Source: a virus (lineage: Duplodnaviria > Caudoviricetes). From it: a stretch of DNA of 64,000 nt. Positions within the stretch are counted from its first letter, which is position 1. The number at the start of each line of letters is the position of its first letter. The notes beneath the pieces were generated by a model, which saw nothing but the letters and a program-made list of their open reading frames with translations, was not told where the DNA came from and searched no databases. Location of the stretch: IMG/VR virus record IMGVR_UViG_3300025413_001239; one strand, written 5' to 3'. Below, piece by piece: positions 1-64,000 of this stretch. The position numbers and the translations under genes were made by a program.

Positions 1-41
1 GTAGGTCAAAAGATTTGCAAGTTCGAACCTTGTTACCCTCA
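1..41 (+). tRNA. 3' part of a tRNA cut by the window edge (isotype not determinable)
   Basis: T-arm gcaag-TTCGAAC-cttgt followed by acceptor 3' strand and ACA. Confidence 0.6.
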
Positions 42-44
42 CAA

Positions 45-126
45 AGATGATTTCAGCAAATAAATAGGATAAAAATTTACACTTAAAATGCAAATCGAAA
101 GGGTTCAAATCCCTAAAAATCATCTT
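45..126 (+). ncRNA. degenerate tRNA-Leu(TAA)-like element
   Basis: agatgat/atcatct acceptor-like stem, T-arm aggg-TTCAAAT-ccct, loop cTTAAaa on a weak stem, no proper D-arm. Confidence 0.45.
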
Positions 127-199
127 GTTTTTTATTAACATATTAAATAATAGTAGAGTTTATATTTACATTTTCATAAACTCTACTATATTTATTAAT

Positions 200-868
200 A
201 TGAGAAAAGATATTATAGAAAAAGAAAATGATGTTTTACAAATGATTGCAAATAATGACCCTAAAGCAATGATTTGTAGGTTTTTAAATTGTAGACCAGA
301 GGTTCTTGAAAAATATTTAAAATTAAAGGGTATTAAATATAGTGGTAATCGTAGAATGGTTGGTCGGAGAAATCATCCGCATAAAAAATCTGTGGATGAA
401 TATTTGGCTCAAGATAGGATATCAATACATAAATTAAGAATTAAACTTATAGAAGAGGGTATTAAAAAAAATGAGTGTGAAAATTGTAAATTAACTGAAT
501 GGTGTGGAAGTAAAATTCCTTTAGAGTTGCATCATATAGATGGAAATAAATTAAATAACGATTTAAATAACCTACAAATCTTATGTCCAAATTGCCATGC
601 GTTAACACCAAATCACGCTGGAAAAAAGAATAAAAAGAAATTTGAAGATAAAGCTATCCATAAAAGAATAAAACTTTGTAAATGCGGCAAGACAATAAAA
701 AAAACTAGTAATGAATGTCTTAGTTGTTATCATGAAAAACAACGTAAGATTAAAAATGCTAATTTAACGGAATTAATAGATAGTGTTAATAAAATTGGTT
801 ATTTAGCGACTGGTAGAAAATATGGTGTTAGTGATAACACAATTAGAAAATATATAAACAAAAAATAA
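200..868 (+). CDS. HNH homing endonuclease inside a tRNA region
   Basis: CENC...LELHHIDGNKLNNDLNNLQILCPNCH motif; ATG at 200 after a TATTTATT box. Confidence 0.85.
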   Translation: MRKDIIEKENDVLQMIANNDPKAMICRFLNCRPEVLEKYLKLKGIKYSGNRRMVGRRNHPHKKSVDEYLAQDRISIHKLRIKLIEEGIKKNECENCKLTEWCGSKIPLELHHIDGNKLNNDLNNLQILCPNCHALTPNHAGKKNKKKFEDKAIHKRIKLCKCGKTIKKTSNECLSCYHEKQRKIKNANLTELIDSVNKIGYLATGRKYGVSDNTIRKYINKK

Positions 869-1669
869 ATGTTTTACGTTATTCAAGAGAATGTCTTTAG
901 GGAAGAACATTATGATATGTTAATTGATTTAATCAAACGACATAAGTTTGAATATGATATAGTTAAATATCGACCATTTTTAAATGAGATAGTTGCACTT
1001 CCAGTTGAAAATGATGGTGAACAACAAGAAGACGTTATTTATAAAACAGACCGTAAAAATGTTTTTTGTTTCGGTGCTGTTTCAATGGCCAAAGCTGCCA
1101 CAAAGTATGGTTGGAACCCTGGTTCAATGATGAATAAAAACCATGACTATGAAGTATATGGAAAAGCATTTGGATTTGAAAACATGTTAAATGGCGAGGG
1201 TCATGTTATCAATTTTATTGATAAAATACCTATTGATAACTTTTTATTCTTCGCAAGACCAACAAGAGATACGAAGGTTTTTTCAGGACAAATATTTACA
1301 CAAGATTCTTGGAAAGAATACGTTGCTGCTGTTAGACATATCAGTGATGAAACAAAAATTCTTATTTCTCCCTTAAAACAGATTCAACAAGAAGTTAGAT
1401 GCTGGGTTATTGGTGGTAAGATAGTAACTGCAAGTTCATATAAGATAGGTACTCGTGTAGTTTATACCAACTATGATGATGAAACATTCTTTACAGACTT
1501 CGCACAAAAGATGATTGATGTATATCAACCAGCCGAAGCATTCGTTATTGATATTGCCTTGGCTAACGACAAATTGAGTGTCATTGAAATTAATAATATC
1601 AATTCAGCTGGATTTTATGATTGTAATATGGTAAAACTCATAACAGCGTTAGAAAATCATTTTAATTAA
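869..1669 (+). CDS. ATP-grasp domain protein (DUF4343/R2K-like)
   Basis: EVRCWVIGGKIVTAS...FVIDIAL...VIEINNINSAGFY ATP-grasp pattern. Confidence 0.7.
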   Translation: MFYVIQENVFREEHYDMLIDLIKRHKFEYDIVKYRPFLNEIVALPVENDGEQQEDVIYKTDRKNVFCFGAVSMAKAATKYGWNPGSMMNKNHDYEVYGKAFGFENMLNGEGHVINFIDKIPIDNFLFFARPTRDTKVFSGQIFTQDSWKEYVAAVRHISDETKILISPLKQIQQEVRCWVIGGKIVTASSYKIGTRVVYTNYDDETFFTDFAQKMIDVYQPAEAFVIDIALANDKLSVIEINNINSAGFYDCNMVKLITALENHFN

Positions 1670-1691
1670 GCTACTTTCGGGTAGCTTTTTT
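1668..1691 (+). terminator. intrinsic terminator
   Basis: aagctac-tttcgg-gtagctt followed by T-tract. Confidence 0.7.
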
Positions 1692-1724
1692 ATTTTATAG
1701 AAATATTTATATAAAAGTCGTTTA

Positions 1725-4043
1725 ATGAAATTATATAAATTATATTCCCAATTACTTAACGAGGATTTTAAATCACAAACTGTTAATTTTATCAGACAAG
1801 GATTTGAACCAGATATTGTTAAGTCATACATTGATAAATTCAAACACATACGAGATAATAAATACAAAGAAATCTTTGATGAAAATTTAAAAGTATCTGT
1901 ACCTTCAAAAGAAAGGTTAAATATTGATGCTTATAAAAATTTCCATGATTTGGAGGTTGTTGTTGATTATGTATCTGGTAAAAGAGCCGTCAATACCAAT
2001 ATGACAAAAGGCGGTAAAGAAAATATTGAAGTTGATGGAACCCCAATTTATGATGATAAAAATTATGAAGTTTATTATGCTGATACACCTAGAGCTTGTA
2101 TAAAGTATAAGGGTAAATTTCCGTATTCTTGGTGTGTTGCTAGGTCGGATTCAGCGAATATGTTTTACACTTATCGTTTTAAACCCTACGAACCAGCTTT
2201 TTATTTCATTAAGAATAAAAAGGAAACTGATAAGGAATTTAGTCTTTGGAACATGGGTAAGAATGTGTTTCAAGGTAAATTTAGTAACCCTTATCACTTT
2301 TTTGTTATTCAAGTTCCAAAAAATGCAAATATTGATGATAACAAAACACAACAGTATATTGTAACATCAGCAAATAATGATGGTGATAAACAAATGAGTT
2401 GGGATGAAATTATTGCTATAAATCCTAATTTAAATTCAATTAAAGAAGTCTTAGTACCTAAACCACTCAGTGAAGGTGAAAGAAAGAAAATTGAAAGATT
2501 TAAAAATGGTATTAATGATAAGGAATTTGCTAAGTTAACCTATGAAGAAAAAAGAGATTATCTGGATATATACCCAACAATTGGTAGACCAATAACATCA
2601 AAACAATTAAAGGAGTTACCAGATGACCTACTAAATTTATATGTTTCTTTTGGTATTGGTTTAGATGATGAAGGTTTTGAATTTATAAAACCTAAAAAAG
2701 ACATTCTTAAAAGATATGCTCAAATAAGCAAAAGAAAACTTGAAGAATACTTAAAAACAGACAATTATCAGAGAAAACAACTTAAGATGATGTATAGTGA
2801 GTTAATTGTTTTATCCGATGAAGACATTAAGAGTTATTTGGAAAGTTTAAAACCTTATGAGATAAAACAATTTATACGTTTAAATGGTGAAGATAAATTT
2901 GAATTATTAGAAAAGCATTTACCTGATAAATTTGGTGCTCAGTTTCAATCTAATAAACAGCTTATTTTAATGGCCCAGTCTGGTGATGAAGAAGCATTAA
3001 ACAAATTAGCTTCATTAATACCAGAAGATATCGAATTTGATTTTTATGGTAAGTACATAGTATTTGAATTTGACAATACTGATAGTGAAAAGTTAAAAAG
3101 AGAATTAGATAACGATACATTGGATTTTTATAGTAGACTAGATTATAACGAATGGAATAGCAGTTATAATAATGATTATTATTTTGATGATGAATCTTCC
3201 CTAAATGATACTTACGATTTTCATATTGAATCGGTGTTAAAAGATGATGAAACACTAAGAGATGATTTACTTAGAATTGGAATCCAACCAGATTTAGAGT
3301 CTGTTAAGGATTTATTAGTAACATATAAAAAAGATTCATCAATTAAAGAATACATGGAAGAAAAGTATTCAGAAGGTAGAGATAATGCTCAAGAAAAAAC
3401 ATGGGAAAAACTTAGGGATGGTATAAAATCAATAGCTTATATTGATGATTATCGTAATTATAGTGTTTATATTAATGTTGCTTCTTTTGTATTTTACTTG
3501 AACGATAATGAATTTTTAACATCGGATATTGATAATTTTATTACAAAAATGGCATATTTACTTGAAAATATAATGGAGGATAACGACCAAATTAGTTATG
3601 TTGAAAGCATGTATGATGAGGTAAATGAAGGTGGTTATGATTTTACCGTTGGTAATGAAGTAAATGAAAGAGTTAAAAGTGAGATTCAAGATGCCATATA
3701 TGAATTTACATCTCAAGATGATGAAGATGAAACAGATTATGCGAATAATTTAGATTCATCAAAAATTCATAAACTTAAAGGTGAGGTTATTAAATTATTA
3801 AATGATACACTTCGTAATCTAGGTCAATCAGAAACTGCGTCAACAATTGAAAATGACATTGTAAGAATTGATATTGATAGACAAAGATTCCATTTAGATG
3901 GTAAAGTATTTGTTAGTATAACTGACAAACAAAATAATAAAAAACATGATGGTTATGTTTATATAAAAGACTTACCAACTTACTTTAAAAATTATAAATT
4001 GTTTGAAACAATACAAAGAATAAAATCAATAATTAAGTATTAA
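1725..4043 (+). CDS. large hypothetical protein (772 aa), TATTTATA promoter class
   Basis: long ORF with acidic C-terminal half; TATTTATA just upstream. Confidence 0.8.
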   Translation: MKLYKLYSQLLNEDFKSQTVNFIRQGFEPDIVKSYIDKFKHIRDNKYKEIFDENLKVSVPSKERLNIDAYKNFHDLEVVVDYVSGKRAVNTNMTKGGKENIEVDGTPIYDDKNYEVYYADTPRACIKYKGKFPYSWCVARSDSANMFYTYRFKPYEPAFYFIKNKKETDKEFSLWNMGKNVFQGKFSNPYHFFVIQVPKNANIDDNKTQQYIVTSANNDGDKQMSWDEIIAINPNLNSIKEVLVPKPLSEGERKKIERFKNGINDKEFAKLTYEEKRDYLDIYPTIGRPITSKQLKELPDDLLNLYVSFGIGLDDEGFEFIKPKKDILKRYAQISKRKLEEYLKTDNYQRKQLKMMYSELIVLSDEDIKSYLESLKPYEIKQFIRLNGEDKFELLEKHLPDKFGAQFQSNKQLILMAQSGDEEALNKLASLIPEDIEFDFYGKYIVFEFDNTDSEKLKRELDNDTLDFYSRLDYNEWNSSYNNDYYFDDESSLNDTYDFHIESVLKDDETLRDDLLRIGIQPDLESVKDLLVTYKKDSSIKEYMEEKYSEGRDNAQEKTWEKLRDGIKSIAYIDDYRNYSVYINVASFVFYLNDNEFLTSDIDNFITKMAYLLENIMEDNDQISYVESMYDEVNEGGYDFTVGNEVNERVKSEIQDAIYEFTSQDDEDETDYANNLDSSKIHKLKGEVIKLLNDTLRNLGQSETASTIENDIVRIDIDRQRFHLDGKVFVSITDKQNNKKHDGYVYIKDLPTYFKNYKLFETIQRIKSIIKY

Positions 4044-4092
4044 AACTAGTTCTTAAAGTCACTAAAAAAAAAATTTTTTAAAAATAATTCAA

Positions 4093-4140
4093 AAAAAACT
4101 TGACAATTCAAAAACTTTTCGTATATTTGCATATATTTAT
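4093..4140 (+). promoter_or_regulatory. tandem promoter of tRNA cluster 1 (TATATTTGC plus TATTTAT boxes)
   Basis: aaaaaacttgacaattcaaaa...gtatatttgcatatatttat; the first 21 nt are identical to 51444-51464. Confidence 0.7.
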
Positions 4141-4165
4141 TAACAACAAGTAACAATTAAAAGAT

Positions 4166-4264
4166 ATGAAAAAGGCATATACATATTATCAACCGAAAAC
4201 GCAAGGGGGCAAAACTCCTAATAGGCTGGGTGTATCTTTTTCTGATGAAGATGATTGTAAGTAA
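4166..4264 (+). CDS. putative leader peptide MKKAYTYYQPKTQGGKTPNRLGVSFSDEDDCK of tRNA cluster 1
   Basis: 32-codon ORF between promoter and terminator hairpin; below the ORF-track cutoff. Confidence 0.6.
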   Translation: MKKAYTYYQPKTQGGKTPNRLGVSFSDEDDCK

Positions 4265-4284
4265 ACAATTAGTAAGATATAAGT

Positions 4285-4321
4285 AAACCCCAGTCTGATG
4301 AAAATTCAAACTGGGGTTTTT
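4285..4321 (+). terminator. attenuator-type terminator ahead of tRNA cluster 1
   Basis: aaaccccagt...actggggttt stem plus T-tract, 7 nt before the first tRNA. Confidence 0.7.
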
Positions 4322-4327
4322 AATTTT

Positions 4328-4402
4328 CGGGAAGTTCCACAGATGGCTATATGGGCTTGTTTTGGAGACAAGTGTTCGCTCGTTCGAATCGAGTTTTCCC
4401 GA
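4328..4402 (+). tRNA. tRNA-Pro(TGG)
   Basis: cttgt-ttTGGag-acaag anticodon arm; cgggaag/ttttcccg acceptor; TTCGAAT loop. Confidence 0.8.
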
Positions 4403-4451
4403 CACAGATTGGTTGGTACCGTAGACAGCAAAAATAAGGAACGGTATAAAA

Positions 4452-4539
4452 CTAAGTGTGTAGTCAATCGAAGACGACTCCCTTTGGAGCGGAGAATAGC
4501 TGTAAAAGGCTTATGCAGGTTCGAGCCCTGTCACTTAGA
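4452..4539 (+). tRNA. tRNA-Pro(TGG) with long variable arm
   Basis: ctaagtg/cacttag acceptor; ctccc-ttTGGag-cggag; T-arm gcagg-TTCGAGC-cctgt. Confidence 0.6.
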
Positions 4540-4546
4540 CTAAAAT

Positions 4547-4618
4547 TGGGTTGTGGTGTAATGGTAACTACGTGTGGTTTTGGTCCACAAGTTTGGGGTT
4601 CGAGTCCCTACAACCCAA
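4547..4618 (+). tRNA. tRNA-Gln(TTG)
   Basis: tgggttg/caaccca acceptor; tgtgg-ttTTGgt-ccaca. Confidence 0.85.
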
Positions 4619-4703
4619 CAAAGTAAAGAAGTAATTGGGTTAGCTGTTTTCCGTGGCTGGTCTGATGAAGGTTAAGTCCTTATGATTAAATAACGGATAA
4701 ATT

Positions 4704-4775
4704 GGGATAGCCAGCAGGGTTCTGAAGACAGTCTGTAAAACTGAACTTCGTGTGTTTCGAGTACACCCTATCCCA
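4704..4775 (+). tRNA. atypical tRNA-Tyr(GTA)-like
   Basis: gggatag/ctatccc acceptor; cagt-ctGTAaa-actg; irregular T-arm, short variable region. Confidence 0.55.
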
Positions 4776-4780
4776 CATTT

Positions 4781-4862
4781 GGGTCAGTCGCATAGAGGCA
4801 ATTGCCGCGGACTGTAAATCCGCTCTCTTCGGAGTTCACAGGTTCGAGTCCTGTTTGGCCCA
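4781..4862 (+). tRNA. tRNA-Tyr(GTA)
   Basis: gcgga-ctGTAaa-tccgc; long variable arm; canonical T-arm. Confidence 0.9.
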
Positions 4863-4870
4863 CAAAAAAT

Positions 4871-4941
4871 GCCTCCAAAGCATATATGGTGATGTACCTG
4901 ACTTGTAATCAGGGAAGTTGATTCGAGTTCAACTGGAGGCT
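4871..4941 (+). tRNA. tRNA-Thr(TGT)
   Basis: gcctcca/tggaggc acceptor; cctga-ctTGTaa-tcagg. Confidence 0.85.
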
Positions 4942-4962
4942 CAAGAGTCTTATATAAAAAAT

Positions 4963-5034
4963 GCGGATATAGCACAGTGGTTAGTGTTGGGGTCTTCCAA
5001 ACCTCAGACGTCAGTTCGAATCTGACTATCCGCT
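4963..5034 (+). tRNA. tRNA-Gly(TCC)
   Basis: gcggata/tatccgc acceptor; ggggt-ctTCCaa-acctc. Confidence 0.9.
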
Positions 5035-5193
5035 CATTGGCTAATTTATTTTATAAAATAAATTTGTTTTGATTATGGAAAAAAATTGACTTTTATTGTA
5101 TTTATATGTATATTTGTGACGTAAAAAAGTTTTATAAATAGTGCTTTTGAAATATCTAAGCCACACATAACAAATAAAAATTAATTAATTAAA

Positions 5194-5466
5194 ATGGATT
5201 TAAAGTCTGGTATCAGAAATCCCGAACAGTTACGGGTTGCAATTGAGATTGCTAAGTTAAATAATGAATTTTATTCTGATGCTGTATGGGCAATCCATAA
5301 GTATAAGTGGTATAATTGGTATCAGAATCTGCACATTAAAGAAAATAGTCTAGAGGATATTGAGAATACTAAAATCTTTAATCAATTAGAAACTGAATAT
5401 CCGAGTATTCATGTGGATATTGAAAAAAATATTGATTATGAGATTATTAAAGCTAGTGCAAATTAA
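5194..5466 (+). CDS. hypothetical protein
   Basis: ORF followed by hairpin aaaagacgt/acgtctttt. Confidence 0.65.
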   Translation: MDLKSGIRNPEQLRVAIEIAKLNNEFYSDAVWAIHKYKWYNWYQNLHIKENSLEDIENTKIFNQLETEYPSIHVDIEKNIDYEIIKASAN

Positions 5467-5569
5467 TTTAAGATTTAAAAAGACGTAGAAATACGTCTTT
5501 TTTTATTTAGTTGAGATTCAAAAAAAAAAAATATTTGTAAGTTTAAATTTAATTTTGTATATTTGCACT

Positions 5570-5818
5570 ATGACAAACACAATACTACTTGATTTAAATA
5601 CTGAGAGAGACCCAATGATTCTATTCAGTAAACCTATGGAGCAGGACCCCCCAACTAATAGGGAAGAGATGCATAAGATGATAATTGAAGACATTGCATT
5701 TTTATCTGAAGCATTAACGGTTATGATTAAACGTGCTGATGAAAATGGTTATTCCAATAAAGAAGCTCTTATTGAAGCTTCAATAAAAACACTTAATAGT
5801 CTTTTAATAGAAAATTAA
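5570..5818 (+). CDS. hypothetical protein
   Basis: ATG right after a TATATTTGC promoter. Confidence 0.65.
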   Translation: MTNTILLDLNTERDPMILFSKPMEQDPPTNREEMHKMIIEDIAFLSEALTVMIKRADENGYSNKEALIEASIKTLNSLLIEN

Positions 5819-5864
5819 TAATAAAGTTGTAACGATAGAAATTAATTCGTATATTTGCATCGTA

Positions 5865-6173
5865 ATGAGAAAAAGACCTTCAGATACAAATTCAGAAAAA
5901 CCGAAAGCACCAGTTAAAAAACAAGAAAGTGCTCTTGGTAAGTTACCACCAAAAAAGATGGTCATAACTAAGAATGGTATTGAAGAGGTTGATATTAAAT
6001 TGGATACAACTAGAAAATCTGACAATAAAAAATACGTAAAGGTTTTAGCTACTGAGACAAGCTTAGTATTCAAGGAAATCGGTGATAGGGTAGCTAAAAA
6101 AGAATTAAAGTGGTCGTATTATACGACTGAAAACAATATTGGTGTACATTATTATCAAATATTAAACGATTAA
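5865..6173 (+). CDS. hypothetical protein
   Basis: ORF after a TATATTTGC promoter. Confidence 0.65.
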   Translation: MRKRPSDTNSEKPKAPVKKQESALGKLPPKKMVITKNGIEEVDIKLDTTRKSDNKKYVKVLATETSLVFKEIGDRVAKKELKWSYYTTENNIGVHYYQILND

Positions 6174-6174
6174 A

Positions 6175-6570
6175 ATGAGTTTAAAGATTAAAATATCTGA
6201 AGATTTAAAAACAGCGATGAAAGAAAAGAATACAATCAAATTAGGTATTCTTAGAGTTCTTAAGGCTGAGATTGAAAGAAATGAACAATCCGCTAATGGT
6301 AAAATTGAATTACCAGATGGTGACGTTATTAAAATAGTTAAGAAACTAATTGAGGGTATAAAAGAAACTACTAAAGACCAAGTTGAAATTGATGCTTTAG
6401 ATTTGTATTTACCTAAACAAATGAATGAGGATGAAATAAAGGCCATTATTGCTCTTGTTAAACAATCTGGCATTTCACAGATGGGTGAATTCATGAAGTA
6501 CTTCAAGGTGTATCATGATGGTGAATATGATGGTAAATTATTAAGTAACCTTGTAAAAGAATCATTATAA
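6175..6570 (+). CDS. yqeY: GatB/YqeY domain protein
   Basis: MSLKIKISEDLKTAMKEK...LGILRVLKAEI...LDLYLPKQM. Confidence 0.85.
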   Translation: MSLKIKISEDLKTAMKEKNTIKLGILRVLKAEIERNEQSANGKIELPDGDVIKIVKKLIEGIKETTKDQVEIDALDLYLPKQMNEDEIKAIIALVKQSGISQMGEFMKYFKVYHDGEYDGKLLSNLVKESL

Positions 6571-6971
6571 TGGCATCATTATTACTTATCGAGATTTTCA
6601 CAATTATATTTATTCATTGGGTATCCGATTTTGTGTTACAAACAGATTGGGAAGCTAAGAATAAAAGCAAAGATGACTTAGCTTTACTGTCACATACATC
6701 AAAGTATTCGATGTGCTGGTTTATTCCAATTTTTATTTTATTTACGAAATTTGGACATAATGGTGATGTCTATTATAGGGTTAATATATCGTTCTTTTTT
6801 TGTGTTATCACACTTGTATCCCATACCATAACGGATTACTTTACATCGAGACTTAATTCTAAATTATGGGCTAAGGGTCATGTACATAACTTCTTTGTTA
6901 GTGTTGGTTGGGACCAAATTTGTCATTACGTACAACTATTTTTAACATATTACTTATTAAAAACAATTTAA
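6570..6971 (+). CDS. DUF3307-like membrane protein
   Basis: HWVSDFVLQ...HTITDY...GWDQICH motifs. Confidence 0.75.
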   Translation: MASLLLIEIFTIIFIHWVSDFVLQTDWEAKNKSKDDLALLSHTSKYSMCWFIPIFILFTKFGHNGDVYYRVNISFFFCVITLVSHTITDYFTSRLNSKLWAKGHVHNFFVSVGWDQICHYVQLFLTYYLLKTI

Positions 6972-7522
6972 TGGCAAATTCGCAAATTCACGAAACATTG
7001 GATGCAATGTTGGAAAATCCTAAAACTAAGAATTTTTTAGGTCACTTAGTTAAGAATTACTTTCCAACTTCTAACGTTCAGAAAGTCTTGAATCGTCCAA
7101 CAGGACCATTCAAGTGTGTTTTAACCAAAGAGAATTTATTCTCAGTTCAAGACATCCTTGAAGGTATTCAAACTGAGGAATACAAAAAGGACTTTAATGA
7201 GTACTTAACTCGTTTCTTGGATACTAACTTTAGTGGTGAAACACCAATGGGTAAACTAATTGGTGATAAGAAAATGGGGTTCACTGGTAAAGAAACCACA
7301 ACTTATATGTCTTTCACAGCATTACAAGAGTTTTATAACTGGGTTATAACTAAGTCTTTTGCTGGTGATAAACACATCAATTGGCTTTTAGGTGGTGTTA
7401 GAGATAATTTTTATAGCAAACCTAAACAAGTCGTTGAGAAAAAAAGCAACGTATCAACGTATACACTTGGTGAAGTTGATGCATTTAAGAAATTAAAAGC
7501 CAAGTTCGAGAATGAAAATTAA
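6971..7522 (+). CDS. hypothetical protein
   Basis: ORF; ATG overlaps the upstream stop. Confidence 0.7.
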   Translation: MANSQIHETLDAMLENPKTKNFLGHLVKNYFPTSNVQKVLNRPTGPFKCVLTKENLFSVQDILEGIQTEEYKKDFNEYLTRFLDTNFSGETPMGKLIGDKKMGFTGKETTTYMSFTALQEFYNWVITKSFAGDKHINWLLGGVRDNFYSKPKQVVEKKSNVSTYTLGEVDAFKKLKAKFENEN

Positions 7523-8123
7523 TATTGACGTTTCAGATGGTAAAAATGTATTTTTTATCAGTGATTTACACTTAGGTCATCGAAATGTTATTAAGTATGA
7601 TAATCGACCATTTGTTACGGCAAATGGTGAACCAGACTTAGATTTAATGCATGAAACAATTATAAGAAATTGGAATTCTGTGGTTGGTGAATATGATGTT
7701 GTTTTTAATCTTGGTGATTTATGTTTCGGTAGTACTCAGTTAGCTAAAGAAGTTGTCTTTAAGTTAAATGGTAGAATCCATTATATAATAGGTAATCATG
7801 ATAACTACAAGGATATACTTAATTTAAATCGTTTTGATACTGTTAGTGATTTAATTGATTTAAACATATCTGGTGGTAAAGTATCTAAAAATTTACACAT
7901 GGTACTGTGTCATTATCCAATATACTCTTGGAATCGAGCACACCATAATAGTTATCATCTTCACGGCCATTGCCATGGTAATTTGCATCATGGTGAAAAT
8001 GCTGATTATTACATCGGCAGAAGGGTTATAGATGTTGGTTGTAATCTTATAAATTATACACCAATATCATATATTGATGCTATAACAAAAATAGAAGAAA
8101 ATTGGGTTAAAAAATCTAACTAA
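7512..8123 (+). CDS. calcineurin-like metallophosphoesterase
   Basis: SDLHLGH...LGDL...GNHD...HGHCH. Confidence 0.85.
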   Translation: MKINIDVSDGKNVFFISDLHLGHRNVIKYDNRPFVTANGEPDLDLMHETIIRNWNSVVGEYDVVFNLGDLCFGSTQLAKEVVFKLNGRIHYIIGNHDNYKDILNLNRFDTVSDLIDLNISGGKVSKNLHMVLCHYPIYSWNRAHHNSYHLHGHCHGNLHHGENADYYIGRRVIDVGCNLINYTPISYIDAITKIEENWVKKSN

Positions 8124-8145
8124 TCATATTAATAATATATAAAAA

Positions 8146-9453
8146 ATGGGAAGAAGTAAACAATTAGAAAAAATAATTAGAGAAATGGGAAAAAACACAA
8201 AAGCTGCTAGGGTTTCTAATGAAATCGAAGATTACATTGGTTATGATGAATTAGTACCCGTAATTTCGGATGATGAAATTGAGGAAGATTCTGAGTATCC
8301 AACAAATGGTGAGAGTTTTTCAATAACTTTCATTGAATTTGCGATATTTAATGAATATTTTTATGAGATTTATCGTAAAAAATCTGACGCTATAACTGTT
8401 AAAAGTTATGGTCACACAGATAGTGTTGGTAGGGTTAGCTTCGGCGCACCGTTCAATGTGACCAATAGTTGGTGGTTCAATGCAAATTTAGCTGATGATA
8501 CAAATGATTATATCTTCCAAACAAAGATGTTTTTGGATGGTAACCGTACAATCATCACAGAACTTCATGTAAGCCCTAAAAACGGCCTAAGTATGAAGAA
8601 ATTAACCGAGGTTTATAAGAAAGTTAAAGGACTTGCTTTTAACAACTCTAAGTTCAAGGGTAAGTGTATTGAGGTTAAATTGTATGATGGTAACTTCAAG
8701 GGTATTGATATTATCGATATGAGTAAGTACTCAACTAATCTTATACTTAGTGAGACACAAAGAAAATTCATTGACCACTTTATCAGTAGGGTTGCCAGAG
8801 GTGGTAACGCAAGATACTTGTTGAATGGTGAACCAGGTACGGGTAAAACTGAAAGCATTCGTGAAGTGGTTCAAAAGTTGATTCCAGATGTAACGTTTAT
8901 CATACCTAAATTTAGTCAAGCTGAGGACCTTACAGTTATTCTTGAGGCTTGTGAAATATTCGATAAGGGTGTTATCATAATGGATGATATTGACTTGTAC
9001 TTGGGTTCAAGAGACAGAGGTAGTTATACAAGCCTTTTAGGTCAATTTTTATCATTCTTTGATGGTGTTAAAAAGAGAAAAATCAGTCTTTTGGCATCAA
9101 CTAATGATAAGGGTCTTGTGGATAAAGCTGCTGAAAGACCAGGTCGTTTCAACATGACCTTAGATTATACATTCCTTACGAGAGAACAAATTGAGGGTGT
9201 TTGTAAGATACATCTTCCAGCTGAGTATTGCATTGAAGAAATCTATGATGTTTTAACAAGCAACATTGATGGTAAATCCGCTAAAATAACTGGTGCGTTT
9301 ATTGCAAACCTTGCTGACAACATAAAGGAAATGTCTGAGGACAGTGATGATTGGAAGTTAGATGATACAATCTCTTTGATTAAAGAATCTTACAAGGGCT
9401 TCTACATGAGTCAAACCAATAAGAACGCTTCAATAGGGTTCAAAGTTAATTAA
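8146..9453 (+). CDS. AAA+ ATPase
   Basis: Walker A GEPGTGKT, Walker B IIMDDID, STN and RPGRF motifs. Confidence 0.85.
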   Translation: MGRSKQLEKIIREMGKNTKAARVSNEIEDYIGYDELVPVISDDEIEEDSEYPTNGESFSITFIEFAIFNEYFYEIYRKKSDAITVKSYGHTDSVGRVSFGAPFNVTNSWWFNANLADDTNDYIFQTKMFLDGNRTIITELHVSPKNGLSMKKLTEVYKKVKGLAFNNSKFKGKCIEVKLYDGNFKGIDIIDMSKYSTNLILSETQRKFIDHFISRVARGGNARYLLNGEPGTGKTESIREVVQKLIPDVTFIIPKFSQAEDLTVILEACEIFDKGVIIMDDIDLYLGSRDRGSYTSLLGQFLSFFDGVKKRKISLLASTNDKGLVDKAAERPGRFNMTLDYTFLTREQIEGVCKIHLPAEYCIEEIYDVLTSNIDGKSAKITGAFIANLADNIKEMSEDSDDWKLDDTISLIKESYKGFYMSQTNKNASIGFKVN

Positions 9454-9521
9454 ATAAATAAATAAATAAAAAATATCGAGGAAACAATTGCTTTCTTCGA
9501 TATTTTTTTGTATATTTGCGT

Positions 9522-9923
9522 ATGCCAATTTATAATAAACCAGCCCCAGCTAGACTTAAACGACTTGAAGAATCTGATTATATTACAATAAAAGGTGAGC
9601 AAAAAGACATAACTGTTGTAACTAAGCAAGAAACTAGGTCTGTAATTAAGGAGTTAATCGAAAAGGAATGCGGCCCTGCTCTAATCAAGGCTACAAGTAA
9701 TGTATTATCAACATTTGATACAATGATTGGTAATAATATAAAGCCTGAACTGAATGAGAAATTTGCCGTAATGCAACGAGATGTTGTTGCTTATATTGAT
9801 TTTAAGATTGATTTATTATCACAAAAGATATGTGATATGTTAACAACTAGGAAGTTTAATGAGGAAGTGGATAAAAAGGTGAAGGAAAAATTAGAAAAAT
9901 TAAAAATGAGTGGTAGATTTTAA
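9522..9923 (+). CDS. hypothetical protein
   Basis: ORF after a TATATTTGC promoter. Confidence 0.65.
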   Translation: MPIYNKPAPARLKRLEESDYITIKGEQKDITVVTKQETRSVIKELIEKECGPALIKATSNVLSTFDTMIGNNIKPELNEKFAVMQRDVVAYIDFKIDLLSQKICDMLTTRKFNEEVDKKVKEKLEKLKMSGRF

Positions 9924-9989
9924 ATTATAAAAAATATAGCTGTTTACAGGTCCTACTGAAGTTATTAAAGAAATACTAAAAAAAGAAAT

Positions 9990-10349
9990 ATGAGTGTTAT
10001 AAAATTTGAGTTAAATGATAACCATGTTAAGTTGCTTAGACAACTTAAATGGTCTACTTCTACTGACAATAAGACTATTGTTAGTGTTGAGGATATTAAT
10101 GAACCGTTGTTGTTCAACGAGAATAACGTTTACGAAGCGGTTGATTTGATATTGAATGGTGCACCAGCTAATTTGGACCCAATGAATACTTTTGATGCGC
10201 CAGTATATACCCCAGAGCAAATAGCTGAATGGGATAAGTTATTATCTGAATTACCTATGGCTTTGGATATTATTCTTTATAATGGTAATTTCAATTTGGG
10301 TATTTACAAAACTAAATTCCACATAAGAGATTGGAAACTAATAAATTAA
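9990..10349 (+). CDS. hypothetical protein
   Basis: ORF track. Confidence 0.65.
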   Translation: MSVIKFELNDNHVKLLRQLKWSTSTDNKTIVSVEDINEPLLFNENNVYEAVDLILNGAPANLDPMNTFDAPVYTPEQIAEWDKLLSELPMALDIILYNGNFNLGIYKTKFHIRDWKLIN

Positions 10350-10356
10350 TAAAAAA

Positions 10357-11964
10357 ATGAAATTTAAAGATTTAACGGAAGAGAATAAAAAGTTACTAAA
10401 AGACTCTTACTTCAATAGAGCAAAATTGGGCTTAACTGTTGAAAAATTAGCCTCTAATTTGGGTAGTCAACTAAGTGTATCAGAAAGAACAATACGTAAG
10501 TGGTTTTCTGAAAAACTTGATTTAAAAGAAAAAGTTGATATTGAATCTGAGCAATATGAGTTAGCTAAAAAGAAAAAAGCTGATAAAACAAAAAAACGTT
10601 TTATTATAACATGGGCCCAAAACAACACGCCAATTCATACTAAGTTTCTTAATAATGTTAAAGCTTATGCTAACCACATCGATGCTGACATTCATGTGAT
10701 TGCTGGTAGGTATAAAAACCCCACATCTGTATTTTCAGATAAGAATGAAGATGTTTGGGCTGATGAGGTTTTACCATACTTAGATGCTAACAGACATGAT
10801 ATTCACAAGTACTTATCAATTATGTCTGACATAAAGATTCAACCAACCGCTACCAATCCAATGACTGGATTACAAGGTATGTCTGGAATCAATTCTTGTG
10901 TGTTTGGTAGTCCTAAAGTGCAAATGGAAATGATACCTGTATTAGAGGGTAAGAAACCTAAAATGATGCTTACCACTGGTTCTTGTACGCTTATGAACTA
11001 TACCGATTCCAAATCTGGTAAAAAAGGTGAATTTCATCATACAATTGGTTTTGTGGTTGTTGAGATTAAAGATAATGATAATGATACATTCTTTATCAGA
11101 CAAGTAACCGCACATGATAAAACTGGTTCATTTACTGATTTATTTTATAGGGTTGATAATTGTGAAATTAGTAAAGTTGAATCAATATCAGCTGCTGTTT
11201 TAGGTGATTTACACTACGGCCACCATGACCAACAAGTCTTAGATAAAACATTTGAAATGCTAAGCGTTTTAAAACCTAAGCATGTTATTCTACACGATGT
11301 CTTCGATGGTGATTCTATAAGTCATCACCAAATGAAAGACCCATTCATTCAATTTGGTAAAGAAGTAAATGGAACTAATTCTCTTGAAAAAGAAATTAAT
11401 TCAATGATTGAAGGGTTAAAGCCTTTTGAAAAGTATGAGAATGTGGTTATTGTTAGAAGCAATCACGATGACTTCCTTGACCGATGGTTAAAGAATGAAG
11501 ATTGGAAAAAACAACCAACAAGCAAAAATTCCATATTGTATATGGAATATAGTGCGATGCTTTTAAGACAATACTCTAAAGACCCTAATAATGTTAAGGG
11601 TGTAATCCCAGAGATTATTAATAAGTCTTACCCTAAATTTAAAACCCTTGGTCGCCGTGAATCATATACGGTTAACAATTGGGAGTTGGGTCAACACGGC
11701 GATGTTGGTGCTAGTGGTTCCAGAGGTTCTTTGCTTCAATTTAGGAAATTAAATACTAAAATTGTTGTTGGTCACTATCATTCCCCAGGTCGTAAAGACG
11801 GTGCCTTAGCGGTTGGTACCTCAACAAATCTAAGGGTTGGATATAATTTAGGACCTAGCTCTTGGTTACAATCACACGTATTAATCCATGAAGATGGAAA
11901 AGCACAGCATATTAATTTTATTCAAGATAAGGACGGTAATATTGGTTTCACAACTCTAGTTTAG
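10357..11964 (+). CDS. HTH-like N-terminus plus calcineurin-like phosphoesterase-fold protein
   Basis: GDLHYGH, HDVFD, SNHD, QHGD, GHYH motifs; ends at TAG. Confidence 0.7.
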   Translation: MKFKDLTEENKKLLKDSYFNRAKLGLTVEKLASNLGSQLSVSERTIRKWFSEKLDLKEKVDIESEQYELAKKKKADKTKKRFIITWAQNNTPIHTKFLNNVKAYANHIDADIHVIAGRYKNPTSVFSDKNEDVWADEVLPYLDANRHDIHKYLSIMSDIKIQPTATNPMTGLQGMSGINSCVFGSPKVQMEMIPVLEGKKPKMMLTTGSCTLMNYTDSKSGKKGEFHHTIGFVVVEIKDNDNDTFFIRQVTAHDKTGSFTDLFYRVDNCEISKVESISAAVLGDLHYGHHDQQVLDKTFEMLSVLKPKHVILHDVFDGDSISHHQMKDPFIQFGKEVNGTNSLEKEINSMIEGLKPFEKYENVVIVRSNHDDFLDRWLKNEDWKKQPTSKNSILYMEYSAMLLRQYSKDPNNVKGVIPEIINKSYPKFKTLGRRESYTVNNWELGQHGDVGASGSRGSLLQFRKLNTKIVVGHYHSPGRKDGALAVGTSTNLRVGYNLGPSSWLQSHVLIHEDGKAQHINFIQDKDGNIGFTTLV

Positions 11965-12000
11965 ATAAAACACTATTAATATTATCGTTATATTTTATTA

Positions 12001-12225
12001 CAATTACCACCATTAAAGAACTTTATATTACCAAGAGGCGATGAAAAGGTTACTTTGATACATGTTTGTAGGACAATTTCACGCAGAGCAGAAATTGCTT
12101 GTATAGAAGCTGAAGCAAACCCAATAATTACAAAGTACCTTAACAGGTTAAGTGATTACTTTTTCGTATTATCAAGGTTTTATTTACATGAGGGTAATAT
12201 GGATGAAAAAATTTGGAAAAATTAA
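12001..12225 (+). pseudogene. pduO: C-terminal remnant of PduO-type cobalamin adenosyltransferase
   Basis: manual translation LPPLKNFILPRG...HVCRTISRRAE...YLNRLSDYFFVLSR; in-frame TAA at 11977, no 5' half. Confidence 0.7.
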
Positions 12226-12229
12226 AATT

Positions 12230-12571
12230 ATGAGTGAAGAATTAATAAGTTACGGAGAGTTTTTAGAAATAGCCAAAAAACTTGATATTAAATACGGTCA
12301 GGTAGTATCTGCTGAACGTATTGCAAAAAGTGATAAATTATTAAAATTGGTTGTTATTTTTGGTTCGGAAGAAGCTGACAAAAAAGTTGTTGTTACTAAT
12401 TTAGGTGAAAATTTTGAACCTTCAGCATTTGAAGGTTTAGTTTTACCATTTGTGATGAACTTAGTACCGTCTAAGATGATGGGTGTTACCAGTGAGGCTA
12501 TGATTATGGTACCTAAAATTGGTGATGTTATCGAATTAAATAACTATTCATTAGGTTCAAAATTGTTATAA
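12230..12571 (+). CDS. tRNA-binding OB-fold protein (Trbp111/CsaA/MetG C-terminal type)
   Basis: LDIKYGQVVSAERIAKSDKLLKL...NLVPSKMMGVTSEAMI. Confidence 0.85.
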   Translation: MSEELISYGEFLEIAKKLDIKYGQVVSAERIAKSDKLLKLVVIFGSEEADKKVVVTNLGENFEPSAFEGLVLPFVMNLVPSKMMGVTSEAMIMVPKIGDVIELNNYSLGSKLL

Positions 12572-12572
12572 A

Positions 12573-13013
12573 ATGAGAAAAACCGCTGGTATATTTTTGG
12601 TAAAGAATGATGGTACTATTTTAGTTGGTCACCCTACAAACCATAAAAATGATTTCTTTAGCATCCCTAAAGGTGGTGTTGACGAAGGTGAAAGATTATT
12701 AGATGCTGCAATAAGAGAAACTTATGAAGAATCTAATATTGATGTTTCTGATTATACATTTATTTGGACTTTAAATCCAAGAATGCATAAGAATAATAAA
12801 AAGATTTTCTACCCTTATGTTTTACTTGAGAAGGAAAATCAATACGTTTTTGATGAGTTTGAAATTAAATGTAATTCAAATGTTACTATCGATGACTTTG
12901 AAATTCCAGAGATGGATTCGTTTAAGTGGTTAACATTCGATGAGGCTAGGACTCATTTAAATCAAACACAAGTTGATTGTATTGATGAGGTTGAAAAATT
13001 ATTTAACGCATAA
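12573..13013 (+). CDS. NUDIX hydrolase
   Basis: [25 protein letters not shown] Nudix box. Confidence 0.85.
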
Positions 13014-13261
13014 TGTGGTATATTTATATAGTTGAGTGTGAAAAAGATGGGACACTCTATACTGGTATAACTACAGATGTAAATAGACGCATTTCAGAGC
13101 ATAACTCTGGCAAGGGGGCTAAATACACTAGAACTAGAACACCAGTCGTTTTAAGAGCCTTATTTGAGGCTAATAATCGAAGCGAAGCTTCAAAAGAAGA
13201 ATATAGAATTAAAAAACTTACAAAAATTGAAAAATTGAAACTATGCGACATAAAACAATAG
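13013..13261 (+). CDS. small GIY-YIG nuclease (UPF0213/YhbQ-like)
   Basis: WYIYIVEC...[26 protein letters not shown]. Confidence 0.85.
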
Positions 13262-13464
13262 ACTTAGGTGAATACATAATAGAAATTGATTTTAATCCAG
13301 AGAATAATGATTTAGACATAAGCGTATTCGATGCTTTGGGTGAAATAATTGAATCAATGAATATTAGTGACGATGATGATGATGATGATGATGATGATTA
13401 TGACGATGATGGTGATGATAAATCATTTAGTGGTCCATTAAATATTTCTTTTAATCTTAATTAA
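13243..13464 (+). CDS. small acidic protein with poly-Asp tract
   Basis: GAT-rich run at about 13368-13418. Confidence 0.6.
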
Positions 13465-13490
13465 TTTAAATAAAGTTATATATTTGCAAA

Positions 13491-13814
13491 ATGTTTGATG
13501 TATTAAGAACAAGAAAGGGTAAATTGAAAGATAGAATTGAGTCTGAATTGGTTAAATCAAATCCAGATATTGATAATATCTTAGTCTATATTGATGATTA
13601 CGAAACATCAAACCTTGAAACAATTAAAAAATTAAAAAGAGCTAAGAAATTAGAGCTCAATAAAATAAACGGGGCTCTTAAACAAACAATATTTTTTCAT
13701 GGCCCTATAACAAAAGAACTAATTAGTTCCGCATCTAAGCGTATATATGGTAGTCTATTGGACTCAGAAAAAGAAAGTGTTATAAAAAGAATAATAAAAT
13801 GGATAAGAAAGTAA
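13491..13814 (+). CDS. hypothetical protein
   Basis: ORF after a TATATTTGC promoter. Confidence 0.65.
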   Translation: MFDVLRTRKGKLKDRIESELVKSNPDIDNILVYIDDYETSNLETIKKLKRAKKLELNKINGALKQTIFFHGPITKELISSASKRIYGSLLDSEKESVIKRIIKWIRK

Positions 13815-14353
13815 TTAAAAAAGTTTTAAGAGAATCAGTGGGTGATAAAATAACGAGATTAGCCGTCTTCGATTTTGACGGAACGTTATTGGATACACCA
13901 TTACCAACCGATGAAAATAAAGAAATTTATAAGGAAAAAACAGGTGAGGATTGGCCTAGTAAGGGTTGGTGGAGTAGACCAGAAACTCTTAATCAAGATA
14001 TTTTTGATATTCCAGTTATTAAAGATGTTATTTCTGATTATAAAAAGGAAAAAGCTACACCTAACACTATGGTTATTATGCTAACTGGTAGAATACAAAA
14101 ATTATCTAGTTATGTTGAAGCTGTTTTGGCATCTAAGGGTCTTAAATTTGATGGTTATTTTTATAACACTGGTGGTAGTACTTTGGATAACAAAATCCAT
14201 ACAATGGAATCCATATTAAAACAACATCCAACAATCAATCAAATAAATTGTTGGGACGATAGGTTAGAACACATTCCACACTTTCAAGCTTGGGGTGATA
14301 ACCTTAAAGGTGTTGATTTTGAAATAACAATAGTTGAAAGCGGACATCATTAA
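13799..14353 (+). CDS. HAD-superfamily phosphatase (Swiss-Army-Knife RNA-repair-like HAD)
   Basis: FDFDGTL, MLTGR, K, WDDR motifs. Confidence 0.7.
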   Translation: MDKKVIKKVLRESVGDKITRLAVFDFDGTLLDTPLPTDENKEIYKEKTGEDWPSKGWWSRPETLNQDIFDIPVIKDVISDYKKEKATPNTMVIMLTGRIQKLSSYVEAVLASKGLKFDGYFYNTGGSTLDNKIHTMESILKQHPTINQINCWDDRLEHIPHFQAWGDNLKGVDFEITIVESGHH

Positions 14354-14410
14354 ACCCACACTTGTGGGTTTTTTGTTGTATGTGTGAAAATAAAATAGTA
14401 TATTTGCGGT

Positions 14411-16360
14411 ATGATTAAAATAAATGATGTGATAGAAGGAAAAATAAGCGTTAACCATAGTGGTTCCGCTTATTTGGTTAGTGAGCAATCACCAAAGGAT
14501 ATTTATGTTCATAAAAACAATATTAATAAAGCATTTCATTTGGATGTTGTTAAGATTAAAATAGTTAATGGTCGTGGTCGTGAACTTGAAGGTGTCGTTA
14601 CTGAGATAGTTAAAAGATTCAGAGACGAATTTGTTGGTAGTATTCAAATATCAAAAAAACATGCATTCTTTATACCAGATAGTAACAAGATGCCGATAGA
14701 TTTCTTTATACCTCTAACAAAATTAAAAGGTGCTAAAGATGCTCAAAAAGTTGTTGTTAAATTAACATCTTGGAAAGATAACAGTAAAAACCCTAATGGT
14801 GAAGTTATAAAGATTCTAGGTGAAGCTGGTGATAATGAAGTAGAAATTCACTCAATACTCCATGAGTATGATTTACCCTATGACTTTGAACCTGACATTT
14901 TGGCTGAAGCTGAGGCGATATCGAGTGAGATAAGACAGTCTGACATAGATGCTCGTAGAGATATGAGGGATGTACTTACTTTTACAATTGACCCAGTAGA
15001 TGCCAAGGATTTCGATGATGCTTTATCAGTACAATGGGTTAATGGTCAACTTGAAGTTGGTGTTCATATTGCCGATGTATCACATTATTTAAGACCAGAT
15101 ACGGACTTAGATAAAGAAGCTTATCGTAGAGGTACCAGTGTTTACTTAGTTGATAGAGTTGTACCAATGCTTCCAGAAAGGCTTTCTAATGGCTTATGTA
15201 GTCTTAGACCACATGAAGAGAAGTTGTGTTTTTCAGCGATATTTACGCTTGACCAAAATGCAACAATTGTAAATGAATGGTTTGGAAGAACAATTATTAA
15301 TTCTGACCATAGGTTTACATATGAAGGAGCCCAAGAAATAATTGAAGGTAAACCACATTTCTATGAGTCTGATGAACTTGATGTTAATGGTGGATATGTT
15401 AAAACGCTTGGTGGTATGATAAAAGATGCGGTATTAGCTCTTGATAAGTATGCTAAAAAGCTTAGAAAGCAAAGACTTGGTGAAGGTTCAATTACTTTCG
15501 ATAAGCAAGAAATAAGATTCAAATTGGATGAAAACAACAAGCCAGTTGACCTTATATTCAAGATAGCTAAAGACTCAAATCAATTGATTGAAGAATTCAT
15601 GCTTTTAGCGAATAGAAGGGTTGCTTATTTGTTAAATCACAATGATTACCCAGATATCAATCGTGTGCATGAGGAACCAAGTCAAGAAAAGCTTTTAGCA
15701 TTAAAGCAATTTATTAAGCAATTTGGTTATGATATTAAGGTAAATACACCTGAGGAAATAACTTTATCACTTAACAAATTACTTGCTAGTGTTAAGGGTA
15801 AAGCTGAAGAAAACATAGTTTCTAACCTTGTGGTTAGGTCAATGCAGAAAGCGGCTTATTCTACAAAGAACTTAGGTCATTATGGTCTTGGATTTGAAGA
15901 TTACGCTCATTTCACCAGTCCAATTAGAAGATATCCAGACGTAATGGTGCACAGACTTCTAGGACGCTATTTAGAGGCTAAAGCAGCCCCTAAATTAGAT
16001 AAGTTGGAGTCAAGGTGCCAATACTTATCTGAACGTGAAAGAAAGGCTCAAAAAGCTGAAAGAGATAGCATCAAGTATATGCAATGCATATATATGAGTG
16101 AAAGAATTGGTAATGTTTATAAAGGACTTATCACTTCGGTTACTGATTATGGTATGTTTATAACAATTTGTGAAAATAATTGTGAGGTATTGGTAAAATT
16201 AACATCAATCAATGGAACTTGGTTGGTGGATTTAAAAAAATATCAAATAGTTGAATTTGACACTAAAGAAAAAATAAGATTAGGTGATTATGTTCATGTA
16301 GTTATTACTAAAGTTGATGTTGAAAAAAAGAATATTGATGCATCAATTATGCTTCTCTAA
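14411..16360 (+). CDS. rnr: ribonuclease R
   Basis: TIDPVDAKDFDDALS, HFTSPIRRYPD, CSD and S1 domains. Confidence 0.95.
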   Translation: MIKINDVIEGKISVNHSGSAYLVSEQSPKDIYVHKNNINKAFHLDVVKIKIVNGRGRELEGVVTEIVKRFRDEFVGSIQISKKHAFFIPDSNKMPIDFFIPLTKLKGAKDAQKVVVKLTSWKDNSKNPNGEVIKILGEAGDNEVEIHSILHEYDLPYDFEPDILAEAEAISSEIRQSDIDARRDMRDVLTFTIDPVDAKDFDDALSVQWVNGQLEVGVHIADVSHYLRPDTDLDKEAYRRGTSVYLVDRVVPMLPERLSNGLCSLRPHEEKLCFSAIFTLDQNATIVNEWFGRTIINSDHRFTYEGAQEIIEGKPHFYESDELDVNGGYVKTLGGMIKDAVLALDKYAKKLRKQRLGEGSITFDKQEIRFKLDENNKPVDLIFKIAKDSNQLIEEFMLLANRRVAYLLNHNDYPDINRVHEEPSQEKLLALKQFIKQFGYDIKVNTPEEITLSLNKLLASVKGKAEENIVSNLVVRSMQKAAYSTKNLGHYGLGFEDYAHFTSPIRRYPDVMVHRLLGRYLEAKAAPKLDKLESRCQYLSERERKAQKAERDSIKYMQCIYMSERIGNVYKGLITSVTDYGMFITICENNCEVLVKLTSINGTWLVDLKKYQIVEFDTKEKIRLGDYVHVVITKVDVEKKNIDASIMLL

Positions 16361-17048
16361 ACCCTTTAGACAAATTATCATACCACCATAACGGTTGTAA
16401 ATTGGATAATGCATTTACAATCTTTATATCCGTATTTTTATCGAATGTTGAAACTGGTTTAATATGGTCGATGTGCCATTCACCATAATTATCCCAAGTC
16501 ATATCTTCAGTAAATAACTTTTCAATATGATTTTTTAACTCTAAAGCTGAATAACCAAGTATATCAACTGTATTTTTCTCTTTCTTTTTATTAAATCTTC
16601 TTAATACAGATTTCAATGAACTTCTCCAAGCTCTTATATGTGGATTTTTTAAATCATATTGTTTTTTATATTCAGCAATTTTTTCTTTGTTGTTTTGTCT
16701 ATATTCTTTTTGGTATTCCAATATATGTGATTTATTTTTTACATAATCTTCTTTTTTTAGCCTCTTAATTATTTCAGGATTTGAATCTCTATAGTTTTTA
16801 CGATTAGTACTAATAATATTTCGATTAAGCTTATAATATTCTAGATTTGTTTTTTTAATGCTATCAGATTCTTTCAAATATTTAATTTTTGATTTTTCAC
16901 TTAATCTTTCTTTGTTTTTTTTATAAAAATTTTGTTTATCGATACTTATACAATTTTTACAAATTTTTTTATAACCATCAATAAAATTTTTATTTTTGTG
17001 AAATTCACAAAAATCTTTTTTTTTATTACATTTTACACATTTTTTCAT
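16347..17048 (-). CDS. HNH-family homing endonuclease, paralog 1
   Basis: N-terminal CxxC, MTWDNYGEWHIDHIKP...NLQPLW. Confidence 0.85.
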   Translation of the reverse strand: MKKCVKCNKKKDFCEFHKNKNFIDGYKKICKNCISIDKQNFYKKNKERLSEKSKIKYLKESDSIKKTNLEYYKLNRNIISTNRKNYRDSNPEIIKRLKKEDYVKNKSHILEYQKEYRQNNKEKIAEYKKQYDLKNPHIRAWRSSLKSVLRRFNKKKEKNTVDILGYSALELKNHIEKLFTEDMTWDNYGEWHIDHIKPVSTFDKNTDIKIVNALSNLQPLWWYDNLSKGFREA

Positions 17049-17127
17049 AATTACTTTTATTATAAATATCACCTAAAATGAAAAAGTTCGGTGTTTTTAT
17101 TGAAATTATTTGTGAAAACCATTTTTT

Positions 17128-17340
17128 TATGGTATATTTGTTGAAGTATCAGAAAATAAATCTGAAGGTTTAATTAAACTAACAGATATTTCTGGTGATA
17201 CTTATAGTGTCGATATGAAGAATTATTGTGTTAGAGGTTTTAACACTGGTCGAGTATTAAGACTTGGGGATGAGGTTTTTATTAGTGTTGTAAGTGTTGA
17301 CATTGAGAAAAAAAATATTAACTTTGCACTTATAAATTAA
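17128..17340 (+). pseudogene. orphan RNase R S1-domain fragment (displaced 3' end of rnr)
   Basis: manual translation YGIFVEVSENKSEGLIKLTDI...RLGDEVFISVVSVDIEKKNINFALIN*, co-linear with the current rnr C-terminus. Confidence 0.75.
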
Positions 17341-17345
17341 AGATT

Positions 17346-17651
17346 ATGATAGATTTTAAAACGAACATTTTAGTTTGTGATTGCAACAGTGCTGAACATC
17401 AATTATTAGTTAGATACTTTGAAGATGATACTGATGGTGAAGTGTATGTTGAAACACACTTAACAAAAAAGCCACTTTTAGAAAGGCTAATTTACGGTAT
17501 CAAGTATATCTTCGGTTATCAATCAAGATTTGGTGCTTTTGATGAGGTTGTATTAGGTCCTCAGCACATAAACAGCTTACAATCTGTAATTGACCATTTA
17601 AAGAAAATTGAGGGTGAGAAATTACAAACCGATATGTTTAATGACAGATGA
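17346..17651 (+). CDS. hypothetical protein
   Basis: ORF track. Confidence 0.65.
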   Translation: MIDFKTNILVCDCNSAEHQLLVRYFEDDTDGEVYVETHLTKKPLLERLIYGIKYIFGYQSRFGAFDEVVLGPQHINSLQSVIDHLKKIEGEKLQTDMFNDR

Positions 17652-18081
17652 GATTCTAATAAATAATTTTTTAACCAGACATTATGATGTAATCATTAAT
17701 AATGGTGAATTTTGTTTTCGGGATAAGTCATCAAAACAAACCCTTAAAATCGGTGAGCTTTCAATAGTATTTTCTAAAATTTTCAGTTATGATAAAACTG
17801 ATGATTTAAAAAAACCGATGGAGATTGCTAAACTTTGGTTAGAAAGCAAGAGAATTGAATTAACTAAAATTATTAACGGTTATTTAGCCGATTATAAAGT
17901 TATATTAAATAAATCTGATTGGGAAGTTAGAGATAAAGAAAATAATTTAGTAACAAATGAAACAATAATGAAATTAGCTACTAACGGTTCTATTGGTATG
18001 TTTTACGTATCAATATTTGAAGAATGGTTAGATAATGAAATACTTATTGTTTCGTTAAAATTAATGGATGAATATGATTAA
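17641..18081 (+). CDS. hypothetical protein
   Basis: ORF track, start adjusted to ATG. Confidence 0.6.
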   Translation: MTDEILINNFLTRHYDVIINNGEFCFRDKSSKQTLKIGELSIVFSKIFSYDKTDDLKKPMEIAKLWLESKRIELTKIINGYLADYKVILNKSDWEVRDKENNLVTNETIMKLATNGSIGMFYVSIFEEWLDNEILIVSLKLMDEYD

Positions 18082-18778
18082 ACTTATTTTTATAAGCGAT
18101 ACTCATGGTAAGCATCGTGATTTAGATAATGATTTAAAGGCCTTAGGTTATGATAATGAAACAATTATTATACATGCTGGTGACTGCACTAATACTGGTA
18201 AATCATATGAGTTGGTAAACTTTTTGGGTTGGTTTGGTGATTTACCTTATAAACATAAGGTTTTTATTGCTGGTAACCATGATTTTTGTTTTGAGTCGAG
18301 TACTTCAAGTCCAAATGTATATCCTAACATTTCACAAGAATTTAAAGATAAGGGTATTACATATCTAATGGATGAAATGGTTGAAATTGAAGGTTTAAAA
18401 ATATATGGTAGTCCTTGGCAACCAGAATTTTATGATTGGGCGTTTAATGTAAAGCGTGGTGAAGCCATTGCGCAAAAATGGGTTAAAATACCAGAGGATT
18501 TAGATGTGCTTATTACGCATGGTGGTCCATATGGTATTTTAGATTATACCTATACTGGAGTTAGGGTTGGTTGTGAAGAACTTTATAAAAAAGTGATGAA
18601 GGTTCGTCCAAAGATACATGCATTCGGACACATACATTATGCTTATGGTTATAAAGAATTTGATGGAATGTCATTCATTAATGCTGCTAGTTTAGGTGAA
18701 AATTATGAATATCAAAACAAACCAATAATGTTAATATTAGATGATGATAAAAATATAATTGATATAAAAGTAAATTAA
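18068..18778 (+). CDS. metallophosphoesterase (MPPED-like)
   Basis: SDTH, HAGD, AGNHD, THG, GHIH motifs. Confidence 0.85.
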   Translation: MNMIKLIFISDTHGKHRDLDNDLKALGYDNETIIIHAGDCTNTGKSYELVNFLGWFGDLPYKHKVFIAGNHDFCFESSTSSPNVYPNISQEFKDKGITYLMDEMVEIEGLKIYGSPWQPEFYDWAFNVKRGEAIAQKWVKIPEDLDVLITHGGPYGILDYTYTGVRVGCEELYKKVMKVRPKIHAFGHIHYAYGYKEFDGMSFINAASLGENYEYQNKPIMLILDDDKNIIDIKVN

Positions 18779-18829
18779 TTTGATTTTTAATCAAATTATT
18801 TTGTATATTTGCACATCAATTTAATTATT

Positions 18830-19267
18830 ATGAACATTATTAACAAGAAAAAGGACGCATATTTTGAGTATGAAATACTTGATAAATTTACTGCTGGTAT
18901 CGTTTTAATGGGTACTGAGGTAAAGTCAATCAGAGAATCTAAAGTTTCAATCTCTGAAGCTTATTGTACAATTATTAACGGTGAAATTTTTATACTGGGT
19001 ATGCACATTTCTGATTATAAGAAAATAAAGCATACCAATCATGCACCATTACGCAATCGTAAACTTCTTTTGAATAGAAAGGAAATTGATAAATTATCCA
19101 AATCAATCAAAGAAAAGGGTTTAACAATTGTTCCATTATGTGTTTTTATATCTGATACTGGGTTAATTAAGATTGAAATCGGTTTAGGTAGAGGTAAAAA
19201 AGTCTACGATAAAAGAAACAGTATAAAAGAAAAAGACCAAAAAAGAAGTTTGGAACGAAATTATTAA
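18830..19267 (+). CDS. smpB: SsrA-binding protein
   Basis: AGIVLMGTEVKSIR...RKLLLNRKEI...GKKVYDKR. Confidence 0.95.
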   Translation: MNIINKKKDAYFEYEILDKFTAGIVLMGTEVKSIRESKVSISEAYCTIINGEIFILGMHISDYKKIKHTNHAPLRNRKLLLNRKEIDKLSKSIKEKGLTIVPLCVFISDTGLIKIEIGLGRGKKVYDKRNSIKEKDQKRSLERNY

Positions 19268-19324
19268 AATAAATTTGGTTAATAACTTTTTTACCCTTAC
19301 ATTTGCATAAAATTTATAATAACT

Positions 19325-20173
19325 ATGAAAGTATTTAGAATACAAGACAAGATTACGTCTAGAGAAACTGGTACATTTAAGCAATACTTAAATGACATTG
19401 CAAACATTAAGCCATTTACACCTTCTGAAGAAGAAGCATGCGCAAAAATGGCTGCTATGGGTGATAAAGCGGCTATTGACGAGTTGGTAACACGTAATTT
19501 AAGATTTGTAGTAACAGTTGCTAAGCAATACGAAACATCAACCATAAGCCTAGAGGATTTGGTTAATGAGGGTAATATTGGATTAATACTTGCCGCTGAG
19601 AAGTATAATTTAACCATGGGCTTTAAGTTTATCACTTACGGTGTATTCTGGATTAGAAAACTAATCTTGGAATATCTATCCAATCATAGCAAATTAATCA
19701 GGCTACCAACCAATAAAATTTCTAACATTAGCAAATTAACACAAAAGGTTAATGCGTTAGAACAAAGCCTAGGTCGTGAGGTTGATATTACTGAAGTAAA
19801 CTATGCTTCTGATTCAGACCTATCTGATGAAGATATTTTAGAACTTCAAAGAATATCAAATATTAGTTTTGAATCATTTGATTCACCATTAGATGGTGAT
19901 GAAGTTGGTTCTCGTTATGATTTTATTGCTAATACTAACGAAAAAACAACTGACCACATTGTGCTTGATACAGACTTAAAGAATCAAATTAATGATATAT
20001 TAAATATTCTTAAGCCTAGGGATAAAAAGGTTATGATTTCTTTGTTTGGTTTAGATGGTTCAAATCCATTAACCCTAAAAGAAGTTAGTGAAGATGTTGG
20101 GTTAACTAGTGAGATGGTTAGAAAAATTAAGGAAAGCAGTCTTGTTAAACTTAGAAATAAGTTTACGTTATAG
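19325..20173 (+). CDS. sigma70-family RNA polymerase sigma factor (regions 1.2-4)
   Basis: NLRFVVTVAKQY, DLVNEGNIGLILAAEKY, FITYGVFWIR, TLKEVSEDVGLTSEMVRKI. Confidence 0.9.
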   Translation: MKVFRIQDKITSRETGTFKQYLNDIANIKPFTPSEEEACAKMAAMGDKAAIDELVTRNLRFVVTVAKQYETSTISLEDLVNEGNIGLILAAEKYNLTMGFKFITYGVFWIRKLILEYLSNHSKLIRLPTNKISNISKLTQKVNALEQSLGREVDITEVNYASDSDLSDEDILELQRISNISFESFDSPLDGDEVGSRYDFIANTNEKTTDHIVLDTDLKNQINDILNILKPRDKKVMISLFGLDGSNPLTLKEVSEDVGLTSEMVRKIKESSLVKLRNKFTL

Positions 20174-20750
20174 GGTTATGTACACAATATTTCTTTATGT
20201 CTCGATTAACCTTAGAACATAATGGTTGTAAATTAGAATAGTGGTTTAATCGAAGTAATTCAATTTCATTAATCGCTGAGTCTAAGGGTATTATATGGTC
20301 AATATCCCAACCATAATTTAATTCACCATTATATAACCCACGATTATTCCAATTCATCCATGGTTCAAATTTTGATTCTAAATATAATTTAAAATCATCG
20401 TAAGAGCATCCAAGTATTTTTTCTGTTTTTGATAATTTTTTAAAATTATTATGTCTTAATGAGTTTCCGATTAAATTTCTTATATTAGTTTTTAATTTGA
20501 ATAAGGTATCATTATTACGTTTTACCTTATAATATTCGTTAAGTTTATTTTTATTTTCCTTAGCCCATTTTTTTGAGCTATCTAAGATTTTATCTTTATT
20601 TGTTTCGTAATACGCTTTTTTACTTTCTTTAATTTTATCTCGATTGTTCTCTAAGTATTTTCTTCTTTTTTCTTTATTAGCTGCTTGATATGCTTTATCA
20701 TAAATTCGTTTAGCCTCTTTTTTTTCCTCTAATGTTAATTCTTTTTTCAT
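20163..20750 (-). CDS. HNH-family homing endonuclease, paralog 2
   Basis: WMNWNNRG...WDIDHIIP...NHYSNLQPLCS. Confidence 0.85.
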   Translation of the reverse strand: MKKELTLEEKKEAKRIYDKAYQAANKEKRRKYLENNRDKIKESKKAYYETNKDKILDSSKKWAKENKNKLNEYYKVKRNNDTLFKLKTNIRNLIGNSLRHNNFKKLSKTEKILGCSYDDFKLYLESKFEPWMNWNNRGLYNGELNYGWDIDHIIPLDSAINEIELLRLNHYSNLQPLCSKVNRDIKKYCVHNPIT

Positions 20751-20818
20751 AATATTCCTTTATTATAAATATTATGAAATGTACGAAAAAATAAAATATT
20801 TATTGTTTTGTACACAAT
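20179..20818. mobile_element. HNH cassette flanked by 10-bp direct repeat TGTACACAAT
   Basis: repeat at 20179-20188 and 20809-20818; removing the cassette restores a hairpin terminator. Confidence 0.65.
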
Positions 20819-20886
20819 TGTGTACATAACCCCTTATTTTTTATTTTTTTTTATCTATCGCTGATATTTATTAATAAAGATATTTT

Positions 20887-21261
20887 ATGGATAAAAAGGA
20901 AATTAAAATAAAATTAAAAGAAGGTATTACCGCATATTTACAATTGGTCGAAGCTAATAAGAAATCTGAAAAATCAGAGAAAAAAGAAAAATCTGATAAT
21001 AAGGATGGTCCTCAAAAAGGAACCAAAAGTAAATCTGGTAAAAAAGAATACGCTGACGTACAAAGGTCATTTAAAAAACTAGGTGGACCTAGCATGGTTG
21101 ACATCATGATTATGACTGGTATTCCAGATGACGACAAAGGTACTAACCGTTCCTTATTTAGAAAGAAAGTCTTACAAAAAAAGAACAAAGATACTGGTTC
21201 ATACTATCAGTTTGATGATGAAGAACTAGCAAAGGTTAGGGCAGCAATAGATTCTCAATAA
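20887..21261 (+). CDS. hypothetical protein, TATTTAT promoter class
   Basis: ORF; terminator-like hairpin near 21297-21326. Confidence 0.7.
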   Translation: MDKKEIKIKLKEGITAYLQLVEANKKSEKSEKKEKSDNKDGPQKGTKSKSGKKEYADVQRSFKKLGGPSMVDIMIMTGIPDDDKGTNRSLFRKKVLQKKNKDTGSYYQFDDEELAKVRAAIDSQ

Positions 21262-21390
21262 GCACAAGAAACCTTGAAACTTATAGACATACAAATAAAA
21301 TCCTCACAAATTGTGGGGATTTTTCATTTTAACCTGCGAATATACGAAAAATACTTTAAATAAAAAAACCCCATTTCTGAGGTTTTAAAT

Positions 21391-21711
21391 TTATTCGGTT
21401 GGTTTAGTTGTAGTATCTGTTGTAGTATCGGTTTGTGTATCTGGTTTTGTAGTATCTGGAGCATTTTTAGTTAAGCCCTTTATACTAAATTTATCAACTG
21501 TATCGGCACCAATACCCACTATTGCTAATAAAAGAACAGCATTAACAATAACATCTTCTAATTTTAGGTCTGATTTATAACAATTTATAAATAAAATAAT
21601 ACAAAGTGTTAAAGCGCAAATTAAACCAACAACTGGTTTAATTGAAGTTGAACCTCTTTCGTCACGAAATAAATCCTGCAACCAAGATATAAAACCCATT
21701 TTTTCTTTCAT
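21391..21711 (-). CDS. two-TM membrane protein, holin-like, with DTT-rich tail
   Basis: two hydrophobic helices; tail DTTKPDTQTDTTTDTTT. Confidence 0.55.
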   Translation of the reverse strand: MKEKMGFISWLQDLFRDERGSTSIKPVVGLICALTLCIILFINCYKSDLKLEDVIVNAVLLLAIVGIGADTVDKFSIKGLTKNAPDTTKPDTQTDTTTDTTTKPTE

Positions 21712-21783
21712 ATAACTAATTTAATAATAAATATCAAAGTATTTAAAAAAAACTTTTGGTAATTTGAAAACTATTCGTATATT

Positions 21784-22602
21784 TTATATTATATCACGTT
21801 TAACCCACCTATTAACATAACTACATAACGGCTTGAGGTTTGTATAATGGTTTAATTTAACCACATCCTCTTCTGTTATAGCAGTTGTTACAGGAATGAT
21901 ATGGTCAATATCCCATGTCTTATTCGGTTCAAATAAACCGTCTTTAGGGTTACCGTAATTATCCCAATTCATCCATGATTCCCATTGAGATTCTAAGTGA
22001 AGTTTAAATTCATCAAATGAACATCCAAGTATTTTTTCTGATTTAAGTGATTTTTTAAAGCCTTTATTTTTAATTGACGAGCGAATTAATTGCCTAATAT
22101 TAGTTTTTATTCGGAAGAGTGGTTCTGTTTGTTTACGTTCCCTATTTCTAGCATTACGTTTATCCTTATCACCCTTAAATTTTTCTTTATTAGCCTGATA
22201 ATACGTTTTATTGTAAGCGGCTCTTTCTTCGGGTGTTTTTGATTTTTTTACTTTAGGTAATTTATTTAATTTAACTAAACTACGTTGTTCTTTTAATCTT
22301 TGATTACGTTTTATTTTATTTTCTTCTTTACTGCTATATATTTTATTTATGCTCGATATTTTAGATTTATTAACTTCTCGATATTCCTTGGCTTTTTTTG
22401 TTATCTTTTCTTTATTAGCCTCACGGTAATTTTTTTGTAATTCAATTAATTTAACTTTGTTAGCTTCACACCAAGCTTTTCGTTGTTCAGCTATTTTTTC
22501 TTTATTAGCTTTACGCCATTGTTTTTGCTGTTCAGCTAATTTTTCTTTGTTAGCTTCACGCCAAGCTTTTCGTTGTTCAGCTATTTTTTCTTGTTTTGTC
22601 AT
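21784..22602 (-). CDS. HNH-family homing endonuclease, paralog 3, with 15-aa N-terminal repeats
   Basis: EKIAEQRKAWxEANK repeats (identical 32 nt at 22471 and 22561); WDIDHIIP...NHYTNLKPLCS. Confidence 0.85.
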   Translation of the reverse strand: MTKQEKIAEQRKAWREANKEKLAEQQKQWRKANKEKIAEQRKAWCEANKVKLIELQKNYREANKEKITKKAKEYREVNKSKISSINKIYSSKEENKIKRNQRLKEQRSLVKLNKLPKVKKSKTPEERAAYNKTYYQANKEKFKGDKDKRNARNRERKQTEPLFRIKTNIRQLIRSSIKNKGFKKSLKSEKILGCSFDEFKLHLESQWESWMNWDNYGNPKDGLFEPNKTWDIDHIIPVTTAITEEDVVKLNHYTNLKPLCSYVNRWVKRDII

Positions 22603-22696
22603 AAAATAAATTTGTTTGTTTCGTTATTAAGTATTACATTTGCACTCTATTAATAAATATCACGAAAAAATAAAAAAGTTATCTAAAACAAATTTT

Positions 22697-23305
22697 ATGT
22701 TAGAGGAATTAGTAAAAAAAGAACTTGAGTTTGACTTAATCAAAGTTTTAAATGTGATTGAAAGTGATGAAGACCTTGATGAAATATTTAGGGATGGTAG
22801 ATTTACCACACCATATAATATGCTATATACTATGGCATCACAAAATGCTTTACCTGAGGAAATGCTTGAAAGAGCAACTGGTATCTTTGAACACATAATA
22901 CTTAAAAATCAAAAGCCTAAAATGGCTTATTGTAAATTTTTAAGAGAAAAAACAAAAACTGAAGTTTTAGATACGGCTGTTATCAACGAACCATTAGTTG
23001 AATCCGTAGAAACAACACCAGAAGAGACTTCAGAAGAAGAAGAAGACAAATCTAAATACAAGTTACCAAAGCATTATGGTAAAGAGCGTATCTTAAAGGA
23101 CATTGAAGAAAACAATGGTAAAACTGAGTTAGATACTGCGATGCTTGCTTTGAATGACTTTAGAAACATCTATGCAAAATTAAAGAATCGTTGCATTAAG
23201 GATAAACTTAGAGGTACAAGTATTCTAACTCAAGCTGATTGCAGGGATATTGTTGCTGTTCTTAGAATAGTTGAAAACAAATTGGGTCACATCGCAAAAA
23301 AATAA
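22697..23305 (+). CDS. hypothetical protein
   Basis: ORF track, start adjusted. Confidence 0.7.
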   Translation: MLEELVKKELEFDLIKVLNVIESDEDLDEIFRDGRFTTPYNMLYTMASQNALPEEMLERATGIFEHIILKNQKPKMAYCKFLREKTKTEVLDTAVINEPLVESVETTPEETSEEEEDKSKYKLPKHYGKERILKDIEENNGKTELDTAMLALNDFRNIYAKLKNRCIKDKLRGTSILTQADCRDIVAVLRIVENKLGHIAKK

Positions 23306-23307
23306 AT

Positions 23308-23643
23308 ATGGAATTAGTCAAGGAATTATTCGATGTTTTTAGTCGTATCAGTGCTGAAACAAAAGTTAAAACAGCTGAGCATTCGGCGATTGATTCAGAA
23401 CTTAGTCAATGTTATCACAAGATTGAAGGTATGAAATTAGACCATGTTGCTAAGTCACATAATGCCATCAAGGAACTACAAGATGTGCTTAGAAGACGTA
23501 GACGGATAAAACACGAAGCATCGACATTACAGATAATGCATACTAATCTAGCACCATCAATGCAAAATCTTAGTGATAAACTAAAAGCATCTAAAGCTAA
23601 GCAGGAAAAGCTGTTAACGGACCTAGAAAAAAATTCCTATTAA
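23308..23643 (+). CDS. coiled-coil hypothetical protein
   Basis: ORF track. Confidence 0.7.
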   Translation: MELVKELFDVFSRISAETKVKTAEHSAIDSELSQCYHKIEGMKLDHVAKSHNAIKELQDVLRRRRRIKHEASTLQIMHTNLAPSMQNLSDKLKASKAKQEKLLTDLEKNSY

Positions 23644-23693
23644 AATTGTGAATATTCAAGTATTTTACATATATTTGCATTAAATTTATAATT

Positions 23694-24041
23694 ATGAAAG
23701 AAAATAAAGGTTTAGAGTTAGCAGAAAAATTAACGGATTATGTTAATACGTTTTCAATGAGTGAAAAGACTAAGGACTTCATCGAGGGTTTTAATCGTCA
23801 ACACAGAACACTTCAACAATCTTCATTTAGATTGATACTCTCCTTGATTGAGAATATCGCCAGTGATGATTTTCGTGTTGATGGTCGTAATGAGGCTAGT
23901 AAAAAAGTTGCGAAGATGCTTCTAAGCGGTTTTCAAGCGGAATATCATAAGGAGCTTATAGCTACTGGCATTTCTGAGGAAGCTGCCAAGAAGTACATCG
24001 GTCCAGATTTCAAACCAAGTAAACACTTACCATTCATATGA
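23694..24041 (+). CDS. hypothetical protein
   Basis: ORF after a TATATTTGC promoter. Confidence 0.7.
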   Translation: MKENKGLELAEKLTDYVNTFSMSEKTKDFIEGFNRQHRTLQQSSFRLILSLIENIASDDFRVDGRNEASKKVAKMLLSGFQAEYHKELIATGISEEAAKKYIGPDFKPSKHLPFI

Positions 24042-24146
24042 TAACAGTTATTTTAGTATTCATGTTTTCACATATAACCTATGCTGAAACACTTAATGAT
24101 AAATCACTTATCCCTAAAATCTTAAGGGGTAAATAAAACTTATAGT

Positions 24147-24512
24147 ATGCTAATAAAAGAAAAAAAAGTCACTGAAGATGATTTTTATGATAAGTATCGA
24201 CCTATCAAAAATCACTTAGACCCTGATGCTGGTTGGGATGGGTGTTTATATGAGACATTTTCGGATGAATTGGAATATTGTTTTGAGTTATCTAAAAAAG
24301 AAAATAGAGTATGGACAATACTTGAATGTGATGATATTGAACATGAGGCCGATGATGAATTAGATGATATTTTTGATGAAAATCAAGATGATGATTATGA
24401 ACCAACGTGTTTTGTTATTGTCTCTGGATTTCATTATGTTAATCGTATTGGATTCTTTGTTACTGAAATACCTTATGAAGATAATGAAGATATTTATATT
24501 AAATTAACATAA
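24147..24512 (+). CDS. acidic hypothetical protein
   Basis: ORF track. Confidence 0.65.
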   Translation: MLIKEKKVTEDDFYDKYRPIKNHLDPDAGWDGCLYETFSDELEYCFELSKKENRVWTILECDDIEHEADDELDDIFDENQDDDYEPTCFVIVSGFHYVNRIGFFVTEIPYEDNEDIYIKLT

Positions 24513-24853
24513 TGAAAAATACACTCATTGGTTGTATATATGGTCTCATCGCTCAATTCCTAACATTTATTCAACTACAAGGTAACGTAAAATATCATCT
24601 ATATGAGAAATACCCATTTTGGACGTTAGCTTTAAGTATACCAATAAGCTGGTTATATATTCAATCAGTCGATTACTTAGTTAAGAGCTTTAATGGTGAG
24701 ATTTTTCCTAGTCGCTTTATTGGTTTTAGTATAGGTATGATTGTTTTCACTTCGATGGCGTTAATATTATTTAAAGAACCAATTACATTAAAGACATTTA
24801 TTTGTATGGTTTTATCATTTGGAATATTTGCAATTCAACTTTTTATTAAATAA
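24512..24853 (+). CDS. small multi-TM membrane protein (SMR/EamA-like)
   Basis: about 4 hydrophobic helices in 113 aa. Confidence 0.55.
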   Translation: MKNTLIGCIYGLIAQFLTFIQLQGNVKYHLYEKYPFWTLALSIPISWLYIQSVDYLVKSFNGEIFPSRFIGFSIGMIVFTSMALILFKEPITLKTFICMVLSFGIFAIQLFIK

Positions 24854-24854
24854 A

Positions 24855-25103
24855 TTTTCTATAACCAAAGGATTAATCATTCCAGAGGATATGATGAGAA
24901 CAATCATCACATATGATTATAGAAATAAAATGGATGTTGTATCTGGTGAAAGAATCCGTGATGAATTGTATAAGTGTTTAAAATATAACACAATTGATAC
25001 ATTAGATTACTTGGGTGATTTCCCTAAATTGAGAAACTATATATTCACAAGGGTTAAAGCAGATAACAATCCATTATGGCTTGAACCAACATTTAAATTA
25101 TAA
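24855..25103 (+). pseudogene. C-terminal remnant of a second tRNA nucleotidyltransferase
   Basis: VVSGERIRDELYKCL matches the ISGERIRDEFIKGI motif of the full CCA enzyme at 46129; no catalytic N-terminal domain. Confidence 0.6.
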
Positions 25104-25104
25104 T

Positions 25105-25527
25105 ATGGGAAAGATGTTAGATGATTTAAAAAAGAAATTGGAACATCCAGAAGTGATAGAACGAATGAAAAAACATTATAAAGATATTCAGGATAAAAAA
25201 GAAAGGAATATTAAACGTGCTCGTTTATTCTTTAATGATGAAAAATCATTTGAAACTTTCTTATTAAAATTAATTGATAAACATGACCAAAGATGGGAAG
25301 ATGTTTGTTATAATAATGGTTATCAACCACATCCTTGGAATTTGATGTATGGAGTATTGTATATCGTACAACGTGGTGGGGATGAGGTTATGCCAGTTGA
25401 TGATTTAACAAGGAACTTTTCAAGTTTATTAATGAAGTATAATGATTTTACATTTGCTTGGACATTTGGTCAGGGAACTTGTATTTCAATATTTGATAAA
25501 AATAATGAATTAATTTATAGAACATAA
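25105..25527 (+). CDS. hypothetical protein
   Basis: ORF track, start adjusted. Confidence 0.65.
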   Translation: MGKMLDDLKKKLEHPEVIERMKKHYKDIQDKKERNIKRARLFFNDEKSFETFLLKLIDKHDQRWEDVCYNNGYQPHPWNLMYGVLYIVQRGGDEVMPVDDLTRNFSSLLMKYNDFTFAWTFGQGTCISIFDKNNELIYRT

Positions 25528-25755
25528 GTAAACAAATTAGTAAAGAACCTTGGAATACTACATATTTTTCACTTTTTTAATATATTCTTAAACAATATAA
25601 AATTTTAAAAAATAACATTAGAATGTCCTAAGCTTTTAATTTTTTAATTAATTCATTAGTTAATGTTATTGATATTATTTTTTTCATATCTTTATTATAA
25701 TAAAAATATTTTGCAAAGTCAATTAAATTATTTATCTTTGTTTAAATTTAAAATT

Positions 25756-26694
25756 ATGAATAGAATTGGGTATTGTTGTATTTCACTTGGGATAAACATA
25801 AACCGTAGTAAAAAAAATCATATTACAGTTAATCGTGGTATGGTTAAGAAAACATTTATCGAAAAAGGAATTAAATATGCATCAGAATTGGCATACTTAA
25901 ACTTATGTGATTTACTGGAAATTTTAAAATACAACGTAAGAAAAAATATATATGTTTATCGGTTATCTAGTGACCTATTTCCTTGGATGTCAGAATACCA
26001 ATTACAAGATTTACCGAATATCAAATCAATCAAGAGTAAGTTGATAGAAATCGGTAATTTTATTAAAAAATATGATATTAGAACAGGGGCGCACCCAGGC
26101 CCGTTTAACGTTTTAGCAAGTGAAAATCAATCAGTTGTTACTAAGACAATATTTGAATTGAATCAACATGCTGAACTTATGGACTTGATGGGACTGGATA
26201 AATCACACTATTACCCTATCAATATTCATATCAATACAACTAAGCCAACTAGAGAATTGGCAGCTGCGCGTTTCGTTGAGAATTTTAAGCTTTTGTCTGA
26301 TTCATGTAAGGCTAGGCTTACTGTTGAGAATGATGATAGTCCTAATCAGTATTCAGTTAAAATACTACATGACTTAGTGCATGTTCAAACTGGCATACCG
26401 ATTGTATTTGACCAACATCATTTCAATTATGGTCAACAGGACCAAACTATGGAAGATGCGTTAAAATTAGCACATTCTACTTGGACTGTGAAGCCATTGA
26501 CACACATGAGTTCTTCTAAGACCTTAGAGGATTCTAAGGGTGTAGCAACAGCACACGCTGATTACATATATGAAAAAATCCAAACTTTTGGTTTGGATTT
26601 TGATATTGAGATTGAGGCTAAAGCTAAAGACTTAGCCGTATTGAAATACATCAATGAGTTTACTTCAAAGTTAGAAGATACTTTAGTTGATTAA
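25756..26694 (+). CDS. uvsE: UV-damage endonuclease
   Basis: RIGYCC, YRLSSDLFPW, HPGPFNVLAS, VENDD, FDQHH, IEAKAKDLA. Confidence 0.9.
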   Translation: MNRIGYCCISLGININRSKKNHITVNRGMVKKTFIEKGIKYASELAYLNLCDLLEILKYNVRKNIYVYRLSSDLFPWMSEYQLQDLPNIKSIKSKLIEIGNFIKKYDIRTGAHPGPFNVLASENQSVVTKTIFELNQHAELMDLMGLDKSHYYPINIHINTTKPTRELAAARFVENFKLLSDSCKARLTVENDDSPNQYSVKILHDLVHVQTGIPIVFDQHHFNYGQQDQTMEDALKLAHSTWTVKPLTHMSSSKTLEDSKGVATAHADYIYEKIQTFGLDFDIEIEAKAKDLAVLKYINEFTSKLEDTLVD

Positions 26695-26697
26695 CAC

Positions 26698-27465
26698 TTA
26701 ATTTTTGATTCTACCGTGAACCCATCCATTTTGTATATAGTTTTCTAATTGAGACACATTAATTTTTTTGAATATATTAAGTGATAAGTTAGAGACCCAT
26801 CTAAATTGTTTTGCTTGATTAGCTATATTTTTTTTATGTATGTCTGTTTTACTTTTACCCTTTAACCCTTCACTAATTTTATCTGACCAATCTATTTTTC
26901 TACCTTTATTCGCCTTTGTTATTTTATTTTTGGTTTCTTCTGAAACTATTTTTCCAATATGCGATTTAGAAATTTTAGCTTTGGTTTCTTCACTTAATTT
27001 ATTATTCCCATTATTTATCCTAGTCTCAGCTGCACGTTTAAACTTGTCTCTATCAATAACATTAATTTTTTTACCTGTTTTTGTTTTTGAAATTTTTTTA
27101 TATATTTCGCTTTTTTCTTCATCTGTTTTTTTAGCTTTTGTTTTTAAAATTTTTTCGTATATCTTACTTTTTTCTTCTTTTGTTTTTCCTGCCATTGAAT
27201 TTCCACCATCACCACCTGTATGGATATTGTAAAAGTCATCCGATTCAACGGCTGAGTAGATTTTAATAAAATATTTTTCTTTTTCGTTTAAATCGTTAAT
27301 ATTAGTACACGTCTCAAGAATTTCTTTTTTAAAATTTTCTTTTCCGTATTTTTTGATAGCTTTTTTAAGTAAAACCCCAGAACCTAAATATTCTGGGTTA
27401 TTTTTACTGTCTTTTCCAATATATTTTTTATTATTTAATAGATTCGTTGTTAAGTATATTATCAT
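26698..27465 (-). CDS. GIY-YIG homing endonuclease with NUMOD3 repeats
   Basis: IIYLTTNLLNNKKYIGK...YLGSG; SEETKAKIS repeats. Confidence 0.85.
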   Translation of the reverse strand: MIIYLTTNLLNNKKYIGKDSKNNPEYLGSGVLLKKAIKKYGKENFKKEILETCTNINDLNEKEKYFIKIYSAVESDDFYNIHTGGDGGNSMAGKTKEEKSKIYEKILKTKAKKTDEEKSEIYKKISKTKTGKKINVIDRDKFKRAAETRINNGNNKLSEETKAKISKSHIGKIVSEETKNKITKANKGRKIDWSDKISEGLKGKSKTDIHKKNIANQAKQFRWVSNLSLNIFKKINVSQLENYIQNGWVHGRIKN

Positions 27466-27607
27466 TTTTGTTTATTTTAGTTATTTCATCACTTATAAAA
27501 TTTCTAATTTTTTGGCTCATATTTATTGAGTGTTTTTCACAAATCTTTCGATATTCATTATACATCGATTCATTAATTTTAATTAATATTGTTTTATTTT
27601 TTTTCAT
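27431..27607 (-). CDS. ribbon-helix-helix-like DNA-binding protein
   Basis: manual translation MKKNKTILIKINESMYNEYRKICEKHSINMSQKIRNFI...; overlaps the GIY-YIG start. Confidence 0.6.
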   Translation of the reverse strand: MKKNKTILIKINESMYNEYRKICEKHSINMSQKIRNFISDEITKINKNDNILNNESIK

Positions 27608-27694
27608 GGTATATATCTTTATATATAAATATATATTAAAAACAAAAAAGACACATAATTTATGTGTCTTAAAAAAAATAATTTCATTAAACCT

Positions 27695-28066
27695 TTATTT
27701 TAATGATAAAAGATAACGCAACTTATTTACACTACCTAAAATTTCATCACGGATATTAAGAAGGTCAGAATCTTCTTCTGGTGAAAGTTGATTATTTAAA
27801 TCAATTAAGAAATCTATTATTGTTTTTATAAATATATTTATATCTAAGTCTTTTAGATTAAATAAATCAATAGTTGCTTTCTCACCAGAGAACTCAAAAC
27901 GACCTTTTTTACCCATACTAACTTCAACAAATTCATCAATATTCTCACCTAAGCTCTTATAGATTTTATCGTATGTTTTGTGTCTGGAATATGTTATTGT
28001 TTGCCAATGATAAATTTTAAATTGATTTTGAATTTGCATCAGCATTAACACTATATCTTCTTTCAT
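27695..28066 (-). CDS. ferritin-like four-helix protein (DUF5856-like)
   Basis: YHWQT...HKTYDKIY...IDEFVE...NIRDEIL pattern. Confidence 0.65.
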   Translation of the reverse strand: MKEDIVLMLMQIQNQFKIYHWQTITYSRHKTYDKIYKSLGENIDEFVEVSMGKKGRFEFSGEKATIDLFNLKDLDINIFIKTIIDFLIDLNNQLSPEEDSDLLNIRDEILGSVNKLRYLLSLK

Positions 28067-28138
28067 AATAGAACTTTATTTATAAATATTCGAATTTTTA
28101 ATAAAAAATAACGTATATTTGCGTTTAAATAATAAGAT

Positions 28139-28423
28139 ATGGATTATAACTTAAAAGAAGATAACGTTACAGTAAAATCATCAACGGTGATTAAATTATC
28201 TGAGTACTTAACATTAACAACTAAAGATGAAACTTTTGATTTAAGGGTTGATATTTTGGCTGATTTTGAAAATATACCCATAAAATATCATGAGGTGTTT
28301 TTAAACATGCTCACAGCAAAGTACTTGAATAAGGTATCCTTTAGTGATAACCCATTCAGTGTTTGTCAATTAAATAAAAAAAGAAAATGGTGGAACTTTT
28401 TTAGAAAATTCCCAAAAAAATAA
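28139..28423 (+). CDS. hypothetical protein
   Basis: ORF after a TATATTTGC promoter. Confidence 0.6.
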   Translation: MDYNLKEDNVTVKSSTVIKLSEYLTLTTKDETFDLRVDILADFENIPIKYHEVFLNMLTAKYLNKVSFSDNPFSVCQLNKKRKWWNFFRKFPKK

Positions 28424-28452
28424 AATTATTTTTCACAATTAAAATATAAAAA

Positions 28453-28632
28453 ATGCCTTCAGAAAAAAGTTTAAAATTGACCGCAAGTATAATATCTATA
28501 CTATTATTAGTTTATTTGGTTTTCTTTCACATTGGTTTATTGTTGGTGATTATTGGGATTTCATTTCTTATAGTTATCGGAGTTTTACTCTTATTGAAAA
28601 AATTTAAAAACTTATTAGGTGATGGAGATTAA
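28453..28632 (+). CDS. small hydrophobic membrane protein
   Basis: 59-aa ORF with two hydrophobic stretches (manual). Confidence 0.45.
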   Translation: MPSEKSLKLTASIISILLLVYLVFFHIGLLLVIIGISFLIVIGVLLLLKKFKNLLGDGD

Positions 28633-28711
28633 TAACGAATTATTTGAGAAAGCCCTTATATTTGCAGCGAAAAAGCATAAGGGTCAAAAAAGATTTGCAA
28701 GTTTAAAATAA
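28622..28711 (+). pseudogene. N-terminal remnant of a RelA/SpoT (Mesh1-like) HD hydrolase
   Basis: MEINNELFEKALIFAAKKHKGQKR then runs into the promoter of tRNA-Phe. Confidence 0.5.
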
Positions 28712-28735
28712 AAGTTGTATATTTGCATTTCTTAT

Positions 28736-28807
28736 GGTGAGGTAGCTCAGTAGTAGAGCACAATTTTGAAAAGATTGGTGTCGGTAGTGCGAATCTGCCC
28801 CTCACCA
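28736..28807 (+). tRNA. tRNA-Phe(GAA)
   Basis: ggtgagg/cctcacc acceptor; caatt-ttGAAaa-gattg; T-loop TGCGAAT; own promoter. Confidence 0.75.
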
Positions 28808-28811
28808 CACG

Positions 28812-28835
28812 ATATCGGGATATTCCGAAAAAGTC
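28812..28835 (+). repeat. 24-nt 5'UTR motif, copy 1 (ATATCGGGATATTCCGAAAAAGTC)
   Basis: identical copy at 31171-31194; contains tcgg-gatatt-ccga hairpin. Confidence 0.8.
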
Positions 28836-28871
28836 ACGTCAATATTGACACGTAATTAAATACTTAATTTT

Positions 28872-29525
28872 ATGAGTTTAAAAGATTTGTTCATTGTTAA
28901 TGATGAAAACGCATCAAAACAAGCTGAACCTAAACAAGCAACATCGTTTCCAACTAGTGCGCCAGTTACAAGTTTTCCAACATCTGCACCAGCTTTCACA
29001 CCGCAAGTTAAAGATGAACATCTAAACAAATTTGTTGAGCAGTATCAATCAACTTTTGATGCCCTTAACCAAGCTGGATATGATTTTTATGAATTTTTCA
29101 ATGCCATCATTAAGACAAATGGTGTAGATAATCTACAAATGTATCAAATGGCTTTAAGTATGGCTACAGCCATGGATGCCAGTATTACTAAGGAAAAATT
29201 GGTATCTCAAGCGGATTATTACCTTAATGAACTTAATAAAGTTTATAATCAGTATGTTAGTGATGGGAACACCAAAAAATCTAATTTGGTTAATCAGAAA
29301 GAGTCTGAAAAACAATCATTAACAAATGACTTAGCCTCACTTAATCAACAATTGTTATCTATTCAATCTCAAATTAGTGAGAAACAATCAGCTTTATCTA
29401 GCATTGAGGATAAATACTCACCACTTATTGCTGAAGTTGGTAGTAAGTTACTGGCTAATGATTCAGCAAAAAATGACCTTGTAAATAAGATTTCTAAGGT
29501 AAAAAATAATCTTTCACAAATTTAA
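28872..29525 (+). CDS. coiled-coil protein of the OmpA/ABC module
   Basis: ORF with long heptad region. Confidence 0.75.
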   Translation: MSLKDLFIVNDENASKQAEPKQATSFPTSAPVTSFPTSAPAFTPQVKDEHLNKFVEQYQSTFDALNQAGYDFYEFFNAIIKTNGVDNLQMYQMALSMATAMDASITKEKLVSQADYYLNELNKVYNQYVSDGNTKKSNLVNQKESEKQSLTNDLASLNQQLLSIQSQISEKQSALSSIEDKYSPLIAEVGSKLLANDSAKNDLVNKISKVKNNLSQI

Positions 29526-29577
29526 TTTGTTAGTTTAAAATAACTATCGTATCTTTGCGCAAATAAAAGTAAATAAC

Positions 29578-30717
29578 ATGCAAACACAAACTACAACAGC
29601 GACATCAACGCTACAGGCAAATTTGATGCAATTGCCGATTCTTCAACACTTTGATTCAAATCAACTTGTTACTAGTGTGGATTCTTATCGTAAGGGTGAA
29701 AAGCCAATCAGTGGAATTTTAAAGCTATTGGCCCTTTTAGGTATTGGTTATGGCTTGTATCTAGCTATTACAACGATAATCCCACAATTCGTATTGGCTT
29801 TAGGTGTAATAGCCTATTATGGTACCATTGGTGCTGCAATTCTTTTTGGTATTGTTTTAACCCCTTGGATTTTTGGTAAAATGAGACAGCTAAGCAAATT
29901 CTTAGCTAAGAACCTTATTCAAAGTGACCCATTTGGTGAATTAGCTACTCAAAAGCAAAAGATGATTCAAAACCAACAAGTGTTTAGAATTTCTAAGTCT
30001 AAAATTGATGCTCTTAAGAATGATATGCAGGTTGAAGCTAAGAAATCTGAGGATGATGCTAATAAACTTCAATCACAAGTTGTTAGTTTACAAGCTAAAT
30101 GTTCAGCTCTTAAGACTAAACTAGATGATATGGTCAAGACTGGTGGTGCTGAGGCTAGAAATTCTGATGAATATGTAAATGGTCAATCTGATTTGATGAA
30201 AATGCTTGCTGACAGCCAACGTATGTCAAATAAACTTACCCAAAGCAAAGACTTTATTCAAAAGTATGGTACTCGTGCTGCGGTTATGAAGAAAATGGGT
30301 CAAAAATTAGTGATGGTTGAAGCTAGTATGGACATCAAAATAGCTGATTTCGATGCCACTGTTGAAATGCTTAAAAAGGATTATGATTTTGCTCAAAAAT
30401 CTCGTGCTGCTACTGATGCTGCTAAATCCGCTATGCTATTCGATAAATCTTGGGAATTGGATTATGCGTTGGATGTTGTTACAGCTACAATCGCTTCTGA
30501 TATTGCCATTACAAGTGGTAACCTTAGAGACATCGATAATCTTACAAGTAAGTATTCAATGGATTCTGACGAGTTGTACGCTAACCTTAACACTTTAGCT
30601 GATAATATCAAGGCTGGAAAAGACGATGTGCCAAGTGCTAAGCAATACAATAACGCTGATTATCAGTTCAGTGCTAGTGATAAACTTGGTTCTCAAGGTT
30701 TAACTGATATGTTCTAA
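29578..30717 (+). CDS. 2-TM plus long coiled-coil protein (PspA/IM30-like architecture)
   Basis: N-terminal TM helices and a long helical domain. Confidence 0.6.
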   Translation: MQTQTTTATSTLQANLMQLPILQHFDSNQLVTSVDSYRKGEKPISGILKLLALLGIGYGLYLAITTIIPQFVLALGVIAYYGTIGAAILFGIVLTPWIFGKMRQLSKFLAKNLIQSDPFGELATQKQKMIQNQQVFRISKSKIDALKNDMQVEAKKSEDDANKLQSQVVSLQAKCSALKTKLDDMVKTGGAEARNSDEYVNGQSDLMKMLADSQRMSNKLTQSKDFIQKYGTRAAVMKKMGQKLVMVEASMDIKIADFDATVEMLKKDYDFAQKSRAATDAAKSAMLFDKSWELDYALDVVTATIASDIAITSGNLRDIDNLTSKYSMDSDELYANLNTLADNIKAGKDDVPSAKQYNNADYQFSASDKLGSQGLTDMF

Positions 30718-30736
30718 AAAAAAGTTGTAAAATATT

Positions 30737-30758
30737 TGGTGGAATGAAAGTTCCACCA
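30737..30758. promoter_or_regulatory. palindromic operator-like site TGGTGGAA-N6-TTCCACCA within a promoter
   Basis: perfect 8-bp arms; near copy at 31129-31150. Confidence 0.55.
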
Positions 30759-30784
30759 TATATTTGCATCATAAAAATAAAAAA

Positions 30785-31120
30785 ATGACAAAAGAAACAG
30801 TTGAAGTTAGTGTTGAATTTATTAAGCAAGCTTTTAAGGCTGCTTGTGATGGTTGGAAAGAAAAATTGCTCAATGAATTTCCAGATTTGGATTTATATGG
30901 TGGTCCTAAAAAGGGTGATTTACGTAAAGCTACAACTAGCTCATTAGTAGTCTATGTAACTAGAAATTCATTTGGTAATAGTTTTTCTGGTATTGTGGTA
31001 ATTCCTGATGAGGAAAATAACTACCCAATTGGATATGTGAGTAAAGAATGGAGTGCGTCTAAATCCCAAATTTATGATGGTAAACCAATAGATGTCGCAG
31101 GAATTTTGGGGATTAAATAA
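30785..31120 (+). CDS. hypothetical protein
   Basis: ORF after promoter. Confidence 0.6.
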   Translation: MTKETVEVSVEFIKQAFKAACDGWKEKLLNEFPDLDLYGGPKKGDLRKATTSSLVVYVTRNSFGNSFSGIVVIPDEENNYPIGYVSKEWSASKSQIYDGKPIDVAGILGIK

Positions 31121-31170
31121 AAAAAATTTGGTGGATTAAAATATTCACCATATATTTGCATCATTAATAA

Positions 31171-31194
31171 ATATCGGGATATTCCGAAAAAGTC
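31171..31194 (+). repeat. 24-nt 5'UTR motif, copy 2
   Basis: identical to 28812-28835. Confidence 0.8.
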
Positions 31195-31212
31195 GTTAAA
31201 AAAAAGTAAAAA

Positions 31213-33030
31213 ATGGGTAGTATTTTGAAAGTCAAGAATTTGACAACATTAGCAGAAGGTGTAATCGTATTCGTAGGATTGGCCGTAATTTTAACAGGTG
31301 TTTATTTCTTTGCGCCAGGTCTTCGAGTTTCGGGGTCAAAAGTCCTAAGTGGATTAAAGATTGGAAGTGAAAACATCGACAACGCTGGGGTAGCGGAGAA
31401 GATTAGTTTACCTTCAAAAGATGTATCAACAAAAGTAACAAGCAAGCCACTTAAGCGTATTGCTGAGTATGGTTGGAACGCAAACGCTGGTATGATTGTA
31501 GCAAATGGTGGTCCTCGTACAACTAAGGGTTCTATTTTAGAAGGTCTTGGTGAAAATATCGAAATCGTTAAGATTGACGGTGTATCAGATTTGCGTAACA
31601 TGCAAGTAAGCTTTGTAGAAGAACTTAATTCAGGTAACGAAAATCCAGTAGGTGAAAAATCAGCGTTTGCTGTATCTATTATGGGTGATGGTGCCGTATT
31701 TTATGCAACCACACTTCAAGCAGAATTGGATAATAAATTTGGTAATGGTAAGTATCATGCACAAATAATTGGTGGTTATGGTTTATCATTTGGTGAGGAT
31801 AAAGTTATCGGTCCAAGAATTTGGAAGGATAATCCTAAATCAATGGAAGGTGCTGTACTTAGTTCTGTAATCGGTGACGGTGACTGGGTTATTGCAATTA
31901 ACTATTGCTTCGCAAACGGTTTAAAGGTTAATACAGATGCAACAACTTACGATGCACACGCCGTAAACTTTTTACCTAGTGAAAATGATGATTACATTAA
32001 TTCTGTTAAGGAACTTATTAAATCTCAAAAAAGTGGTTATACCGTATCATTGAAAGAAGTAGTTGATGGCAAATTGACAGGTAAAACTGTAAATAGAAAA
32101 ATTGACGGTGCTACTACATGGACCCCAGGTGACAAATTGGCATTCGAGAGTCTTTCTGGATTCACTGATGTAGTTTCTACTAGAGATTTCAATAACCAAA
32201 TGTGTGCTGTAATGGTAACCATTAAGGAATATGCGCTTAAGCATGACAAAGAAGTGTCGAACATACTTAAAGCGGCATATGAAGGTGGTAATCAAATCAA
32301 GACAAGTGATGAATGGTTACATGCGGCTTCTGATGCGGTAGCTAAGACATACAACTTTGAAAATGGTAAGTACTGGTACGACATGTTTAAGGGTCAAAAA
32401 GGTACTAAAGAAGGTCTTGATTATAGTGTTGGTGGTAGTAAGGTGTTTAACTATGCTGATGCTTTGCAATACTTTGGTATCTCTGATGGTGTTAATCGTT
32501 ATAAATCAGTATATGACCAAATCTCTAAATACTTAGTTGAGTTAAATCCATGTGATTTCAATAAGACATGTAAATCTGGTCCATTAGCTTATGATGATGC
32601 TGTTAATTTGTACTTCTTGAAGTCTATTAATGATGTTCATACAGGTAAAAAGGATAGTGTTAGTTATGCTGAAAATAAGACAACTGTAATGGCTGATGGT
32701 AACTGGAAGATAAACTTTGCAACTGGTAGTTCAACTATTAGTGAATCATCTTCAAAGGACTTAGAAACAATTTACAACTTATTAATTCAAGCTGAAAATA
32801 CTAAACTTAAGATTATTGGCCACACCGATAATGTAGGAAATCCAGATGCTAATTTGACATTGTCTAAGGGTCGTGCAAATTCAGTAGCACAATACTTGAA
32901 AGATAAAGGGGTTCCATCTGAAAGGTTCCAATTAGTGGATGGTGCTGGTGATACACAACCTGTAGCTGATAATAGCACCGCTGCTGGTAAAAGTAAGAAT
33001 CGCAGGACTGAAATTCAATTATTAAAATAA
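31213..33030 (+). CDS. membrane-anchored substrate-binding-like protein with C-terminal OmpA peptidoglycan-binding domain
   Basis: N-terminal TM; INFATGS, IGHTDNVG, NLTLSKGRANSV, NRRTEI. Confidence 0.85.
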   Translation: MGSILKVKNLTTLAEGVIVFVGLAVILTGVYFFAPGLRVSGSKVLSGLKIGSENIDNAGVAEKISLPSKDVSTKVTSKPLKRIAEYGWNANAGMIVANGGPRTTKGSILEGLGENIEIVKIDGVSDLRNMQVSFVEELNSGNENPVGEKSAFAVSIMGDGAVFYATTLQAELDNKFGNGKYHAQIIGGYGLSFGEDKVIGPRIWKDNPKSMEGAVLSSVIGDGDWVIAINYCFANGLKVNTDATTYDAHAVNFLPSENDDYINSVKELIKSQKSGYTVSLKEVVDGKLTGKTVNRKIDGATTWTPGDKLAFESLSGFTDVVSTRDFNNQMCAVMVTIKEYALKHDKEVSNILKAAYEGGNQIKTSDEWLHAASDAVAKTYNFENGKYWYDMFKGQKGTKEGLDYSVGGSKVFNYADALQYFGISDGVNRYKSVYDQISKYLVELNPCDFNKTCKSGPLAYDDAVNLYFLKSINDVHTGKKDSVSYAENKTTVMADGNWKINFATGSSTISESSSKDLETIYNLLIQAENTKLKIIGHTDNVGNPDANLTLSKGRANSVAQYLKDKGVPSERFQLVDGAGDTQPVADNSTAAGKSKNRRTEIQLLK

Positions 33031-33067
33031 TTTAATCAGTTAATAAGTTAAAAAATAAGGTTAACCT

Positions 33068-33736
33068 TTAAAGGTTAACCTTATTTCTTTTTATATGTCT
33101 ATTGTAATAACTACACAGTGGTTGAAGATTACTATAATACCATAGTCTAATAAGTGTCTCTTCATCCTCAGCTAAACTTGTTGGAATTATATGGTCAATA
33201 TCCCAACCATAATTTAATTCACCATTGTATAGGCCATAGTTATCCCAATTCATCCATGATTCCCATTTAGATTCAATAAATAATTTAAATTGTTCACTTG
33301 AACATCCTAATATATCTATAGTTCTATTTTTCTTACTGAAATTATTGGTCTTAAATATTTTTTTTAAATTTGTTCTAATGTTTTCTTTTAATGCGAAAAA
33401 TCTATCTGAATGATATTTCTTTTTTCTTTTGATTGTTTCATTCTTATTAATTTTTTCTTTATTTTGTTTATAATATGTTTTACGTTTCTCTTTAATAATT
33501 TCCGAATTTTCTATATAATAAACTTTACGCTTCTGGCTAATAGTCTTTTTATTTTCAATATACCTTTTTTTTCTGTATTTGCTTATTTTTTCATCGTTTA
33601 AAATCGCTGTTTTTTTACTTCGTTCTATTGAGCATATTTTACAATCATTACGCCTACCATCAACAGCATCAAGTCTTTTATAAAAGTCGGTTAATGGTTT
33701 TTCAGTACCACATTTATTACATATTTTTGTTTCCAT
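33068..33736 (-). CDS. HNH-family homing endonuclease, paralog 4
   Basis: CNKC...WDIDHIIP...NLQPLCS; stop lies in a 34-bp palindrome (33053-33086). Confidence 0.85.
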   Translation of the reverse strand: METKICNKCGTEKPLTDFYKRLDAVDGRRNDCKICSIERSKKTAILNDEKISKYRKKRYIENKKTISQKRKVYYIENSEIIKEKRKTYYKQNKEKINKNETIKRKKKYHSDRFFALKENIRTNLKKIFKTNNFSKKNRTIDILGCSSEQFKLFIESKWESWMNWDNYGLYNGELNYGWDIDHIIPTSLAEDEETLIRLWYYSNLQPLCSYYNRHIKRNKVNL

Positions 33737-33738
33737 AA

Positions 33739-33906
33739 TTAAAATATTTTATCTATAGTCTTATTTTTTAATAAATCATCATAAATTAATTTCTCAATAT
33801 ATGCAGATTTATTTGGTTTAATTTTACCAATTAAGGTATCTAGTTCACGGTTTAATGTTACAGTAACCCGTACTTTTTTTTCTTCAGTTTTTAATTTTTT
33901 TCTCAT
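33739..33906 (-). CDS. ribbon-helix-helix-like DNA-binding protein
   Basis: KKVRVTVTLNRELDTLI...NKSAYIEKLI. Confidence 0.65.
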   Translation of the reverse strand: MRKKLKTEEKKVRVTVTLNRELDTLIGKIKPNKSAYIEKLIYDDLLKNKTIDKIF

Positions 33907-34136
33907 ACTAATAAATATCTTGAAATAATAAAAAGTATGAATTTTTATTTGTATCATTAAAATAATTTTCGTACATTTACATAAACACCTTATTTATAAG
34001 TAGTCGAAATTACTCTATTAAAGTAATTCACTTAAGTATAAAATTTAAAGGAGACTGTAATGGTCTCCTTTTTTTTTAACAAAAATAAATTTGTTGGTAT
34101 CAAATTAAGTTATATATTTGCATTAAATTAAAAAAT

Positions 34137-34340
34137 ATGGAATTTACATTCGCAAACAACAGTCAGACATCAGTTTCTGTTTTTACAGTAGATGCACATT
34201 TACCGTTTTGTTTTTCAGTTAAGCAACAAACCAAAACAAAACGTGGTACTAGAATAAATACAGCTTATTGTGGCTTAGATAAAGAAGCTGCGATAAAATT
34301 TGCTAACAAGATTCTAGAATTAGCAAAAGAAATTAAATAA
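34137..34340 (+). CDS. hypothetical protein
   Basis: ORF after a TATATTTGC promoter. Confidence 0.55.
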   Translation: MEFTFANNSQTSVSVFTVDAHLPFCFSVKQQTKTKRGTRINTAYCGLDKEAAIKFANKILELAKEIK

Positions 34341-34358
34341 TCAGTAAAAAAAGTAATA

Positions 34359-35132
34359 ATGAATAAAGTATTTAAGCCATTTGAGTTTATATCAGAAACC
34401 ACAAAGCGAACTATCATGCTTGGGTTTATCGGGTTAGTATTAGGGTTTTGGGTGGTAATGTCGGCAACATCAACAACTCATCTATTTCCCTCAGTTAAGC
34501 AAGTATTCGCAGGATTCTCAGACTTGTATGCTGATGGACTTGTGGTCCATGTATTTAGCTCATTAGGGCTGTTTTTAAAGGCTACACTCATCTCAATCAT
34601 AGTTTCTCTCATTCTTTGTTATTCTGCCCCAATTTCGGCTCTTAGACCCATAGCGGTATTTGTTTCTAAGCTAAGGTATTTACCATTAACAGGTATATCA
34701 TTTTATATTGCAATTTTGGTTCATGAAGCTAGGTCTGTTCAAGTCTGGATTCTAGTTGTGTTTATGACAACATTCCTCACAACTAGTCTTTTACAAATGC
34801 TTACTGATATTCCCGAAGAAGAATTAGACCATGCAAGAACACTTGGTTGCAGCCGATGGGAAATATTACTTGAGGTAGTTATAAAAGGTAGATTAGACTA
34901 TGTATTTGAAATGGTAAGACAAAATTTAGCTATGATTTGGATGCTTCTTGTATCAATTGAGAGTATACTTGCATCAGCTGGTGGTATCGGGTTTCTTATC
35001 AAAAATAATGACAAGTTAGGTGATAACGGCAAAGTAATTGCTTTGCAAATTATCATAATAGCAATTGGTGTTTTTTTAGATTTCACATTAACAAAACTAC
35101 GTAAATTAATCTTCAGATACTCAAATTTTTAA
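34359..35132 (+). CDS. ABC transporter permease (NitT/TauT/SsuC-like)
   Basis: 6 TM; IPEEELDHARTLG EAA-like loop; LASAGGIGFLI. Confidence 0.85.
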   Translation: MNKVFKPFEFISETTKRTIMLGFIGLVLGFWVVMSATSTTHLFPSVKQVFAGFSDLYADGLVVHVFSSLGLFLKATLISIIVSLILCYSAPISALRPIAVFVSKLRYLPLTGISFYIAILVHEARSVQVWILVVFMTTFLTTSLLQMLTDIPEEELDHARTLGCSRWEILLEVVIKGRLDYVFEMVRQNLAMIWMLLVSIESILASAGGIGFLIKNNDKLGDNGKVIALQIIIIAIGVFLDFTLTKLRKLIFRYSNF

Positions 35133-35134
35133 AA

Positions 35135-35974
35135 ATGAATTATACATCAACCGATACAATTTTATACCTTGATAAGGTTAGCGTGGGTTATAAAGATAAA
35201 AATGACCACAGCAAAGTAAATATGATACTTAAAGACGTATCATTGGAAGAAAAAGACATTCACCGTGAAGGTCATTCAGCTACTGGTCAAACAATAGCCT
35301 TTATTGGTCGTTCAGGTCGTGGTAAATCAACACTTTTTAAGGCCTTAACTGGTCTGTTGAAACCTACAAGTGGTAAAGTACTTATCATGGATGGTAACCC
35401 TAATATTCATAATTCAGCTAAAGAAGTTGCTGAGGGCGATGTTGGATTTGTTGACCAGAAGTATACGCTTTTTCGTCATAAAACTCTCACCCAGATTCTA
35501 CATTATGCGATGCGCAAGATAAACAAGACCAAACAAGAAAAGGATGCTATTATTGATAGTTATTTAGCTGATTGGGGTCTTGCTGAACATAAGGATAAGT
35601 ACCCTTGTGAACTATCAGGTGGTCAAAGGCAACGTACAGCGATACTTGAACAGATGCTTACATCTAAGCACTTTATCGTGTTGGATGAACCAGCATCGGG
35701 ACTTGATGTTTACGCAATCGAAAAGATGAAATCGTCATTTAATAAAATTTTATCTGATGATGAATTGAATACTATTATCTTTAGCACTCACGACATTAAA
35801 TTAGCCGTTGAAATGGCTGATAGTATTTATGTAATTGGTCGTCCAGAAGGTGTGGAATACAGTACTATTTTAAGACATTTTGATTTAAAACAAATGGGTA
35901 TTGCTTGGCAAGAGTATGGAAATGCTCATAGACAATTAACTCAAGATATTAAAAGTTTATTACTTAATTCTTAA
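35135..35974 (+). CDS. ABC transporter ATP-binding protein
   Basis: GRSGRGKST, LSGGQRQR, VLDEP, H-loop STHD. Confidence 0.9.
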   Translation: MNYTSTDTILYLDKVSVGYKDKNDHSKVNMILKDVSLEEKDIHREGHSATGQTIAFIGRSGRGKSTLFKALTGLLKPTSGKVLIMDGNPNIHNSAKEVAEGDVGFVDQKYTLFRHKTLTQILHYAMRKINKTKQEKDAIIDSYLADWGLAEHKDKYPCELSGGQRQRTAILEQMLTSKHFIVLDEPASGLDVYAIEKMKSSFNKILSDDELNTIIFSTHDIKLAVEMADSIYVIGRPEGVEYSTILRHFDLKQMGIAWQEYGNAHRQLTQDIKSLLLNS

Positions 35975-36762
35975 TTATCACGTTTGATATTACGATTGTG
36001 ATAACTACAAAGTGGTTGAAGATTGGAGTAATGATTTAATTTAATTACTTCGTCTTCAACTTTTGTTGTTTTAAGAGGTGTAATATGGTCAATATCCCAA
36101 CCATAGTTTTCAGTTCCGTTATAAAGTCCATAGTTATCCCAATTCATCCATGGTTCAAATAACCCCTCAAGATGCTGTTTAAACTCTTCAAATGTGCAAC
36201 CTAATATTTCGTATGTCTTAGATTTTTTTGTATAACCACCGTTTTTTATACTAACATTTATTCTATGTCGAATAGCATCTTTAGCTCGATAAAAAGGGTC
36301 TTTACGTTTTTCTATCAGTGATAGTTTTTCACGTTTTCTAACTTTATCCCAGTTATTTTTTCTATACTCTTTTTGTCTAATTTTTATACGTTCTTTATTT
36401 GCTTCGTAATAAGCTTTTAGTTTTTCTTTATTCTTTTGCGTATATTCGAAAGATTTTTGTTTTATCTTATCTTTATTCGCTTCTCGATATTTAAGTTTAA
36501 TTACTTTACTTTGTTCTTTAATACGGTCATTATTTTTCTGATACCATTGTTTTTTATATTCTTTTAGTTTATCAGAATTTAATTTAGCGTATTCTTTTTT
36601 TGTTACTGCGTATTTATCAAAGTTTTTTAAATATTCGGTGTGTTTCTTTTCTTTTTCACAAGACTTACAATAAGACCTTAATTTATTCTTAGTTTTATTG
36701 TATATTGTAAAACCAGATAATTGAATATCTAATTGGCATATACTACAAACTTTACTTTCCAT
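35971..36762 (-). CDS. HNH-family homing endonuclease, paralog 5
   Basis: CSIC...WDIDHITP...NHYSNLQPLCS; stop overlaps the ABC ATPase stop. Confidence 0.85.
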   Translation of the reverse strand: MESKVCSICQLDIQLSGFTIYNKTKNKLRSYCKSCEKEKKHTEYLKNFDKYAVTKKEYAKLNSDKLKEYKKQWYQKNNDRIKEQSKVIKLKYREANKDKIKQKSFEYTQKNKEKLKAYYEANKERIKIRQKEYRKNNWDKVRKREKLSLIEKRKDPFYRAKDAIRHRINVSIKNGGYTKKSKTYEILGCTFEEFKQHLEGLFEPWMNWDNYGLYNGTENYGWDIDHITPLKTTKVEDEVIKLNHYSNLQPLCSYHNRNIKRDN

Positions 36763-36910
36763 CTGACTTAAATTTATTGAAATATTCAACTAATAACCAG
36801 TTGATTAGTTTTGATTTGTTCTCTTGGTTTAATAATTGATAATTTTCCTCAGAAATACTAATACTCAGTTTTTTCTTTTTGTTCTCAGTAGACTTTTGTT
36901 TTCTTCCCAT
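36752..36910 (-). CDS. ribbon-helix-helix-like DNA-binding protein
   Basis: manual translation MGRKQKSTENKKKKLSISISEENYQLLNQENKSKLINWLLVEYF...; overlaps the HNH start. Confidence 0.6.
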   Translation of the reverse strand: MGRKQKSTENKKKKLSISISEENYQLLNQENKSKLINWLLVEYFNKFKSDGK

Positions 36911-37186
36911 AATTGTGATGTTTATATATAATAAATATCACGAGTTTTCTGAAAAATTCGTATTGTTACGAATTTTATTTTTAAAATGTTCGGTAAGTAA
37001 TGAATCAATTAGTTTAGATTTATTAAATTTACCCTCATCTAATTTTTTAAGAATTTCTTGGTCTAAGGCAATGCTAATTTTTTTTGGGTTATTTTTCATA
37101 AAAATAAATATAATAAATTATTTGTCTAAGTCAATTAATGTTCGTATATTTGCATCCTAATCAATATTTATATAAAAAAAAAAGAA

Positions 37187-37354
37187 ATGAAAAGAGTTTT
37201 ATCAGCATTAGCGTTAGTCGCTTTAGTAACTTTGGCAGCTTGTGGTTCGGGAACCAGCCAAAATGACACAACAAATGACACTTTGTCATCTGTAGGACCT
37301 GATACGTCTTATGGTATAACAATTGATACTACCAAGTTAGATTCTACTAAGTAG
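37187..37354 (+). CDS. small lipoprotein (55 aa)
   Basis: MKRVLSALALVALVTLAA-C lipobox; Thr/Asp-rich tail (manual). Confidence 0.75.
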   Translation: MKRVLSALALVALVTLAACGSGTSQNDTTNDTLSSVGPDTSYGITIDTTKLDSTK

Positions 37355-37437
37355 AGTTAATAAGTGTTTCAAGCTAAGTGAATTACGGGTGTTCTTTTGA
37401 ACACCCAAAATTTACACCCGAATTAAAAATTAATGTT

Positions 37438-37872
37438 ATGGATTTATTTGATGATTTATTTAATGATTTTTTTAAGAATCGTAAACCGATTAAAAAAGTT
37501 GATGATAAGCCATTCATAAGTGAATTAAAAAGTCTTATGAATGCATTAAGTGATTTTAAAACCTTCGACCCAGAAGAAGGTGAAGAAATCCAAAATAAAT
37601 TGGGTGAACCAGATGAGGTTCAAAAATTTGTTGAAAATGACATGCACTTCACCAGATTAATCTGGAATACACCACATGGTAAATTCATTAAGGTTCTTGT
37701 TACAAATGACCCAGATTCTTTTGAATTACCAACATATGATAAGGAACCTAAATCTCTTCAAGAACAACTTGATGAAGCGGTTGAAGCTGAGAATTTTGAA
37801 TTAGCTATCAAATTAAGGGACCAAATCAACGGTACAAAAAAAGTTAAAAGAACTAGGAAAAAAGTTGAATAA
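37438..37872 (+). CDS. UvrB/UvrC-motif (UVR) domain protein
   Basis: LQEQLDEAVEAENFELAIKLRDQI. Confidence 0.75.
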   Translation: MDLFDDLFNDFFKNRKPIKKVDDKPFISELKSLMNALSDFKTFDPEEGEEIQNKLGEPDEVQKFVENDMHFTRLIWNTPHGKFIKVLVTNDPDSFELPTYDKEPKSLQEQLDEAVEAENFELAIKLRDQINGTKKVKRTRKKVE

Positions 37873-37934
37873 AAATTTGTTAGTTTGAAATAACTAACGT
37901 ATATTTGCAGAGTAATTAAAAACAAAGCAAATTT

Positions 37935-38005
37935 GGTTCTATAGCTCAACGGCAGAGCTGGACTCTCTAAAAGTCTTGATGTTGGTTCGATTCCGACTAG
38001 AATCA
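37935..38005 (+). tRNA. amber-suppressor tRNA (anticodon CTA)
   Basis: ggttcta/tagaatc acceptor; agct D-stem; ggact-ctCTAaa-agtct; gttgg-TTCGATT-ccgac; own TATATTTGC promoter. Confidence 0.85.
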
Positions 38006-38053
38006 CACTTTACATTTTTTAACAATTATTGTATATTTATAAAAAAAAGAAAT

Positions 38054-38410
38054 ATGACACATTAGGTATCTAACACTGAGAAATTAAGAGTAATCACAAG
38101 AAGAGACTTGAGTTTAGGGTATCAAGCAACAATGGCATGTCATGCTGCAATAGACTTTCAGCACGAACATATAGCTGAGTCGATACAATGGCACAAGTCA
38201 TCTAATTATTTAGCCATTTTAACTGTTAAAGACGAACAAGAACTTATTGACTTAATGGTCAAAGTTAGTCTTAGAGGTATTAAGTATACCATTTTCCGTG
38301 AACCAGATTTAGAGAATCAAATTACAGCTGTGGCTTTAGAAGCTACAAATGCTAGTAAAAAAGTAACAAGTTCTTTACCATTACTTGGAAAGGAGGTAAG
38401 TTATGTATAA
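38054..38410 (+). CDS. Pth2-like peptidyl-tRNA hydrolase with in-frame TAG at codon 4
   Basis: ATG ACA CAT TAG GTA...KLRVITRRDLSLGYQATMACHAA...FREPDLENQITAVAL...SLPLL. Confidence 0.75.
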
Positions 38411-38753
38411 TTTACTAGAAAACGAAACTTGTAGTTTACAGGGTTGTTTAGCTGATAAAGCTTATGCTATTGTTGATTTATCAACGAAAAGGGTTCATAG
38501 AATAAGTTTCAGCAAATCATTATTAGAGCATATTATAGACACAACCGATAGTCCTTTTGTTGTAAAAGAGGTAACATTTGTTTTAGGTCGAAAATTGTTA
38601 AGTGGTGAAACTAGTTTAACGGGTATATATGCCTTGGTTAAGAGTAAAAATAATTGGACATTACGAATTTCTTTATTTAAAGATATTGCAAACTATCTTT
38701 GTGATTTTGAAACTAGAAGTCTTAGAGAGTGTATAATAACAAAAATTAATTAA
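38403..38753 (+). CDS. hypothetical protein
   Basis: ORF overlapping the Pth stop. Confidence 0.65.
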   Translation: MYNLLENETCSLQGCLADKAYAIVDLSTKRVHRISFSKSLLEHIIDTTDSPFVVKEVTFVLGRKLLSGETSLTGIYALVKSKNNWTLRISLFKDIANYLCDFETRSLRECIITKIN

Positions 38754-38757
38754 TAAA

Positions 38758-38965
38758 GCGCCTTTAGTTTAACTGGATAAAATATCCGAGTCGAATCGGA
38801 AGTGGTGTTGGCTTTTTAAGGTTGTGAAAGCTAGATTGAAACGTCAAAGGGAGGTTGCAACAGTACCGATGATTAGTAAACTAGTTAGTAATGGTAAACG
38901 GGCTAAAAAACGTATTTAGTCTCTTAACTGGTCAAACGGTGGGGGTTCGAATCCTTCAGGGTGCT
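38758..38965 (+). ncRNA. tRNA-Arg-like RNA with about 130-nt insertion in the variable region
   Basis: gcgcctt/agggtgc acceptor, D-arm, tccga/tcgga stem with 6-nt loop, T-arm ggggg-TTCGAAT-ccttc about 140 nt later. Confidence 0.55.
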
Positions 38966-39082
38966 CATTAAATAACAAATTAAAAATAGAAAAATATGAG
39001 ATAGGTAATCAGGGGTCCAACATGACTTTAAATTTTATAAAAAAAACATCAACAATAACAAAAAAAATAAAATTTAAAGAAA

Positions 39083-39382
39083 ATGAGTAAGATTAGTCAC
39101 AACCCAACAACAATGATAAAGAGCAAGTTCTCTAACGAAGTGCATAAATTAATTTTAGGCCCTAACATGGGTACAAAAACACGTGATAGGTGGCGTTTAC
39201 CTAAAAAGAAATTAACTGATGCTGAAAAGCTTGAGTTGTTTGATAAGATAGTGGAAGCGCATAATTCATGCACAGCTGAGTTAACAGCTTATCAATATGA
39301 TAGGCGAGAAAAGAAAAGAATCAAAAAAGCACGTATTGCTCGTGGCTGGGTGCCAAAAGTTAAGACAAAAAAAGTAGCATAA
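39083..39382 (+). CDS. basic hypothetical protein
   Basis: ORF followed by terminator hairpin. Confidence 0.65.
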   Translation: MSKISHNPTTMIKSKFSNEVHKLILGPNMGTKTRDRWRLPKKKLTDAEKLELFDKIVEAHNSCTAELTAYQYDRREKKRIKKARIARGWVPKVKTKKVA

Positions 39383-39471
39383 ATTAAAGGGAGAAGAAAT
39401 TCTCCTTTTTTATTTGGTAGTGTTAAGTAAATACCATATATTTGCATTTTATTAAACATAAAATTATACGC

Positions 39472-41442
39472 ATGAAAAATTTACTTACATTGATTTGCTT
39501 ATTAGTAACATTTCAATTAATCGCACAAGACACAATTAAGTCAAAGACTCTAGAACCAATACAAATTACTTGTGTTAGGGCTGATAAGAAAATCCCAGTA
39601 ACACAAAAAACGCTCTCCGATTCGGCTATTCAAGCGAATTATCAGGGTCAAGAAATACCTATGTTGTTAGGTTCTCAAACATCAATTTACACGAATTGTG
39701 ATGGTGGTCATAACGCTGGTTATAGTTACTTTAGCATCAGGGGTATTGACCAAACAAGAATAAACATAACTCTTAATGGTGTTCCATTGAATGAAGGTGA
39801 AGACATGGCTTGTTATACGTCTAATTATCCAAGTTTTACCAGCGCAATTCAATCTATGCAAATTCAACGTGGTGTGGGTACATCATCTAACGGCGCATCA
39901 TCCTTCGGTGGCTCATTGAACTTTCAAAGCAAGGATGGCCTTATTAAGGGTACTGATATTCAAATAGGTGGTGGTTCATTTAATACATCAAGATTTGACA
40001 TATCCACATCCACAGGTTTATCCAAACACAAATTAGCCTTATTCGCTAATATTGGTGGTATACAAACTGATGGCTTTAGAGATAATTCAGGTTGTAAGGG
40101 TGGTTCCGCTTTTGTGAGTCTTGGTTACTTCGGGAAGTCTAGTATTACAAAACTTAACCTATTAACAGGAATATCACAAAACAAACAAGCTTGGATGGGT
40201 TCAAGTGATTCAGCATTAGCAGCTAATTATCGTGATAACCCAAGAGGTGGTGATAATATGGATAATTTCAATCAAACGAATGTTCAATTGCAGAACATAA
40301 CAATGTTTAATACACGGTTTAAATTAACCAGCACTGCGTTTTATAATTACTTAGATGGTCACTATAATGTGTTTAACTTAAAGGATATACCAGTTAATAA
40401 TTATTTTGCATACGAAAGCCAGTATTCACGATGGATTGGTGCGGTAACTCAATTAGATTATAACTATGGTGATTTTAAGGTTACTTCAAGCCTTTCAGCC
40501 AGTACTTATACGAGGTTCCATAATGGTTATGAGATTTACGATACAACACTTACTGAATATCCCTATACTAATAGTGGTAAAAAGAATGATGCAAATGCAT
40601 TCATAAAGTTTAGTTATGACACTAAAAGAGTCTTGTATTATATCGACTTACAAGAAAGATTTGTTGATTATAAGTACTCTGGTGATACAAGTGTTTATCA
40701 AAGCTGGAAGTTCTTTAACCCAAAGGCTGGTGTTAAGTTCTTCATAAACAAGAGTTTGGATGTGTATTGGAGCGTAGGTTTATCTCATAGAGAACCAACA
40801 CACTCAATAATGCTTAATGGTTGGTTGTACTTAAACTCTTATAATCCGATTACAATAGTTAAGCCTGAGGAAGTAATTGATAATGAAATAGGTGTAAATT
40901 ACACGTCAAGTAAACTAAAATTACAAGCTAATGTTTATGTAATGAAATTTACGAATGAAATGATAGCTGCTGGGCCGATGGGTAATAACAGTCTTCCTAT
41001 TATGATGAATGTTCCTAATAGTCTAAGATATGGCTTCGAATTTGATTGTACTTATAAAGTAAATAAGTCGTTTACTTATGATATTAATTCAACATTATCT
41101 AATGGTCAGTTTAAAGTTGATAGCGGTACGTATAGCTACTTATTTAATCCAAATTTTATGTTTAAGCATTCGATTAACTATACACATAATAAGTTATTTG
41201 TAAGCCTTAATCAAGCATATATTTCAAGAGTTTACATTGATAAGGCTAATCAATTTACTTTGCCAATATCATCTACAATCGGTTTGAATCTTGGATATAC
41301 CTTTGGTCGTTATCAAGTATCAATTCAGGGTAACAATTTAACAGGTGAGAAGACTTATAGCAATGGTTCAGTTACTGGTGTTAGGTATAGAATACCTAAC
41401 GCTTTACAAAATTACTTCATAACCCTTAAAATACACTTATGA
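39472..41442 (+). CDS. TonB-dependent receptor
   Basis: signal peptide, plug motifs (SIRG, RINITLNGVPLN, IQRGVGTSSNG..SFGGSLN), beta-barrel, C-terminal YFITLKIHL. Confidence 0.9.
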   Translation: MKNLLTLICLLVTFQLIAQDTIKSKTLEPIQITCVRADKKIPVTQKTLSDSAIQANYQGQEIPMLLGSQTSIYTNCDGGHNAGYSYFSIRGIDQTRINITLNGVPLNEGEDMACYTSNYPSFTSAIQSMQIQRGVGTSSNGASSFGGSLNFQSKDGLIKGTDIQIGGGSFNTSRFDISTSTGLSKHKLALFANIGGIQTDGFRDNSGCKGGSAFVSLGYFGKSSITKLNLLTGISQNKQAWMGSSDSALAANYRDNPRGGDNMDNFNQTNVQLQNITMFNTRFKLTSTAFYNYLDGHYNVFNLKDIPVNNYFAYESQYSRWIGAVTQLDYNYGDFKVTSSLSASTYTRFHNGYEIYDTTLTEYPYTNSGKKNDANAFIKFSYDTKRVLYYIDLQERFVDYKYSGDTSVYQSWKFFNPKAGVKFFINKSLDVYWSVGLSHREPTHSIMLNGWLYLNSYNPITIVKPEEVIDNEIGVNYTSSKLKLQANVYVMKFTNEMIAAGPMGNNSLPIMMNVPNSLRYGFEFDCTYKVNKSFTYDINSTLSNGQFKVDSGTYSYLFNPNFMFKHSINYTHNKLFVSLNQAYISRVYIDKANQFTLPISSTIGLNLGYTFGRYQVSIQGNNLTGEKTYSNGSVTGVRYRIPNALQNYFITLKIHL

Positions 41443-41981
41443 TAGAGTTTATTGGTGCTTTATTCACGCTTTTATCAGCATATTATACTGTAAAAGAAAA
41501 GGTCATTTGTTGGCCGTTAGCGATAGCATCAACGATTATCTACATATATTTACTATATATTGAGAAATTGTATGGTCAGGTATTTGTCGATATATTAACG
41601 TTATTTCAATGCGCTTACGGTTGGTATTATTGGGATAAAACTGATAATAAGCAGCCTGAAAGACTTAAACCCATTAAGTTTGTTAGAGATATATTTCTTT
41701 TAGTTCTAATATCTAGTATTACAATATACTACATAAGAACATATACTAATAATCCACAACCAGTATCGGATATTACGTCAACATACTTAGCACTTTTAGC
41801 TAATTGGTATTTAGCTAAGAAGTTTATTGATGGGTTTTATGTTTGGGTTATAGCCGATATAATACTAGCGTATATGTTTTATTATCAACATATGTATTGG
41901 TCAATGGGTTTATTTATTATTTTAATAGGGTTCGCCCTTCAAGGTCAATTCGCATGGCAAAAGAGTTTAAAAACGGACTAG
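41439..41981 (+). CDS. pnuC: PnuC-family nicotinamide riboside transporter
   Basis: multi-TM; LYGQ...YGWYYW, ANWYLAKK, WVIAD. Confidence 0.85.
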   Translation: MIEFIGALFTLLSAYYTVKEKVICWPLAIASTIIYIYLLYIEKLYGQVFVDILTLFQCAYGWYYWDKTDNKQPERLKPIKFVRDIFLLVLISSITIYYIRTYTNNPQPVSDITSTYLALLANWYLAKKFIDGFYVWVIADIILAYMFYYQHMYWSMGLFIILIGFALQGQFAWQKSLKTD

Positions 41982-42955
41982 TACTTGGGAAATGTTTTCC
42001 ATTTCACTTAGGACATAAATATCTTATTGATTCAGCAATTAAGCAATGTGATACGGTTCACGTTATGGTTTGTTCACTTAAACGTGAAAATATAGCTGGT
42101 GAATTACGTTATGAATGGGTTAAAGAAACATATATGAATAACCCTAGTGTGAATGTTATTCATTGTGATGATGAAAATCCTCAACATCCACCAGAATGTG
42201 CTAGTGTTGATGAATTTTATAATAAGTATTGGGTACCGACTGTATACAAGCATGTTAAGGAACTGGATGTTGTATTTACTTCTGAGGATTACGGTGATGA
42301 ATTTGCCAGTTACTTAGGTGTTAAGCATGTGCTTGTTGATAAAGCTAGAACAGCTTATCCTGTATCTGGAACTTCGGTTAGAGAGAATCCTTATGCAAAT
42401 TGGGATTTAATACCTGATAATGTTAAAAAATACTTTATTAAAAAGATTGTTATTTTAGGTCCTGAATCTGTTGGTAAATCAACGATGGTTAAAAAGTTGG
42501 CTGAGCATTTGGGTTGTAAGTATATCGATGAGTTCGGTAGGACTTATACTGAATTAACTGGAACTGATAATCTTCAAATATTTGATTTTGAAGCGATAGC
42601 TCATTGGCATAATCATCATATTGAAAAGGCTGAAATTGATAAGTACTTAATAATTGATACAGAAGCGATTACAACTAAGATATTTGCTGAAATGTACTTA
42701 GGTAAACGTGAAAGTGAATCTAAATTCATAGATGAAATCATAAGTGAGCAACATTTCGATTTATACTTAGTGCTAAACGTTGATGTTCCTTGGGTTGATG
42801 ATGGTACAAGAGACTTTCCAGAGGGTCGTGAAGAGCATCTAAACACTATTATCTCTAATTTAGAGGAAAGAGGTTTAGAATACAAGCTTATTAGCGGTGA
42901 TAATTACGATGAAAGATTTGAAAAAGCCTTAGAAGAAGTTAAAAAGTTGGGATGA
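41954..42955 (+). CDS. nadR: NadR-like NMN adenylyltransferase / ribosylnicotinamide kinase
   Basis: GKCFPFHLGH HxGH motif; GPESVGKST Walker A; DVPWVDDGTR. Confidence 0.9.
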   Translation: MAKEFKNGLVLGKCFPFHLGHKYLIDSAIKQCDTVHVMVCSLKRENIAGELRYEWVKETYMNNPSVNVIHCDDENPQHPPECASVDEFYNKYWVPTVYKHVKELDVVFTSEDYGDEFASYLGVKHVLVDKARTAYPVSGTSVRENPYANWDLIPDNVKKYFIKKIVILGPESVGKSTMVKKLAEHLGCKYIDEFGRTYTELTGTDNLQIFDFEAIAHWHNHHIEKAEIDKYLIIDTEAITTKIFAEMYLGKRESESKFIDEIISEQHFDLYLVLNVDVPWVDDGTRDFPEGREEHLNTIISNLEERGLEYKLISGDNYDERFEKALEEVKKLG

Positions 42956-42958
42956 CAT

Positions 42959-44194
42959 TTAAATAACAATTAAATCGTTATTTATTTGATTACGGACATT
43001 ATTGTTCATAATCACACTAGTGTAATCCAGTGGCTTTGTCATTGAAGCAAGGTGATTGTCGTAATATCTTTTCATTATGTTGATAGCTGAGTTTAAATCT
43101 CTATCTATTTCGACATTATCACTTAGTTTAACAGTTCTATCCTTTAACTCAACTTTATCTTTAAATAGCTTACCAGTAAGACTATTCAATTGAGTGGTGT
43201 ATTTTTCATCAATCTTAATTAAATCACATTGTTTATTTTGTGACTTATACTTAAGAAATTCTAAGAACATATTAATATTAGATTCATTAAATGATTTTCT
43301 AATACCCTTTTTATTCTTATTTACTCCTTCTGTTGACATAAGGGTTTTTACTGTTAAATCGCCAACTACAATTGTTTTGTAGTTCATATTCACTAATTTT
43401 TTACTCTGAATATGTAGAGTTTGTTTAATTTGACTATTCTTCTTATTATATAGTTTTCTTTTAACTTTATTTAATTTATTAAAGGATTTACTATTCTTTT
43501 GTTTTTTGCTTAACTTAGACTTAATCTTATTAATCTGTTTACCGAAGTACTGATTAATCCTCTTTGATTTATTTTTAAGAATAACAACGGTACCATTGTT
43601 ATCCACACCAGTACCTAAATTCTTTAGACCTAAATCAATAGCGAGTACTCTTGATTTAATTATTAAATCATCTGAGTAGTTTATTTTATCATCGACAACA
43701 ATATCACAAAGCCACTTATTATTAATAAATTTGACTCTAATTTCTTTAATATTTAATTCAGATAAGTTTGTTAAATGACTTGAATATTTAAAATTAATTT
43801 TATTTATTGAAATTATACTATTTTCTTTGAATATCCAACCATTTAGGTTAAAAACTAATGTATGATACTTTCCGAGTTCTTTTGTCTTTGGTGGTCTAGC
43901 TGTATTATCTTTTTTAATAAGTGTGAAGAAAGATTGGTATGATTGAAATATTTCAGCTGCCACAACTTGTGCTGCTTTTGCATTAAATTGTTTCCAAGAT
44001 TCCTTGGTTGAATATTTCAATGGTGGAATGAGGTTAATTAAATCAAACTTTGAGTATACCTTTTTAGTTGATTCATAGTGTTTTTGCTGAATATCAATAA
44101 GAGTGTTCCAAATATCCATACGAATATCAGACAACTGTTTTAGTTGAGATACCTGTTCTGTTGTTGGGTGTAACCTTATTGAGTATGTTTTCAT
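42959..44194 (-). mobile_element. tnpB: IS200/IS605-type TnpB RNA-guided nuclease without TnpA, rearranged-RuvC type
   Basis: KTYSIRLHPT; AIDLG; VVGDL; IDEKYTTQ; DRDLNSAINI. Confidence 0.85.
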
Positions 44195-44308
44195 TTAATA
44201 TATAATTAACTTTATTCTCTGTTATATATTATAAATATCAGGTAAAAATAAAAAAGACAATAAATTTCGAAAAAAGTTGGGATATTTATAATAAATATCT
44301 TAACAAAT

Positions 44309-45169
44309 ATGATTTCAAATATAAGAAAAATTTTAAGGGAAAACGTTGATAAAACGATAACTTGTCAGAAGTGTGGTTGGCATTGGAAAGAGTCTGAATC
44401 TTCAAAAGAAGAGATGTATAAGTGCCATAAGTGTGGCCATGATAATAAACTACCAAGACCATTTGTTGACCCAAACCAATTATCATTATTTGAATCGTTA
44501 AGGTCTAAAGTACTTAACAAAAAGCCTCTAAATGAAAAACTCTTATTAAAGAGTTGGGATGAATATGCTAAACTAGTAACCAAAGCATACGCTGAGGCAC
44601 CAGAATACGAATCAGATGCTGTAAGGCATTGGAACGCTCTTAATCAATCCAATTATACACTATTTAAAAGGCTTTTAAGTAAAATCAATGTACTTTTTGT
44701 TACGGTAGATAAATCTAAAGTTGGTGGTGTGAATATTCTTGGTAGAAACTATAAGATAATATATCAAGCTGGCGAACCATACGCAACTCAAAGTGAAATG
44801 AAAGCTGATTTACAAAAAACAGGGACACTTAAAATTAATATAGATTATTCTGACCATCCTATTTTTTCTGTTGAAGATAATATAGTATTTAGAACAGTAC
44901 ATGATTATATTGTTCATATCTTAGGTAATAAACAATTTGGTGCACAAGGTGAAATAGCTTCATATAATTTACACGCTAAATTAGTACCTAGAGAAGCTAT
45001 ACCAGCCATATTTACAGAGGTTGTTGGTCAAGCATGTACTAGGGTTGTAACTGGTAGTTTCCCAGTACAAAAAATTGCAATTCTTAAAGGTTTCGATTAT
45101 CTAAATATTGGTAAAGTTGAAGACTATGAAATAAAAAATAAAGAATTAGATTTGACTAATCCAAAATAA
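44309..45169 (+). CDS. hypothetical protein with Zn-ribbon and FRTVHDYIVH motif, TATTTATA promoter class
   Basis: CQKC/CHKC; conserved-looking HD-H segment. Confidence 0.7.
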   Translation: MISNIRKILRENVDKTITCQKCGWHWKESESSKEEMYKCHKCGHDNKLPRPFVDPNQLSLFESLRSKVLNKKPLNEKLLLKSWDEYAKLVTKAYAEAPEYESDAVRHWNALNQSNYTLFKRLLSKINVLFVTVDKSKVGGVNILGRNYKIIYQAGEPYATQSEMKADLQKTGTLKINIDYSDHPIFSVEDNIVFRTVHDYIVHILGNKQFGAQGEIASYNLHAKLVPREAIPAIFTEVVGQACTRVVTGSFPVQKIAILKGFDYLNIGKVEDYEIKNKELDLTNPK

Positions 45170-45260
45170 AGTCATATATTTGCAGCATGAAACAGTTTAT
45201 AAAGGATAGAGTTGAAGATACTTTTCGTATATTTCGATATATTTATTATAAAAGAAAAAT

Positions 45261-46124
45261 ATGCGAACATTTTGGAAGACTGAAGAAGTTGAATTATTAA
45301 AAGAATTGTATGAAAATCAAGGTTTGTCGATAAGTGAATTGTATCCGATTTTTAGTTTGAGATTTAATAGAACTTTAGATAGTGTTAAAGTTAAAATGGG
45401 TAAACTTAAACTAAAACATACTAAAGAACAAATAGCTAAATTAAAATCAAGGTTGAATTCTGGTGAATTAAATGGGATGTACAATAAAACATCTGCAATG
45501 AAGGGGTTAACTAAAGAAAATTCTGAAATTGTTAGATTAAAATCAGAAAAAACGTCTAAAACTAGAATAGAAATGTATAAAAAAGGATTATTACCAGATG
45601 TATCTGGGGAAAATAATCCAATGTTCGGGGCAACTCCTTGGTCGAAAGGTAAAACAAAATTTAATGATATTAGATTATATAATATTGGGATTAAAAGTTC
45701 AATTAGTAAAAAAGAATTGTGGTTAAAGAAAACTAATGAGGAAAAAGAAATCATAATAAGAAGATTAAATGATGCTATGATTCAAGTTAGGAAACCAACT
45801 AAAATTGAATTAAAAATGGTCGATTATTTAAGTAAATTAGATATTGAATTTATTAAAAATTTTAGAATAAAGAATTTTTTAGTTGATTTTTATTTACCTA
45901 ATAATAATTTAGTTATTGAATGTGACGGTGATTATTGGCATGCAAATCCATTAATTTATGAAGGAAAAGAGTTAGATAAGATTCAACTAAAAAATCGTAA
46001 CAGAGATAGAAAAAAGGAAGAAATGTTAATAAAATCCAACATTAATCTTGTTCGTTTTTGGGAATTTGATATTAAAAATCATTTTGAAAGTGTTGAACAG
46101 AAATTATTAACAATGTTAAAATAA
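45261..46124 (+). CDS. DUF559/Vsr-like (PD-(D/E)XK) putative homing endonuclease with NUMOD3 motif
   Basis: SGENNPMFG; VDFYLP...IECDGDYWH...RFWE. Confidence 0.8.
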   Translation: MRTFWKTEEVELLKELYENQGLSISELYPIFSLRFNRTLDSVKVKMGKLKLKHTKEQIAKLKSRLNSGELNGMYNKTSAMKGLTKENSEIVRLKSEKTSKTRIEMYKKGLLPDVSGENNPMFGATPWSKGKTKFNDIRLYNIGIKSSISKKELWLKKTNEEKEIIIRRLNDAMIQVRKPTKIELKMVDYLSKLDIEFIKNFRIKNFLVDFYLPNNNLVIECDGDYWHANPLIYEGKELDKIQLKNRNRDRKKEEMLIKSNINLVRFWEFDIKNHFESVEQKLLTMLK

Positions 46125-46128
46125 ATAT

Positions 46129-47271
46129 ATGATAGATAAAATTGGTATTAGATATACGTTTAAGATTTCGGTACCACTAGATGTTTTAAAGATAAAAGAA
46201 GTTTTTACTAAGAATGGTCATCAACTATTTCTAGTTGGTGGTTGTATTCGTGATACCATATTAAATGTAACACCTAAAGATTTTGATTTAGTTACAAATG
46301 TTTCGCCAGAAGAGGTTATTAGAATTTTAAAGCATGAAAAGTTTGTTACAACAATATTAGAAACTGGAAAATCATTTGGTGTTATTAATGTTATAACTAG
46401 CGATAATGAATTTGAAATTGCTACGATGCGCAATGATGTGTTTAGTGATACACCAAATGGGAGGCATCCAGACCGTGTTATCTTTGGTGATATTTTTACT
46501 GATTGTATGCGAAGGGATTATACCATGAATGCGCTTTTTTATGACTTAGATACTAATGAAATAATTGACTTCGTTAATGGTGTTAATGATATTGAAAAAT
46601 CTTTAATTAAGGCGGTTGGGAATCCAGAAGAAAGATTTAAAGAAGATAAATTACGCAAACTTAGGGGCGTTAGGCTGGCGGCCAGATTTGGCTCTGAATT
46701 GGACCCTGAGATTGATGCCGCATTAAAAAGAGATGCCAGTCTGGAAGGTATATCTGGTGAAAGAATCAGAGATGAGTTTATAAAGGGTATCAAATCAGCT
46801 AAGTCAGTTGTTAAATTCTTGGAAATGCTTGATAGGTATCATTTATTTAATTGGATATTTAAGGGCTTACATGTAAATAAAGACTTTATTGAGGATAGAA
46901 ATGTTGTAGTTCTTATTGCTATTTTATTAAAGGGTAACAACATAGGTGTTATAGCTAAGCAATTGAACAATCTTAAGTATTCTGTTGATGAGATTAAATC
47001 AATCACATTCTTATTGAGTTTATTGCATTTAACACCTGAGACAGCAGTTGCTTTAAAGAGACAACAAAAGAACGCTTACACATCAAATCATCAAATAATT
47101 GATTTTGCTAACCGTGAAGGTTTAAATACAAGATTGATACATGCGTTTTTAAATTTTGAGTTGACCGTTACTGGCGAAGAAGTTATGCAAAAGTTCAATT
47201 TGAAGCAAGGCAAAGAGTTAGGTGATATGATAAATAAATTGGAATTGGATAATTTTAAAAAAAGTTTGTAA
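46129..47271 (+). CDS. cca: CCA-adding tRNA nucleotidyltransferase
   Basis: LVGGCIRD, KDFDLVT, RRDYTMNA, EDKLRKLRGVR, SGERIRDE. Confidence 0.9.
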   Translation: MIDKIGIRYTFKISVPLDVLKIKEVFTKNGHQLFLVGGCIRDTILNVTPKDFDLVTNVSPEEVIRILKHEKFVTTILETGKSFGVINVITSDNEFEIATMRNDVFSDTPNGRHPDRVIFGDIFTDCMRRDYTMNALFYDLDTNEIIDFVNGVNDIEKSLIKAVGNPEERFKEDKLRKLRGVRLAARFGSELDPEIDAALKRDASLEGISGERIRDEFIKGIKSAKSVVKFLEMLDRYHLFNWIFKGLHVNKDFIEDRNVVVLIAILLKGNNIGVIAKQLNNLKYSVDEIKSITFLLSLLHLTPETAVALKRQQKNAYTSNHQIIDFANREGLNTRLIHAFLNFELTVTGEEVMQKFNLKQGKELGDMINKLELDNFKKSL

Positions 47272-47345
47272 AAAAGTTGTTTATTCAAAATAAGTTCGTA
47301 TATTTGCATTATAATTATAATTTTTAAATTTAAAAAGGTAAAAAG

Positions 47346-47570
47346 ATGAAGACAATCACGTTAGAACCGAGTACTAACACTCACACAATGACAGATGTTT
47401 TGGAATCAACAGCAATTGATACAAGCATCCTTAAGTTAAAAACAAACAAAAAGAGCAAGGTGGTTCACGGCGAACACGGCACTTTGGGTATCGAAAGCGA
47501 ACACGTAATCAAATACGTTCAGCAAGAACTTAACCCGATTACCAAGAAGTTGCAAAACGCTTGGGACTAA
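47346..47570 (+). CDS. hypothetical protein
   Basis: ORF between promoter and terminator. Confidence 0.7.
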   Translation: MKTITLEPSTNTHTMTDVLESTAIDTSILKLKTNKKSKVVHGEHGTLGIESEHVIKYVQQELNPITKKLQNAWD

Positions 47571-47696
47571 AAAATTTAGAAAAGAGAAAGCCAAAAACTT
47601 TCTCTTTTTTATTTTAAAAAAAAATTTGTTCGTTTCAAAAAAAGCTGTATATTTGCATTCTAAATAATTTATTAATAATTAAAAAAAAAAAAGACA

Positions 47697-48455
47697 ATGA
47701 AATTAATTTGGAGAGAGTTTAATTTTAATTCAGTTTATTACGACACTGAAAAAAAAGAAATGGTTAGTTGTACAACAGCTGAATTTCTTAGGTACTTAAA
47801 GGGTGTTTATACCAATAAGGAGCGATTCATTAATCGTTTCATTGATAGGCACAAAGCAACAATGGTAGAATATGACTTGAAGGGTCATAGTGAGCCAGAT
47901 TACAATATCTGCATTGAGTTCTTTGATAAGTTGGTAGCTGATTACGATGCTGCGAAACCATTCACTTTCAAGGAATCATTCGAGTTGGAAAACAAAGAGT
48001 TTCAAGCATTGGTATTCTCTTCAATTGATATTACCGATATGATTTCTCAATTGGGTGCTAAGAGAATTAAGACTGATGGTATTGAGTTGGACCAAAATAT
48101 CTATGATGATGATGGTAACCTTCTTGGTAAAGAAAAGAGGTCTAATATCTACGAGGTTCACGAAGTTGATGGTGAGAAATTGGGCTTGGAAGAAAAGTTG
48201 TATGTTGTTAAGTGCTGGTGTACAACAACAGATAAGGAACATTGGTTGTGGATTGATGATAAATACAAAGACGACCCATTAACAGCGATTGCCTCAACGT
48301 TCATGGTGCACGAAAATGTTATCCCACATATTAAGTGCTTAAAAAGACAAGGTGATGTTCTTTTGGCTGAAATGACTAAGGAAGTTACACCTGAGGGTGA
48401 GATTGTTTCTTTGACAAAAGACCAATACTTCTCTTTGTTAGCAGCACAAGCTTAA
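47697..48455 (+). CDS. hypothetical protein
   Basis: ORF between promoter and terminator. Confidence 0.75.
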   Translation: MKLIWREFNFNSVYYDTEKKEMVSCTTAEFLRYLKGVYTNKERFINRFIDRHKATMVEYDLKGHSEPDYNICIEFFDKLVADYDAAKPFTFKESFELENKEFQALVFSSIDITDMISQLGAKRIKTDGIELDQNIYDDDGNLLGKEKRSNIYEVHEVDGEKLGLEEKLYVVKCWCTTTDKEHWLWIDDKYKDDPLTAIASTFMVHENVIPHIKCLKRQGDVLLAEMTKEVTPEGEIVSLTKDQYFSLLAAQA

Positions 48456-48511
48456 AGTTTATTTTTTAATTTATAAAGGAGAGGGCAACCTCTCTTTTTT
48501 ATTATAACTAT

Positions 48512-48820
48512 ATGAATCAATTAAACGAAAAAAGTCAACCACATGGCTTATGGGTTGAATATTATAAAGACGGTAAAATACGTAGTGAGCATAATTGGTT
48601 AAATAGTGACCGACATGGTGTTTGTAAGGACTATCATGAAAATGGTGTCCTGTTTATTGATGCTGTGTATAAAAATGGCAAAAGAGTTACTTGGTCTAGA
48701 TATTTCGAAAATGGTAGTCTAGAAGTCTTTGAGCTTTATGATAAAATGGGTTTATGTTATATGAAATTTTTTAATCACAGTGGTGATATAAACCAACGTT
48801 TTCATCGTTTTTTACTTTAA
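48512..48820 (+). CDS. MORN-variant repeat protein (YwqK-like)
   Basis: HGLWVEYYKDGKI...YHENG...YFENG repeats. Confidence 0.7.
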   Translation: MNQLNEKSQPHGLWVEYYKDGKIRSEHNWLNSDRHGVCKDYHENGVLFIDAVYKNGKRVTWSRYFENGSLEVFELYDKMGLCYMKFFNHSGDINQRFHRFLL

Positions 48821-48855
48821 CATTATTTGCATATATTTATTAGAAAAATAAATAT

Positions 48856-49206
48856 ATGGCAAAATATCTTGTAATTTTTAGTGATAATCACGGTGAAGAA
48901 TTTGATGTTAATGGCTTTAGACTTATGACTGAAAAAGAAGCTGATAAGTTTGAGGATTTAGCGAATAACATTAATTTTGAATTTCATTATTACGCAAACT
49001 CAGAGTCTTTATCTTATTCAAATGGTGAAGACTTCTTATCCAGAATTGAATTTAAGCAAGTATCTAACGAAGAGTACGAAAAACTTGATAAGTTATTTGG
49101 TGGTCAATTTGGAATCTTTATTGGTGAAGAGTACTTAAATATGGTTCTTAAAGGTGAATCAGATGATAACGATGAAGAAAACGATGATTATAATGACAAT
49201 TGGTGA
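48856..49206 (+). CDS. hypothetical protein
   Basis: ORF after a TATTTAT box. Confidence 0.65.
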   Translation: MAKYLVIFSDNHGEEFDVNGFRLMTEKEADKFEDLANNINFEFHYYANSESLSYSNGEDFLSRIEFKQVSNEEYEKLDKLFGGQFGIFIGEEYLNMVLKGESDDNDEENDDYNDNW

Positions 49207-49275
49207 AAAACTTTAAAAAAGATTTGTCTAATTCAAAATAACCACGTATATTTGCACTTCAAATAGCTAATAAAG

Positions 49276-50568
49276 ATGAAGTGTATTAAAACAAGGAAAA
49301 TTCAGTTGTTGCCATTAGGTGATTTTAATGAAACCTACAAATACGTTAATAATTTAAGTTCAGGCTTAGCGTCACTCGGTAATGAAATGATAAGGAGACA
49401 TGTTTTATCATTTTATGAAATGGACGTACTAAAAGATTCAACTCCAGATGCTAAAACTAGAACTAATCTAATGAAGGAAAAATACGGAATGTCACTCCAA
49501 AATATGGGTTATGATGTTTCAAAAAAGTATTCAGCCACAATTCCTTCGAATATTCGCACAACATTTAATCAAAAGGTCTTTAAAAAAATAAAAGACAGTT
49601 ATTTTGGTATTTCAATAAATAAAGAATCTATACCATCATTCAGAAAAGACTCAATGGCAATTCCATTTAGTTATGATAATAATATCAGTTTGAACGAATT
49701 TGGGGTGTATGATTTTAAATTCTTTAATAATGTCAATTTTAAATTAAACTTTGGACGTGATAGGTCTAATAATAAAGTTATCATTGACAGAATTTTATCT
49801 AATGAATATAAGCCATTATCTTCACATATAAAAATTGATAAGAAAAAAATATTCTTAGATTTAACATATTCTTTTGACTCAGATGAAAATGTTAACATAT
49901 CTAAAGATAAAATTGTTGGTGTTGATTTAGGTATAAATAGACCTATGACAATTGCTAGGGAAGATGGTACTTATGCAAAACAAATAGAAATCGGTGGTAA
50001 GATTCAATACTCTAGATTATCAATTCAAAAACAAAGAAGAAGCTTACAAAGTGCTTTAAGGCATTCATCTGGTGGTCATGGTACTGGTAAAAAAATAGCT
50101 AAATTAAAATCATTAAAAGATTATGAACATAATTTCATGAAAACCACTAATGATACACTAAGTCGTGAATTAATAAAATATTGCGTTAATGAAGGTGTTG
50201 GTGTAATTAAATTAGAAAATCTAACTGGTATAACAGAAAATGCTAATAATTTTCTTAAGTCTTGGTCTTATTATCAATTACAACAAATGATTGAGTATAA
50301 AGCTGCTGAATTTGGAATTACAGTATTATATGTTAATCCTAGATATACCTCTCAAACTTGTCCAACTTGTGGCAATATTGATAAAACTCAAAGAGATTCA
50401 AAGGATAAAACAAAATTTGCTTGTTCAAATGAAATTTGTTCTGATATTAATATAAATAAAGATGCTGATATTATTGGTGCCTTTAATATCTCAAAAAGAG
50501 ATGGTGTTATCGCTTCTAAAAAAATATTACAAGAAAAAAGTGATAAAAAGTTGTTAGTTTCAGAATAA
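49276..50568 (+). CDS. cas12f: type V-F Cas12f-like RNA-guided nuclease (430 aa)
   Basis: RuvC D217 (GVDLG), E314 (KLENL), D398 (DADI); CPTC zinc finger; GGHG and W-YYQLQQMIEYKA motifs resemble AsCas12f1; abuts tracr and array. Confidence 0.85.
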   Translation: MKCIKTRKIQLLPLGDFNETYKYVNNLSSGLASLGNEMIRRHVLSFYEMDVLKDSTPDAKTRTNLMKEKYGMSLQNMGYDVSKKYSATIPSNIRTTFNQKVFKKIKDSYFGISINKESIPSFRKDSMAIPFSYDNNISLNEFGVYDFKFFNNVNFKLNFGRDRSNNKVIIDRILSNEYKPLSSHIKIDKKKIFLDLTYSFDSDENVNISKDKIVGVDLGINRPMTIAREDGTYAKQIEIGGKIQYSRLSIQKQRRSLQSALRHSSGGHGTGKKIAKLKSLKDYEHNFMKTTNDTLSRELIKYCVNEGVGVIKLENLTGITENANNFLKSWSYYQLQQMIEYKAAEFGITVLYVNPRYTSQTCPTCGNIDKTQRDSKDKTKFACSNEICSDININKDADIIGAFNISKRDGVIASKKILQEKSDKKLLVSE

Positions 50569-50589
50569 GTTCGTATATTTGCATAAATA

Positions 50590-50750
50590 AAAAAAGTTCT
50601 TTTACATATTGAGCCTAACGGCTGGGCTGGTTGTTCAGCCTTAAGGTGAATCCACGAATAAACGTGGTGATACTCTAGAGTATTGGAGGAAACTCACTCA
50701 CCAAATACCTTTAAATATAGGGTTTATAATGTCGTTAATGGTATAAACAA
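50590..50750 (+). ncRNA. putative tracrRNA (boundaries approximate)
   Basis: own promoter at about 50572-50583; anti-repeat 50705-50733 complementary to the repeat; GTTGTT near 50630 complementary to the repeat 3' AACAAC. Confidence 0.7.
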
Positions 50751-50769
50751 TTAAGAAATGCGCTATTCA

Positions 50770-51398
50770 GGTGTTAATGACCCTAATTTGAAAGGTATAA
50801 ACAACTAACGCTTGCAATGCAGTTCAGGTAGTGTTGGTGTTAATGACCCTAATTTGAAAGGTATAAACAACAGTATTATATAATTGTTGTTGCATTTGAT
50901 GGTGTTAATGACCCTAATTTGAAAGGTATAAACAACAGAGGTGTTCTAGCTTGACTTCACTAATATGGTGTTAATGACCCTAATTTGAAAGGTATAAACA
51001 ACGGACTGGCATCGTTAATGGTTGCTGGTCACGGTGTTAATGACCCTAATTTGAAAGGTATAAACAACAAAACTTTAATAGACCACTCTTAGGGTCTAGG
51101 TGTTAATAACCCTAATTTGAAAGGTATAAACAACCATAATATTATTTTTAATTCACCGCAATGTGGTGTTAATGACCCTAATTTGAAAGGTATAAACAAC
51201 GGGTTGAGTTAACTGGTCTGTTATTGTCATGGTGTTAATGACCCTAATTTGAAAGGTATAAACAACGAAACTGAACGTTTACTAAAAGACAAAGAAGGTG
51301 TTAATGACCCTAATTTGAAAGGTATAAACAACGAGACTGAACATTTACTAAAAGACAAGGAAGGTGTTAATGACCCTAATTTGAAAGGTATAAACAAC
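50770..51398 (+). CRISPR. CRISPR array: 10 x 36-bp repeat GGTGTTAATGACCCTAATTTGAAAGGTATAAACAAC, 9 spacers (8 x 30 nt, 1 x 29 nt)
   Basis: repeats start at 50770, 50836, 50901, 50967, 51033, 51099 (one G>A), 51165, 51231, 51297, 51363. Confidence 0.98.
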
Positions 51399-51443
51399 TT
51401 CGTCACTCAGGTACGTATTTAATTTTTTTTAAAGTTTTTAGTG

Positions 51444-51531
51444 AAAAAACTTGACAATTCAAAATAAGTTTGTATATTTGCATTGTAATTAAAAAATTTT
51501 ACACTTTTTAAAAAAGTGACATATTTATAAC
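51444..51531 (+). promoter_or_regulatory. promoter of tRNA cluster 2 (TATATTTGC and TATTTATA boxes)
   Basis: 21-nt identity with 4093-4113. Confidence 0.7.
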
Positions 51532-51559
51532 AAAAGGGAAACCCATAAACAAAAAGATA

Positions 51560-51643
51560 ATGATAAACGTTAACAACATATTTAATTTTAATTTTGAAGC
51601 AGCTGAGGCAGATTTTAGCCATCAGAGGGTTGAGGTATTGTAG
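51560..51643 (+). CDS. putative leader peptide MINVNNIFNFNFEAAEADFSHQRVEVL* (TAG) of tRNA cluster 2
   Basis: 27-codon ORF between promoter and terminator. Confidence 0.6.
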   Translation: MINVNNIFNFNFEAAEADFSHQRVEVL

Positions 51644-51672
51644 TTAACGAATCGAAAGAAACATATTAAACG

Positions 51673-51703
51673 AAAGCCCTTAACCAAAAGTTAAGGGTTT
51701 TTT
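51673..51703 (+). terminator. attenuator-type terminator ahead of tRNA cluster 2
   Basis: aaagcccttaac-caaaa-gttaagggtttt plus T-tract, about 10 nt before tRNA-Asp. Confidence 0.75.
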
Positions 51704-51712
51704 ATTTATATT

Positions 51713-51783
51713 CGAGGTGTAGTTTAGTGGTAAAATGCCGCACTGTCTATGCGGTGTCACGATTTCGATTATCGTCATCTCGG
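51713..51783 (+). tRNA. tRNA-Asp(GTC)
   Basis: cgaggtg/catctcg acceptor; ccgca-ctGTCta-tgcgg. Confidence 0.85.
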
Positions 51784-51785
51784 CA

Positions 51786-51870
51786 CGGAAAAAATTCCTA
51801 GGGATAGGAACTATCTTGATAAAGATAAGTACTGCACGAATCATAATAAGTTCGAATCTTAATTTTCCGC
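51786..51870 (+). tRNA. atypical tRNA-Ile(GAT)-like
   Basis: cggaaaa/ttttccg acceptor; tatc-ttGATaaa-gata (8-nt loop); TTCGAAT loop. Confidence 0.5.
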
Positions 51871-51910
51871 AACGGAGAATCACAACTCTAAAAAAAATGT
51901 GAAACTGGAG

Positions 51911-51983
51911 GGGGGGTCATGTACCAAGGCTGGCGAGAAATACTTGCAATATTTCTGGAAGATTTCAATTATCTTACTCTCCA
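51911..51983 (+). tRNA. tRNA-Ala(TGC)
   Basis: aaata-ctTGCaa-tattt; acceptor ggggggt/actctcc with G3.U70. Confidence 0.75.
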
Positions 51984-52046
51984 CAGGTGTCACTGATATA
52001 CTGACCGAGCATGGGGATTAGTAATAATCCCTAGTATATCTAATAA

Positions 52047-52121
52047 GGTGCCGTAGCTGAGATGGTTTAGCGGTTGGTTGAAGCCCAGCGACTTACAAGG
52101 GTTCGATTCCCTTCGGTACCA
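52047..52121 (+). tRNA. tRNA-Phe(GAA)
   Basis: ggtgccg/cggtacc acceptor; gttgg-ttGAAgc-ccagc. Confidence 0.85.
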
Positions 52122-52178
52122 GATAGTCAATGTTAATCCACCTGCACGTTGGTGATTATCGCACACTAGGAATAGTGA

Positions 52179-52586
52179 CTAAGTGATTAACAAAGTTCTT
52201 TGATTTATGATATTAGCAATAATATCAAGAAATTTTTTAGATGTATTTATTTTGAATTTTTGTTGAAATGATGTATCAATAATACATAAATCAATTTTAT
52301 TTTCAATACATGATTTAAATTTATTCTGGTCATTTATTTGTGTCTGGTTTAATTTATTAATACCGAAAATCGGTTCATAATGAAATATTCCATTCAATTC
52401 AAATGCTAAATTAAGTGACGGAATGTAGATGTCTAATTCAGAACCGATTGCATCCTTCTTATTATAGTCTATTTGTAGATTAGGGTAAAGAATTGTTAAT
52501 TGTTCTTCAAGATATATTTCGAGTTTAGAGCGTCTTGTGCCAGTTGTTTTATGTTTATTATAATTGTGAGTAAATTGAATAAAAAT
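52179..52586 (-). pseudogene. 5'-truncated PD-(D/E)XK/DUF559-like endonuclease inside tRNA cluster 2
   Basis: ELDIYIPSLNLAFELNGIFHY; no start codon outside tRNA-Glu. Confidence 0.55.
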
Positions 52587-52672
52587 GCTATGGTCGACTA
52601 GTGGCTCAGGTCGCATCCCTTTCAAGGATGTGGGGAGAAATCCCCTCACGGGTTCGAATCCCGTCCATAGTA
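52587..52672 (+). tRNA. tRNA-Glu(TTC) with long variable arm
   Basis: gctatgg/ccatagt acceptor; catcc-ctTTCaa-ggatg; gggga-gaaa-tcccc extra arm. Confidence 0.8.
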
Positions 52673-52994
52673 CAAATGTTTTAGTTATGATTAAGCGAAC
52701 AATTAGTGGTAGTTTTACTAATATGGTAAAACCTGACCCAAGTGTTATGAAAGATAGTGATTTTGATTTGTTATCGTTCTGATAGAACACTGGTTGTATT
52801 CACAATATGTAAGAGCGCATATACCAATTGCTGCTTTATGGGACAGAAAAGTTGAGGGGAAAGTTCGATTCTTTCGAAGGACACATTATTAACAAGTTAA
52901 AAAAAATGAGCGCAATGAAACAGCTGGACGCAATGTCACCAATCAGATAAGAGAAGAAAGAAAGGTTCTGATTGGTACGAGACAAACACGAAAA

Positions 52995-53387
52995 TTGAAG
53001 AAATATTCTGATAACTTCAATACAATTTTTACTTTCTTTCTAAAGTCTTATAGGAGTGGTATATTAACATTTAGTGGTGTTGATGTTCCTGTTCATTATG
53101 ACATAAATGGTCCTGAGGGTAAATTCACATTCCGAAAATTTGAGAATGGTGATTACGTTAAGGACATTATTACTTCATGTCACCCAAATATTATTAAGGG
53201 TGTAATAATTGCAAAAAAAAGTTGGGGGTTACACATAAAATTATGGAGCGAAGGTATTGCTGATTGGTGCTTTACCGAAGAAGAAATCCTGAAGCAATTC
53301 AGCGATAAGGGTATTCTTATTCCTGAACCTCTTTTAAACGACTTCAAGAATCACGTAAATAAGGCTAAACAAAAAAGATATGAATAA
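52995..53387 (+). CDS. hypothetical protein
   Basis: ORF track (TTG start). Confidence 0.6.
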   Translation: MKKYSDNFNTIFTFFLKSYRSGILTFSGVDVPVHYDINGPEGKFTFRKFENGDYVKDIITSCHPNIIKGVIIAKKSWGLHIKLWSEGIADWCFTEEEILKQFSDKGILIPEPLLNDFKNHVNKAKQKRYE

Positions 53388-53438
53388 TATTTGGTAATAT
53401 CAAATAAAATCGTATATTTGCACTCTAAATTATAACAC

Positions 53439-53684
53439 ATGAAATTAATACACATTGTTGAAACGATTGATGAAAAAGTATCATCAATATTGTCTTTTCC
53501 TGTTAAGGATGAATCAAAAGAAAAAGAAGTTGAAGAAGAAGTAAACGCTAAGTTTATTGAACTTATCAATCAATTTCAGTACCCAGCAACACTATCAGAG
53601 GATAGTGAAAAGCACTGGATACAACAAAAAATCTATCATCATAAAAATCATCTTCGTTTAGAAATCTCTTCATCACAAATATAA
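53439..53684 (+). CDS. hypothetical protein
   Basis: ORF after promoter. Confidence 0.6.
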   Translation: MKLIHIVETIDEKVSSILSFPVKDESKEKEVEEEVNAKFIELINQFQYPATLSEDSEKHWIQQKIYHHKNHLRLEISSSQI

Positions 53685-53694
53685 ATTATAAAAT

Positions 53695-54258
53695 ATGATA
53701 CATACAATTGCCCATTTATTAGGTATTAAACTTGAAGGTTCTGAGTGTTCCGCCGAGATTGAAAAGAAAGTTGTTGAACAACTGGAGAAAGTTCCTTACA
53801 TTCAATACCCGACAGCTTTCCATACGGTAGACATCATTGCTACTCGTCAAGGTGAATCTGGTTTTGAATTGCTATTAGGTCGTAAACACAAATCCACTGA
53901 ATGGGTTTTCATTGGTGGTTTTGTTGAACCAAAACAAACAGCTGAAAGTGCTGCCTTGCGTGAATTACACGAAAAAACTAATATCCTTATCGAGAATGAA
54001 TCAAGACTGGTTTATTTAGGTTCTCATTTCATTGATGATGCAAGATACAAGGATTCTTGTCATAAGATTTCAACCAGCCTATTTACAATTCAATTAACCG
54101 ATGAAGAAGCTGCGCAAGCTAAAGGTGGTGACGATATTTCAGAAACCAAATGGCTTAAATTGGGTGAAATTGAAGTTAACTTAAAAGAACATCATAGAGT
54201 TTTGCTTTATAAGTTTTTAATTAGTACTTCAAAATGGCATCATTCACATAATCTTTAA
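53695..54258 (+). CDS. Nudix (ADP-ribose pyrophosphatase-like) domain of NadM-Nudix type
   Basis: QYPTAFHTVDII...LLLGRK...GGFVEP...RELHEKT...AKGGDDISETKW. Confidence 0.75.
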   Translation: MIHTIAHLLGIKLEGSECSAEIEKKVVEQLEKVPYIQYPTAFHTVDIIATRQGESGFELLLGRKHKSTEWVFIGGFVEPKQTAESAALRELHEKTNILIENESRLVYLGSHFIDDARYKDSCHKISTSLFTIQLTDEEAAQAKGGDDISETKWLKLGEIEVNLKEHHRVLLYKFLISTSKWHHSHNL

Positions 54259-54316
54259 AAAAAAGATTTGTTAGTTCCAAATTAATTCGTATATTTGTAT
54301 TCTAAAAAAAAAAATT

Positions 54317-54832
54317 ATGAACCCTGTTTGGCATTCTGAGTCATCCGTTAGACACTTTGGTGGAAAATTAGAGGATTATTTAAAAATTCATGAAAAAATG
54401 GATTGTCATAAAGCATATGTTTCTGATAATCGTGCGAGAGTACTTACACATACAATGTTTTGGGTTATCGAAGTTATGATACCAATATTTGGTTCGTATA
54501 TAACCCTTGAAAGTGGTAGAAAAGTCTCTGTAAAGGATATATGTGAGCGACACATCCTAGAGGACTTTAAGATGAAATTTATCCCAACGCCACAAGATTT
54601 CATCCAAGAAATGGACTTCAAGTCTTGGATGCAAAATGGTAACGGTGTTTGTCCATCGGCTGCAAAGCTTTATAAGGAATTAGTTCCAGAAGAAATTAAA
54701 TCTGAGGAAGTTAAGCCTGAGAAACCTGAGATTAGAGTAGGTCGGCCATTTAGACCACTTCCAATGATTTTGGATGGTACTAAGCGTAATCGTGGTGGTC
54801 GTAGTGGTTATGAAAGTAAAATTTTAGATTAA
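54317..54832 (+). CDS. hypothetical protein (DUF6915-like)
   Basis: MNPVWHSESSVRHFGG...HEKMD...HILED. Confidence 0.65.
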   Translation: MNPVWHSESSVRHFGGKLEDYLKIHEKMDCHKAYVSDNRARVLTHTMFWVIEVMIPIFGSYITLESGRKVSVKDICERHILEDFKMKFIPTPQDFIQEMDFKSWMQNGNGVCPSAAKLYKELVPEEIKSEEVKPEKPEIRVGRPFRPLPMILDGTKRNRGGRSGYESKILD

Positions 54833-54833
54833 T

Positions 54834-55142
54834 ATGACAATAAAAGAAAGATTCTCACCAGAGAACACGGAAGCCAAGCTCAGGGCTAAAATTGAGAAAA
54901 AATTCGGCAAAGAACACAATATCAAAACGGCTATCTTCAAGGCTGTTAGTGAGTACAATGACGAATACGATAACTACAACCCAATTCTTATCTTAATTGA
55001 TAAGGACTTTAATGAGGTTGACCATAACATTCAAGTTTTGGATTTATGTCCCGATATGGAAGACCAAGGTATTTTCGATGAAGAAAATAATTACGATTCA
55101 TGGGAAACGTTATCAGTTGAGGATTTAACCATTAAATTTTAA
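54834..55142 (+). CDS. hypothetical protein
   Basis: ORF track. Confidence 0.65.
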   Translation: MTIKERFSPENTEAKLRAKIEKKFGKEHNIKTAIFKAVSEYNDEYDNYNPILILIDKDFNEVDHNIQVLDLCPDMEDQGIFDEENNYDSWETLSVEDLTIKF

Positions 55143-55487
55143 TAAACATTTAACTCCATTTACTTTTTTTGTGTTTATTGTATATTTATAGTACATCAAT
55201 TTACAATGGATGAATTAGTTAAAAAATTTATAGGGGATAAATATAGGACTACTATTGACTTTGTATCTGTTATAGAATACCCAACATTAATTAATTATTC
55301 AAATTGGTAATTATGACCCCCACCTCTATCTACACCTTCATCGCAAAGCGTGACGGGATACCAACTAGCGAGGCACTGATGCAAATGCAATTAGACCGCT
55401 ATAAAAGATTAATAAAACACCCCCGTAGTGATAAGCATAAGACTTATTTAAGAGAGGGTATTTATAACACAAAAAAAGCATTAGGAA

Positions 55488-55685
55488 ATGTCTAACATGA
55501 AACATTGTATGTTCGAAAATACATACGCAGACTTGAAAGATAGTCTTGAAAAAATGGACAATAACCACTACGATGATTTGTCAGAAACAGAACAAAAGTA
55601 TTTTAAGTTATTGGTGAAACTTTGTACTAACATAAGCGAAGGTTATCAAGAGCAAGTTAATAAACTTTTAAAACAAAAGAAATGA
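55488..55685 (+). CDS. hypothetical protein
   Basis: MSNMKHCMFENTYADL; start of an overlapping small-ORF chain. Confidence 0.6.
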   Translation: MSNMKHCMFENTYADLKDSLEKMDNNHYDDLSETEQKYFKLLVKLCTNISEGYQEQVNKLLKQKK

Positions 55686-55930
55686 CAAAAGAACAAATTG
55701 AGCAAGTAATACAAGACACGTTTACTCAGTTTAAGGGTAGTGATAGGGGTGCTAGGGTTCTAGCTTGTAGGCAAATATTCGAAACTTACTACACCCCACT
55801 AGAGGCAAGCCATAGGGACTTGGTGGAAGTGTTGGAAGGTATTAAAGATGCGCTTTCAACAATAGGAGTATCAGTTCCACCTACTACGCAATCAGTATTA
55901 TCTAACGCTAAAAAGTTAATCAATGAATAA
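55682..55930 (+). CDS. hypothetical protein
   Basis: overlapping ATGA junction. Confidence 0.6.
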   Translation: MTKEQIEQVIQDTFTQFKGSDRGARVLACRQIFETYYTPLEASHRDLVEVLEGIKDALSTIGVSVPPTTQSVLSNAKKLINE

Positions 55931-56117
55931 CGGCGATGAAGTAGAAATATTAAAAGGACAATTTAAAGGTGTTATCGGGAAGATAATTAATGATGATATG
56001 TTTATATGTTTATATGTTCTTGTTGTGGACAGAAACCTTTATCAGCGCAAATAGAAATAAATTCAGAAACTCAAATATTCGTATGGAATAGATATTTGGA
56101 TATTAAAAAATTAATCA

Positions 56118-56462
56118 ATGAAACAGAATAAAGAAACCCCCACAATCGCTGAAATGAGCGAAGTAGTGGCGAAATATATGGGATGGGAAAAGAAGAAAAT
56201 AAGTAGACAACAATATGTTTGGGAGTTAAATGATTTCTTTCAGTGTTATGTTGGTGAAGAAAACTTTGATAAAGATTGGAACAGGCTTCACGAAGTTTGG
56301 GAGAAGGTGAGGGAAGAACCACAAGAATTATGGGACGGTGGTAGAATACAAAGTTCTATATTATGGGAAACTCCCCTCGAAACCCTCACAGCCCTATACA
56401 ACTGCATAATATTTATTAATCAATTAAAACAACAAGCAAATGGAAAACATTCTAACATTTAA
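56118..56462 (+). CDS. hypothetical protein
   Basis: ORF track. Confidence 0.6.
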   Translation: MKQNKETPTIAEMSEVVAKYMGWEKKKISRQQYVWELNDFFQCYVGEENFDKDWNRLHEVWEKVREEPQELWDGGRIQSSILWETPLETLTALYNCIIFINQLKQQANGKHSNI

Positions 56463-56787
56463 AGATGATGTCACTTTTAATAGTGAACAAGTTTATTCAG
56501 TATGCCTTAGAGGTGCGAGACTGTATGACAAAAATAAACCTATGGTTATCTGGACTAAAGATAATTATAAGTTAGTTGATACACCTATTAGAATTGACCC
56601 CACTTGCACAGCTACAATAGTTTCACAAAATCATTACAAGTTTGATGATTTACGAGATACTGATTACATAGATAATTATAATATTTCAGCACGATTTTTT
56701 GATGGTTTATTAATAGCTATGGAAAATATTTATAAGGATTTTTCACCTAGAGAGATAGTAACTATTTTAAGATTTAAAATTAACTAA
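56440..56787 (+). CDS. hypothetical protein
   Basis: ORF track. Confidence 0.6.
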   Translation: MENILTFKDDVTFNSEQVYSVCLRGARLYDKNKPMVIWTKDNYKLVDTPIRIDPTCTATIVSQNHYKFDDLRDTDYIDNYNISARFFDGLLIAMENIYKDFSPREIVTILRFKIN

Positions 56788-56789
56788 TA

Positions 56790-57287
56790 ATGCAAACAAA
56801 GACATTTAGTGTGAAGGATGGTACACTTAGACTAGAGAACAACAATATTAATCTTCATTTTGACGGGAAAGATAAAACCACATTACCGTTAGCAAGCACA
56901 GATAGAAGTAAAATTGATTTACCTTTATATATCCTCCCCTCCACCCTTATCCGCAAGCCAAAGACTGATGAGGAATTGGCAGGGGAAAAGTATCCATATT
57001 TACCTTTTCAGATAGGGATTAATCCAAAGGACAGTAAACCTATTATTGGCGATTACCATTTAGAACATAGGCAACATTTCCTCCATGGTCTTAAGGCTAG
57101 AGGTGGTGAGTTTCATTTGACAAGGGAGCAAGTTAATGAAATTTATAGAATGGGTTTTGATGATAGGCATATTGATTTTAGTAACTTTATCTCCTCACTC
57201 ACTCTCCCTATCTACCCTCACACAATCACAGTAGAACACGATGAAGAAAAATATTTATGGGAAACTTTAATACCTAGTTATGAATAA
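56790..57287 (+). CDS. hypothetical protein
   Basis: ORF track. Confidence 0.6.
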   Translation: MQTKTFSVKDGTLRLENNNINLHFDGKDKTTLPLASTDRSKIDLPLYILPSTLIRKPKTDEELAGEKYPYLPFQIGINPKDSKPIIGDYHLEHRQHFLHGLKARGGEFHLTREQVNEIYRMGFDDRHIDFSNFISSLTLPIYPHTITVEHDEEKYLWETLIPSYE

Positions 57288-57555
57288 CACACCACACACC
57301 CAACTTCCCGAAAACTTGATAGTAATTGATAGGGAATTATTGGAGAATGAAATAGAACGTACAAAAAGCGGTATTTATGATGCACACTTGGTATTAAAGT
57401 CTATTAGGGATAAGTCCTACCCTCTCACACCGATATTGGAGGATGCTTGGAGTAAAAGCTATCAGCGTTCTTTAGAAAATACTACATCTACAACTTGCCA
57501 ACAACACGATTTGGAAGAATATTCTTCACAACCAATAACACTTAAAAAGAAATAG
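57280..57555 (+). CDS. hypothetical protein
   Basis: ORF track; ends at TAG. Confidence 0.6.
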   Translation: MNNTPHTQLPENLIVIDRELLENEIERTKSGIYDAHLVLKSIRDKSYPLTPILEDAWSKSYQRSLENTTSTTCQQHDLEEYSSQPITLKKK

Positions 57556-57556
57556 T

Positions 57557-57892
57557 ATGACAAACTTAAATCTTACTCTTAAAGGTAAATGGTTCGATAT
57601 GATATTATCGGGCGAAAAGAAAGAAGAGTATAGGGAGGTTAAGGATTATTGGGAAACTAGATTAATAGTACCACACGAATCAGAAGATGGCGAATTTGAG
57701 CCACACTTTGTATTATTCAAAGAATTTAACACTATCACCTTCACTCATGGATATGCTAAAAACGCCCGTAAAATGATAGTAGAGTGTAAAGGTATTGATA
57801 TAGGTTCTGCACGTCCCGAATGGTCGGATAATTGGCAAGTAGATGTATTTATAATAAAACTTGGCAATATCATTAAAACTGAAAATATATGA
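57557..57892 (+). CDS. ASCH/PUA-like domain protein
   Basis: LTLKGKWFDMILSGEKKEEYRE. Confidence 0.7.
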   Translation: MTNLNLTLKGKWFDMILSGEKKEEYREVKDYWETRLIVPHESEDGEFEPHFVLFKEFNTITFTHGYAKNARKMIVECKGIDIGSARPEWSDNWQVDVFIIKLGNIIKTENI

Positions 57893-58302
57893 GCAACTTA
57901 AATTTAATGGTAGGGGATTGGGTGATATTCAATACTAATAGTAACCCTATAAAAGTTACGGTTGATACATTGATAGATATTGAAAAGTATAAATATGTAG
58001 AAAATAAACCTTATGATTATGTTGGCATCTTCCTTTCGCCAGAAGTGATGGAGAAGATTGAAAATATATCTAAAAATGAAAATAGAGGTAGTAGATACGG
58101 TTTTTTAGATGGATACTATAACATAGATAGAGATACTGATTTAGTTGCTATTTTTGAAGATGATGGTTTATTATACATTTATACTTACGAATATTCACAC
58201 GAGCAATTTCAATTAGTTTGTACTTTCCAATACCTCCACCAACTCCAGCAACTAATACGATTATTCACAGGTAAAGAAATAGAAGTAAAATGGGAAAAGT
58301 AA
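57889..58302 (+). CDS. hypothetical protein
   Basis: LMVGDWV...YLHQLQQLIRLFTGKEI pattern. Confidence 0.6.
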   Translation: MSNLNLMVGDWVIFNTNSNPIKVTVDTLIDIEKYKYVENKPYDYVGIFLSPEVMEKIENISKNENRGSRYGFLDGYYNIDRDTDLVAIFEDDGLLYIYTYEYSHEQFQLVCTFQYLHQLQQLIRLFTGKEIEVKWEK

Positions 58303-58514
58303 GAAATTCTGATATAAGGCAATTTAATGCTTTAAAACAATGGTTAAGATATAGAGTAGACTTAAAGGCACATCTATCTATGTCACGCCTCAAACGAGTA
58401 GTGAAGGGTAGGCATTGGCGAAAGAATAGAAGGACTAAAATTTACAATCATTTTAAAGATTATTATAAATGTTACGCATGGAACAAACAATCGAACAACA
58501 AGCAGAAACGATAG
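58290..58514 (+). CDS. basic hypothetical protein
   Basis: ORF track. Confidence 0.5.
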   Translation: MGKVRNSDIRQFNALKQWLRYRVDLKAHLSMSRLKRVVKGRHWRKNRRTKIYNHFKDYYKCYAWNKQSNNKQKR

Positions 58515-58720
58515 TAGATAAGTATAAAAACTTATTAAAGACATCGGATTTACAAACTTGCTACACGGGAGATTTAGAAGATGAAACAAAGGTAACTGCC
58601 ATCCAATGCGCTATCACAGAAGTAAAGGCGTGTATAGAAACGGCGAATGATAGTATTGCATTTAAACAAACTAAACGTGATAGGCTTAATGATATTTTAG
58701 TACACTTAAAACAAATGTAA
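58478..58720 (+). CDS. hypothetical protein
   Basis: ORF track, start adjusted. Confidence 0.55.
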   Translation: MEQTIEQQAETIVDKYKNLLKTSDLQTCYTGDLEDETKVTAIQCAITEVKACIETANDSIAFKQTKRDRLNDILVHLKQM

Positions 58721-58721
58721 A

Positions 58722-59009
58722 ATGTATATAGAACTAACAAAAAGCGGTAATAAACATTTTCTATCTGTTATGGCAGATACTCCTATTGGTGACTTAGAAG
58801 CCACTTGCTTATTTCATGAAGAAATAAACGAGAGTAAGTATAGGGGTGTTTTGAACTTATCTAATGTTATTGACAAAGAAAGTTTTATATTAAAATCACA
58901 AGAGTTCGGAAATGGCAATATCGAAATTGGTTGTTTTAAGGACAATATACCCTTATTTGATGATTTCGAAGGGTTCAAAAAATACTTTGTAAACAAATTT
59001 CATAAGTAA
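58722..59009 (+). CDS. hypothetical protein
   Basis: ORF track. Confidence 0.55.
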   Translation: MYIELTKSGNKHFLSVMADTPIGDLEATCLFHEEINESKYRGVLNLSNVIDKESFILKSQEFGNGNIEIGCFKDNIPLFDDFEGFKKYFVNKFHK

Positions 59010-59533
59010 TGAGTAGTCTATTAAAAGATAAAAGAGCGATAGGTGTAATCATCGCTAGAATGCAGGTTCCGTATTTAACGGAATCACATAAGGCCACTAT
59101 TCAAACAGTATTTGATAGGCACACAAGGGTTGTAATTTTTTTAGGGGTTAACAATGACGGAATGACTGAAAAGAATCCGTTTCCCTTTGATTTCAGAAAG
59201 GAAATGATTAAACAAACGTTTCCTGATAACGACTTCAATATCATACCGCTACCAGATAATCCAGATAGTAATGCTGCTTGGGTTAAGCAATTAGATACGT
59301 TTACTCGTGCGTTTTTAACGCTTGATGAAACTGCGGTATTGTATGGTGGTCGTGATAGCTTTATCCCTTGGTATAAACTGGATAATGGTATCTATGATTG
59401 TGTTGAGTTGGCACCTAATGATTACGATTCTGGTACCGATTTAAGACTATTAGAGTCTATCAAATTACCTAAGTACACACGAGAATCAGCACAAGCTATT
59501 CTTTGGGCTATCAGAGTATCTAGCAAACGCTAG
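59009..59533 (+). CDS. NadM-like NMN adenylyltransferase domain
   Basis: IGVIIARMQVPYLTESH...NPFPFDFRKEMI...LYGGRDSF...SGTDLR. Confidence 0.75.
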   Translation: MSSLLKDKRAIGVIIARMQVPYLTESHKATIQTVFDRHTRVVIFLGVNNDGMTEKNPFPFDFRKEMIKQTFPDNDFNIIPLPDNPDSNAAWVKQLDTFTRAFLTLDETAVLYGGRDSFIPWYKLDNGIYDCVELAPNDYDSGTDLRLLESIKLPKYTRESAQAILWAIRVSSKR

Positions 59534-59581
59534 TTCATGGTAATTACCATTGGGTGAACTCCAACACACGCATACAACGAC

Positions 59582-60109
59582 TTAAGCAATAAACTTAAAT
59601 GAATTAACACGATTTAGCCATCCCTTAAGGAATTTACCTTGTGCTGGGTGGTGTGCAACGATGTCATTATAATACTTGGTCCTAGATGCTTTGATTTTAT
59701 CAAATAATTCGCTTTGATTAGCCTTATTGATAGCTTCAACACTTTTAGGTCCAAATACACCATCAGCAGTTATACCAAGGCATTGTTGCGTTTTGATAGC
59801 AGCAGTACCCACACCACAGTTATAAGCAAAATCTACAATCATTTCTGTAATTGATTGGTTAGTAATTGAATCCCCACGAAGTCTATCCCAGTAATGTGCC
59901 TTAGCGATGCTCATAGCATCTTCAGCTGTAATAAGTTTAAGGTCATCAACATCAATGTCACCATCACCGTCTTTATCATAACCCTTAGCTTTCCATTCGG
60001 AAAGAATCACACCATACTTAGTCTCTTTTCCATTGTCGCCAGGTACACATTCGAATGAACTTCCCTCAAATTGTACTAATTTAGGAAAATATTTTTTAAA
60101 ATCACTCAT
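59582..60109 (-). CDS. glycoside hydrolase family 108 endolysin with PG-binding domain
   Basis: FEG...DNGKETKYGV...DFAYNCGVG...DGVFGPKS...FLKGWLNRV. Confidence 0.9.
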   Translation of the reverse strand: MSDFKKYFPKLVQFEGSSFECVPGDNGKETKYGVILSEWKAKGYDKDGDGDIDVDDLKLITAEDAMSIAKAHYWDRLRGDSITNQSITEMIVDFAYNCGVGTAAIKTQQCLGITADGVFGPKSVEAINKANQSELFDKIKASRTKYYNDIVAHHPAQGKFLKGWLNRVNSFKFIA

Positions 60110-61196
60110 TTTCTATATATTTAAATTTTTTATTATAAACACTATTTCTTTCACCTTTACATACCTTACAAATACTAGCTTCTTTTAAATTTAAGATATT
60201 AGCCGCATCCCTTATTGTATTAAATATCTGAATTATATTATTTTCATCATCTATTAATGCAATTTTTTTTCTTTTTGGTATTTTTGGTTTAGCACGTTCT
60301 TTATTGGCCCAATATTTATCCCTACCAATTTTTAATTTTTCAAGAGTTTCCTCTGTTTTTGGAACACCTTTATGTTTCTTACTAAGATTTTTAAGATGTT
60401 CTTTTCTTTTTTCAGTCATGATATATTCTTTTTTTATTTTAACTGGTTTTTCTTTTTTTAATCTGTAACCCTTGACAACATAATGAATTTCATTATTTAA
60501 ATTTTTTAAATTTAAATAATCGTCTTTACTAATATATTTCCAATCATAACCCATACCATTTATAGATTGCTTAGATAAATAACGTGTTATCGCACTTTCA
60601 CTAATATTTGTAAGTTTAATTGCCTCAGAAATTGATTGAAAAACATATATAACTCTATCATCTTTAAGTTGTGCAATACATCTACTAGTTGTATTATCTA
60701 TACCTTTAGGTGTGATTTTACCCTTGTTAGATAAACTAATTTTTAACTTTGTTTCTTGACTTAATATTCTACCCTTAGCTGATGGTGGTTTAAATCCAGA
60801 TTTTTTATGAGCTTCACTAATTTTTCGTTTAGCTTCTTCAGTATGTTTATACCCCTTATTCGCAACACTAATTTTTAATTTTATTTCATTGGTCAATTTA
60901 CTAGATTTTCCACCCTCTAAAATATTTAACATTTTATAACCTAAATCCTTATAGTGTTTGATATAATATATCTCGTATTCGTCAAATATACTCTGTTCAA
61001 TATTTAAGGGTAATTCTAGTATTATTTCAAAATTATGTGCATCAAACCCATATTTTTTAATTGAATTATATATTGCTGGTTGTTTTATTGTTTGTAATCT
61101 CCTGTAATTTGATTTTCTTTTAACAAGATTTCTAGTTTGTCCAATGTAAATTTTATTACTTGGCGATGTTATTTTGTAAATATAAGCTTTATTCAT
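60102..61196 (-). CDS. GIY-YIG homing endonuclease with NUMOD3/NUMOD1 domains
   Basis: YIYKITSPSNKIYIGQT; HTEEAKRKIS; FNTIRDAANILN. Confidence 0.85.
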   Translation of the reverse strand: MNKAYIYKITSPSNKIYIGQTRNLVKRKSNYRRLQTIKQPAIYNSIKKYGFDAHNFEIILELPLNIEQSIFDEYEIYYIKHYKDLGYKMLNILEGGKSSKLTNEIKLKISVANKGYKHTEEAKRKISEAHKKSGFKPPSAKGRILSQETKLKISLSNKGKITPKGIDNTTSRCIAQLKDDRVIYVFQSISEAIKLTNISESAITRYLSKQSINGMGYDWKYISKDDYLNLKNLNNEIHYVVKGYRLKKEKPVKIKKEYIMTEKRKEHLKNLSKKHKGVPKTEETLEKLKIGRDKYWANKERAKPKIPKRKKIALIDDENNIIQIFNTIRDAANILNLKEASICKVCKGERNSVYNKKFKYIENE

Positions 61197-61346
61197 AATG
61201 TTCTTTATTATAAATATCATAAGATTATATAATGTACAGTCAAAAAATAAAATCTATATAAATATTTTTTAAAAATTGCCATTTTAGTTGGTTCTAGGGT
61301 TGTTCTAAATTTTAATTAAATTATTAATTATTGGTAAATGTTTTAT

Positions 61347-61418
61347 TTAAGGGACACATTCAAATGAACTTCCTTCCCATTTAACGAGAGTGGGAAAATA
61401 CTTGTTAAAATTTGCCAT
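61347..61418 (-). pseudogene. orphan 5' end of the endolysin (MANFNKYFPTLVKWEGSSFECVP*)
   Basis: 17/23 aa identical to the current endolysin N-terminus; TATTTATA box upstream. Confidence 0.8.
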
Positions 61419-61646
61419 AATAACTATTTTATTATAAATATTTGATAAATTCAAAAAGGTTTCGTATATTTGCAAAAAATTACTTATTATGAATTTAGCA
61501 TCTGATTCTTTGTTACTTAATGCGCTTATGAATTCGATGTCAGGACAATCGAATAAATCACCGAAAGGTAATGACCCAACTAAATGGTTTTGGATTGGGA
61601 TTGGTATTGCTGTTGTAATAATTTTATTAACGCATAAAAAATAGAT

Positions 61647-62168
61647 ATGTTTAAAATTAATAGATTTTTTAGAAAGATTTGGAATTTGATTAGATGGTTT
61701 CCAATTATTTGGAAAGATGAAGATTTTGATGATTACTTTATATTTCAAATACTTAAGTTTAAATTAAAAAACCAATCTGAGTATATTGGTTATCATGATA
61801 GACACTTATCAGCAAAACGTGATGCTGAGAAAATGATGTTATGTGTTAAACTTATTGAAAGGGTTCAAGATGAATGGTATGGTGTTGAATATATGAGTTA
61901 TCATAATCCTCAATTTAATTGGATTGATTCAGTATCACATCCAGATTCATATGAATTGGATATTGTCGATGACCCTAATGATAATTTTGATGAATACTTT
62001 AAGAAGTATCCGTTAATTTATAAAAAAGTTATTAACGACCCTAAGCCAATTTTTGGTAATGATTCTAGATTTCGTATCGCTATGAATATAGCACATATAA
62101 ACGAAGAAAGAGCACATAAGTTATTATTCAATATTCTGCAAAGTGATATTCGTAAATGGTGGGATTAA
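61647..62168 (+). CDS. hypothetical protein
   Basis: ORF track. Confidence 0.7.
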   Translation: MFKINRFFRKIWNLIRWFPIIWKDEDFDDYFIFQILKFKLKNQSEYIGYHDRHLSAKRDAEKMMLCVKLIERVQDEWYGVEYMSYHNPQFNWIDSVSHPDSYELDIVDDPNDNFDEYFKKYPLIYKKVINDPKPIFGNDSRFRIAMNIAHINEERAHKLLFNILQSDIRKWWD

Positions 62169-62305
62169 AATTTAAAGGATGATTTTTAGATTGCTTTCTA
62201 AATTAATTGATTTAACATCACATATTGTTAATCTAGCAATAAAACTCAGATGGTGGGGCTTAGTTAATAAGCTTGTCAATTTTAAGAAAAAAAACATAGC
62301 AGCTA

Positions 62306-62707
62306 ATGCTAGAAAATTTGTTAAAACACATGAATAAGTTAAACGCTGATGGTGAAAGAGATGGCTATTGGGAGGAAACCACCGAATTTGGTTCTTTTGA
62401 TAAAAAGTGGTATATAAACGGTAAACTTGATGGTTTATTTGAGCAGTATTTCAGTAATGGTCAATTACGTTTTAGAATATTTTTTAAAGATGGTTTACGA
62501 CATGGTCCGTATGAAGAATATTGGAATAATGGTCAATTAGATAATCGTGGTACCCGTAAAAATGGTAACCTTCATGGTTTTTGTGAGTCTTATTGGTCTG
62601 ATGGTGAAGTTTATTTTAAGGGGTTTTTTAAAGATGGTGTCGAGTTTGGTTTTTTCGTTGAGGGGTTTGATTCATCAGACAAAATTTTTAACGTATTTTA
62701 TTTATAA
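62306..62707 (+). CDS. MORN-variant repeat protein (YwqK-like)
   Basis: KLDGLFEQYFSNGQL...HGPYEEYWNNGQL repeats. Confidence 0.7.
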   Translation: MLENLLKHMNKLNADGERDGYWEETTEFGSFDKKWYINGKLDGLFEQYFSNGQLRFRIFFKDGLRHGPYEEYWNNGQLDNRGTRKNGNLHGFCESYWSDGEVYFKGFFKDGVEFGFFVEGFDSSDKIFNVFYL

Positions 62708-62718
62708 AAAATTATATT

Positions 62719-63072
62719 ATGGGTGATATTGAATGTGGTAATTGTGATATTTGTAAAAAAGAAAATGTTGTTGGTATTGAAAGAACTTATTTTAGATATG
62801 AAGGTGTAAAGTGTGAATGTCATGGTAACTATCATTTTGAACTTGTTAGGCATTGTCCCACTTGCACCCCAAAAGAACCTGTTGAAACTAAAATTCACAT
62901 AAGGACAAGTTTACTAAGTAAAATTTCAATTGAAAAGAAAAAAGCTATGCGAAATGATGCTACAGCTATTTTCGAATTAAATAAAGGTTTTACATCTCAA
63001 ACAGATGACAACGCAATGAAAGCAGCATTAGATATGGCGGCGCATGTATTGTCATTAACCACAGATGTATAA
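62719..63072 (+). CDS. hypothetical Cys-rich protein
   Basis: CDIC, CECH, CPTC. Confidence 0.6.
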   Translation: MGDIECGNCDICKKENVVGIERTYFRYEGVKCECHGNYHFELVRHCPTCTPKEPVETKIHIRTSLLSKISIEKKKAMRNDATAIFELNKGFTSQTDDNAMKAALDMAAHVLSLTTDV

Positions 63073-63191
63073 TTTTATAAAAAAAATAGGTGCTGGCTTG
63101 GCTGGTGGCGATTGGAATAGAATTAAAGTAATCATCCAGACTGAATTAAAGGATATGGATGTAACAGTTGTAATTTATAAACCGCAATAAA

Positions 63192-63407
63192 ATGGCAAAG
63201 ACAACAATAACAACGACAATTGAGTTAACTACTGAACAATTAACGAGCCTGATTAAGGGCTATTTTAAGGATAAGAAGGGCCTCGATGTAACAAAGGTTA
63301 CCTATAAGGTATCTGACACATCTGATGACCGTTTTGGTGGTTATCCTTCGTATAATCTAACTAAGATTGAAATAATCAATGAGGTTAACGAAGATACTAT
63401 AATTTAG
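63192..63407 (+). CDS. hypothetical protein
   Basis: ORF track. Confidence 0.6.
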   Translation: MAKTTITTTIELTTEQLTSLIKGYFKDKKGLDVTKVTYKVSDTSDDRFGGYPSYNLTKIEIINEVNEDTII

Positions 63408-63455
63408 TTTTGGTGGATTAAATAAAATCCCTTACATTTGCTGAAAATAAAAATA

Positions 63456-64000
63456 ATGGAAAAGTATATAACAGCAATGTTCGCTTACCCATCTGGTAGT
63501 GGACTTCATATTGGGCATTGGTATAATTATGCCATTGTGGATTCATATTGCAAAGTACAAAAATACAAGGGTAATCAAGTGTTTCAACCGTTTGGTTGGG
63601 ATTCATTTGGTCTTCCTGCTGAGAACTACGCTAAAAAAGTTGGTCGTAACCCTAAAGAGGTTACGGAAGAAAATATTGTTTCGTTTGAAAATGAGATGAA
63701 ACGAATGAATACTTCATTCGATATTAAGTTCTCAACACATTCTGAGGAGTATCAAGAGCGCACTCAATGGCTTTTTAATAAGCTTAAAGAACATGGCCTT
63801 GCATATAAGGCTAAACGTGCGCAATGTTATTGCCCATCGTGTGAAACTGTTCTTGCAAATGAACAAGTTAAGAATACTAAAGTAGTGTCTGGTCTTCCTG
63901 ACGATGGCAACTGTGAACGTTGTAATACAAAAGTTACTGTCGTTGAAAAAGAACAATGGTTCTTTAAGATAACAGCTTATGCTGACCGTCTTATTGAAGG
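63456..64000 (+). CDS. leuS: leucyl-tRNA synthetase-like protein, 5' part (runs off the window)
   Basis: manual translation MEKYITAMFAYPSGSGLHIGHWYNY...GWDSFGLPAENYA...CPSCETVLANEQV...EQWFFKITAYADRL. Confidence 0.85.
   Translation, partial: MEKYITAMFAYPSGSGLHIGHWYNYAIVDSYCKVQKYKGNQVFQPFGWDSFGLPAENYAKKVGRNPKEVTEENIVSFENEMKRMNTSFDIKFSTHSEEYQERTQWLFNKLKEHGLAYKAKRAQCYCPSCETVLANEQVKNTKVVSGLPDDGNCERCNTKVTVVEKEQWFFKITAYADRLIE

Follow-up and report, generated by a model that had tools for sequence, protein, structure and literature searches.

A likely self-contained, adaptation-less type V-F1 CRISPR-Cas module on a giant Bacteroidota phage from lake water

Introduction

A phage locus in which a compact nuclease gene, a structured RNA and a CRISPR array follow one another raises the question of whether these parts form a working interference system and, if so, of what kind. 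Here, we analysed such a locus within a 64,000-nt stretch of DNA (the window), with all features given on its plus strand. We judge it likely that a giant Bacteroidota phage from lake water carries a self-contained, adaptation-less interference module, whose type is V-F1 (Cas12f1; formerly V-U3). The cas12f locus is carried on a phage contig of 339,484 bp, for which PHROG matches included an endolysin, a DNA transfer protein and homing endonucleases, and 11 tRNAs were counted in the phage context. Relatives of the locus were found on IMG/VR contigs of up to 311 kb. An earlier sequence-only reading had attributed the DNA to a Bacteroidetes phage, in agreement with the contig of roughly 340 kb and its Bacteroidota-type promoters. 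Its description of the system as new was overstated: adaptation-less type V-F/V-U systems of huge phages were reported in 2020 (Al-Shayeb et al., PMC7162821), and AsCas12f-like enzymes of 415–506 aa have been structurally solved. Because of that 2020 publication, the module is a further example within a well-studied family, not a new kind of system.

The nuclease

The cas12f gene (49276–50568) is predicted to encode a 430-aa RNA-guided nuclease, with an ATG start backed by N-terminal conservation among relatives. The protein matched the PADLOC Cas12f profile PDLC01699 at an E-value of 1.6e-89, with residues 2–415 of 430 on profile positions 2–398 of 399, and the Cas12u3 profile at 6.7e-89. By phmmer against the PDB, Cas12f chains matched at E 1e-51 to 1e-17; the best match was Al3Cas12f (1e-51, residues 75–390), AsCas12f gave about 5e-42 and Un1Cas12f1 3e-18, and ISDra2 TnpB reached only 2e-3. 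Pfam Cas12f1-like_TNB matched at 6e-19. By Foldseek, an AF2 model of the protein (pLDDT 83.2) superposed over the whole chain with AsCas12f (TM 0.78/0.81) and Al3Cas12f (0.75/0.72), and TM to TnpB was 0.52–0.57. The profile, PDB and Foldseek matches identify the protein as a Cas12f of the AsCas12f/Al3Cas12f lineage, as the sequence-only reading had proposed. The model matches the Cas12f fold, which comprises WED, REC, RuvC and TNB, and the length of the protein lies within the family range of about 400–700 aa.

The D-E-D triad of the single, split RuvC domain comprises D217 within VGVDLGIN, E314 within IKLENL and D398 within KDADIIGAFNI, and the TNB zinc finger is formed by C362, C365, C383 and C388. 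An alignment of 26 sequences shows no variation at any of these seven residues, which upholds the earlier claim that triad and zinc finger are intact. RuvC-III and the zinc finger are complete, and the RuvC and zinc-finger motifs align with those of Al3Cas12f and AsCas12f. Measured against an 83%-identical relative, in which the locus is syntenic, cas12f has a dN/dS of 0.155 (dS 0.72).

Other candidate identities were tried. The sole Cas12f model in NCBIfam, Cas12f2 (NF049972), scored 85.9 bits, below its cut-off of 450; the Cas12f2 identity was rejected on this score, the protein lying on the Cas12f1/V-U3 branch. It passed the generic NCBIfam guided_TnpB model (172 vs 100 bits), which also covers Cas12f-like proteins, and Pfam OrfB_IS605 also matched. 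There are other TnpB-like genes in the phage; one, at 42962–44194, was rejected as the direct parent of cas12f at 25% identity and E 6e-6. The 'Cas12 hacker', Cas12p-TrxA, was likewise rejected as the closest phage relative, with a TM of only 0.54.

Among the genes neighbouring cas12f, we found no sigma factor, no HTH domain and no tnpA. As the sequence-only reading had stated, the 64-kb window yielded no Cas1, Cas2 or Cas4 among the best 25 of the 47 families matched when PADLOC was run on 95 ORFs with a minimum length of 70 aa, an absence that covers matches better than about E 4e-8. Five related viral contigs, including one of 93% completeness, likewise yielded no Cas1.

Promoters and helper RNA

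The motif GTATATTTGCA, of the Bacteroidota -7 type TAnnTTTG, was counted 30 times in the window, where 2.9 occurrences would be expected; 28 of the 30 are on the plus strand. One copy (49246–49256), which contains the -7 element TATATTTG, belongs to a putative cas12f promoter (49223–49256) with a -33 TTTG at 49223–49226; the ATG of cas12f follows the motif by 20 nt. The other copy, at 50573–50583, belongs to a second putative promoter (50551–50583), whose -33 TTG (50551–50553) falls within the last cas12f codons. In both, the TTTG or TTG lies 21 nt upstream and the fit to the phage consensus is exact. Three of the promoter copies form a family of direct repeats, and the next promoter motif occurs after the array, at 51472–51482. 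The sequence-only reading had placed two promoters here, the second embedded in the last codons; the motifs are at those places, and we infer that the ones ahead of cas12f and the helper RNA act as promoters.

Between the cas12f stop codon and repeat 1 is a gap of 201 nt that holds a structured RNA of about 140 nt. This tracrRNA, or scaffold RNA (50584–50751, ends approximate), was delimited by a covariance model match, covariation and a predicted duplex; it begins 3' of the stop codon and does not overlap the 3' end of the gene. The covariance model scored 144 bits here and matched 82 places beside relatives, every one on the gene strand. Pairs were kept in 97.7% of cells, compared with 32–43% in slid controls, and the covariation score was 0.543, compared with at most 0.105 in controls; none of 500 shuffles reached 0.543. 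The scaffold stems are thus retained through compensatory changes, and the tracrRNA that had been claimed from the sequence is borne out as a structured, covarying RNA with an anti-repeat.

The model places a 5' hairpin at 50611–50623, a hairpin GGGCTG/CAGCC with the loop GTTGTT at 50630–50635, a long-range stem of GGTGA (50645–50649) with TCACC (50698–50702), and a hairpin CCACG/CGTGG at 50652–50667. The GTTGTT loop is predicted to pair with AACAAC at the 3' end of the repeat, and the two sides covary among relatives (GTTGTA:TACAAC 40 times, GTTGTT:AACAAC three times and GTTGTG:CACAAC once). The anti-repeat has its core, ACCTTTAAATATAGGGT, at 50707–50723, within a predicted duplex with the repeat that spans 50704–50734. 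The duplex is predicted at -21.1 kcal/mol, against -8.7 ± 2.6 kcal/mol for shuffled repeats, none of 1000 being as low.

At 50740–50751, comparison with relatives revealed a vestigial built-in repeat end, GGTATAAACAAT, which is separated from repeat 1 by an 18-nt 'spacer 0' (50752–50769) with no second match within the window. This built-in guide unit is intact in many relatives, in many of which spacer 0 measures 29–30 nt and is in register with the array. Here it is degenerate: spacer 0 has 18 nt, the terminal base is T instead of C, and the unit is out of register, at 54 nt against 65–66. Binding of an omega-RNA instead of the array had been named in advance as an outcome that would speak against a CRISPR system. 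The two proved not to be mutually exclusive, as an omega-RNA-like unit does occur, in degenerate form, alongside an anti-repeat that suits the repeats of the array.

The array and its spacers

The CRISPR array (50770–51398) comprises ten copies of the 36-nt repeat GGTGTTAATGACCCTAATTTGAAAGGTATAAACAAC, nine identical and one with a single mismatch, and nine spacers of 29–30 nt, just as had been read from the sequence. It adjoins cas12f on the same strand; the tracrRNA with its anti-repeat, and guides lying 3' of the repeat, are further computational features of a Cas12f system. Same-strand arrays sharing the 3' half of the repeat accompany 31 of 34 close metagenomic relatives. Type V arrays give one guide per repeat; the sequence that follows repeat 10 (51399–51431) and closes with a T run may therefore serve as a tenth guide.

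Spacers 8 and 9 are near-duplicates that differ at 3 of 30 positions, and could have arisen by duplication and drift rather than by two acquisitions. We set aside as weak the argument that synonymous differences mark them as two alleles of a coding target, because there are only three differences, two of them 24 nt apart, which always share a codon phase. The array is identical in the two lake metagenome samples that contain the phage, which gives no indication that spacers were taken up recently.

None of the spacers had a protospacer in the collections searched. Against 50,697 cultured phage records, the whole array gave chance-level matches only (E at least 0.7). In IMG/VR, nothing matched the degenerate pattern of spacers 8 and 9, a pattern with codon wobble that encodes the peptide ETE[R/H]LLKDKE, or the 23 nt with which spacer 4 begins. 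No target for any spacer was found in the window or in the loci compared with it, and in five related viral contigs searched over their whole length the array gave repeat matches and short chance matches only. In the other direction, about 260 putative spacers of relatives were compared with the window, giving as the best match 24 nt with three mismatches (E 0.06), and comparison of the window with 120 bacterial loci gave no spacer match. The earlier proposal of a use against competing phages therefore drew no support from the spacers, nor from the array, which is the same in both lake samples. The absence of targets is weak evidence because the public viral collections searched lack even the phage of the window.

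Proposed mechanism

The intact triad and zinc finger, the purifying selection, the covariation-supported RNA and the anti-repeat:repeat complementarity make the system probably active, as had been suggested. In the mechanism that the sequence and the solved relatives lead us to propose, the first phage promoter would drive transcription of cas12f, and the second, with its -33 box in the last codons, would drive a helper RNA of about 140–170 nt and then the array. The helper RNA would fold into the conserved multi-stem scaffold, its 3' anti-repeat pairing with nucleotides 1–30 of the repeat and its GTTGTT hairpin loop with AACAAC at the repeat 3' end. These pairings would give two repeat:anti-repeat duplexes, as in AsCas12f-type guides. 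Following processing, the spacer 3' of each repeat would serve as the guide. By analogy with solved relatives, Cas12f would probably act as a homodimer bound to a single guide RNA, and its RuvC site would cut double-stranded DNA flanked by a PAM. The targets would be rival phages or other mobile DNA within the same host.

Relation to known systems

In solved AsCas12f structures, the guide is dual, with a long tracrRNA that forms two repeat:anti-repeat duplexes. The loop:repeat-end and anti-repeat pairings predicted here match this two-duplex arrangement. AsCas12f1 of Acidibacillus sulfuroxidans (422 aa; PDB 8J12, 7WJU, 8DZJ; V-F1, formerly V-U3) is also close in size to the 430-aa window protein, matches its fold over the full length and shares with it the RuvC motifs GxDLG, xxxExL and ADxxxAxxNI and the CxxC...C zinc finger. 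The two are only about 28% identical, however, the window protein carries an extra 8 residues ahead of RuvC-III and, unlike AsCas12f1, its gene is AT-rich and comes from a phage.

The best PDB sequence match, the Al3Cas12f/Cas12f-MG119 family of Alistipes (PDB 9NZO, 9NZR), shares a Bacteroidota origin with the window protein. Members use guide RNAs of 129–156 nt, which the window scaffold of about 140 nt therefore fits, along with T-rich PAMs and an obligate dimer (PMC13186708). Al3Cas12f is larger, at 506 aa, and about 75 residues of its REC helix-extension region are missing in the window protein; these extensions are said to be unique to its clade (PMC13186708). With the V-F/V-U systems of huge phages, as excerpted from PMC7162821, the locus shares a compact type V effector, conserved catalytic residues, an array and a lack of adaptation genes. 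The same excerpts state that repeats of huge phages resemble host repeats, and do not contain the helper-RNA anatomy or the Cas13b-type repeat kinship of the window lineage, the comparison being one of descriptions.

The nuclease-dead dCas12f that works with sigma-E (PMC12259090; PDB 9N9C) is related to the window protein (E 1.6e-25, TM 0.62/0.75), and its systems use single chimeric guides, like the built-in units of the window clade; in Parapedobacter genomes, the same repeat-like guide end, AATTTGAAAGGTATATACAAC, is found beside truncated homologs. In dCas12f, the C-terminal part of RuvC is missing and the partner gene is rpoE, whereas the window has a complete nuclease, a true array, a separate anti-repeat and no sigma gene. 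We rejected membership of the dCas12f-sigmaE type on the full RuvC-III and zinc finger and on the lack of sigma or HTH neighbours. TnpB with its omega-RNA (ISDra2; PMC10097598) has the RuvC/zinc-finger core in common with the window protein, along with a scaffold RNA downstream and the guide at its 3' end. The similarity to ISDra2 TnpB is weak, and the window locus has an array and no transposon context. An IS200/IS605 TnpB was likewise rejected, on the lack of a tnpA neighbour, the position of the RNA after the stop codon and the presence of the array.

The window clade holds side by side a separate tracrRNA with an array, a tracrRNA–repeat-end fusion that carries its own guide, and tandem copies of the full scaffold with 14-nt mini-repeats, forms that make up the series expected between omega-RNA, dual guide and chimeric dCas12f guides. 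In this respect, the wider clade tells more than the window alone. The locus itself is a clean, conserved case of an interference-only CRISPR module in a giant phage. It adds one more AsCas12f-sized ortholog with a well-defined natural guide RNA, from an AT-rich Bacteroidota phage, of possible interest to collectors of compact editors with different PAMs, and leaves the picture of Cas12f unchanged.

Alternative explanations

The system could be real and yet serve host takeover or gene regulation, with guides directed at mobile elements or the chromosome of the host. Phages with spacers against transcription and translation genes of their hosts have been described (Al-Shayeb et al. 2020, PMC7162821), the dCas12f relatives are RNA-guided transcription factors in Bacteroidota (PMC12259090), and phage targets of the spacers were not found. 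We nevertheless regard this as unlikely: in contrast to truncated dCas12f, the protein has an intact, invariant RuvC triad, no sigma factor or HTH gene adjoins, and neither the 120 bacterial loci nor the window contained a spacer match. Less probable again is that the locus is a decaying relic, in which the protein may still fold and the array matches nothing, is not renewed and brings the phage no benefit. The identity of the array in two samples, the missing targets, the degenerate built-in guide unit and the small difference between spacers 8 and 9, which could be drift after duplication, would suit such decay. Against it stand the low dN/dS, the invariance of every catalytic and zinc residue, the nine identical repeats, the compensated scaffold pairs and the exact consensus fit of both putative promoters, and the missing targets weigh little given that the phage itself is absent from the collections searched.

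That the protein is instead a transposon-type TnpB with an omega-RNA, its repeats incidental and its role the maintenance of an element by homing rather than defence or offence, seems to us very improbable. The OrfB_IS605 and guided_TnpB matches, the omega-RNA-like ending of the scaffold RNA at the built-in guide position and the presence of other TnpB-like genes in the phage all point that way. Yet in both sequence and fold the protein is far nearer to Cas12f than to TnpB, and the window's other TnpB-like gene is only distantly similar to it. No tnpA adjoins, and synteny of the locus extends to the 83% relative; the RNA follows the stop codon under its own putative promoter; and the anti-repeat fits the repeats of arrays that also lie beside nearly all close relatives. 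An interference module thus remains our preferred reading.

Kinship with Cas13b repeats

For this module, the repeat offers a concrete, testable idea of how adaptation-less phage arrays might be supplied with spacers. Possibly, array and helper RNA are tuned to the Cas13b-type repeats of the host, such that Cas1-Cas2 loading and reading of VI-B pre-crRNAs would follow, although we give this only a slim chance. If it were true, the phage array could receive new spacers from host Cas1-Cas2 (type II-C), and the phage Cas12f-tracrRNA could also read host VI-B pre-crRNAs, so that what the host remembers of phages would supply DNA-cutting guides against rival phages. Bacteroidota VI-B (Cas13b) arrays gain spacers in trans via type II-C Cas1, as in Flavobacterium (PMC8092290). 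Bacteroidota VI-B arrays and the phage array both have 36-nt repeats and 30-nt spacers and lack adaptation genes of their own, and we hypothesise shared adaptation or shared ancestry. Their effectors differ, that of VI-B being the RNA-targeting Cas13b, which has no tracrRNA, unlike the phage Cas12f system. The phage repeat is identical to Bacteroidota VI-B repeats at 24–29 of 36 positions; both have GTTGT...ACAAC ends, and a single pattern, with either A or T permitted at two positions, describes the final 18 nt of each. Predicted duplexes of the phage anti-repeat with VI-B repeats have energies of -13 to -20 kcal/mol; with its own repeat the value is -21, and with shuffled repeats it is -8.7.

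The cas12f gene and its protein product

The cas12f gene occupies 49276..50568 on the + strand and encodes a protein of 430 aa. The sequence-only reading had described this ORF, its key residues, a repeat array and two promoters, and every one of these elements holds. The named catalytic residues, D217 (VGVDLGIN), E314 (IKLENL) and D398 (KDADIIGAFNI), and the zinc-finger cysteines C362, C365, C383 and C388 are all in place, and none of the seven varies across 25 aligned relatives (38–83% identity). The conserved N-terminus, KTRKIQLLP, favours the ATG at 49276 over the TTG chosen by one gene caller. Compared with the 83%-identical relative (locus L006), the gene has a dN/dS of 0.155 at a dS of 0.72.

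The product matches the Pfam families Cas12f1-like_TNB (6e-19) and OrfB_IS605. Among NCBIfam models, it exceeds the cut-off of the generic guided_TnpB model (172 against 100 bits) and stays below that of the Cas12f2 model (86 against 450 bits); in PADLOC, the Cas12f model PDLC01699 (E 1.6e-89) and the Cas12u3 model (E 6.7e-89) both align end-to-end. The top sequence match among solved structures is Al3Cas12f (9NZO/9NZR; 1e-51), followed by AsCas12f (about 5e-42), with further matches to SpCas12f1, CnCas12f1, OsCas12f, RhCas12f, dCas12f (1.6e-25) and Un1Cas12f1 (3e-18); ISDra2 TnpB reaches only 2e-3. An AlphaFold2 model (pLDDT 83.2) superposes on AsCas12f with TM scores of 0.78/0.81, on Al3Cas12f with 0.75/0.72 and on TnpB structures with 0.52–0.57. 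An 8-residue insertion in the window protein, immediately ahead of RuvC-III, ends the local alignment with AsCas12f at that point; the motif itself still aligns, DADIIGAFNI with NADYNAARNI. On this comparative evidence, the product is an effector of the Cas12f1 branch (formerly V-U3); purifying selection acts on it, and its active site is intact.

The system is a type V-F1 Cas12f on all points of membership that could be tested, and would be expected to work like one. Its closest solved relatives are Al3Cas12f and AsCas12f, the former a Bacteroidota protein with a T-rich PAM, 129–156-nt guides and an obligate dimer (PMC13186708). Huge phages with V-F/V-U effectors that have conserved catalytic residues and are unaccompanied by Cas1, Cas2 or Cas4 were described in 2020 (PMC7162821). 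Taken with V-F1 membership, that description places the window system in an already known kind, of which it is a new member. The points of note are an apparently vestigial built-in guide, the range of guide architectures in the clade and the Cas13b-type repeats.

Helper RNA and its contacts with the repeat

The helper RNA (tracrRNA/scaffold) region, 201 nt from the cas12f stop codon to repeat 1, aligns with its counterparts in four relatives and shows obvious compensatory changes. A covariance model built on these five sequences and searched in 87 sources gave 82 matches, all on the gene strand and beside or near the gene. Over 66 distinct rows, standard pairs fill 97.7% of cells, compared with 32–43% when partners were slid, and double changes occur in 14 of 17 pairs. 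Covariation scores 0.543, slid partners score at most 0.105, and 0 of 500 shuffles reach the observed value; fitting the alignment to the model biases it toward the structure, but the gap is very wide nonetheless. RNAalifold independently gave the same helices. Conserved pairing on the + strand comprises GGGCTG/CAGCC (50624–50629 with 50636–50640), GGTGA/TCACC (50645–50649 with 50698–50702) and CCACG/CGTGG (50652–50667), and two further hairpins are less conserved.

There is support for two contacts between the helper RNA and the repeat. Nucleotides 50704–50734 are predicted to form a duplex with repeat nt 1–30 at −21.1 kcal/mol; when shuffled repeats were paired with just the 41-nt anti-repeat region, they gave −8.7 ± 2.6, and 0 of 1000 reached −21.1. 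The whole 186-nt region is a weaker test of the duplex, which is then equalled by 21 of 500 shuffles and by 8 of 316 segments from elsewhere in the genome. By eye, anti-repeat and repeat change in step across clades (ACCTTT/AAAGGT, ACCTTCA/TGAAGTGT and ATACTAT/ATAGTAT). The second contact is a putative pseudoknot between the loop GTTGTT (50630–50635) and the complementary last six repeat bases, AACAAC, which would be the counterpart of the second repeat:anti-repeat duplex in AsCas12f-type guides. Its covariation signal is modest but real: the family contains GTTGTA:TACAAC 40 times, GTTGTT:AACAAC three times and GTTGTG:CACAAC once, with one exception.

Guide architectures across the clade

In many relatives, the scaffold runs past the anti-repeat, via a short hairpin, into GGTATATACAAC, the 3′ end of the repeat, which is followed by a variable 29–30-nt segment and then the first full repeat. 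At a minimum of nine distinct loci, the distance from this built-in end to the end of the first full repeat is exactly one array period (65–66 nt), so that each such scaffold is a natural single-guide RNA with an array behind it. In other relatives, a plain tracrRNA precedes the array, and the first repeat ends 73–115 nt past the motif. A marine clade has full scaffolds in tandem, two to four of them, and after each come 14-nt mini-repeats (ATAGTATATACAAC) separated by irregular short spacers. On its contigs, L047–L059 (e.g. L051:1972-3254 and L054:4333-5276), which encode relatives of 40–41% identity without a 36-nt-repeat array, each of the 2–4 scaffold copies (~125 nt) ends in GGTATATACAAC, the mini-repeat spacers are 16–30 nt long and the anti-repeat has changed to ATACTAT, matching the mini-repeats. 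In a protein tree with crude architecture labels, the guide forms mingle inside a single well-supported core clade of 48 rows, and the window sequence pairs with the 83% relative.

The window retains a built-in end, GGTATAAACAAT (50740–50751), whose last base is T. It stands out of register (54 nt), and the stretch after it is just 18 nt long and has no other match within the window. We read this degenerate unit as a vestige, and the working mode in the window is most likely a dual guide.

One relative has three consecutive modules, each a helper RNA with a mini-array, of 7, 3 and 5 repeats (L009:6301-7856). A second sample of the same phage (L011:1944-2330) is missing a block that reaches from the end of array 1 across helper copy 2 into the start of array 2, and arrays in the clade therefore change by recombination between repeats.

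The array, its spacers and related repeats

In the array at 50770..51398 (+), the 36-nt repeat GGTGTTAATGACCCTAATTTGAAAGGTATAAACAAC occurs ten times, once with a single mismatch and otherwise in identical copies, with nine spacers of 29–30 nt in between. Spacers 8 and 9, the last two, differ at 3 of 30 positions and could represent two variants of one target, or a duplication followed by drift. Spacer targets were not found in cultured phage records, IMG/VR (spacers 4, 8 and 9), related viral contigs, bacterial loci or the window, which is weak evidence because the IMG/VR set does not contain this phage itself.

The sequence-only reading had reported no cas1, cas2 or cas4 in the 64 kb, and none is among the PADLOC matches listed for 95 window ORFs, a search that excludes strong matches only. 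Relatives of 42–51% identity lie on eight IMG/VR contigs of 29–311 kb; in five of the eight (one 93% complete), nothing scored above the cut-off for Cas1, and control genomes scored as expected.

Scanning TTGAAAGGTAWAWACAAC against 185,579 species genomes gave at least 120 stretches, and the multi-copy matches listed are all in Bacteroidota, in two groups. One comprises regular arrays (36-nt repeats, 30-nt spacers) whose repeats are identical to that of the window at 24–29 of 36 positions; they were seen in Segatella buccae, Prevotella aurantiaca, Flavobacterium jejuense, Parabacteroides and several MAGs. Cas13b is the adjacent large ORF in five of these arrays (E 1e-70 to 5e-277), and the repeat likeness is to type VI-B and not, as had been suggested, to type II-C. 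These type VI-B loci are L108 (Segatella buccae), L100, L110, L124 and L171, and the last 18 nt match the phage repeat; no effector gene was found within the 8-kb loci L103 (Flavobacterium jejuense), L119 and L126, which have the same repeat type. The other group consists of irregularly spaced copies in Parapedobacter and relatives, adjoining truncated Cas12f homologs (residues 160–351). At L109, L128, L137, L153 and other Parapedobacter loci, the truncated homologs are chromosomal and sit amid irregularly spaced copies of the guide end AATTTGAAAGGTATATACAAC; they are probably of the published dCas12f type.

Type VI-B arrays occur without adaptation genes, and Flavobacterium columnare gains VI-B spacers via a type II-C Cas1 (PMC8092290). 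For the phage anti-repeat, the predicted duplexes with VI-B repeats (−13 to −20 kcal/mol) are almost as stable as the one with its own repeat (−21 kcal/mol). This kinship supports a Bacteroidota host for the phage and makes host-assisted adaptation of its array, or even use of host crRNA by the phage system, conceivable.

Predicted promoters and genomic surroundings

The Bacteroidota −7 promoter consensus, TAnnTTTG, is contained in GTATATTTGCA. The window has 30 copies of this motif where 2.9 would be expected, and all but two of them are on the + strand (28 of 30). Copies lie at 49246–49256, 50573–50583 and 51472–51482 (+). A TTTG/TTG box stands 21 nt upstream of the first two, the second box falling within the last codons of cas12f, in agreement with the two promoters originally proposed. 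Further sites include 4121, 5557, 18803, 28717, 37144, 47298, 53412 and 61464, and those sampled lie shortly upstream of gene starts or tRNA genes. The region 3′ of the array (51451–51712) holds the third motif, a ~190-nt leader and a strong terminator-like hairpin (51672–51702), immediately followed by tRNA-Asp (51713).

The identical Cas12f protein and the same array are present on contigs of 339,484 and 50,735 bp from two JGI lake metagenomes. The window has 30.6% GC, phage-typical PHROG matches and 11 tRNA genes. One is a CTA-anticodon suppressor at 37935–38006 (+; ARAGORN tRNA-Pyl, Rfam tRNA 61.5 bits) that would read TAG stops; read with the standard code, the window ORFs appear intact. 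Genes for a CCA-adding enzyme and a MORN-repeat protein flank cas12f together with small unknown genes, with no transposase, sigma factor or cas gene among them. Immediately upstream (48856–49206, +) is a gene whose 116-aa product has a very acidic tail (DDNDEENDDYNDNW) and no family match; it has the same position in the 83% relative (L006:4595-4945), which may simply be phage synteny.

A second TnpB-like gene, at 42962–44194 (−), encodes 411 aa with matches to Pfam OrfB_IS605, Cas12f1-like_TNB and, weakly, HTH_OrfB. Its product is only 25% identical to the cas12f product and, in pairwise alignment, lacks cysteines at the positions of the zinc-finger CPTC and has a D in place of the RuvC-II E. 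The gene is inserted right behind three consecutive genes, unusual for a phage, at 39442–42952, which encode a TonB-dependent-receptor Plug domain protein, an NMN transporter and a NadR-like protein (Citrate_ly_lig + AAA_28) and suggest NAD salvage.

Follow-up and report, generated by a model that had tools for sequence, protein, structure and literature searches.

The last two spacers of a phage-borne CRISPR array, spacers 8 and 9, are shown by comparison with natural genes to be two putative Cas12f guides for one and the same 30-bp site, which lies in a Fic-family gene of about 349 amino acids known from freshwater Bacteroidota and from their prophages. It is very probable that both derive from the codons of this site that read ETE(R/H)LLKDKE. 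As for how the pair arose, a tandem duplication followed by divergence, either neutral or selected, has about an even chance of being the right account. The DNA analysed is a stretch of 64 kb, referred to below as the window, and the features on which the argument rests are the following.

49276-50568, + strand: Cas12f (type V-F) effector gene, 430 aa, identified by Pfam, PDB and NCBIfam matches
50770-51398, + strand: CRISPR array of 10 repeats of 36 nt and nine spacers, identified by repeat analysis
51231-51266, + strand: repeat 8, identical to the consensus
51267-51296, + strand: spacer 8, corresponding to the coding strand of the Fic-gene codons ETERLLKDKE
51297-51332, + strand: repeat 9, identical to the consensus
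51333-51362, + strand: spacer 9, encoding ETEHLLKDKE, with the same site and register as spacer 8
51363-51398, + strand: repeat 10, the final repeat, identical to the consensus

The array is situated downstream of the Cas12f gene and has the make-up of a type V-F array, with direct repeats (nine of the ten identical, repeat 6 with a single G>A change) and unique spacers of similar length (30 nt in eight of the nine, 29 nt in spacer 2). The 430-aa ORF matches Pfam Cas12f1-like_TNB (6e-19) and also OrfB_IS605, NCBIfam guided_TnpB (2.5e-50) and, as its best PDB matches, Cas12f 9nzo/9nzr (1e-51) and AsCas12f 8j12/7wju (1e-41). Its translation contains the RuvC motifs GVDLG, KLENL and DADIIGA together with a CxxC...CxxxxC zinc finger, and a small RuvC/zinc-finger TNB protein encoded beside an array points to a type V-F effector. 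In size and domains the effector resembles AsCas12f1 and Un1Cas12f1 (PDB 8j12, 7wju, 7l48, 9nzo), and the locus shares with type V-F Cas12f systems the 36-nt repeats ending in ...ACAAC, the repeat-then-spacer orientation of the crRNA and, judging by the homologous natural sites, the T-rich 5' flank of the target. It differs from these systems in being phage-borne and in that no adaptation module was found in the 64-kb window, where neither the ORFs flanking the array nor the 10 Cas1-sized ORFs contain Cas1, Cas2 or Cas4 domains. Searches for the array repeat that tolerated up to three mismatches returned nothing from IMG/VR and nothing from 68 genomes belonging to the best-matching host family. 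An identical Cas12f is present on seven contigs (P0001), the longest of 343 kb, and one relative (P0002) is 83% identical. A TnpB-like ORF of 411 aa (42959-44194, - strand), with HTH_OrfB_IS605, OrfB_IS605 and TNB domains, lies around 5 kb upstream of the Cas12f gene. Furthermore, a motif, ...TCAAAATAAGTTCGTATATTTGCA, is repeated at 49233-49256, 50560-50583, 51459-51482 and 53399-53422, where it precedes the Cas12f gene, the tracr/array region, the tRNA block and one later gene, respectively. It ends in a TAnnTTTG -7 box of the Bacteroidota type, which would suit a Bacteroidota host.

Judging by its gene content, the window appears to be a fragment of a huge phage: its 11 tRNA genes include a candidate suppressor with a CUA anticodon, and it encodes sigma-70, GIY-YIG homing endonucleases, RNase R, UvdE and a CCA-adding enzyme. 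Among the genes that are host-like are those for RNase R (14411-16360), UvdE (25663-26694), an OmpA-domain protein (31213-33030), a TonB-receptor plug-domain protein (39442-41442) and the enzyme of the CCA-adding/poly(A) polymerase family (46129-47271). The tRNA with the CUA anticodon (37935-38006, + strand) is a tRNA-Pyl according to ARAGORN and an ordinary one according to Rfam, and is a candidate amber suppressor of the phage; a tRNA-Glu(UUC) at 52587-52673 (+ strand) reaches 87 nt, well beyond the usual length of a class I tRNA. Huge phages are known to carry arrays that are devoid of adaptation genes and are aimed at genes of the host or at rival phages (Al-Shayeb et al. 2020, PMC7162821), and it is established that phage arrays can target bacterial genes (PMC7162821). 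The present locus is similar to those arrays in its compact array of 10 repeats, its class 2 type V effector, the lack of any detected Cas1, Cas2 or Cas4, the roughly 343-kb phage with many tRNAs and the spacers that match bacterial or prophage genes. It is unlike them in its target, which is of the Fic family, whereas transcription and translation genes were highlighted there, and in devoting two of its nine spacers to variants for one site.

Spacers 8 and 9 share 27 of their 30 nt, and all three differences are transitions: A (51269) in spacer 8 against G (51335) in spacer 9 at spacer position 3, G (51277) against A (51343) at position 11, and A (51293) against G (51359) at position 27. In frame 1, the first and the last of these changes are silent (GAA/GAG and AAA/AAG), and the middle one exchanges Arg for His (CGT/CAT). 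The next most alike pair of spacers in the array shares 14 of 30 positions, and when up to three mismatches were allowed, the 64-kb window yielded only the copies in spacers 8 and 9, with 0 expected in shuffles. The likeness is real and not a product of chance, and the two units are spaced by exactly 66 nt, with clean junctions. The array analysis therefore upholds the sequence-only reading of this DNA in so far as it had described adjacent near-copies, 3 nt apart in 30, with two of the three differences at synonymous third positions. The codon-position ("wobble") pattern proves nothing alone and carries no weight here; at least two of three random changes land on third positions with P = 0.26. 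No near-duplicate spacers were found in the arrays beside the distant Cas12f relatives L001-L003.

In order to identify the target, the spacers were compared with several collections. Exact searches and searches degenerate at the three variable sites returned nothing from IMG/VR and only chance-level matches (E >= 0.2) from cultured phages, and no exact protospacer for spacer 8 or 9 was found in IMG/VR, JGI metagenomes, GTDB genomes, cultured phages or plasmids. The window's own array is absent from the JGI collection, indicating that the source community is not covered there; because this community lies outside the collections searched, the missing exact protospacers are weak evidence. A wobble-degenerate pattern, in which transitions were allowed at each third position and at position 11 (around 49 bits), had zero matches in IMG/VR, one in the JGI metagenomes (L004) and one in GTDB (L005, from the Bacteroidetes MAG RH-14apr17-211). 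Both matches fall within homologous Fic genes, in the identical frame and at identical residue positions, with the context ...SWKSSQIEGNTYSLL-ETERLLKDKE-(T/A)A.GK...; in the target context, ...SSQIEGNTYSLL is followed by ETERLLKDKE and then by TA.... The proposal that the spacers derive from coding DNA in the frame ETERLLKDKE/ETEHLLKDKE thus gains support from natural Fic genes that independently share this frame. A chance resemblance, in which the spacers would not come from the Fic gene and the matches would be coincidental, has a minute probability: it can point to the lack of any exact match (the best is 28/30), but the sole matches to a pattern of about 49 bits in two collections are homologous genes with the same frame and residues, nine additional homologous sites were then found, and a reversed control pattern with up to three mismatches gave one match in 401 genomes and one match in 68 genomes, so that the L004 and L005 matches, with the alignment of the alleles, effectively refute it.

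There is no Fic homologue within the 64-kb window, and self-targeting within these 64 kb is excluded for this reason. Regarding the other spacers, the leading 22 nt of spacer 1 and of spacer 4 have no match in IMG/VR, and BLAST of the whole array against the family of the MAG (G001) gave no convincing match for any of them. A 29-nt match of window positions 50883-50911 (from the last part of spacer 2 into repeat 3), with 26 of 29 positions shared with a conserved site in four genomes of this family (G001:C77:712-740, G441:C218, G455:C35 and G412:C54), was rejected as a chance match because it crosses the spacer-repeat border.

The target proteins of L004 and L005 have 346-349 aa and match the Fic/DOC family (PF02661, 1e-12 to 5e-14). 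The protospacer codons lie directly downstream of the (S/T)xxxE(G/N) inhibitory motif (SxxxEGN), and the SSQIEGN of the target aligns with TVAIEGN of human FICD; the Fic domain and the inhibitory motif together place the gene in the Fic/DOC family. Judged by its aligned members, the target family lacks the catalytic HxFx(D/E)GNGRxxR of Fic/DOC proteins: the motif Q[PA]FxDGNKRxxR is found in 198 of 201 close homologues and in 110 of the 114 diverse homologues with a readable motif. HPFxDGNGRxxR is thus replaced by Q[PA]FxDGNKRxxR with retention of SxxxEGN (L005:1208-2254, - strand; homologues P0121-P0481), and this very abundant Bacteroidota Fic-like family probably does not AMPylate canonically. 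The Fic family is huge, with at least 8000 database proteins sharing words with the 61-residue target region, and the named members belong to Chitinophagaceae, Sediminibacterium, Saprospirales, Flavobacteriales and Ferruginibacter. By these matches, the target gene is widespread and very common on Bacteroidota chromosomes, and it occurs also on prophage-like contigs.

The surroundings of the Fic gene differ among its carriers. The MAG has it in an ordinary chromosomal setting, adjoining a HipA N/C toxin pair. On L004 and L027 it is a few genes away from genes for a ClpP-type head maturation protease and from tape-measure-like genes, and hence on prophage-like DNA. In these two unrelated samples (L004:2342-8053 and L027:6917-11571), Fic lies within a few kb of the ClpP-type protease gene, which suggests a Bacteroidota prophage family with Fic as cargo. 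The "rival" from which the sequence-only reading had derived the spacers may be the host chromosome rather than a virus. SoFic is a Fic-domain defence acting by abortive infection (10.1101/2022.05.11.491447; PMC12249575). The target protein matches the PADLOC SoFic model (4e-15 to 9e-18) and PDC-S04 candidate models, no better than it matches a generic Fic domain, and the SoFic match is restricted to the Fic core. It is like SoFic in matching that model and in adjoining toxin genes or being a prophage moron. It is unlike SoFic in its generic-Fic level of score, in having Gln in place of the catalytic His and in its N-terminal wHTH domain. Because of the generic level of the match and the replaced catalytic His, a defence role of the targeted Fic gene is only a lead.

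Pattern searches of Bacteroidota genomes and IMG/VR gave 11 natural alleles of the site in total, nine of them beyond L004 and L005. The closest is that of the lake Bacteroidetes MAG (G001:C55:17736-17765, - strand, which equals L005/L006), with 28/30 positions shared with spacer 8 and 27/30 with spacer 9; spacer 8 shares 27/30 with L017 and 25/30 with L004. The MAG allele has the otherwise rare T6 and C24 that are common to both spacers, and it combines G3, as in spacer 9, with G11 and A27, as in spacer 8, so that spacer 8, spacer 9 and this allele form a tight cluster of sequences 2-3 nt apart. Among the DNA alleles, G is present at position 3 in two of 11, at position 27 in one of 11 and at position 11 in all 11, and nine of the 55 pairs of natural alleles differ by 3 nt or less. 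Close homologues almost always have Arg at the Arg/His codon; in the family at large this residue varies, with Arg in 42 of 123 representatives and His in 0. A search with the His-consensus peptide identified three natural His proteins (P0391, P0470 and P0472) among about 230 close homologues, all of them with ETEHLLKEKE, that is, KEKE and not KDKE. No protein with the spacer-9 peptide ETEHLLKDKE was found in a search of 5.8 billion clusters seeded with it, where it would have ranked first, and the fully degenerate pattern of the His allele returned nothing from IMG/VR. The Arg pattern in IMG/VR led to two real Fic genes, L025 and L027, and to L026, which was discarded as a spurious peptide match. 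Searches with the His-type P0391 returned no homologue from cultured phages, and among plasmids the closest match, from Bacteroides, is 61% identical. Both alleles had been expected to exist beside the same PAM; the collections searched do not bear this out, as no exact protospacer was found there and the best matches, 28/30 and 27/30, belong to one single allele.

Related Cas12f enzymes use an NTTR or TTTR PAM. In nine of the 11 alleles NTTR stands directly 5' of the site, where it is provided by the pair of Leu codons just ahead. The T-rich 5' flank arises only in the + orientation, while the reverse orientation leads to a G/C-rich flank, and it fits, as far as the aligned alleles tell, a 5' PAM of the Cas12f type and the repeat-then-spacer orientation. 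In conservation the target site ranks 69th of the 1024 windows of 30 nt in the gene, within the top 7%, and the Fic gene offers 126 TTR sites.

Regarding the origin of the pair, the account that we favour is that one repeat-spacer unit would have been captured once and then duplicated in tandem, by slippage or by unequal crossing-over between identical repeats, after which the copies would have diverged by three transitions, either through decay of the redundant copy or through retuning toward a variant allele. Alternatively, there could have been two separate captures from two natural Fic alleles (of strains, paralogues or prophage copies) at the same conserved, PAM-flanked site, carried out by host Cas1-Cas2 in trans, in an ancestral bacterial locus or through recombination with another array, both spacers then being kept as they cover two variants (escape and re-targeting). 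The latter account holds a substantial minority share of our confidence.

The two copies are adjacent, in the same register and between identical repeats, which is the arrangement left by tandem duplications through repeat misalignment (SpacerPlacer, PMC11472070; Kupczok et al. 2015, PMC4524480). Identical register, length and adjacency come automatically with a tandem duplication, and register and adjacency fit it at least as well as they fit two captures. An independent second capture of the same site is rare a priori because the gene has 126 TTR sites, and a second use of one register among them, in the adjacent position, would require a hot spot or strong selection. The lack of Cas1, Cas2 and Cas4 in the neighbouring and Cas1-sized ORFs of the window and the absence of the repeat from IMG/VR and the 68 host-family genomes also favour duplication, and both weigh against two captures. 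The same is true of the failure to find an ETEHLLKDKE protein in the search seeded with it; that no collection searched holds an exact protospacer for either spacer likewise stands against two captures. In a survey of 24,090 spacers, 86% of repeated spacers were duplications, and reacquisitions and independent insertions made up about 1% each (PMC11472070), a dominance that again favours duplication. The positions of the changes point slightly in the same direction. At the sites that vary most in nature (6, 12, 15, 16 and 24) the two spacers are alike, and they differ at a nearly invariant one; a model of natural site variability explains the set {3, 11, 27} four times worse than uniform mutation does (likelihood ratio, LR, 0.25); for this reason the pattern slightly favours uniform mutation over allelic variation, and it counts against two captures, whose differences would have avoided the most variable sites.

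Other observations weaken the case for duplication and speak for two captures. The 60 nt of spacer contain three changes, whereas the three flanking repeats, 108 nt together, contain none (Fisher P=0.044); taken over all repeats, the count is one in 360 nt (P=0.01). This excess in the spacers counts against duplication, three changes being a high number for a duplicated unit if its repeats are not under strong constraint, and the mutation-free flanking repeats are what two captures would leave. Typical duplicates are identical or nearly so (PMC11472070, PMC4524480), unlike spacers 8 and 9, which differ at 10% of positions with unchanged flanking repeats. Bacterial spacers reportedly acquire point mutations at a far lower rate than they are turned over, which also weighs against duplication. 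All three spacer-9 states occur in natural alleles, positions 3 and 27 varying naturally and rare His alleles being present, and the 2-3 nt cluster of both spacers with the lake-MAG allele, which mixes the G3 of spacer 9 with the G11 and A27 of spacer 8, is what strain-level alleles would form; the nine natural pairs of 55 within 3 nt are consistent with this. In addition, selection could favour a conserved and PAM-flanked site repeatedly, and the 29-nt spacer 2 shows the ruler-type length variation that is typical of real acquisitions. The original interpretation, with independent acquisitions from two alleles or recombinational updating instead of a neutral duplication, is therefore upheld in part: the coding frame, the natural variation at positions 3 and 27, the rare His alleles and the T-rich 5' flank shared by the homologous sites agree with it. 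Its account of the origin is not established, as neither exact protospacers nor an ETEHLLKDKE protein was found in the collections searched and the position pattern (LR 0.25) does not favour allelic variation.

Within the duplication account, a more specific course, rather unlikely in our view, is that the adaptation-less phage array evolves its guides itself, a unit having been duplicated and point mutations having been selected in one copy, so that the Arg and His alleles were followed. It is very unlikely that the pair is an assembly artefact, in which strain variants of one polymorphic spacer were set side by side between identical repeats. The window does come from a metagenome-type assembly, its repeats are identical, and the presence of the identical Cas12f on seven contigs implies several assemblies or strains; against this, the 66-nt spacing is exact and the junctions are clean, the tandem order needs reads or k-mers that join spacer 8, a repeat and spacer 9, and assemblers usually collapse or break such bubbles and do not place them in tandem. 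The probability that remains beyond duplication, two captures and artefact falls to other causes.

Each of the two units is predicted to give rise to a crRNA directed at the template strand of the Fic gene. Guided by one or the other, Cas12f would bind the gene and cleave or silence it, whether the gene is carried by the host or by a prophage in the same cell. In Cas12f, the PAM-proximal positions of the guide are important and the working guide has roughly 20 nt. Because positions 3 and 11, at which they differ, are inside the PAM-proximal part, spacers 8 and 9 would probably recognise different alleles, and position 27 probably falls outside the working guide.

Arrays of huge phages without adaptation genes are known, and how they gain or update their guides, and what they target, is poorly documented. 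Fic as the target of a phage array appears to be a new detail, and near-identical neighbouring spacers are a known kind of feature. With the target family of two guides now identified, the locus offers a concrete and testable case of a phage Cas12f directed against an accessory gene of the host or of a prophage. If spacer 9 or spacer 8 is a decaying duplicate, the pair is a mere record of repeat slippage; if the twin guides are matched to alleles, they show a compact phage array widening its coverage of a variable target. Self-evolved guides, if true, would represent a CRISPR counter-defence against a Fic-type toxin or defence gene, with guide evolution that is free of adaptation genes.

Follow-up and report, generated by a model that had tools for sequence, protein, structure and literature searches.

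Enterobacterial multivalent attenuators sense several amino acids through one leader, the ilvGMEDA leader responding to Ile/Val/Leu and the thr leader to Thr/Ile; further enterobacterial attenuators are trpL, hisL, pheL and leuL. Each consists of a promoter, a short ORF with many regulatory codons, RNA segments that form the alternative 1:2, 2:3 and 3:4 pairings, and an intrinsic terminator immediately ahead of the regulated genes, which encode biosynthetic enzymes. Attenuation also acts on an aminoacyl-tRNA synthetase operon, as with the pheM leader of the E. coli pheST operon. In all the described leader-peptide attenuators known to us, the regulated genes encode either enzymes of amino-acid biosynthesis or synthetases. 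Genes of tRNAs are usually regarded as promoter-controlled stable-RNA genes and, to our knowledge, little has been described of how phages regulate the tRNA genes they carry. A full-text literature search found no report of leader-peptide control of tRNA genes.

The locus analyzed here belongs to a 64,000-nt stretch of phage DNA (the window) and precedes an array of tRNA genes. We consider it likely, judging from the sequence and its relatives, that its leader is a ribosome-mediated (leader-peptide, trp/ilv-type) transcription attenuator gating the phage tRNA operon. The putative switch shares with the enterobacterial attenuators the sensing of several amino acids by one leader and the parts named above, the pairings being predicted ones and the 1:2 pairing a candidate. 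It differs in preceding tRNA genes, so that it would sense decoding capacity for the tRNAs of its own operon, as well as in the Bacteroidota-type promoters and the lack of a Shine-Dalgarno sequence, and displays no sequence similarity to enterobacterial leaders. It stands apart from the described attenuator families because the regulated genes are tRNAs. The pheM leader is alike in that a gene of the translation apparatus is placed under a leader peptide whose codons report one tRNA species, but it controls a synthetase in a cellular operon and senses one amino acid. T-box riboswitches also couple tRNA status to terminator read-through before translation-related genes, but they bind the tRNA directly, via a specifier codon and the T-box sequence, and involve no translation. 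No Phe-rich leader precedes E. coli pheV (tRNA-Phe) in the K-12 sequence. In Caulobacter phage phiCbK annotated terminators are located directly before tRNA blocks, and the block Phe, Val, Ile, Ile, Val, Gln, Gln is preceded by a small ORF (MSKTYRQFVRQIQVV...); the likeness, judged by sequence, extends to a clear leader-array match in only one of three blocks. The putatively leader-gated arrays of the IMG/VR relatives, and possibly of phiCbK, are unpublished sequence observations belonging to no described family.

Organization of the locus

The relatives used for comparison were IMG/VR contigs including G001, G002, G003, L023 and L044-L058. The leader of the window belongs to the Asp/Ala/Phe/Glu type (type B) of the four leader types found among them (see below), and the features of its locus are collected in Table 1.

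Table 1. Features of the type-B leader and the tRNA array in the window.
Feature	Position	Strand	Basis or remark
Promoter P1	51444..51483	+	21-nt core, TTGACA, -7 box
37-nt segment	51484..51520	+	Missing from the L056 and L057 leaders
Small 5'-UTR hairpin GGGAAACCC	51536..51544	+	Kept in all four type-B leaders
Leader ORF, 27 codons, MINVNNIFNFNFEAAEADFSHQRVEVL, stop TAG	51560..51643	+	ORF list; kept in relatives
Sensing codons 8-19, F N F N F E A A E A D F	51581..51616	+	
Region 1	51593..51600	+	Within the sensing codons; partner of region 2 in the minimum-energy fold
Region 2 GGTTGAGG, antiterminator 5' strand	51628..51635	+	5 nt upstream of the stop codon
Intrinsic terminator	51672..51709	+	Hairpin, T run, T-rich tail
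tRNA-Asp (GTC)	51713..51784	+	ARAGORN, Rfam, 58 bits
tRNA-like element, GAT triplet ('Ile-like')	51786..51870	+	Cloverleaf; ARAGORN/Rfam silent
Degenerate tRNA-Ala (TGC)-like gene	51911..51984	+	Relaxed ARAGORN threshold only
tRNA-Phe (GAA)	52047..52121	+	ARAGORN, Rfam
Opposite-strand ORF inserted in the array	52179..52574	-	ORF list
tRNA-Glu (TTC), long variable arm	52587..52673	+	ARAGORN, Rfam

An earlier note, made from the letters of the window, had claimed that this locus and tRNA cluster 1 share a 21-nt promoter core. Indeed, the P1 core AAAAAACTTGACAATTCAAAA (51444-51464) has an exact copy at 4093-4113, and a wider 34-nt promoter pattern occurs at just two sites in the 64,000 nt, both of them at tRNA clusters. 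The elements of P1 are TTGACA (51451-51456) and the -7 box GTATATTTGCAT (51472-51483), the -7 motif being present in 23 plus-strand copies within the window. In the relatives, the extended P1 core precedes tRNA arrays, and a P1-type promoter also drives tRNA-Met genes devoid of a leader; directly upstream of the type-B leader of G001 and L023, P1 is missing. The 37-nt segment downstream of P1, identical in G001 and L023 except for one base, contains a 17-bp palindrome, CACTTTTTAAAAAAGTG (51502-51518), and is itself promoter-like (TTTACA-16-CATATT, named P2). No other gene lies between P1 and the leader ORF. Matches to Lak-B phages covered only the promoter-like region, with no leader or terminator downstream, and were dismissed.

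The terminator, placed by the earlier note at 51673-51703, was recovered as a hairpin of 13 pairs (51672-51702) followed by a T run. Its 5' arm, AAGCCCTTAACC (51674-51685), makes up region 3, while region 4 comprises GTTAAGGG with the T run (51690-51703) and the T-rich tail. There is no space for a promoter before tRNA-Asp because this gene starts 4 nt past the T-rich tail, and a search for the phage promoter motif throughout 51484-53411 revealed no copy, none within the tRNA array. Therefore, the array would be transcribed only via read-through of the terminator.

As to the array itself, read previously as Asp, Ile-like, Ala, Phe, Glu, the Asp, Phe and Glu genes proved solid and the Ala gene weak, whereas the Ile-like element was called by no tool: within 51786-51870 neither Rfam nor ARAGORN, even at a relaxed threshold, made a tRNA call. 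Two of the five members of the array in the window are not canonical tRNAs; at the Ala position the relatives possess canonical Ala-TGC genes. The anticodon loop of the Ile-like element is non-canonical (8 or 6 nt), its cloverleaf is conserved, and two covarying pairs were found across five copies; the putative Ile assignment rests on this tRNA-like element. The minus-strand ORF inserted in the array gave no Pfam match and, from its position, could be a homing endonuclease; it is outside the switch. The phage also encodes an amber-suppressor tRNA, and the leader in the window ends with TAG.

Composition of the leader ORF

The leader ORF was found exactly where the earlier note had drawn it, with the same peptide and stop codon. 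Shine-Dalgarno sequences occur in 4% of the phage genes, and positions -13 to -10 of these genes are A-rich; the A content of positions -15 to -1 is 73% in the leader, with means of 54% for the phage genes and 36% for all ATGs. With a start context resembling that of the phage genes, A-rich and without a Shine-Dalgarno sequence, the leader ORF looks translated.

Ten of the twelve sensing codons are read by tRNA types of the leader's own array, and the earlier count of 11 Ile/Phe/Glu/Ala/Asp codons among the 13 codons 7-19 (IFNFNFEAAEADF) is correct. The best D/A/F/E segment score of the leader is 8, the scores for the other three sets being 3 or below, and random peptides of proteome composition match the D/A/F/E score with P = 1.4e-4. 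When all 1093 ATG ORFs of 20-40 codons from the window and two related contigs were ranked for D/A/F/E, the leader came first (8) and its homologue second (7), followed by a next best score of 5. A His-rich small ORF with a high set D score turned out to be the antisense of an Asp-rich gene and was discarded. The composition match between leader and array is beyond chance.

Among all 26 codons of the ORF, D/A/F/E account for 11 and amino acids that belong to another array (I, N, S, H, R) for 10. Of the four leader types, B is the least pure, since its sensing zone also includes codons for Asn, Ile and Val. The five Asn codons, for which the earlier note could name no tRNA, have indeed no counterpart in the window, where zero tRNA-Asn genes were found; in the relatives the Asn tRNAs are sited in a different array. 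A stall at the Asn codons would induce an array unable to relieve it, because no tRNA-Asn is there.

Leaders of the related phages

Leaders matching their tRNA arrays in composition, for which the earlier note had suggested a survey of phages, were seen in the IMG/VR relatives: 19 distinct leaders on about 14 contigs fall into four types, namely Pro/Gln/Tyr/Thr/Gly/Lys, Asp/Ala/Phe/Glu (type B), Cys/Val/Leu and Trp/Ser/His/Ile/Asn/Arg/Met. All 19 score best for the type of their own array, the arrays having been called independently by ARAGORN. The layout is the same throughout (promoter, leader plan, terminator, first tRNA), every unit carries a canonical intrinsic terminator, and the distance from stop codon to terminator is 21-32 nt in all the types.

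The type-B ORF is retained in G001, L023, L056 and L057 with a differing order of residues. Its core reads MINVNNIFNFNFEAAEADF.. in the window, MIQVNNIFDFNIEAAEADF.. in G001 and L023, MRTLTNDFRFETAAFED.. in L056 (array then Phe, Glu, Asp, Ala) and MRTLTNIFDNAFFAAEED.. in L057 (array then Phe, Glu, Asp). Between the window and G001, a 1-nt indel alters the C-terminal residues and leaves the RNA segment unchanged. As judged from these sequences, type B conserves composition, not residue order. Metagenome searches with the type-B 5'-UTR pattern and with the terminator pattern yielded, respectively, only duplicates of G001 and L023 and only unrelated terminators.

Predicted pairings of the leader RNA

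The leader RNA is strongly structured (folding z-score -5.4), and each of the four type-B leaders has region 2 paired with an upstream strand (1:2 pairing) in its minimum-energy fold; region 1 would act as an anti-antiterminator in this model. The pairing of GAGGGTT (51625-51631) with the 5' arm of the terminator, proposed in the earlier note, stood as such (dG -10.1), but not as the best-conserved register, which is positioned 3 nt downstream and brings together GGTTGAGG of 51628-51635 and CCTTAACC of 51678-51685 (dG -12.4, shuffle p 0.03). In single sequences the antiterminator helices are short (6-8 bp), with marginal shuffle p values of 0.005 to 0.19 for type B. The type-B pairings were compared sequence by sequence, not from alignment columns, because the MAFFT alignment of the four leaders shifts the terminator arms by one column. 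The counterpart of region 2 is GGTTAAGG in G001 and AGGTCA in L056 and L057, and the antiterminator covaries: the arm AAGCCCTTAACC is accompanied by GGTTGAGG or GGTTAAGG, and the arm AAGCCTGACCT by AGGTCA.

Folding of truncated transcripts with no ribosome still produced the antiterminator in three of the four type-B leaders, the predicted ribosome-free state being terminator-prone in the window and antiterminated in G001, L056 and L057. In ribosome-masked folds, the antiterminator was present while the A site was in the early and sensing codons. The codon from which it disappeared and the last cognate codon were, respectively, 20 and 19 in the window, 21 and 19 in G001, 19 and 17 in L056, and 20 and 18 in L057. 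According to these predicted folds, each of the four type-B leaders has its last cognate codon at the final ribosome position that keeps the antiterminator free. This codon lies 10-12 nt from region 2 in all four, and the other three leader types behaved in the same way in ribosome-masked folding. Codons of the own set constitute 57% of the permissive zone of type B and 9% beyond it (proteome background 23%). For all the types together the figures are 246/307 and 84/239. Pooled P values overstate the evidence because related sequences share ancestry, the effective independent sample being four types and two type-B lineages.

Alternative explanations

A simpler view would be that the terminator is constitutively leaky, or ends the transcript of the neighbouring CRISPR array, and that the ORF is incidental, with no sensing of codons. 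Short ORFs are common in AT-rich DNA, the individual antiterminator helices are just marginally significant, and pre-crRNA transcripts would end at 51703-51709 because no terminator was found from the end of the CRISPR array (51398) to P1. However, G001, L023, L056 and L057 keep the leader and the terminator and all lack this CRISPR repeat nearby. An incidental ORF would hardly be expected to rank first among 1093 for the amino acids of its array, to have sister leaders of four types each matching its own array, or to lose cognate codons exactly where the ribosome starts covering region 2, and we regard this explanation as unlikely. To about the same small degree we credit the possibility that decoding speed is sensed and the output is another one, such as control of Rho-dependent termination, of RNase cleavage or of first-tRNA processing, or that the response has the opposite sign. 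The variation of the predicted ribosome-free state between the variants, the shortness of the helices and the stop-terminator spacing, which would also suit other coupling mechanisms, agree with such an output, while the canonical intrinsic terminator of every unit, the covarying complementarity of regions 2 and 3 and a geometry like that of classical attenuators speak for intrinsic termination.

The sequence 51484-51709 might also be a non-coding RNA (a type V CRISPR tracrRNA or leader, or a T-box-like sensor), encode a micropeptide, or belong to a minus-strand gene (51419-51622). The unit begins 46 nt past the last CRISPR repeat and spans about 220 strongly structured nucleotides from promoter to terminator, as a non-coding RNA could. 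Nevertheless, we find these options highly improbable. As a tracrRNA of the adjacent type V array the leader pairs with the 36-nt repeat no better than by chance (dG -14.7, p 0.37), and the CRISPR anti-repeat is located at 50704-50734 (dG -21, p 0.02). The T-box riboswitch family (RF00230) gave no match at E <= 10 in 51400-52800, and the codons of the leader form an ORF from start to stop. The Rfam search of the same interval at this threshold matched the leader to nothing except a sub-threshold Thr_leader (RF00506; 17.8 bits vs the gathering threshold of 55), to which the terminator hairpin alone aligns. A functional micropeptide is disfavoured by the conservation of peptide composition and not of order, and the minus-strand ORF is interrupted in G001.

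Proposed mechanism and its implications

The codon-sensing attenuator put forward in the earlier note is therefore the reading we retain, as composition, covariation and ribosome-masked folds agree on it in the sequence and comparative tests. The sequence analysis shows which parts are present and in what order, the match in composition, and the complementary strands with their conservation and covariation; translation of the ORF, the effect of stalling on termination and the direction of the response are what we infer from them. RNA polymerase would start at P1 and transcribe a leader of about 220 nt, whose 27-codon ORF would be translated by a ribosome. Upon slow decoding of the Phe, Glu, Ala or Asp codons among codons 8-19, the ribosome would lag over region 1 (the Asn, Ile and Val codons of the same zone would inevitably act likewise), and region 2, left free, could pair at 51678-51685 with the terminator's 5' arm. 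With the terminator blocked in this way, the polymerase would continue into tRNA-Asp and the remaining array. Upon fast decoding, the ribosome at the last codons or at the stop would cover region 2, or region 1 would re-pair with region 2 behind it, the terminator would form, and transcription would stop in the T run. The tRNA block is thus probably made only when ribosomes read the matching codons slowly, and the array would thereby limit, by negative feedback, how much of its own tRNAs is supplied.

The whole tRNA complement of the phage appears to be split into four amino-acid regulons, because three other arrays in the relatives bear sister switches. Each regulon might have a codon-sensing leader of its own that keeps it at a set point, and phage translation might thereby become independent of the host tRNA pool. 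A possible trigger would be the loss of host tRNAs in infection, caused, for example, by host anticodon nucleases or phage-driven turnover, and the switches would then serve for on-demand tRNA replacement. Amber suppression at the TAG of the leader in the window would carry ribosomes into the terminator and could tie array B to the level of the suppressor. Taken as a whole, this four-regulon reading is tentative, and we hold it to be conceivable rather than probable.

If the attenuator operates as proposed, it would represent a new use of classical attenuation, in which decoding speed feeds back on the transcription of the matching tRNAs, and would sense the translational tRNA pool directly. 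As a compact and portable part, it could serve to control tRNA supply in synthetic systems. For the phages themselves, it would explain the grouping of tRNA genes by amino acid and would be relevant to the contest between phage tRNAs and tRNA-targeting host defences.

Organization of the leader-B unit and its surroundings

The arrangement described in the earlier note, i.e., a promoter core identical over 21 nt to that of the other tRNA cluster (cluster 1), a short leader ORF (leader B), a terminator and a tRNA array, was recovered in our analysis, with the hairpin placed at 51672-51702. The -7 box has 23 copies on the plus strand of the window, and the extended promoter core lies within it only ahead of the two tRNA clusters. 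The box has the TAnnTTTG form, which we take to be the Bacteroidota promoter type; a host from this group is presumed. An A-rich upstream context without a Shine-Dalgarno motif is common to the phage genes and the leader ORFs. The -7 motif also stands, without a leader, just upstream of the single tRNA-Phe and tRNA-CTA genes, and in five related contigs (L046, L051, L052, L055 and L010) tRNA-Met genes directly follow the same promoter with neither leader ORF nor terminator.

Features of the leader-B unit and its genomic context (window positions unless a contig is named)
Feature	Position	Strand	Basis or remark
RNase II/R-like gene	14411-16360		domains RNB, CSD2, S1
Single tRNA-Phe	28736
tRNA with anticodon CTA	37935-38006
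Second TnpB-like gene	42959-44194	-
Miniature type V CRISPR locus	49276-51398		directly upstream of leader-B unit
Cas12f/TnpB-like ORF, 430 aa			PF07282, PF01385 (Pfam); adjoins CRISPR array
tracrRNA anti-repeat	50704-50734
CRISPR array	50770-51398		10 repeats of 36 nt, spacers 29-30 nt
21-nt core AAAAAACTTGACAATTCAAAA	from 51444	+	same sequence at 4093-4113
-7 box GTATATTTGCAT	downstream of 21-nt core	+	TAnnTTTG form
Perfect 17-bp palindrome CACTTTTTAAAAAAGTG	51502-51518		inside 37-nt segment
Leader ORF, peptide MINVNNIFNFNFEAAEADFSHQRVEVL, stop TAG	51560-51643	+	ORF call
Terminator, 13-pair hairpin then T run	51672-51702	+	ahead of tRNA-Asp
tRNA-Asp (GTC)	starts 51713	+	ARAGORN, Rfam
"Ile-like" tRNA-like element	51786-51870	+	conserved cloverleaf
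Copies of this element, L013	1786-1872, 2418-2514
Copies of this element, L023	5126-5214, 5597-5694
tRNA-Ala (TGC)	51911-51984	+	relaxed threshold only
tRNA-Phe (GAA)		+	ARAGORN and Rfam concur
ORF between Phe and Glu tRNA genes	52179-52574	-	ORF call
tRNA-Glu (TTC)	52587-52673	+	ARAGORN and Rfam concur

Of the tRNAs named earlier, Asp, Phe and Glu were confirmed, while two members of the array are irregular: Ala, and the "Ile-like" element, which no tRNA tool used here called. Five copies of the latter, from the window and its relatives, have a cloverleaf in common, with two covarying pairs, covariation in the acceptor and D stem, a long extra region and an irregular anticodon loop (8 or 6 nt); the anticodon-like triplet varies among them between GAT and GAC. 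The tRNA-Glu carries a long variable arm, unusual for a Glu tRNA and kept in the related contigs G001 and L023; in relatives, the anticodon loop of several further array members measures 6 nt, and ARAGORN assigns none of these. The minus-strand ORF inside the array matched nothing in Pfam; judged by where it is inserted, it may encode a homing endonuclease.

The window is part of a large phage-like genome encoding an RNase II/R-like protein, homing endonucleases and two TnpB/Cas12f-like proteins. The CRISPR array contains two spacers with 95% similarity (51267-51296 and 51333-51362). Between this array and the leader-B promoter there is no terminator; the leader-B terminator may also end the CRISPR array transcripts. 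The 37-nt segment bearing the palindrome is present in the window, G001 and L023 and missing from L056 and L057. In G001 and L023 the promoter (51444-51483 in the window) is absent directly upstream of the leader and this segment alone is kept, a segment that might be a second promoter; the palindrome itself may serve as an operator, form a 5' hairpin or belong to a second promoter.

Leader composition follows the tRNA array

About 14 related IMG/VR contigs were retrieved by promoter patterns; a phage collection search found no close relative. Their tRNA genes form four arrays grouped by amino acid (ARAGORN), preceded by one promoter type, an ORF of 25-34 codons and a terminator. There are 19 distinct leaders of four types, and 19/19 score best for their own array: type A (Pro, Gln, Tyr, Thr, Gly, Lys; core ..YTYYQPKTQGGKTP..), type B (Asp, Ala, Phe, Glu; ..FNFNFEAAEADF..), type C (Cys, Val, Leu; ..LVLCLCVLVL..) and type D (Trp, Ser, His, Ile, Asn, Arg, Met; ..NINNMINSINWRHNNSRS..). 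The Asn tRNAs missed in the earlier note are located in array D of the relatives.

With +1 given per amino acid of the array's set and -2 for any other, the best segment of the window leader reaches 8 for D/A/F/E and at most 3 for the other three sets; the probability that a random peptide with the composition of the proteome attains 8 is P = 1.4e-4. The window, G001 and G002 contain 1093 ATG ORFs of 20-40 codons; ranked for D/A/F/E, the window ORF comes first and its G001 homologue second, and the next best scores 5. The match is weaker over the whole ORF (11/26 codons from its own set, 10/26 for I/N/S/H/R); type B has the lowest purity among the four, and its sensing zone also contains Asn, Ile and Val codons. 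Core composition is conserved among the four type-B leaders and residue order is not, which fits selection on codon content rather than a functional peptide.

Type-B leaders and the predicted limit of the antiterminator under ribosome masking
Contig	Leader	Following tRNAs	Antiterminator lost from codon	Last cognate codon
Window	MINVNNIFNFNFEAAEADFSHQRVEVL	Asp, (Ile-like), (Ala), Phe, Glu	20	19
G001 and L023	MIQVNNIFDFNIEAAEADFGTQRLR	Asp, Ala, Phe, Glu and others	21 (G001)	19 (G001)
L056	MRTLTNDFRFETAAFEDYSQGRSNTVIS	Phe, Glu, Asp, Ala	19	17
L057	MRTLTNIFDNAFFAAEEDYSLEGQALS	Phe, Glu, Asp	20	18

Predicted antiterminator and ribosome position

The pairing of 51625-51631 with the terminator 5' arm, proposed earlier, is also predicted in the window, but a deletion in G001 weakens it, and the best partner of the arm is GGTTGAGG (51628-51635, region 2) with CCTTAACC (51678-51685; dG -12.4, p 0.03). 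Comparing the window with G001, an indel of 1 nt alters the last residues and retains the RNA segment; G001 reads GGTTAAGG at the position of region 2. The different arm of L056 and L057 (AAGCCTGACCT) is matched by AGGTCA. The individual antiterminator helices are short. Region 2 begins 10-12 nt from the last cognate codon in 4/4 type-B leaders. The leader RNA has a folding z-score of -5.4, and in its minimum-energy fold region 2 pairs with sensing codons (51593-51600); the predicted ribosome-free state is not the same among type-B variants.

A 28-nt ribosome footprint was masked at each A-site codon and the transcript folded up to the terminator loop. In the window, the antiterminator was predicted with the ribosome at codons 2-13, 15 and 19, weak 5'-UTR pairing competing at codons 14 and 16-18. 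Types A, C and D give the same boundary. Own-set codons make up 57% of the permissive zone and 9% beyond it in type B (background 23%); pooling all types gives 246/307 versus 84/239, the pooled P overstating the evidence since the sequences are related.

Alternative explanations and relation to known systems

A merely leaky terminator without codon sensing leaves the composition match and the geometry unexplained. The composition score, four matched leader types, arm covariation and masked folds together support the codon-sensing reading of the earlier note; slow decoding would free region 2 and permit read-through into the tRNAs. A tracrRNA role of the leader was rejected, as it is not complementary to the CRISPR repeat, the anti-repeat lies elsewhere and relatives keep the leader without a CRISPR array; likewise, neither a T-box nor any other family fitted the leader region in an Rfam search, and the minus-strand ORF overlapping the leader is broken in G001. 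TAG, the leader stop, ends 5/57 long ORFs, and the phage encodes a tRNA with anticodon CTA; translation past the TAG (51641 on) would extend the leader ORF to the TAA at 51692-51694, within the terminator 3' arm.

No description of tRNA genes controlled by leader-peptide attenuation turned up in a full-text literature search, and a sequence check revealed no such leader upstream of E. coli pheV. The cultured Caulobacter phage phiCbK (JX100813, 47200-52700) has annotated terminators directly ahead of its tRNA blocks: a small ORF, MSKTYRQFVRQIQVVRNIRAGRSRMADEGFRD (..QFVRQIQVV..), matches in composition the Phe, Val, Ile, Ile, Val, Gln, Gln block that it precedes, gp083, rich in S/L/P/K, precedes a Pro, Lys, Leu, Ser block, and for the other two blocks the fit is less clear than for the Phe/Val/Ile/Gln one.

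Taken together, the modelled folds and the comparison of leaders make it probable that the leader-B unit works as a multivalent leader-peptide attenuator. It would operate like known attenuators of this kind, whereas the genes regulated here would be those of tRNAs, which sets the unit apart as a variant of leader-peptide attenuation.
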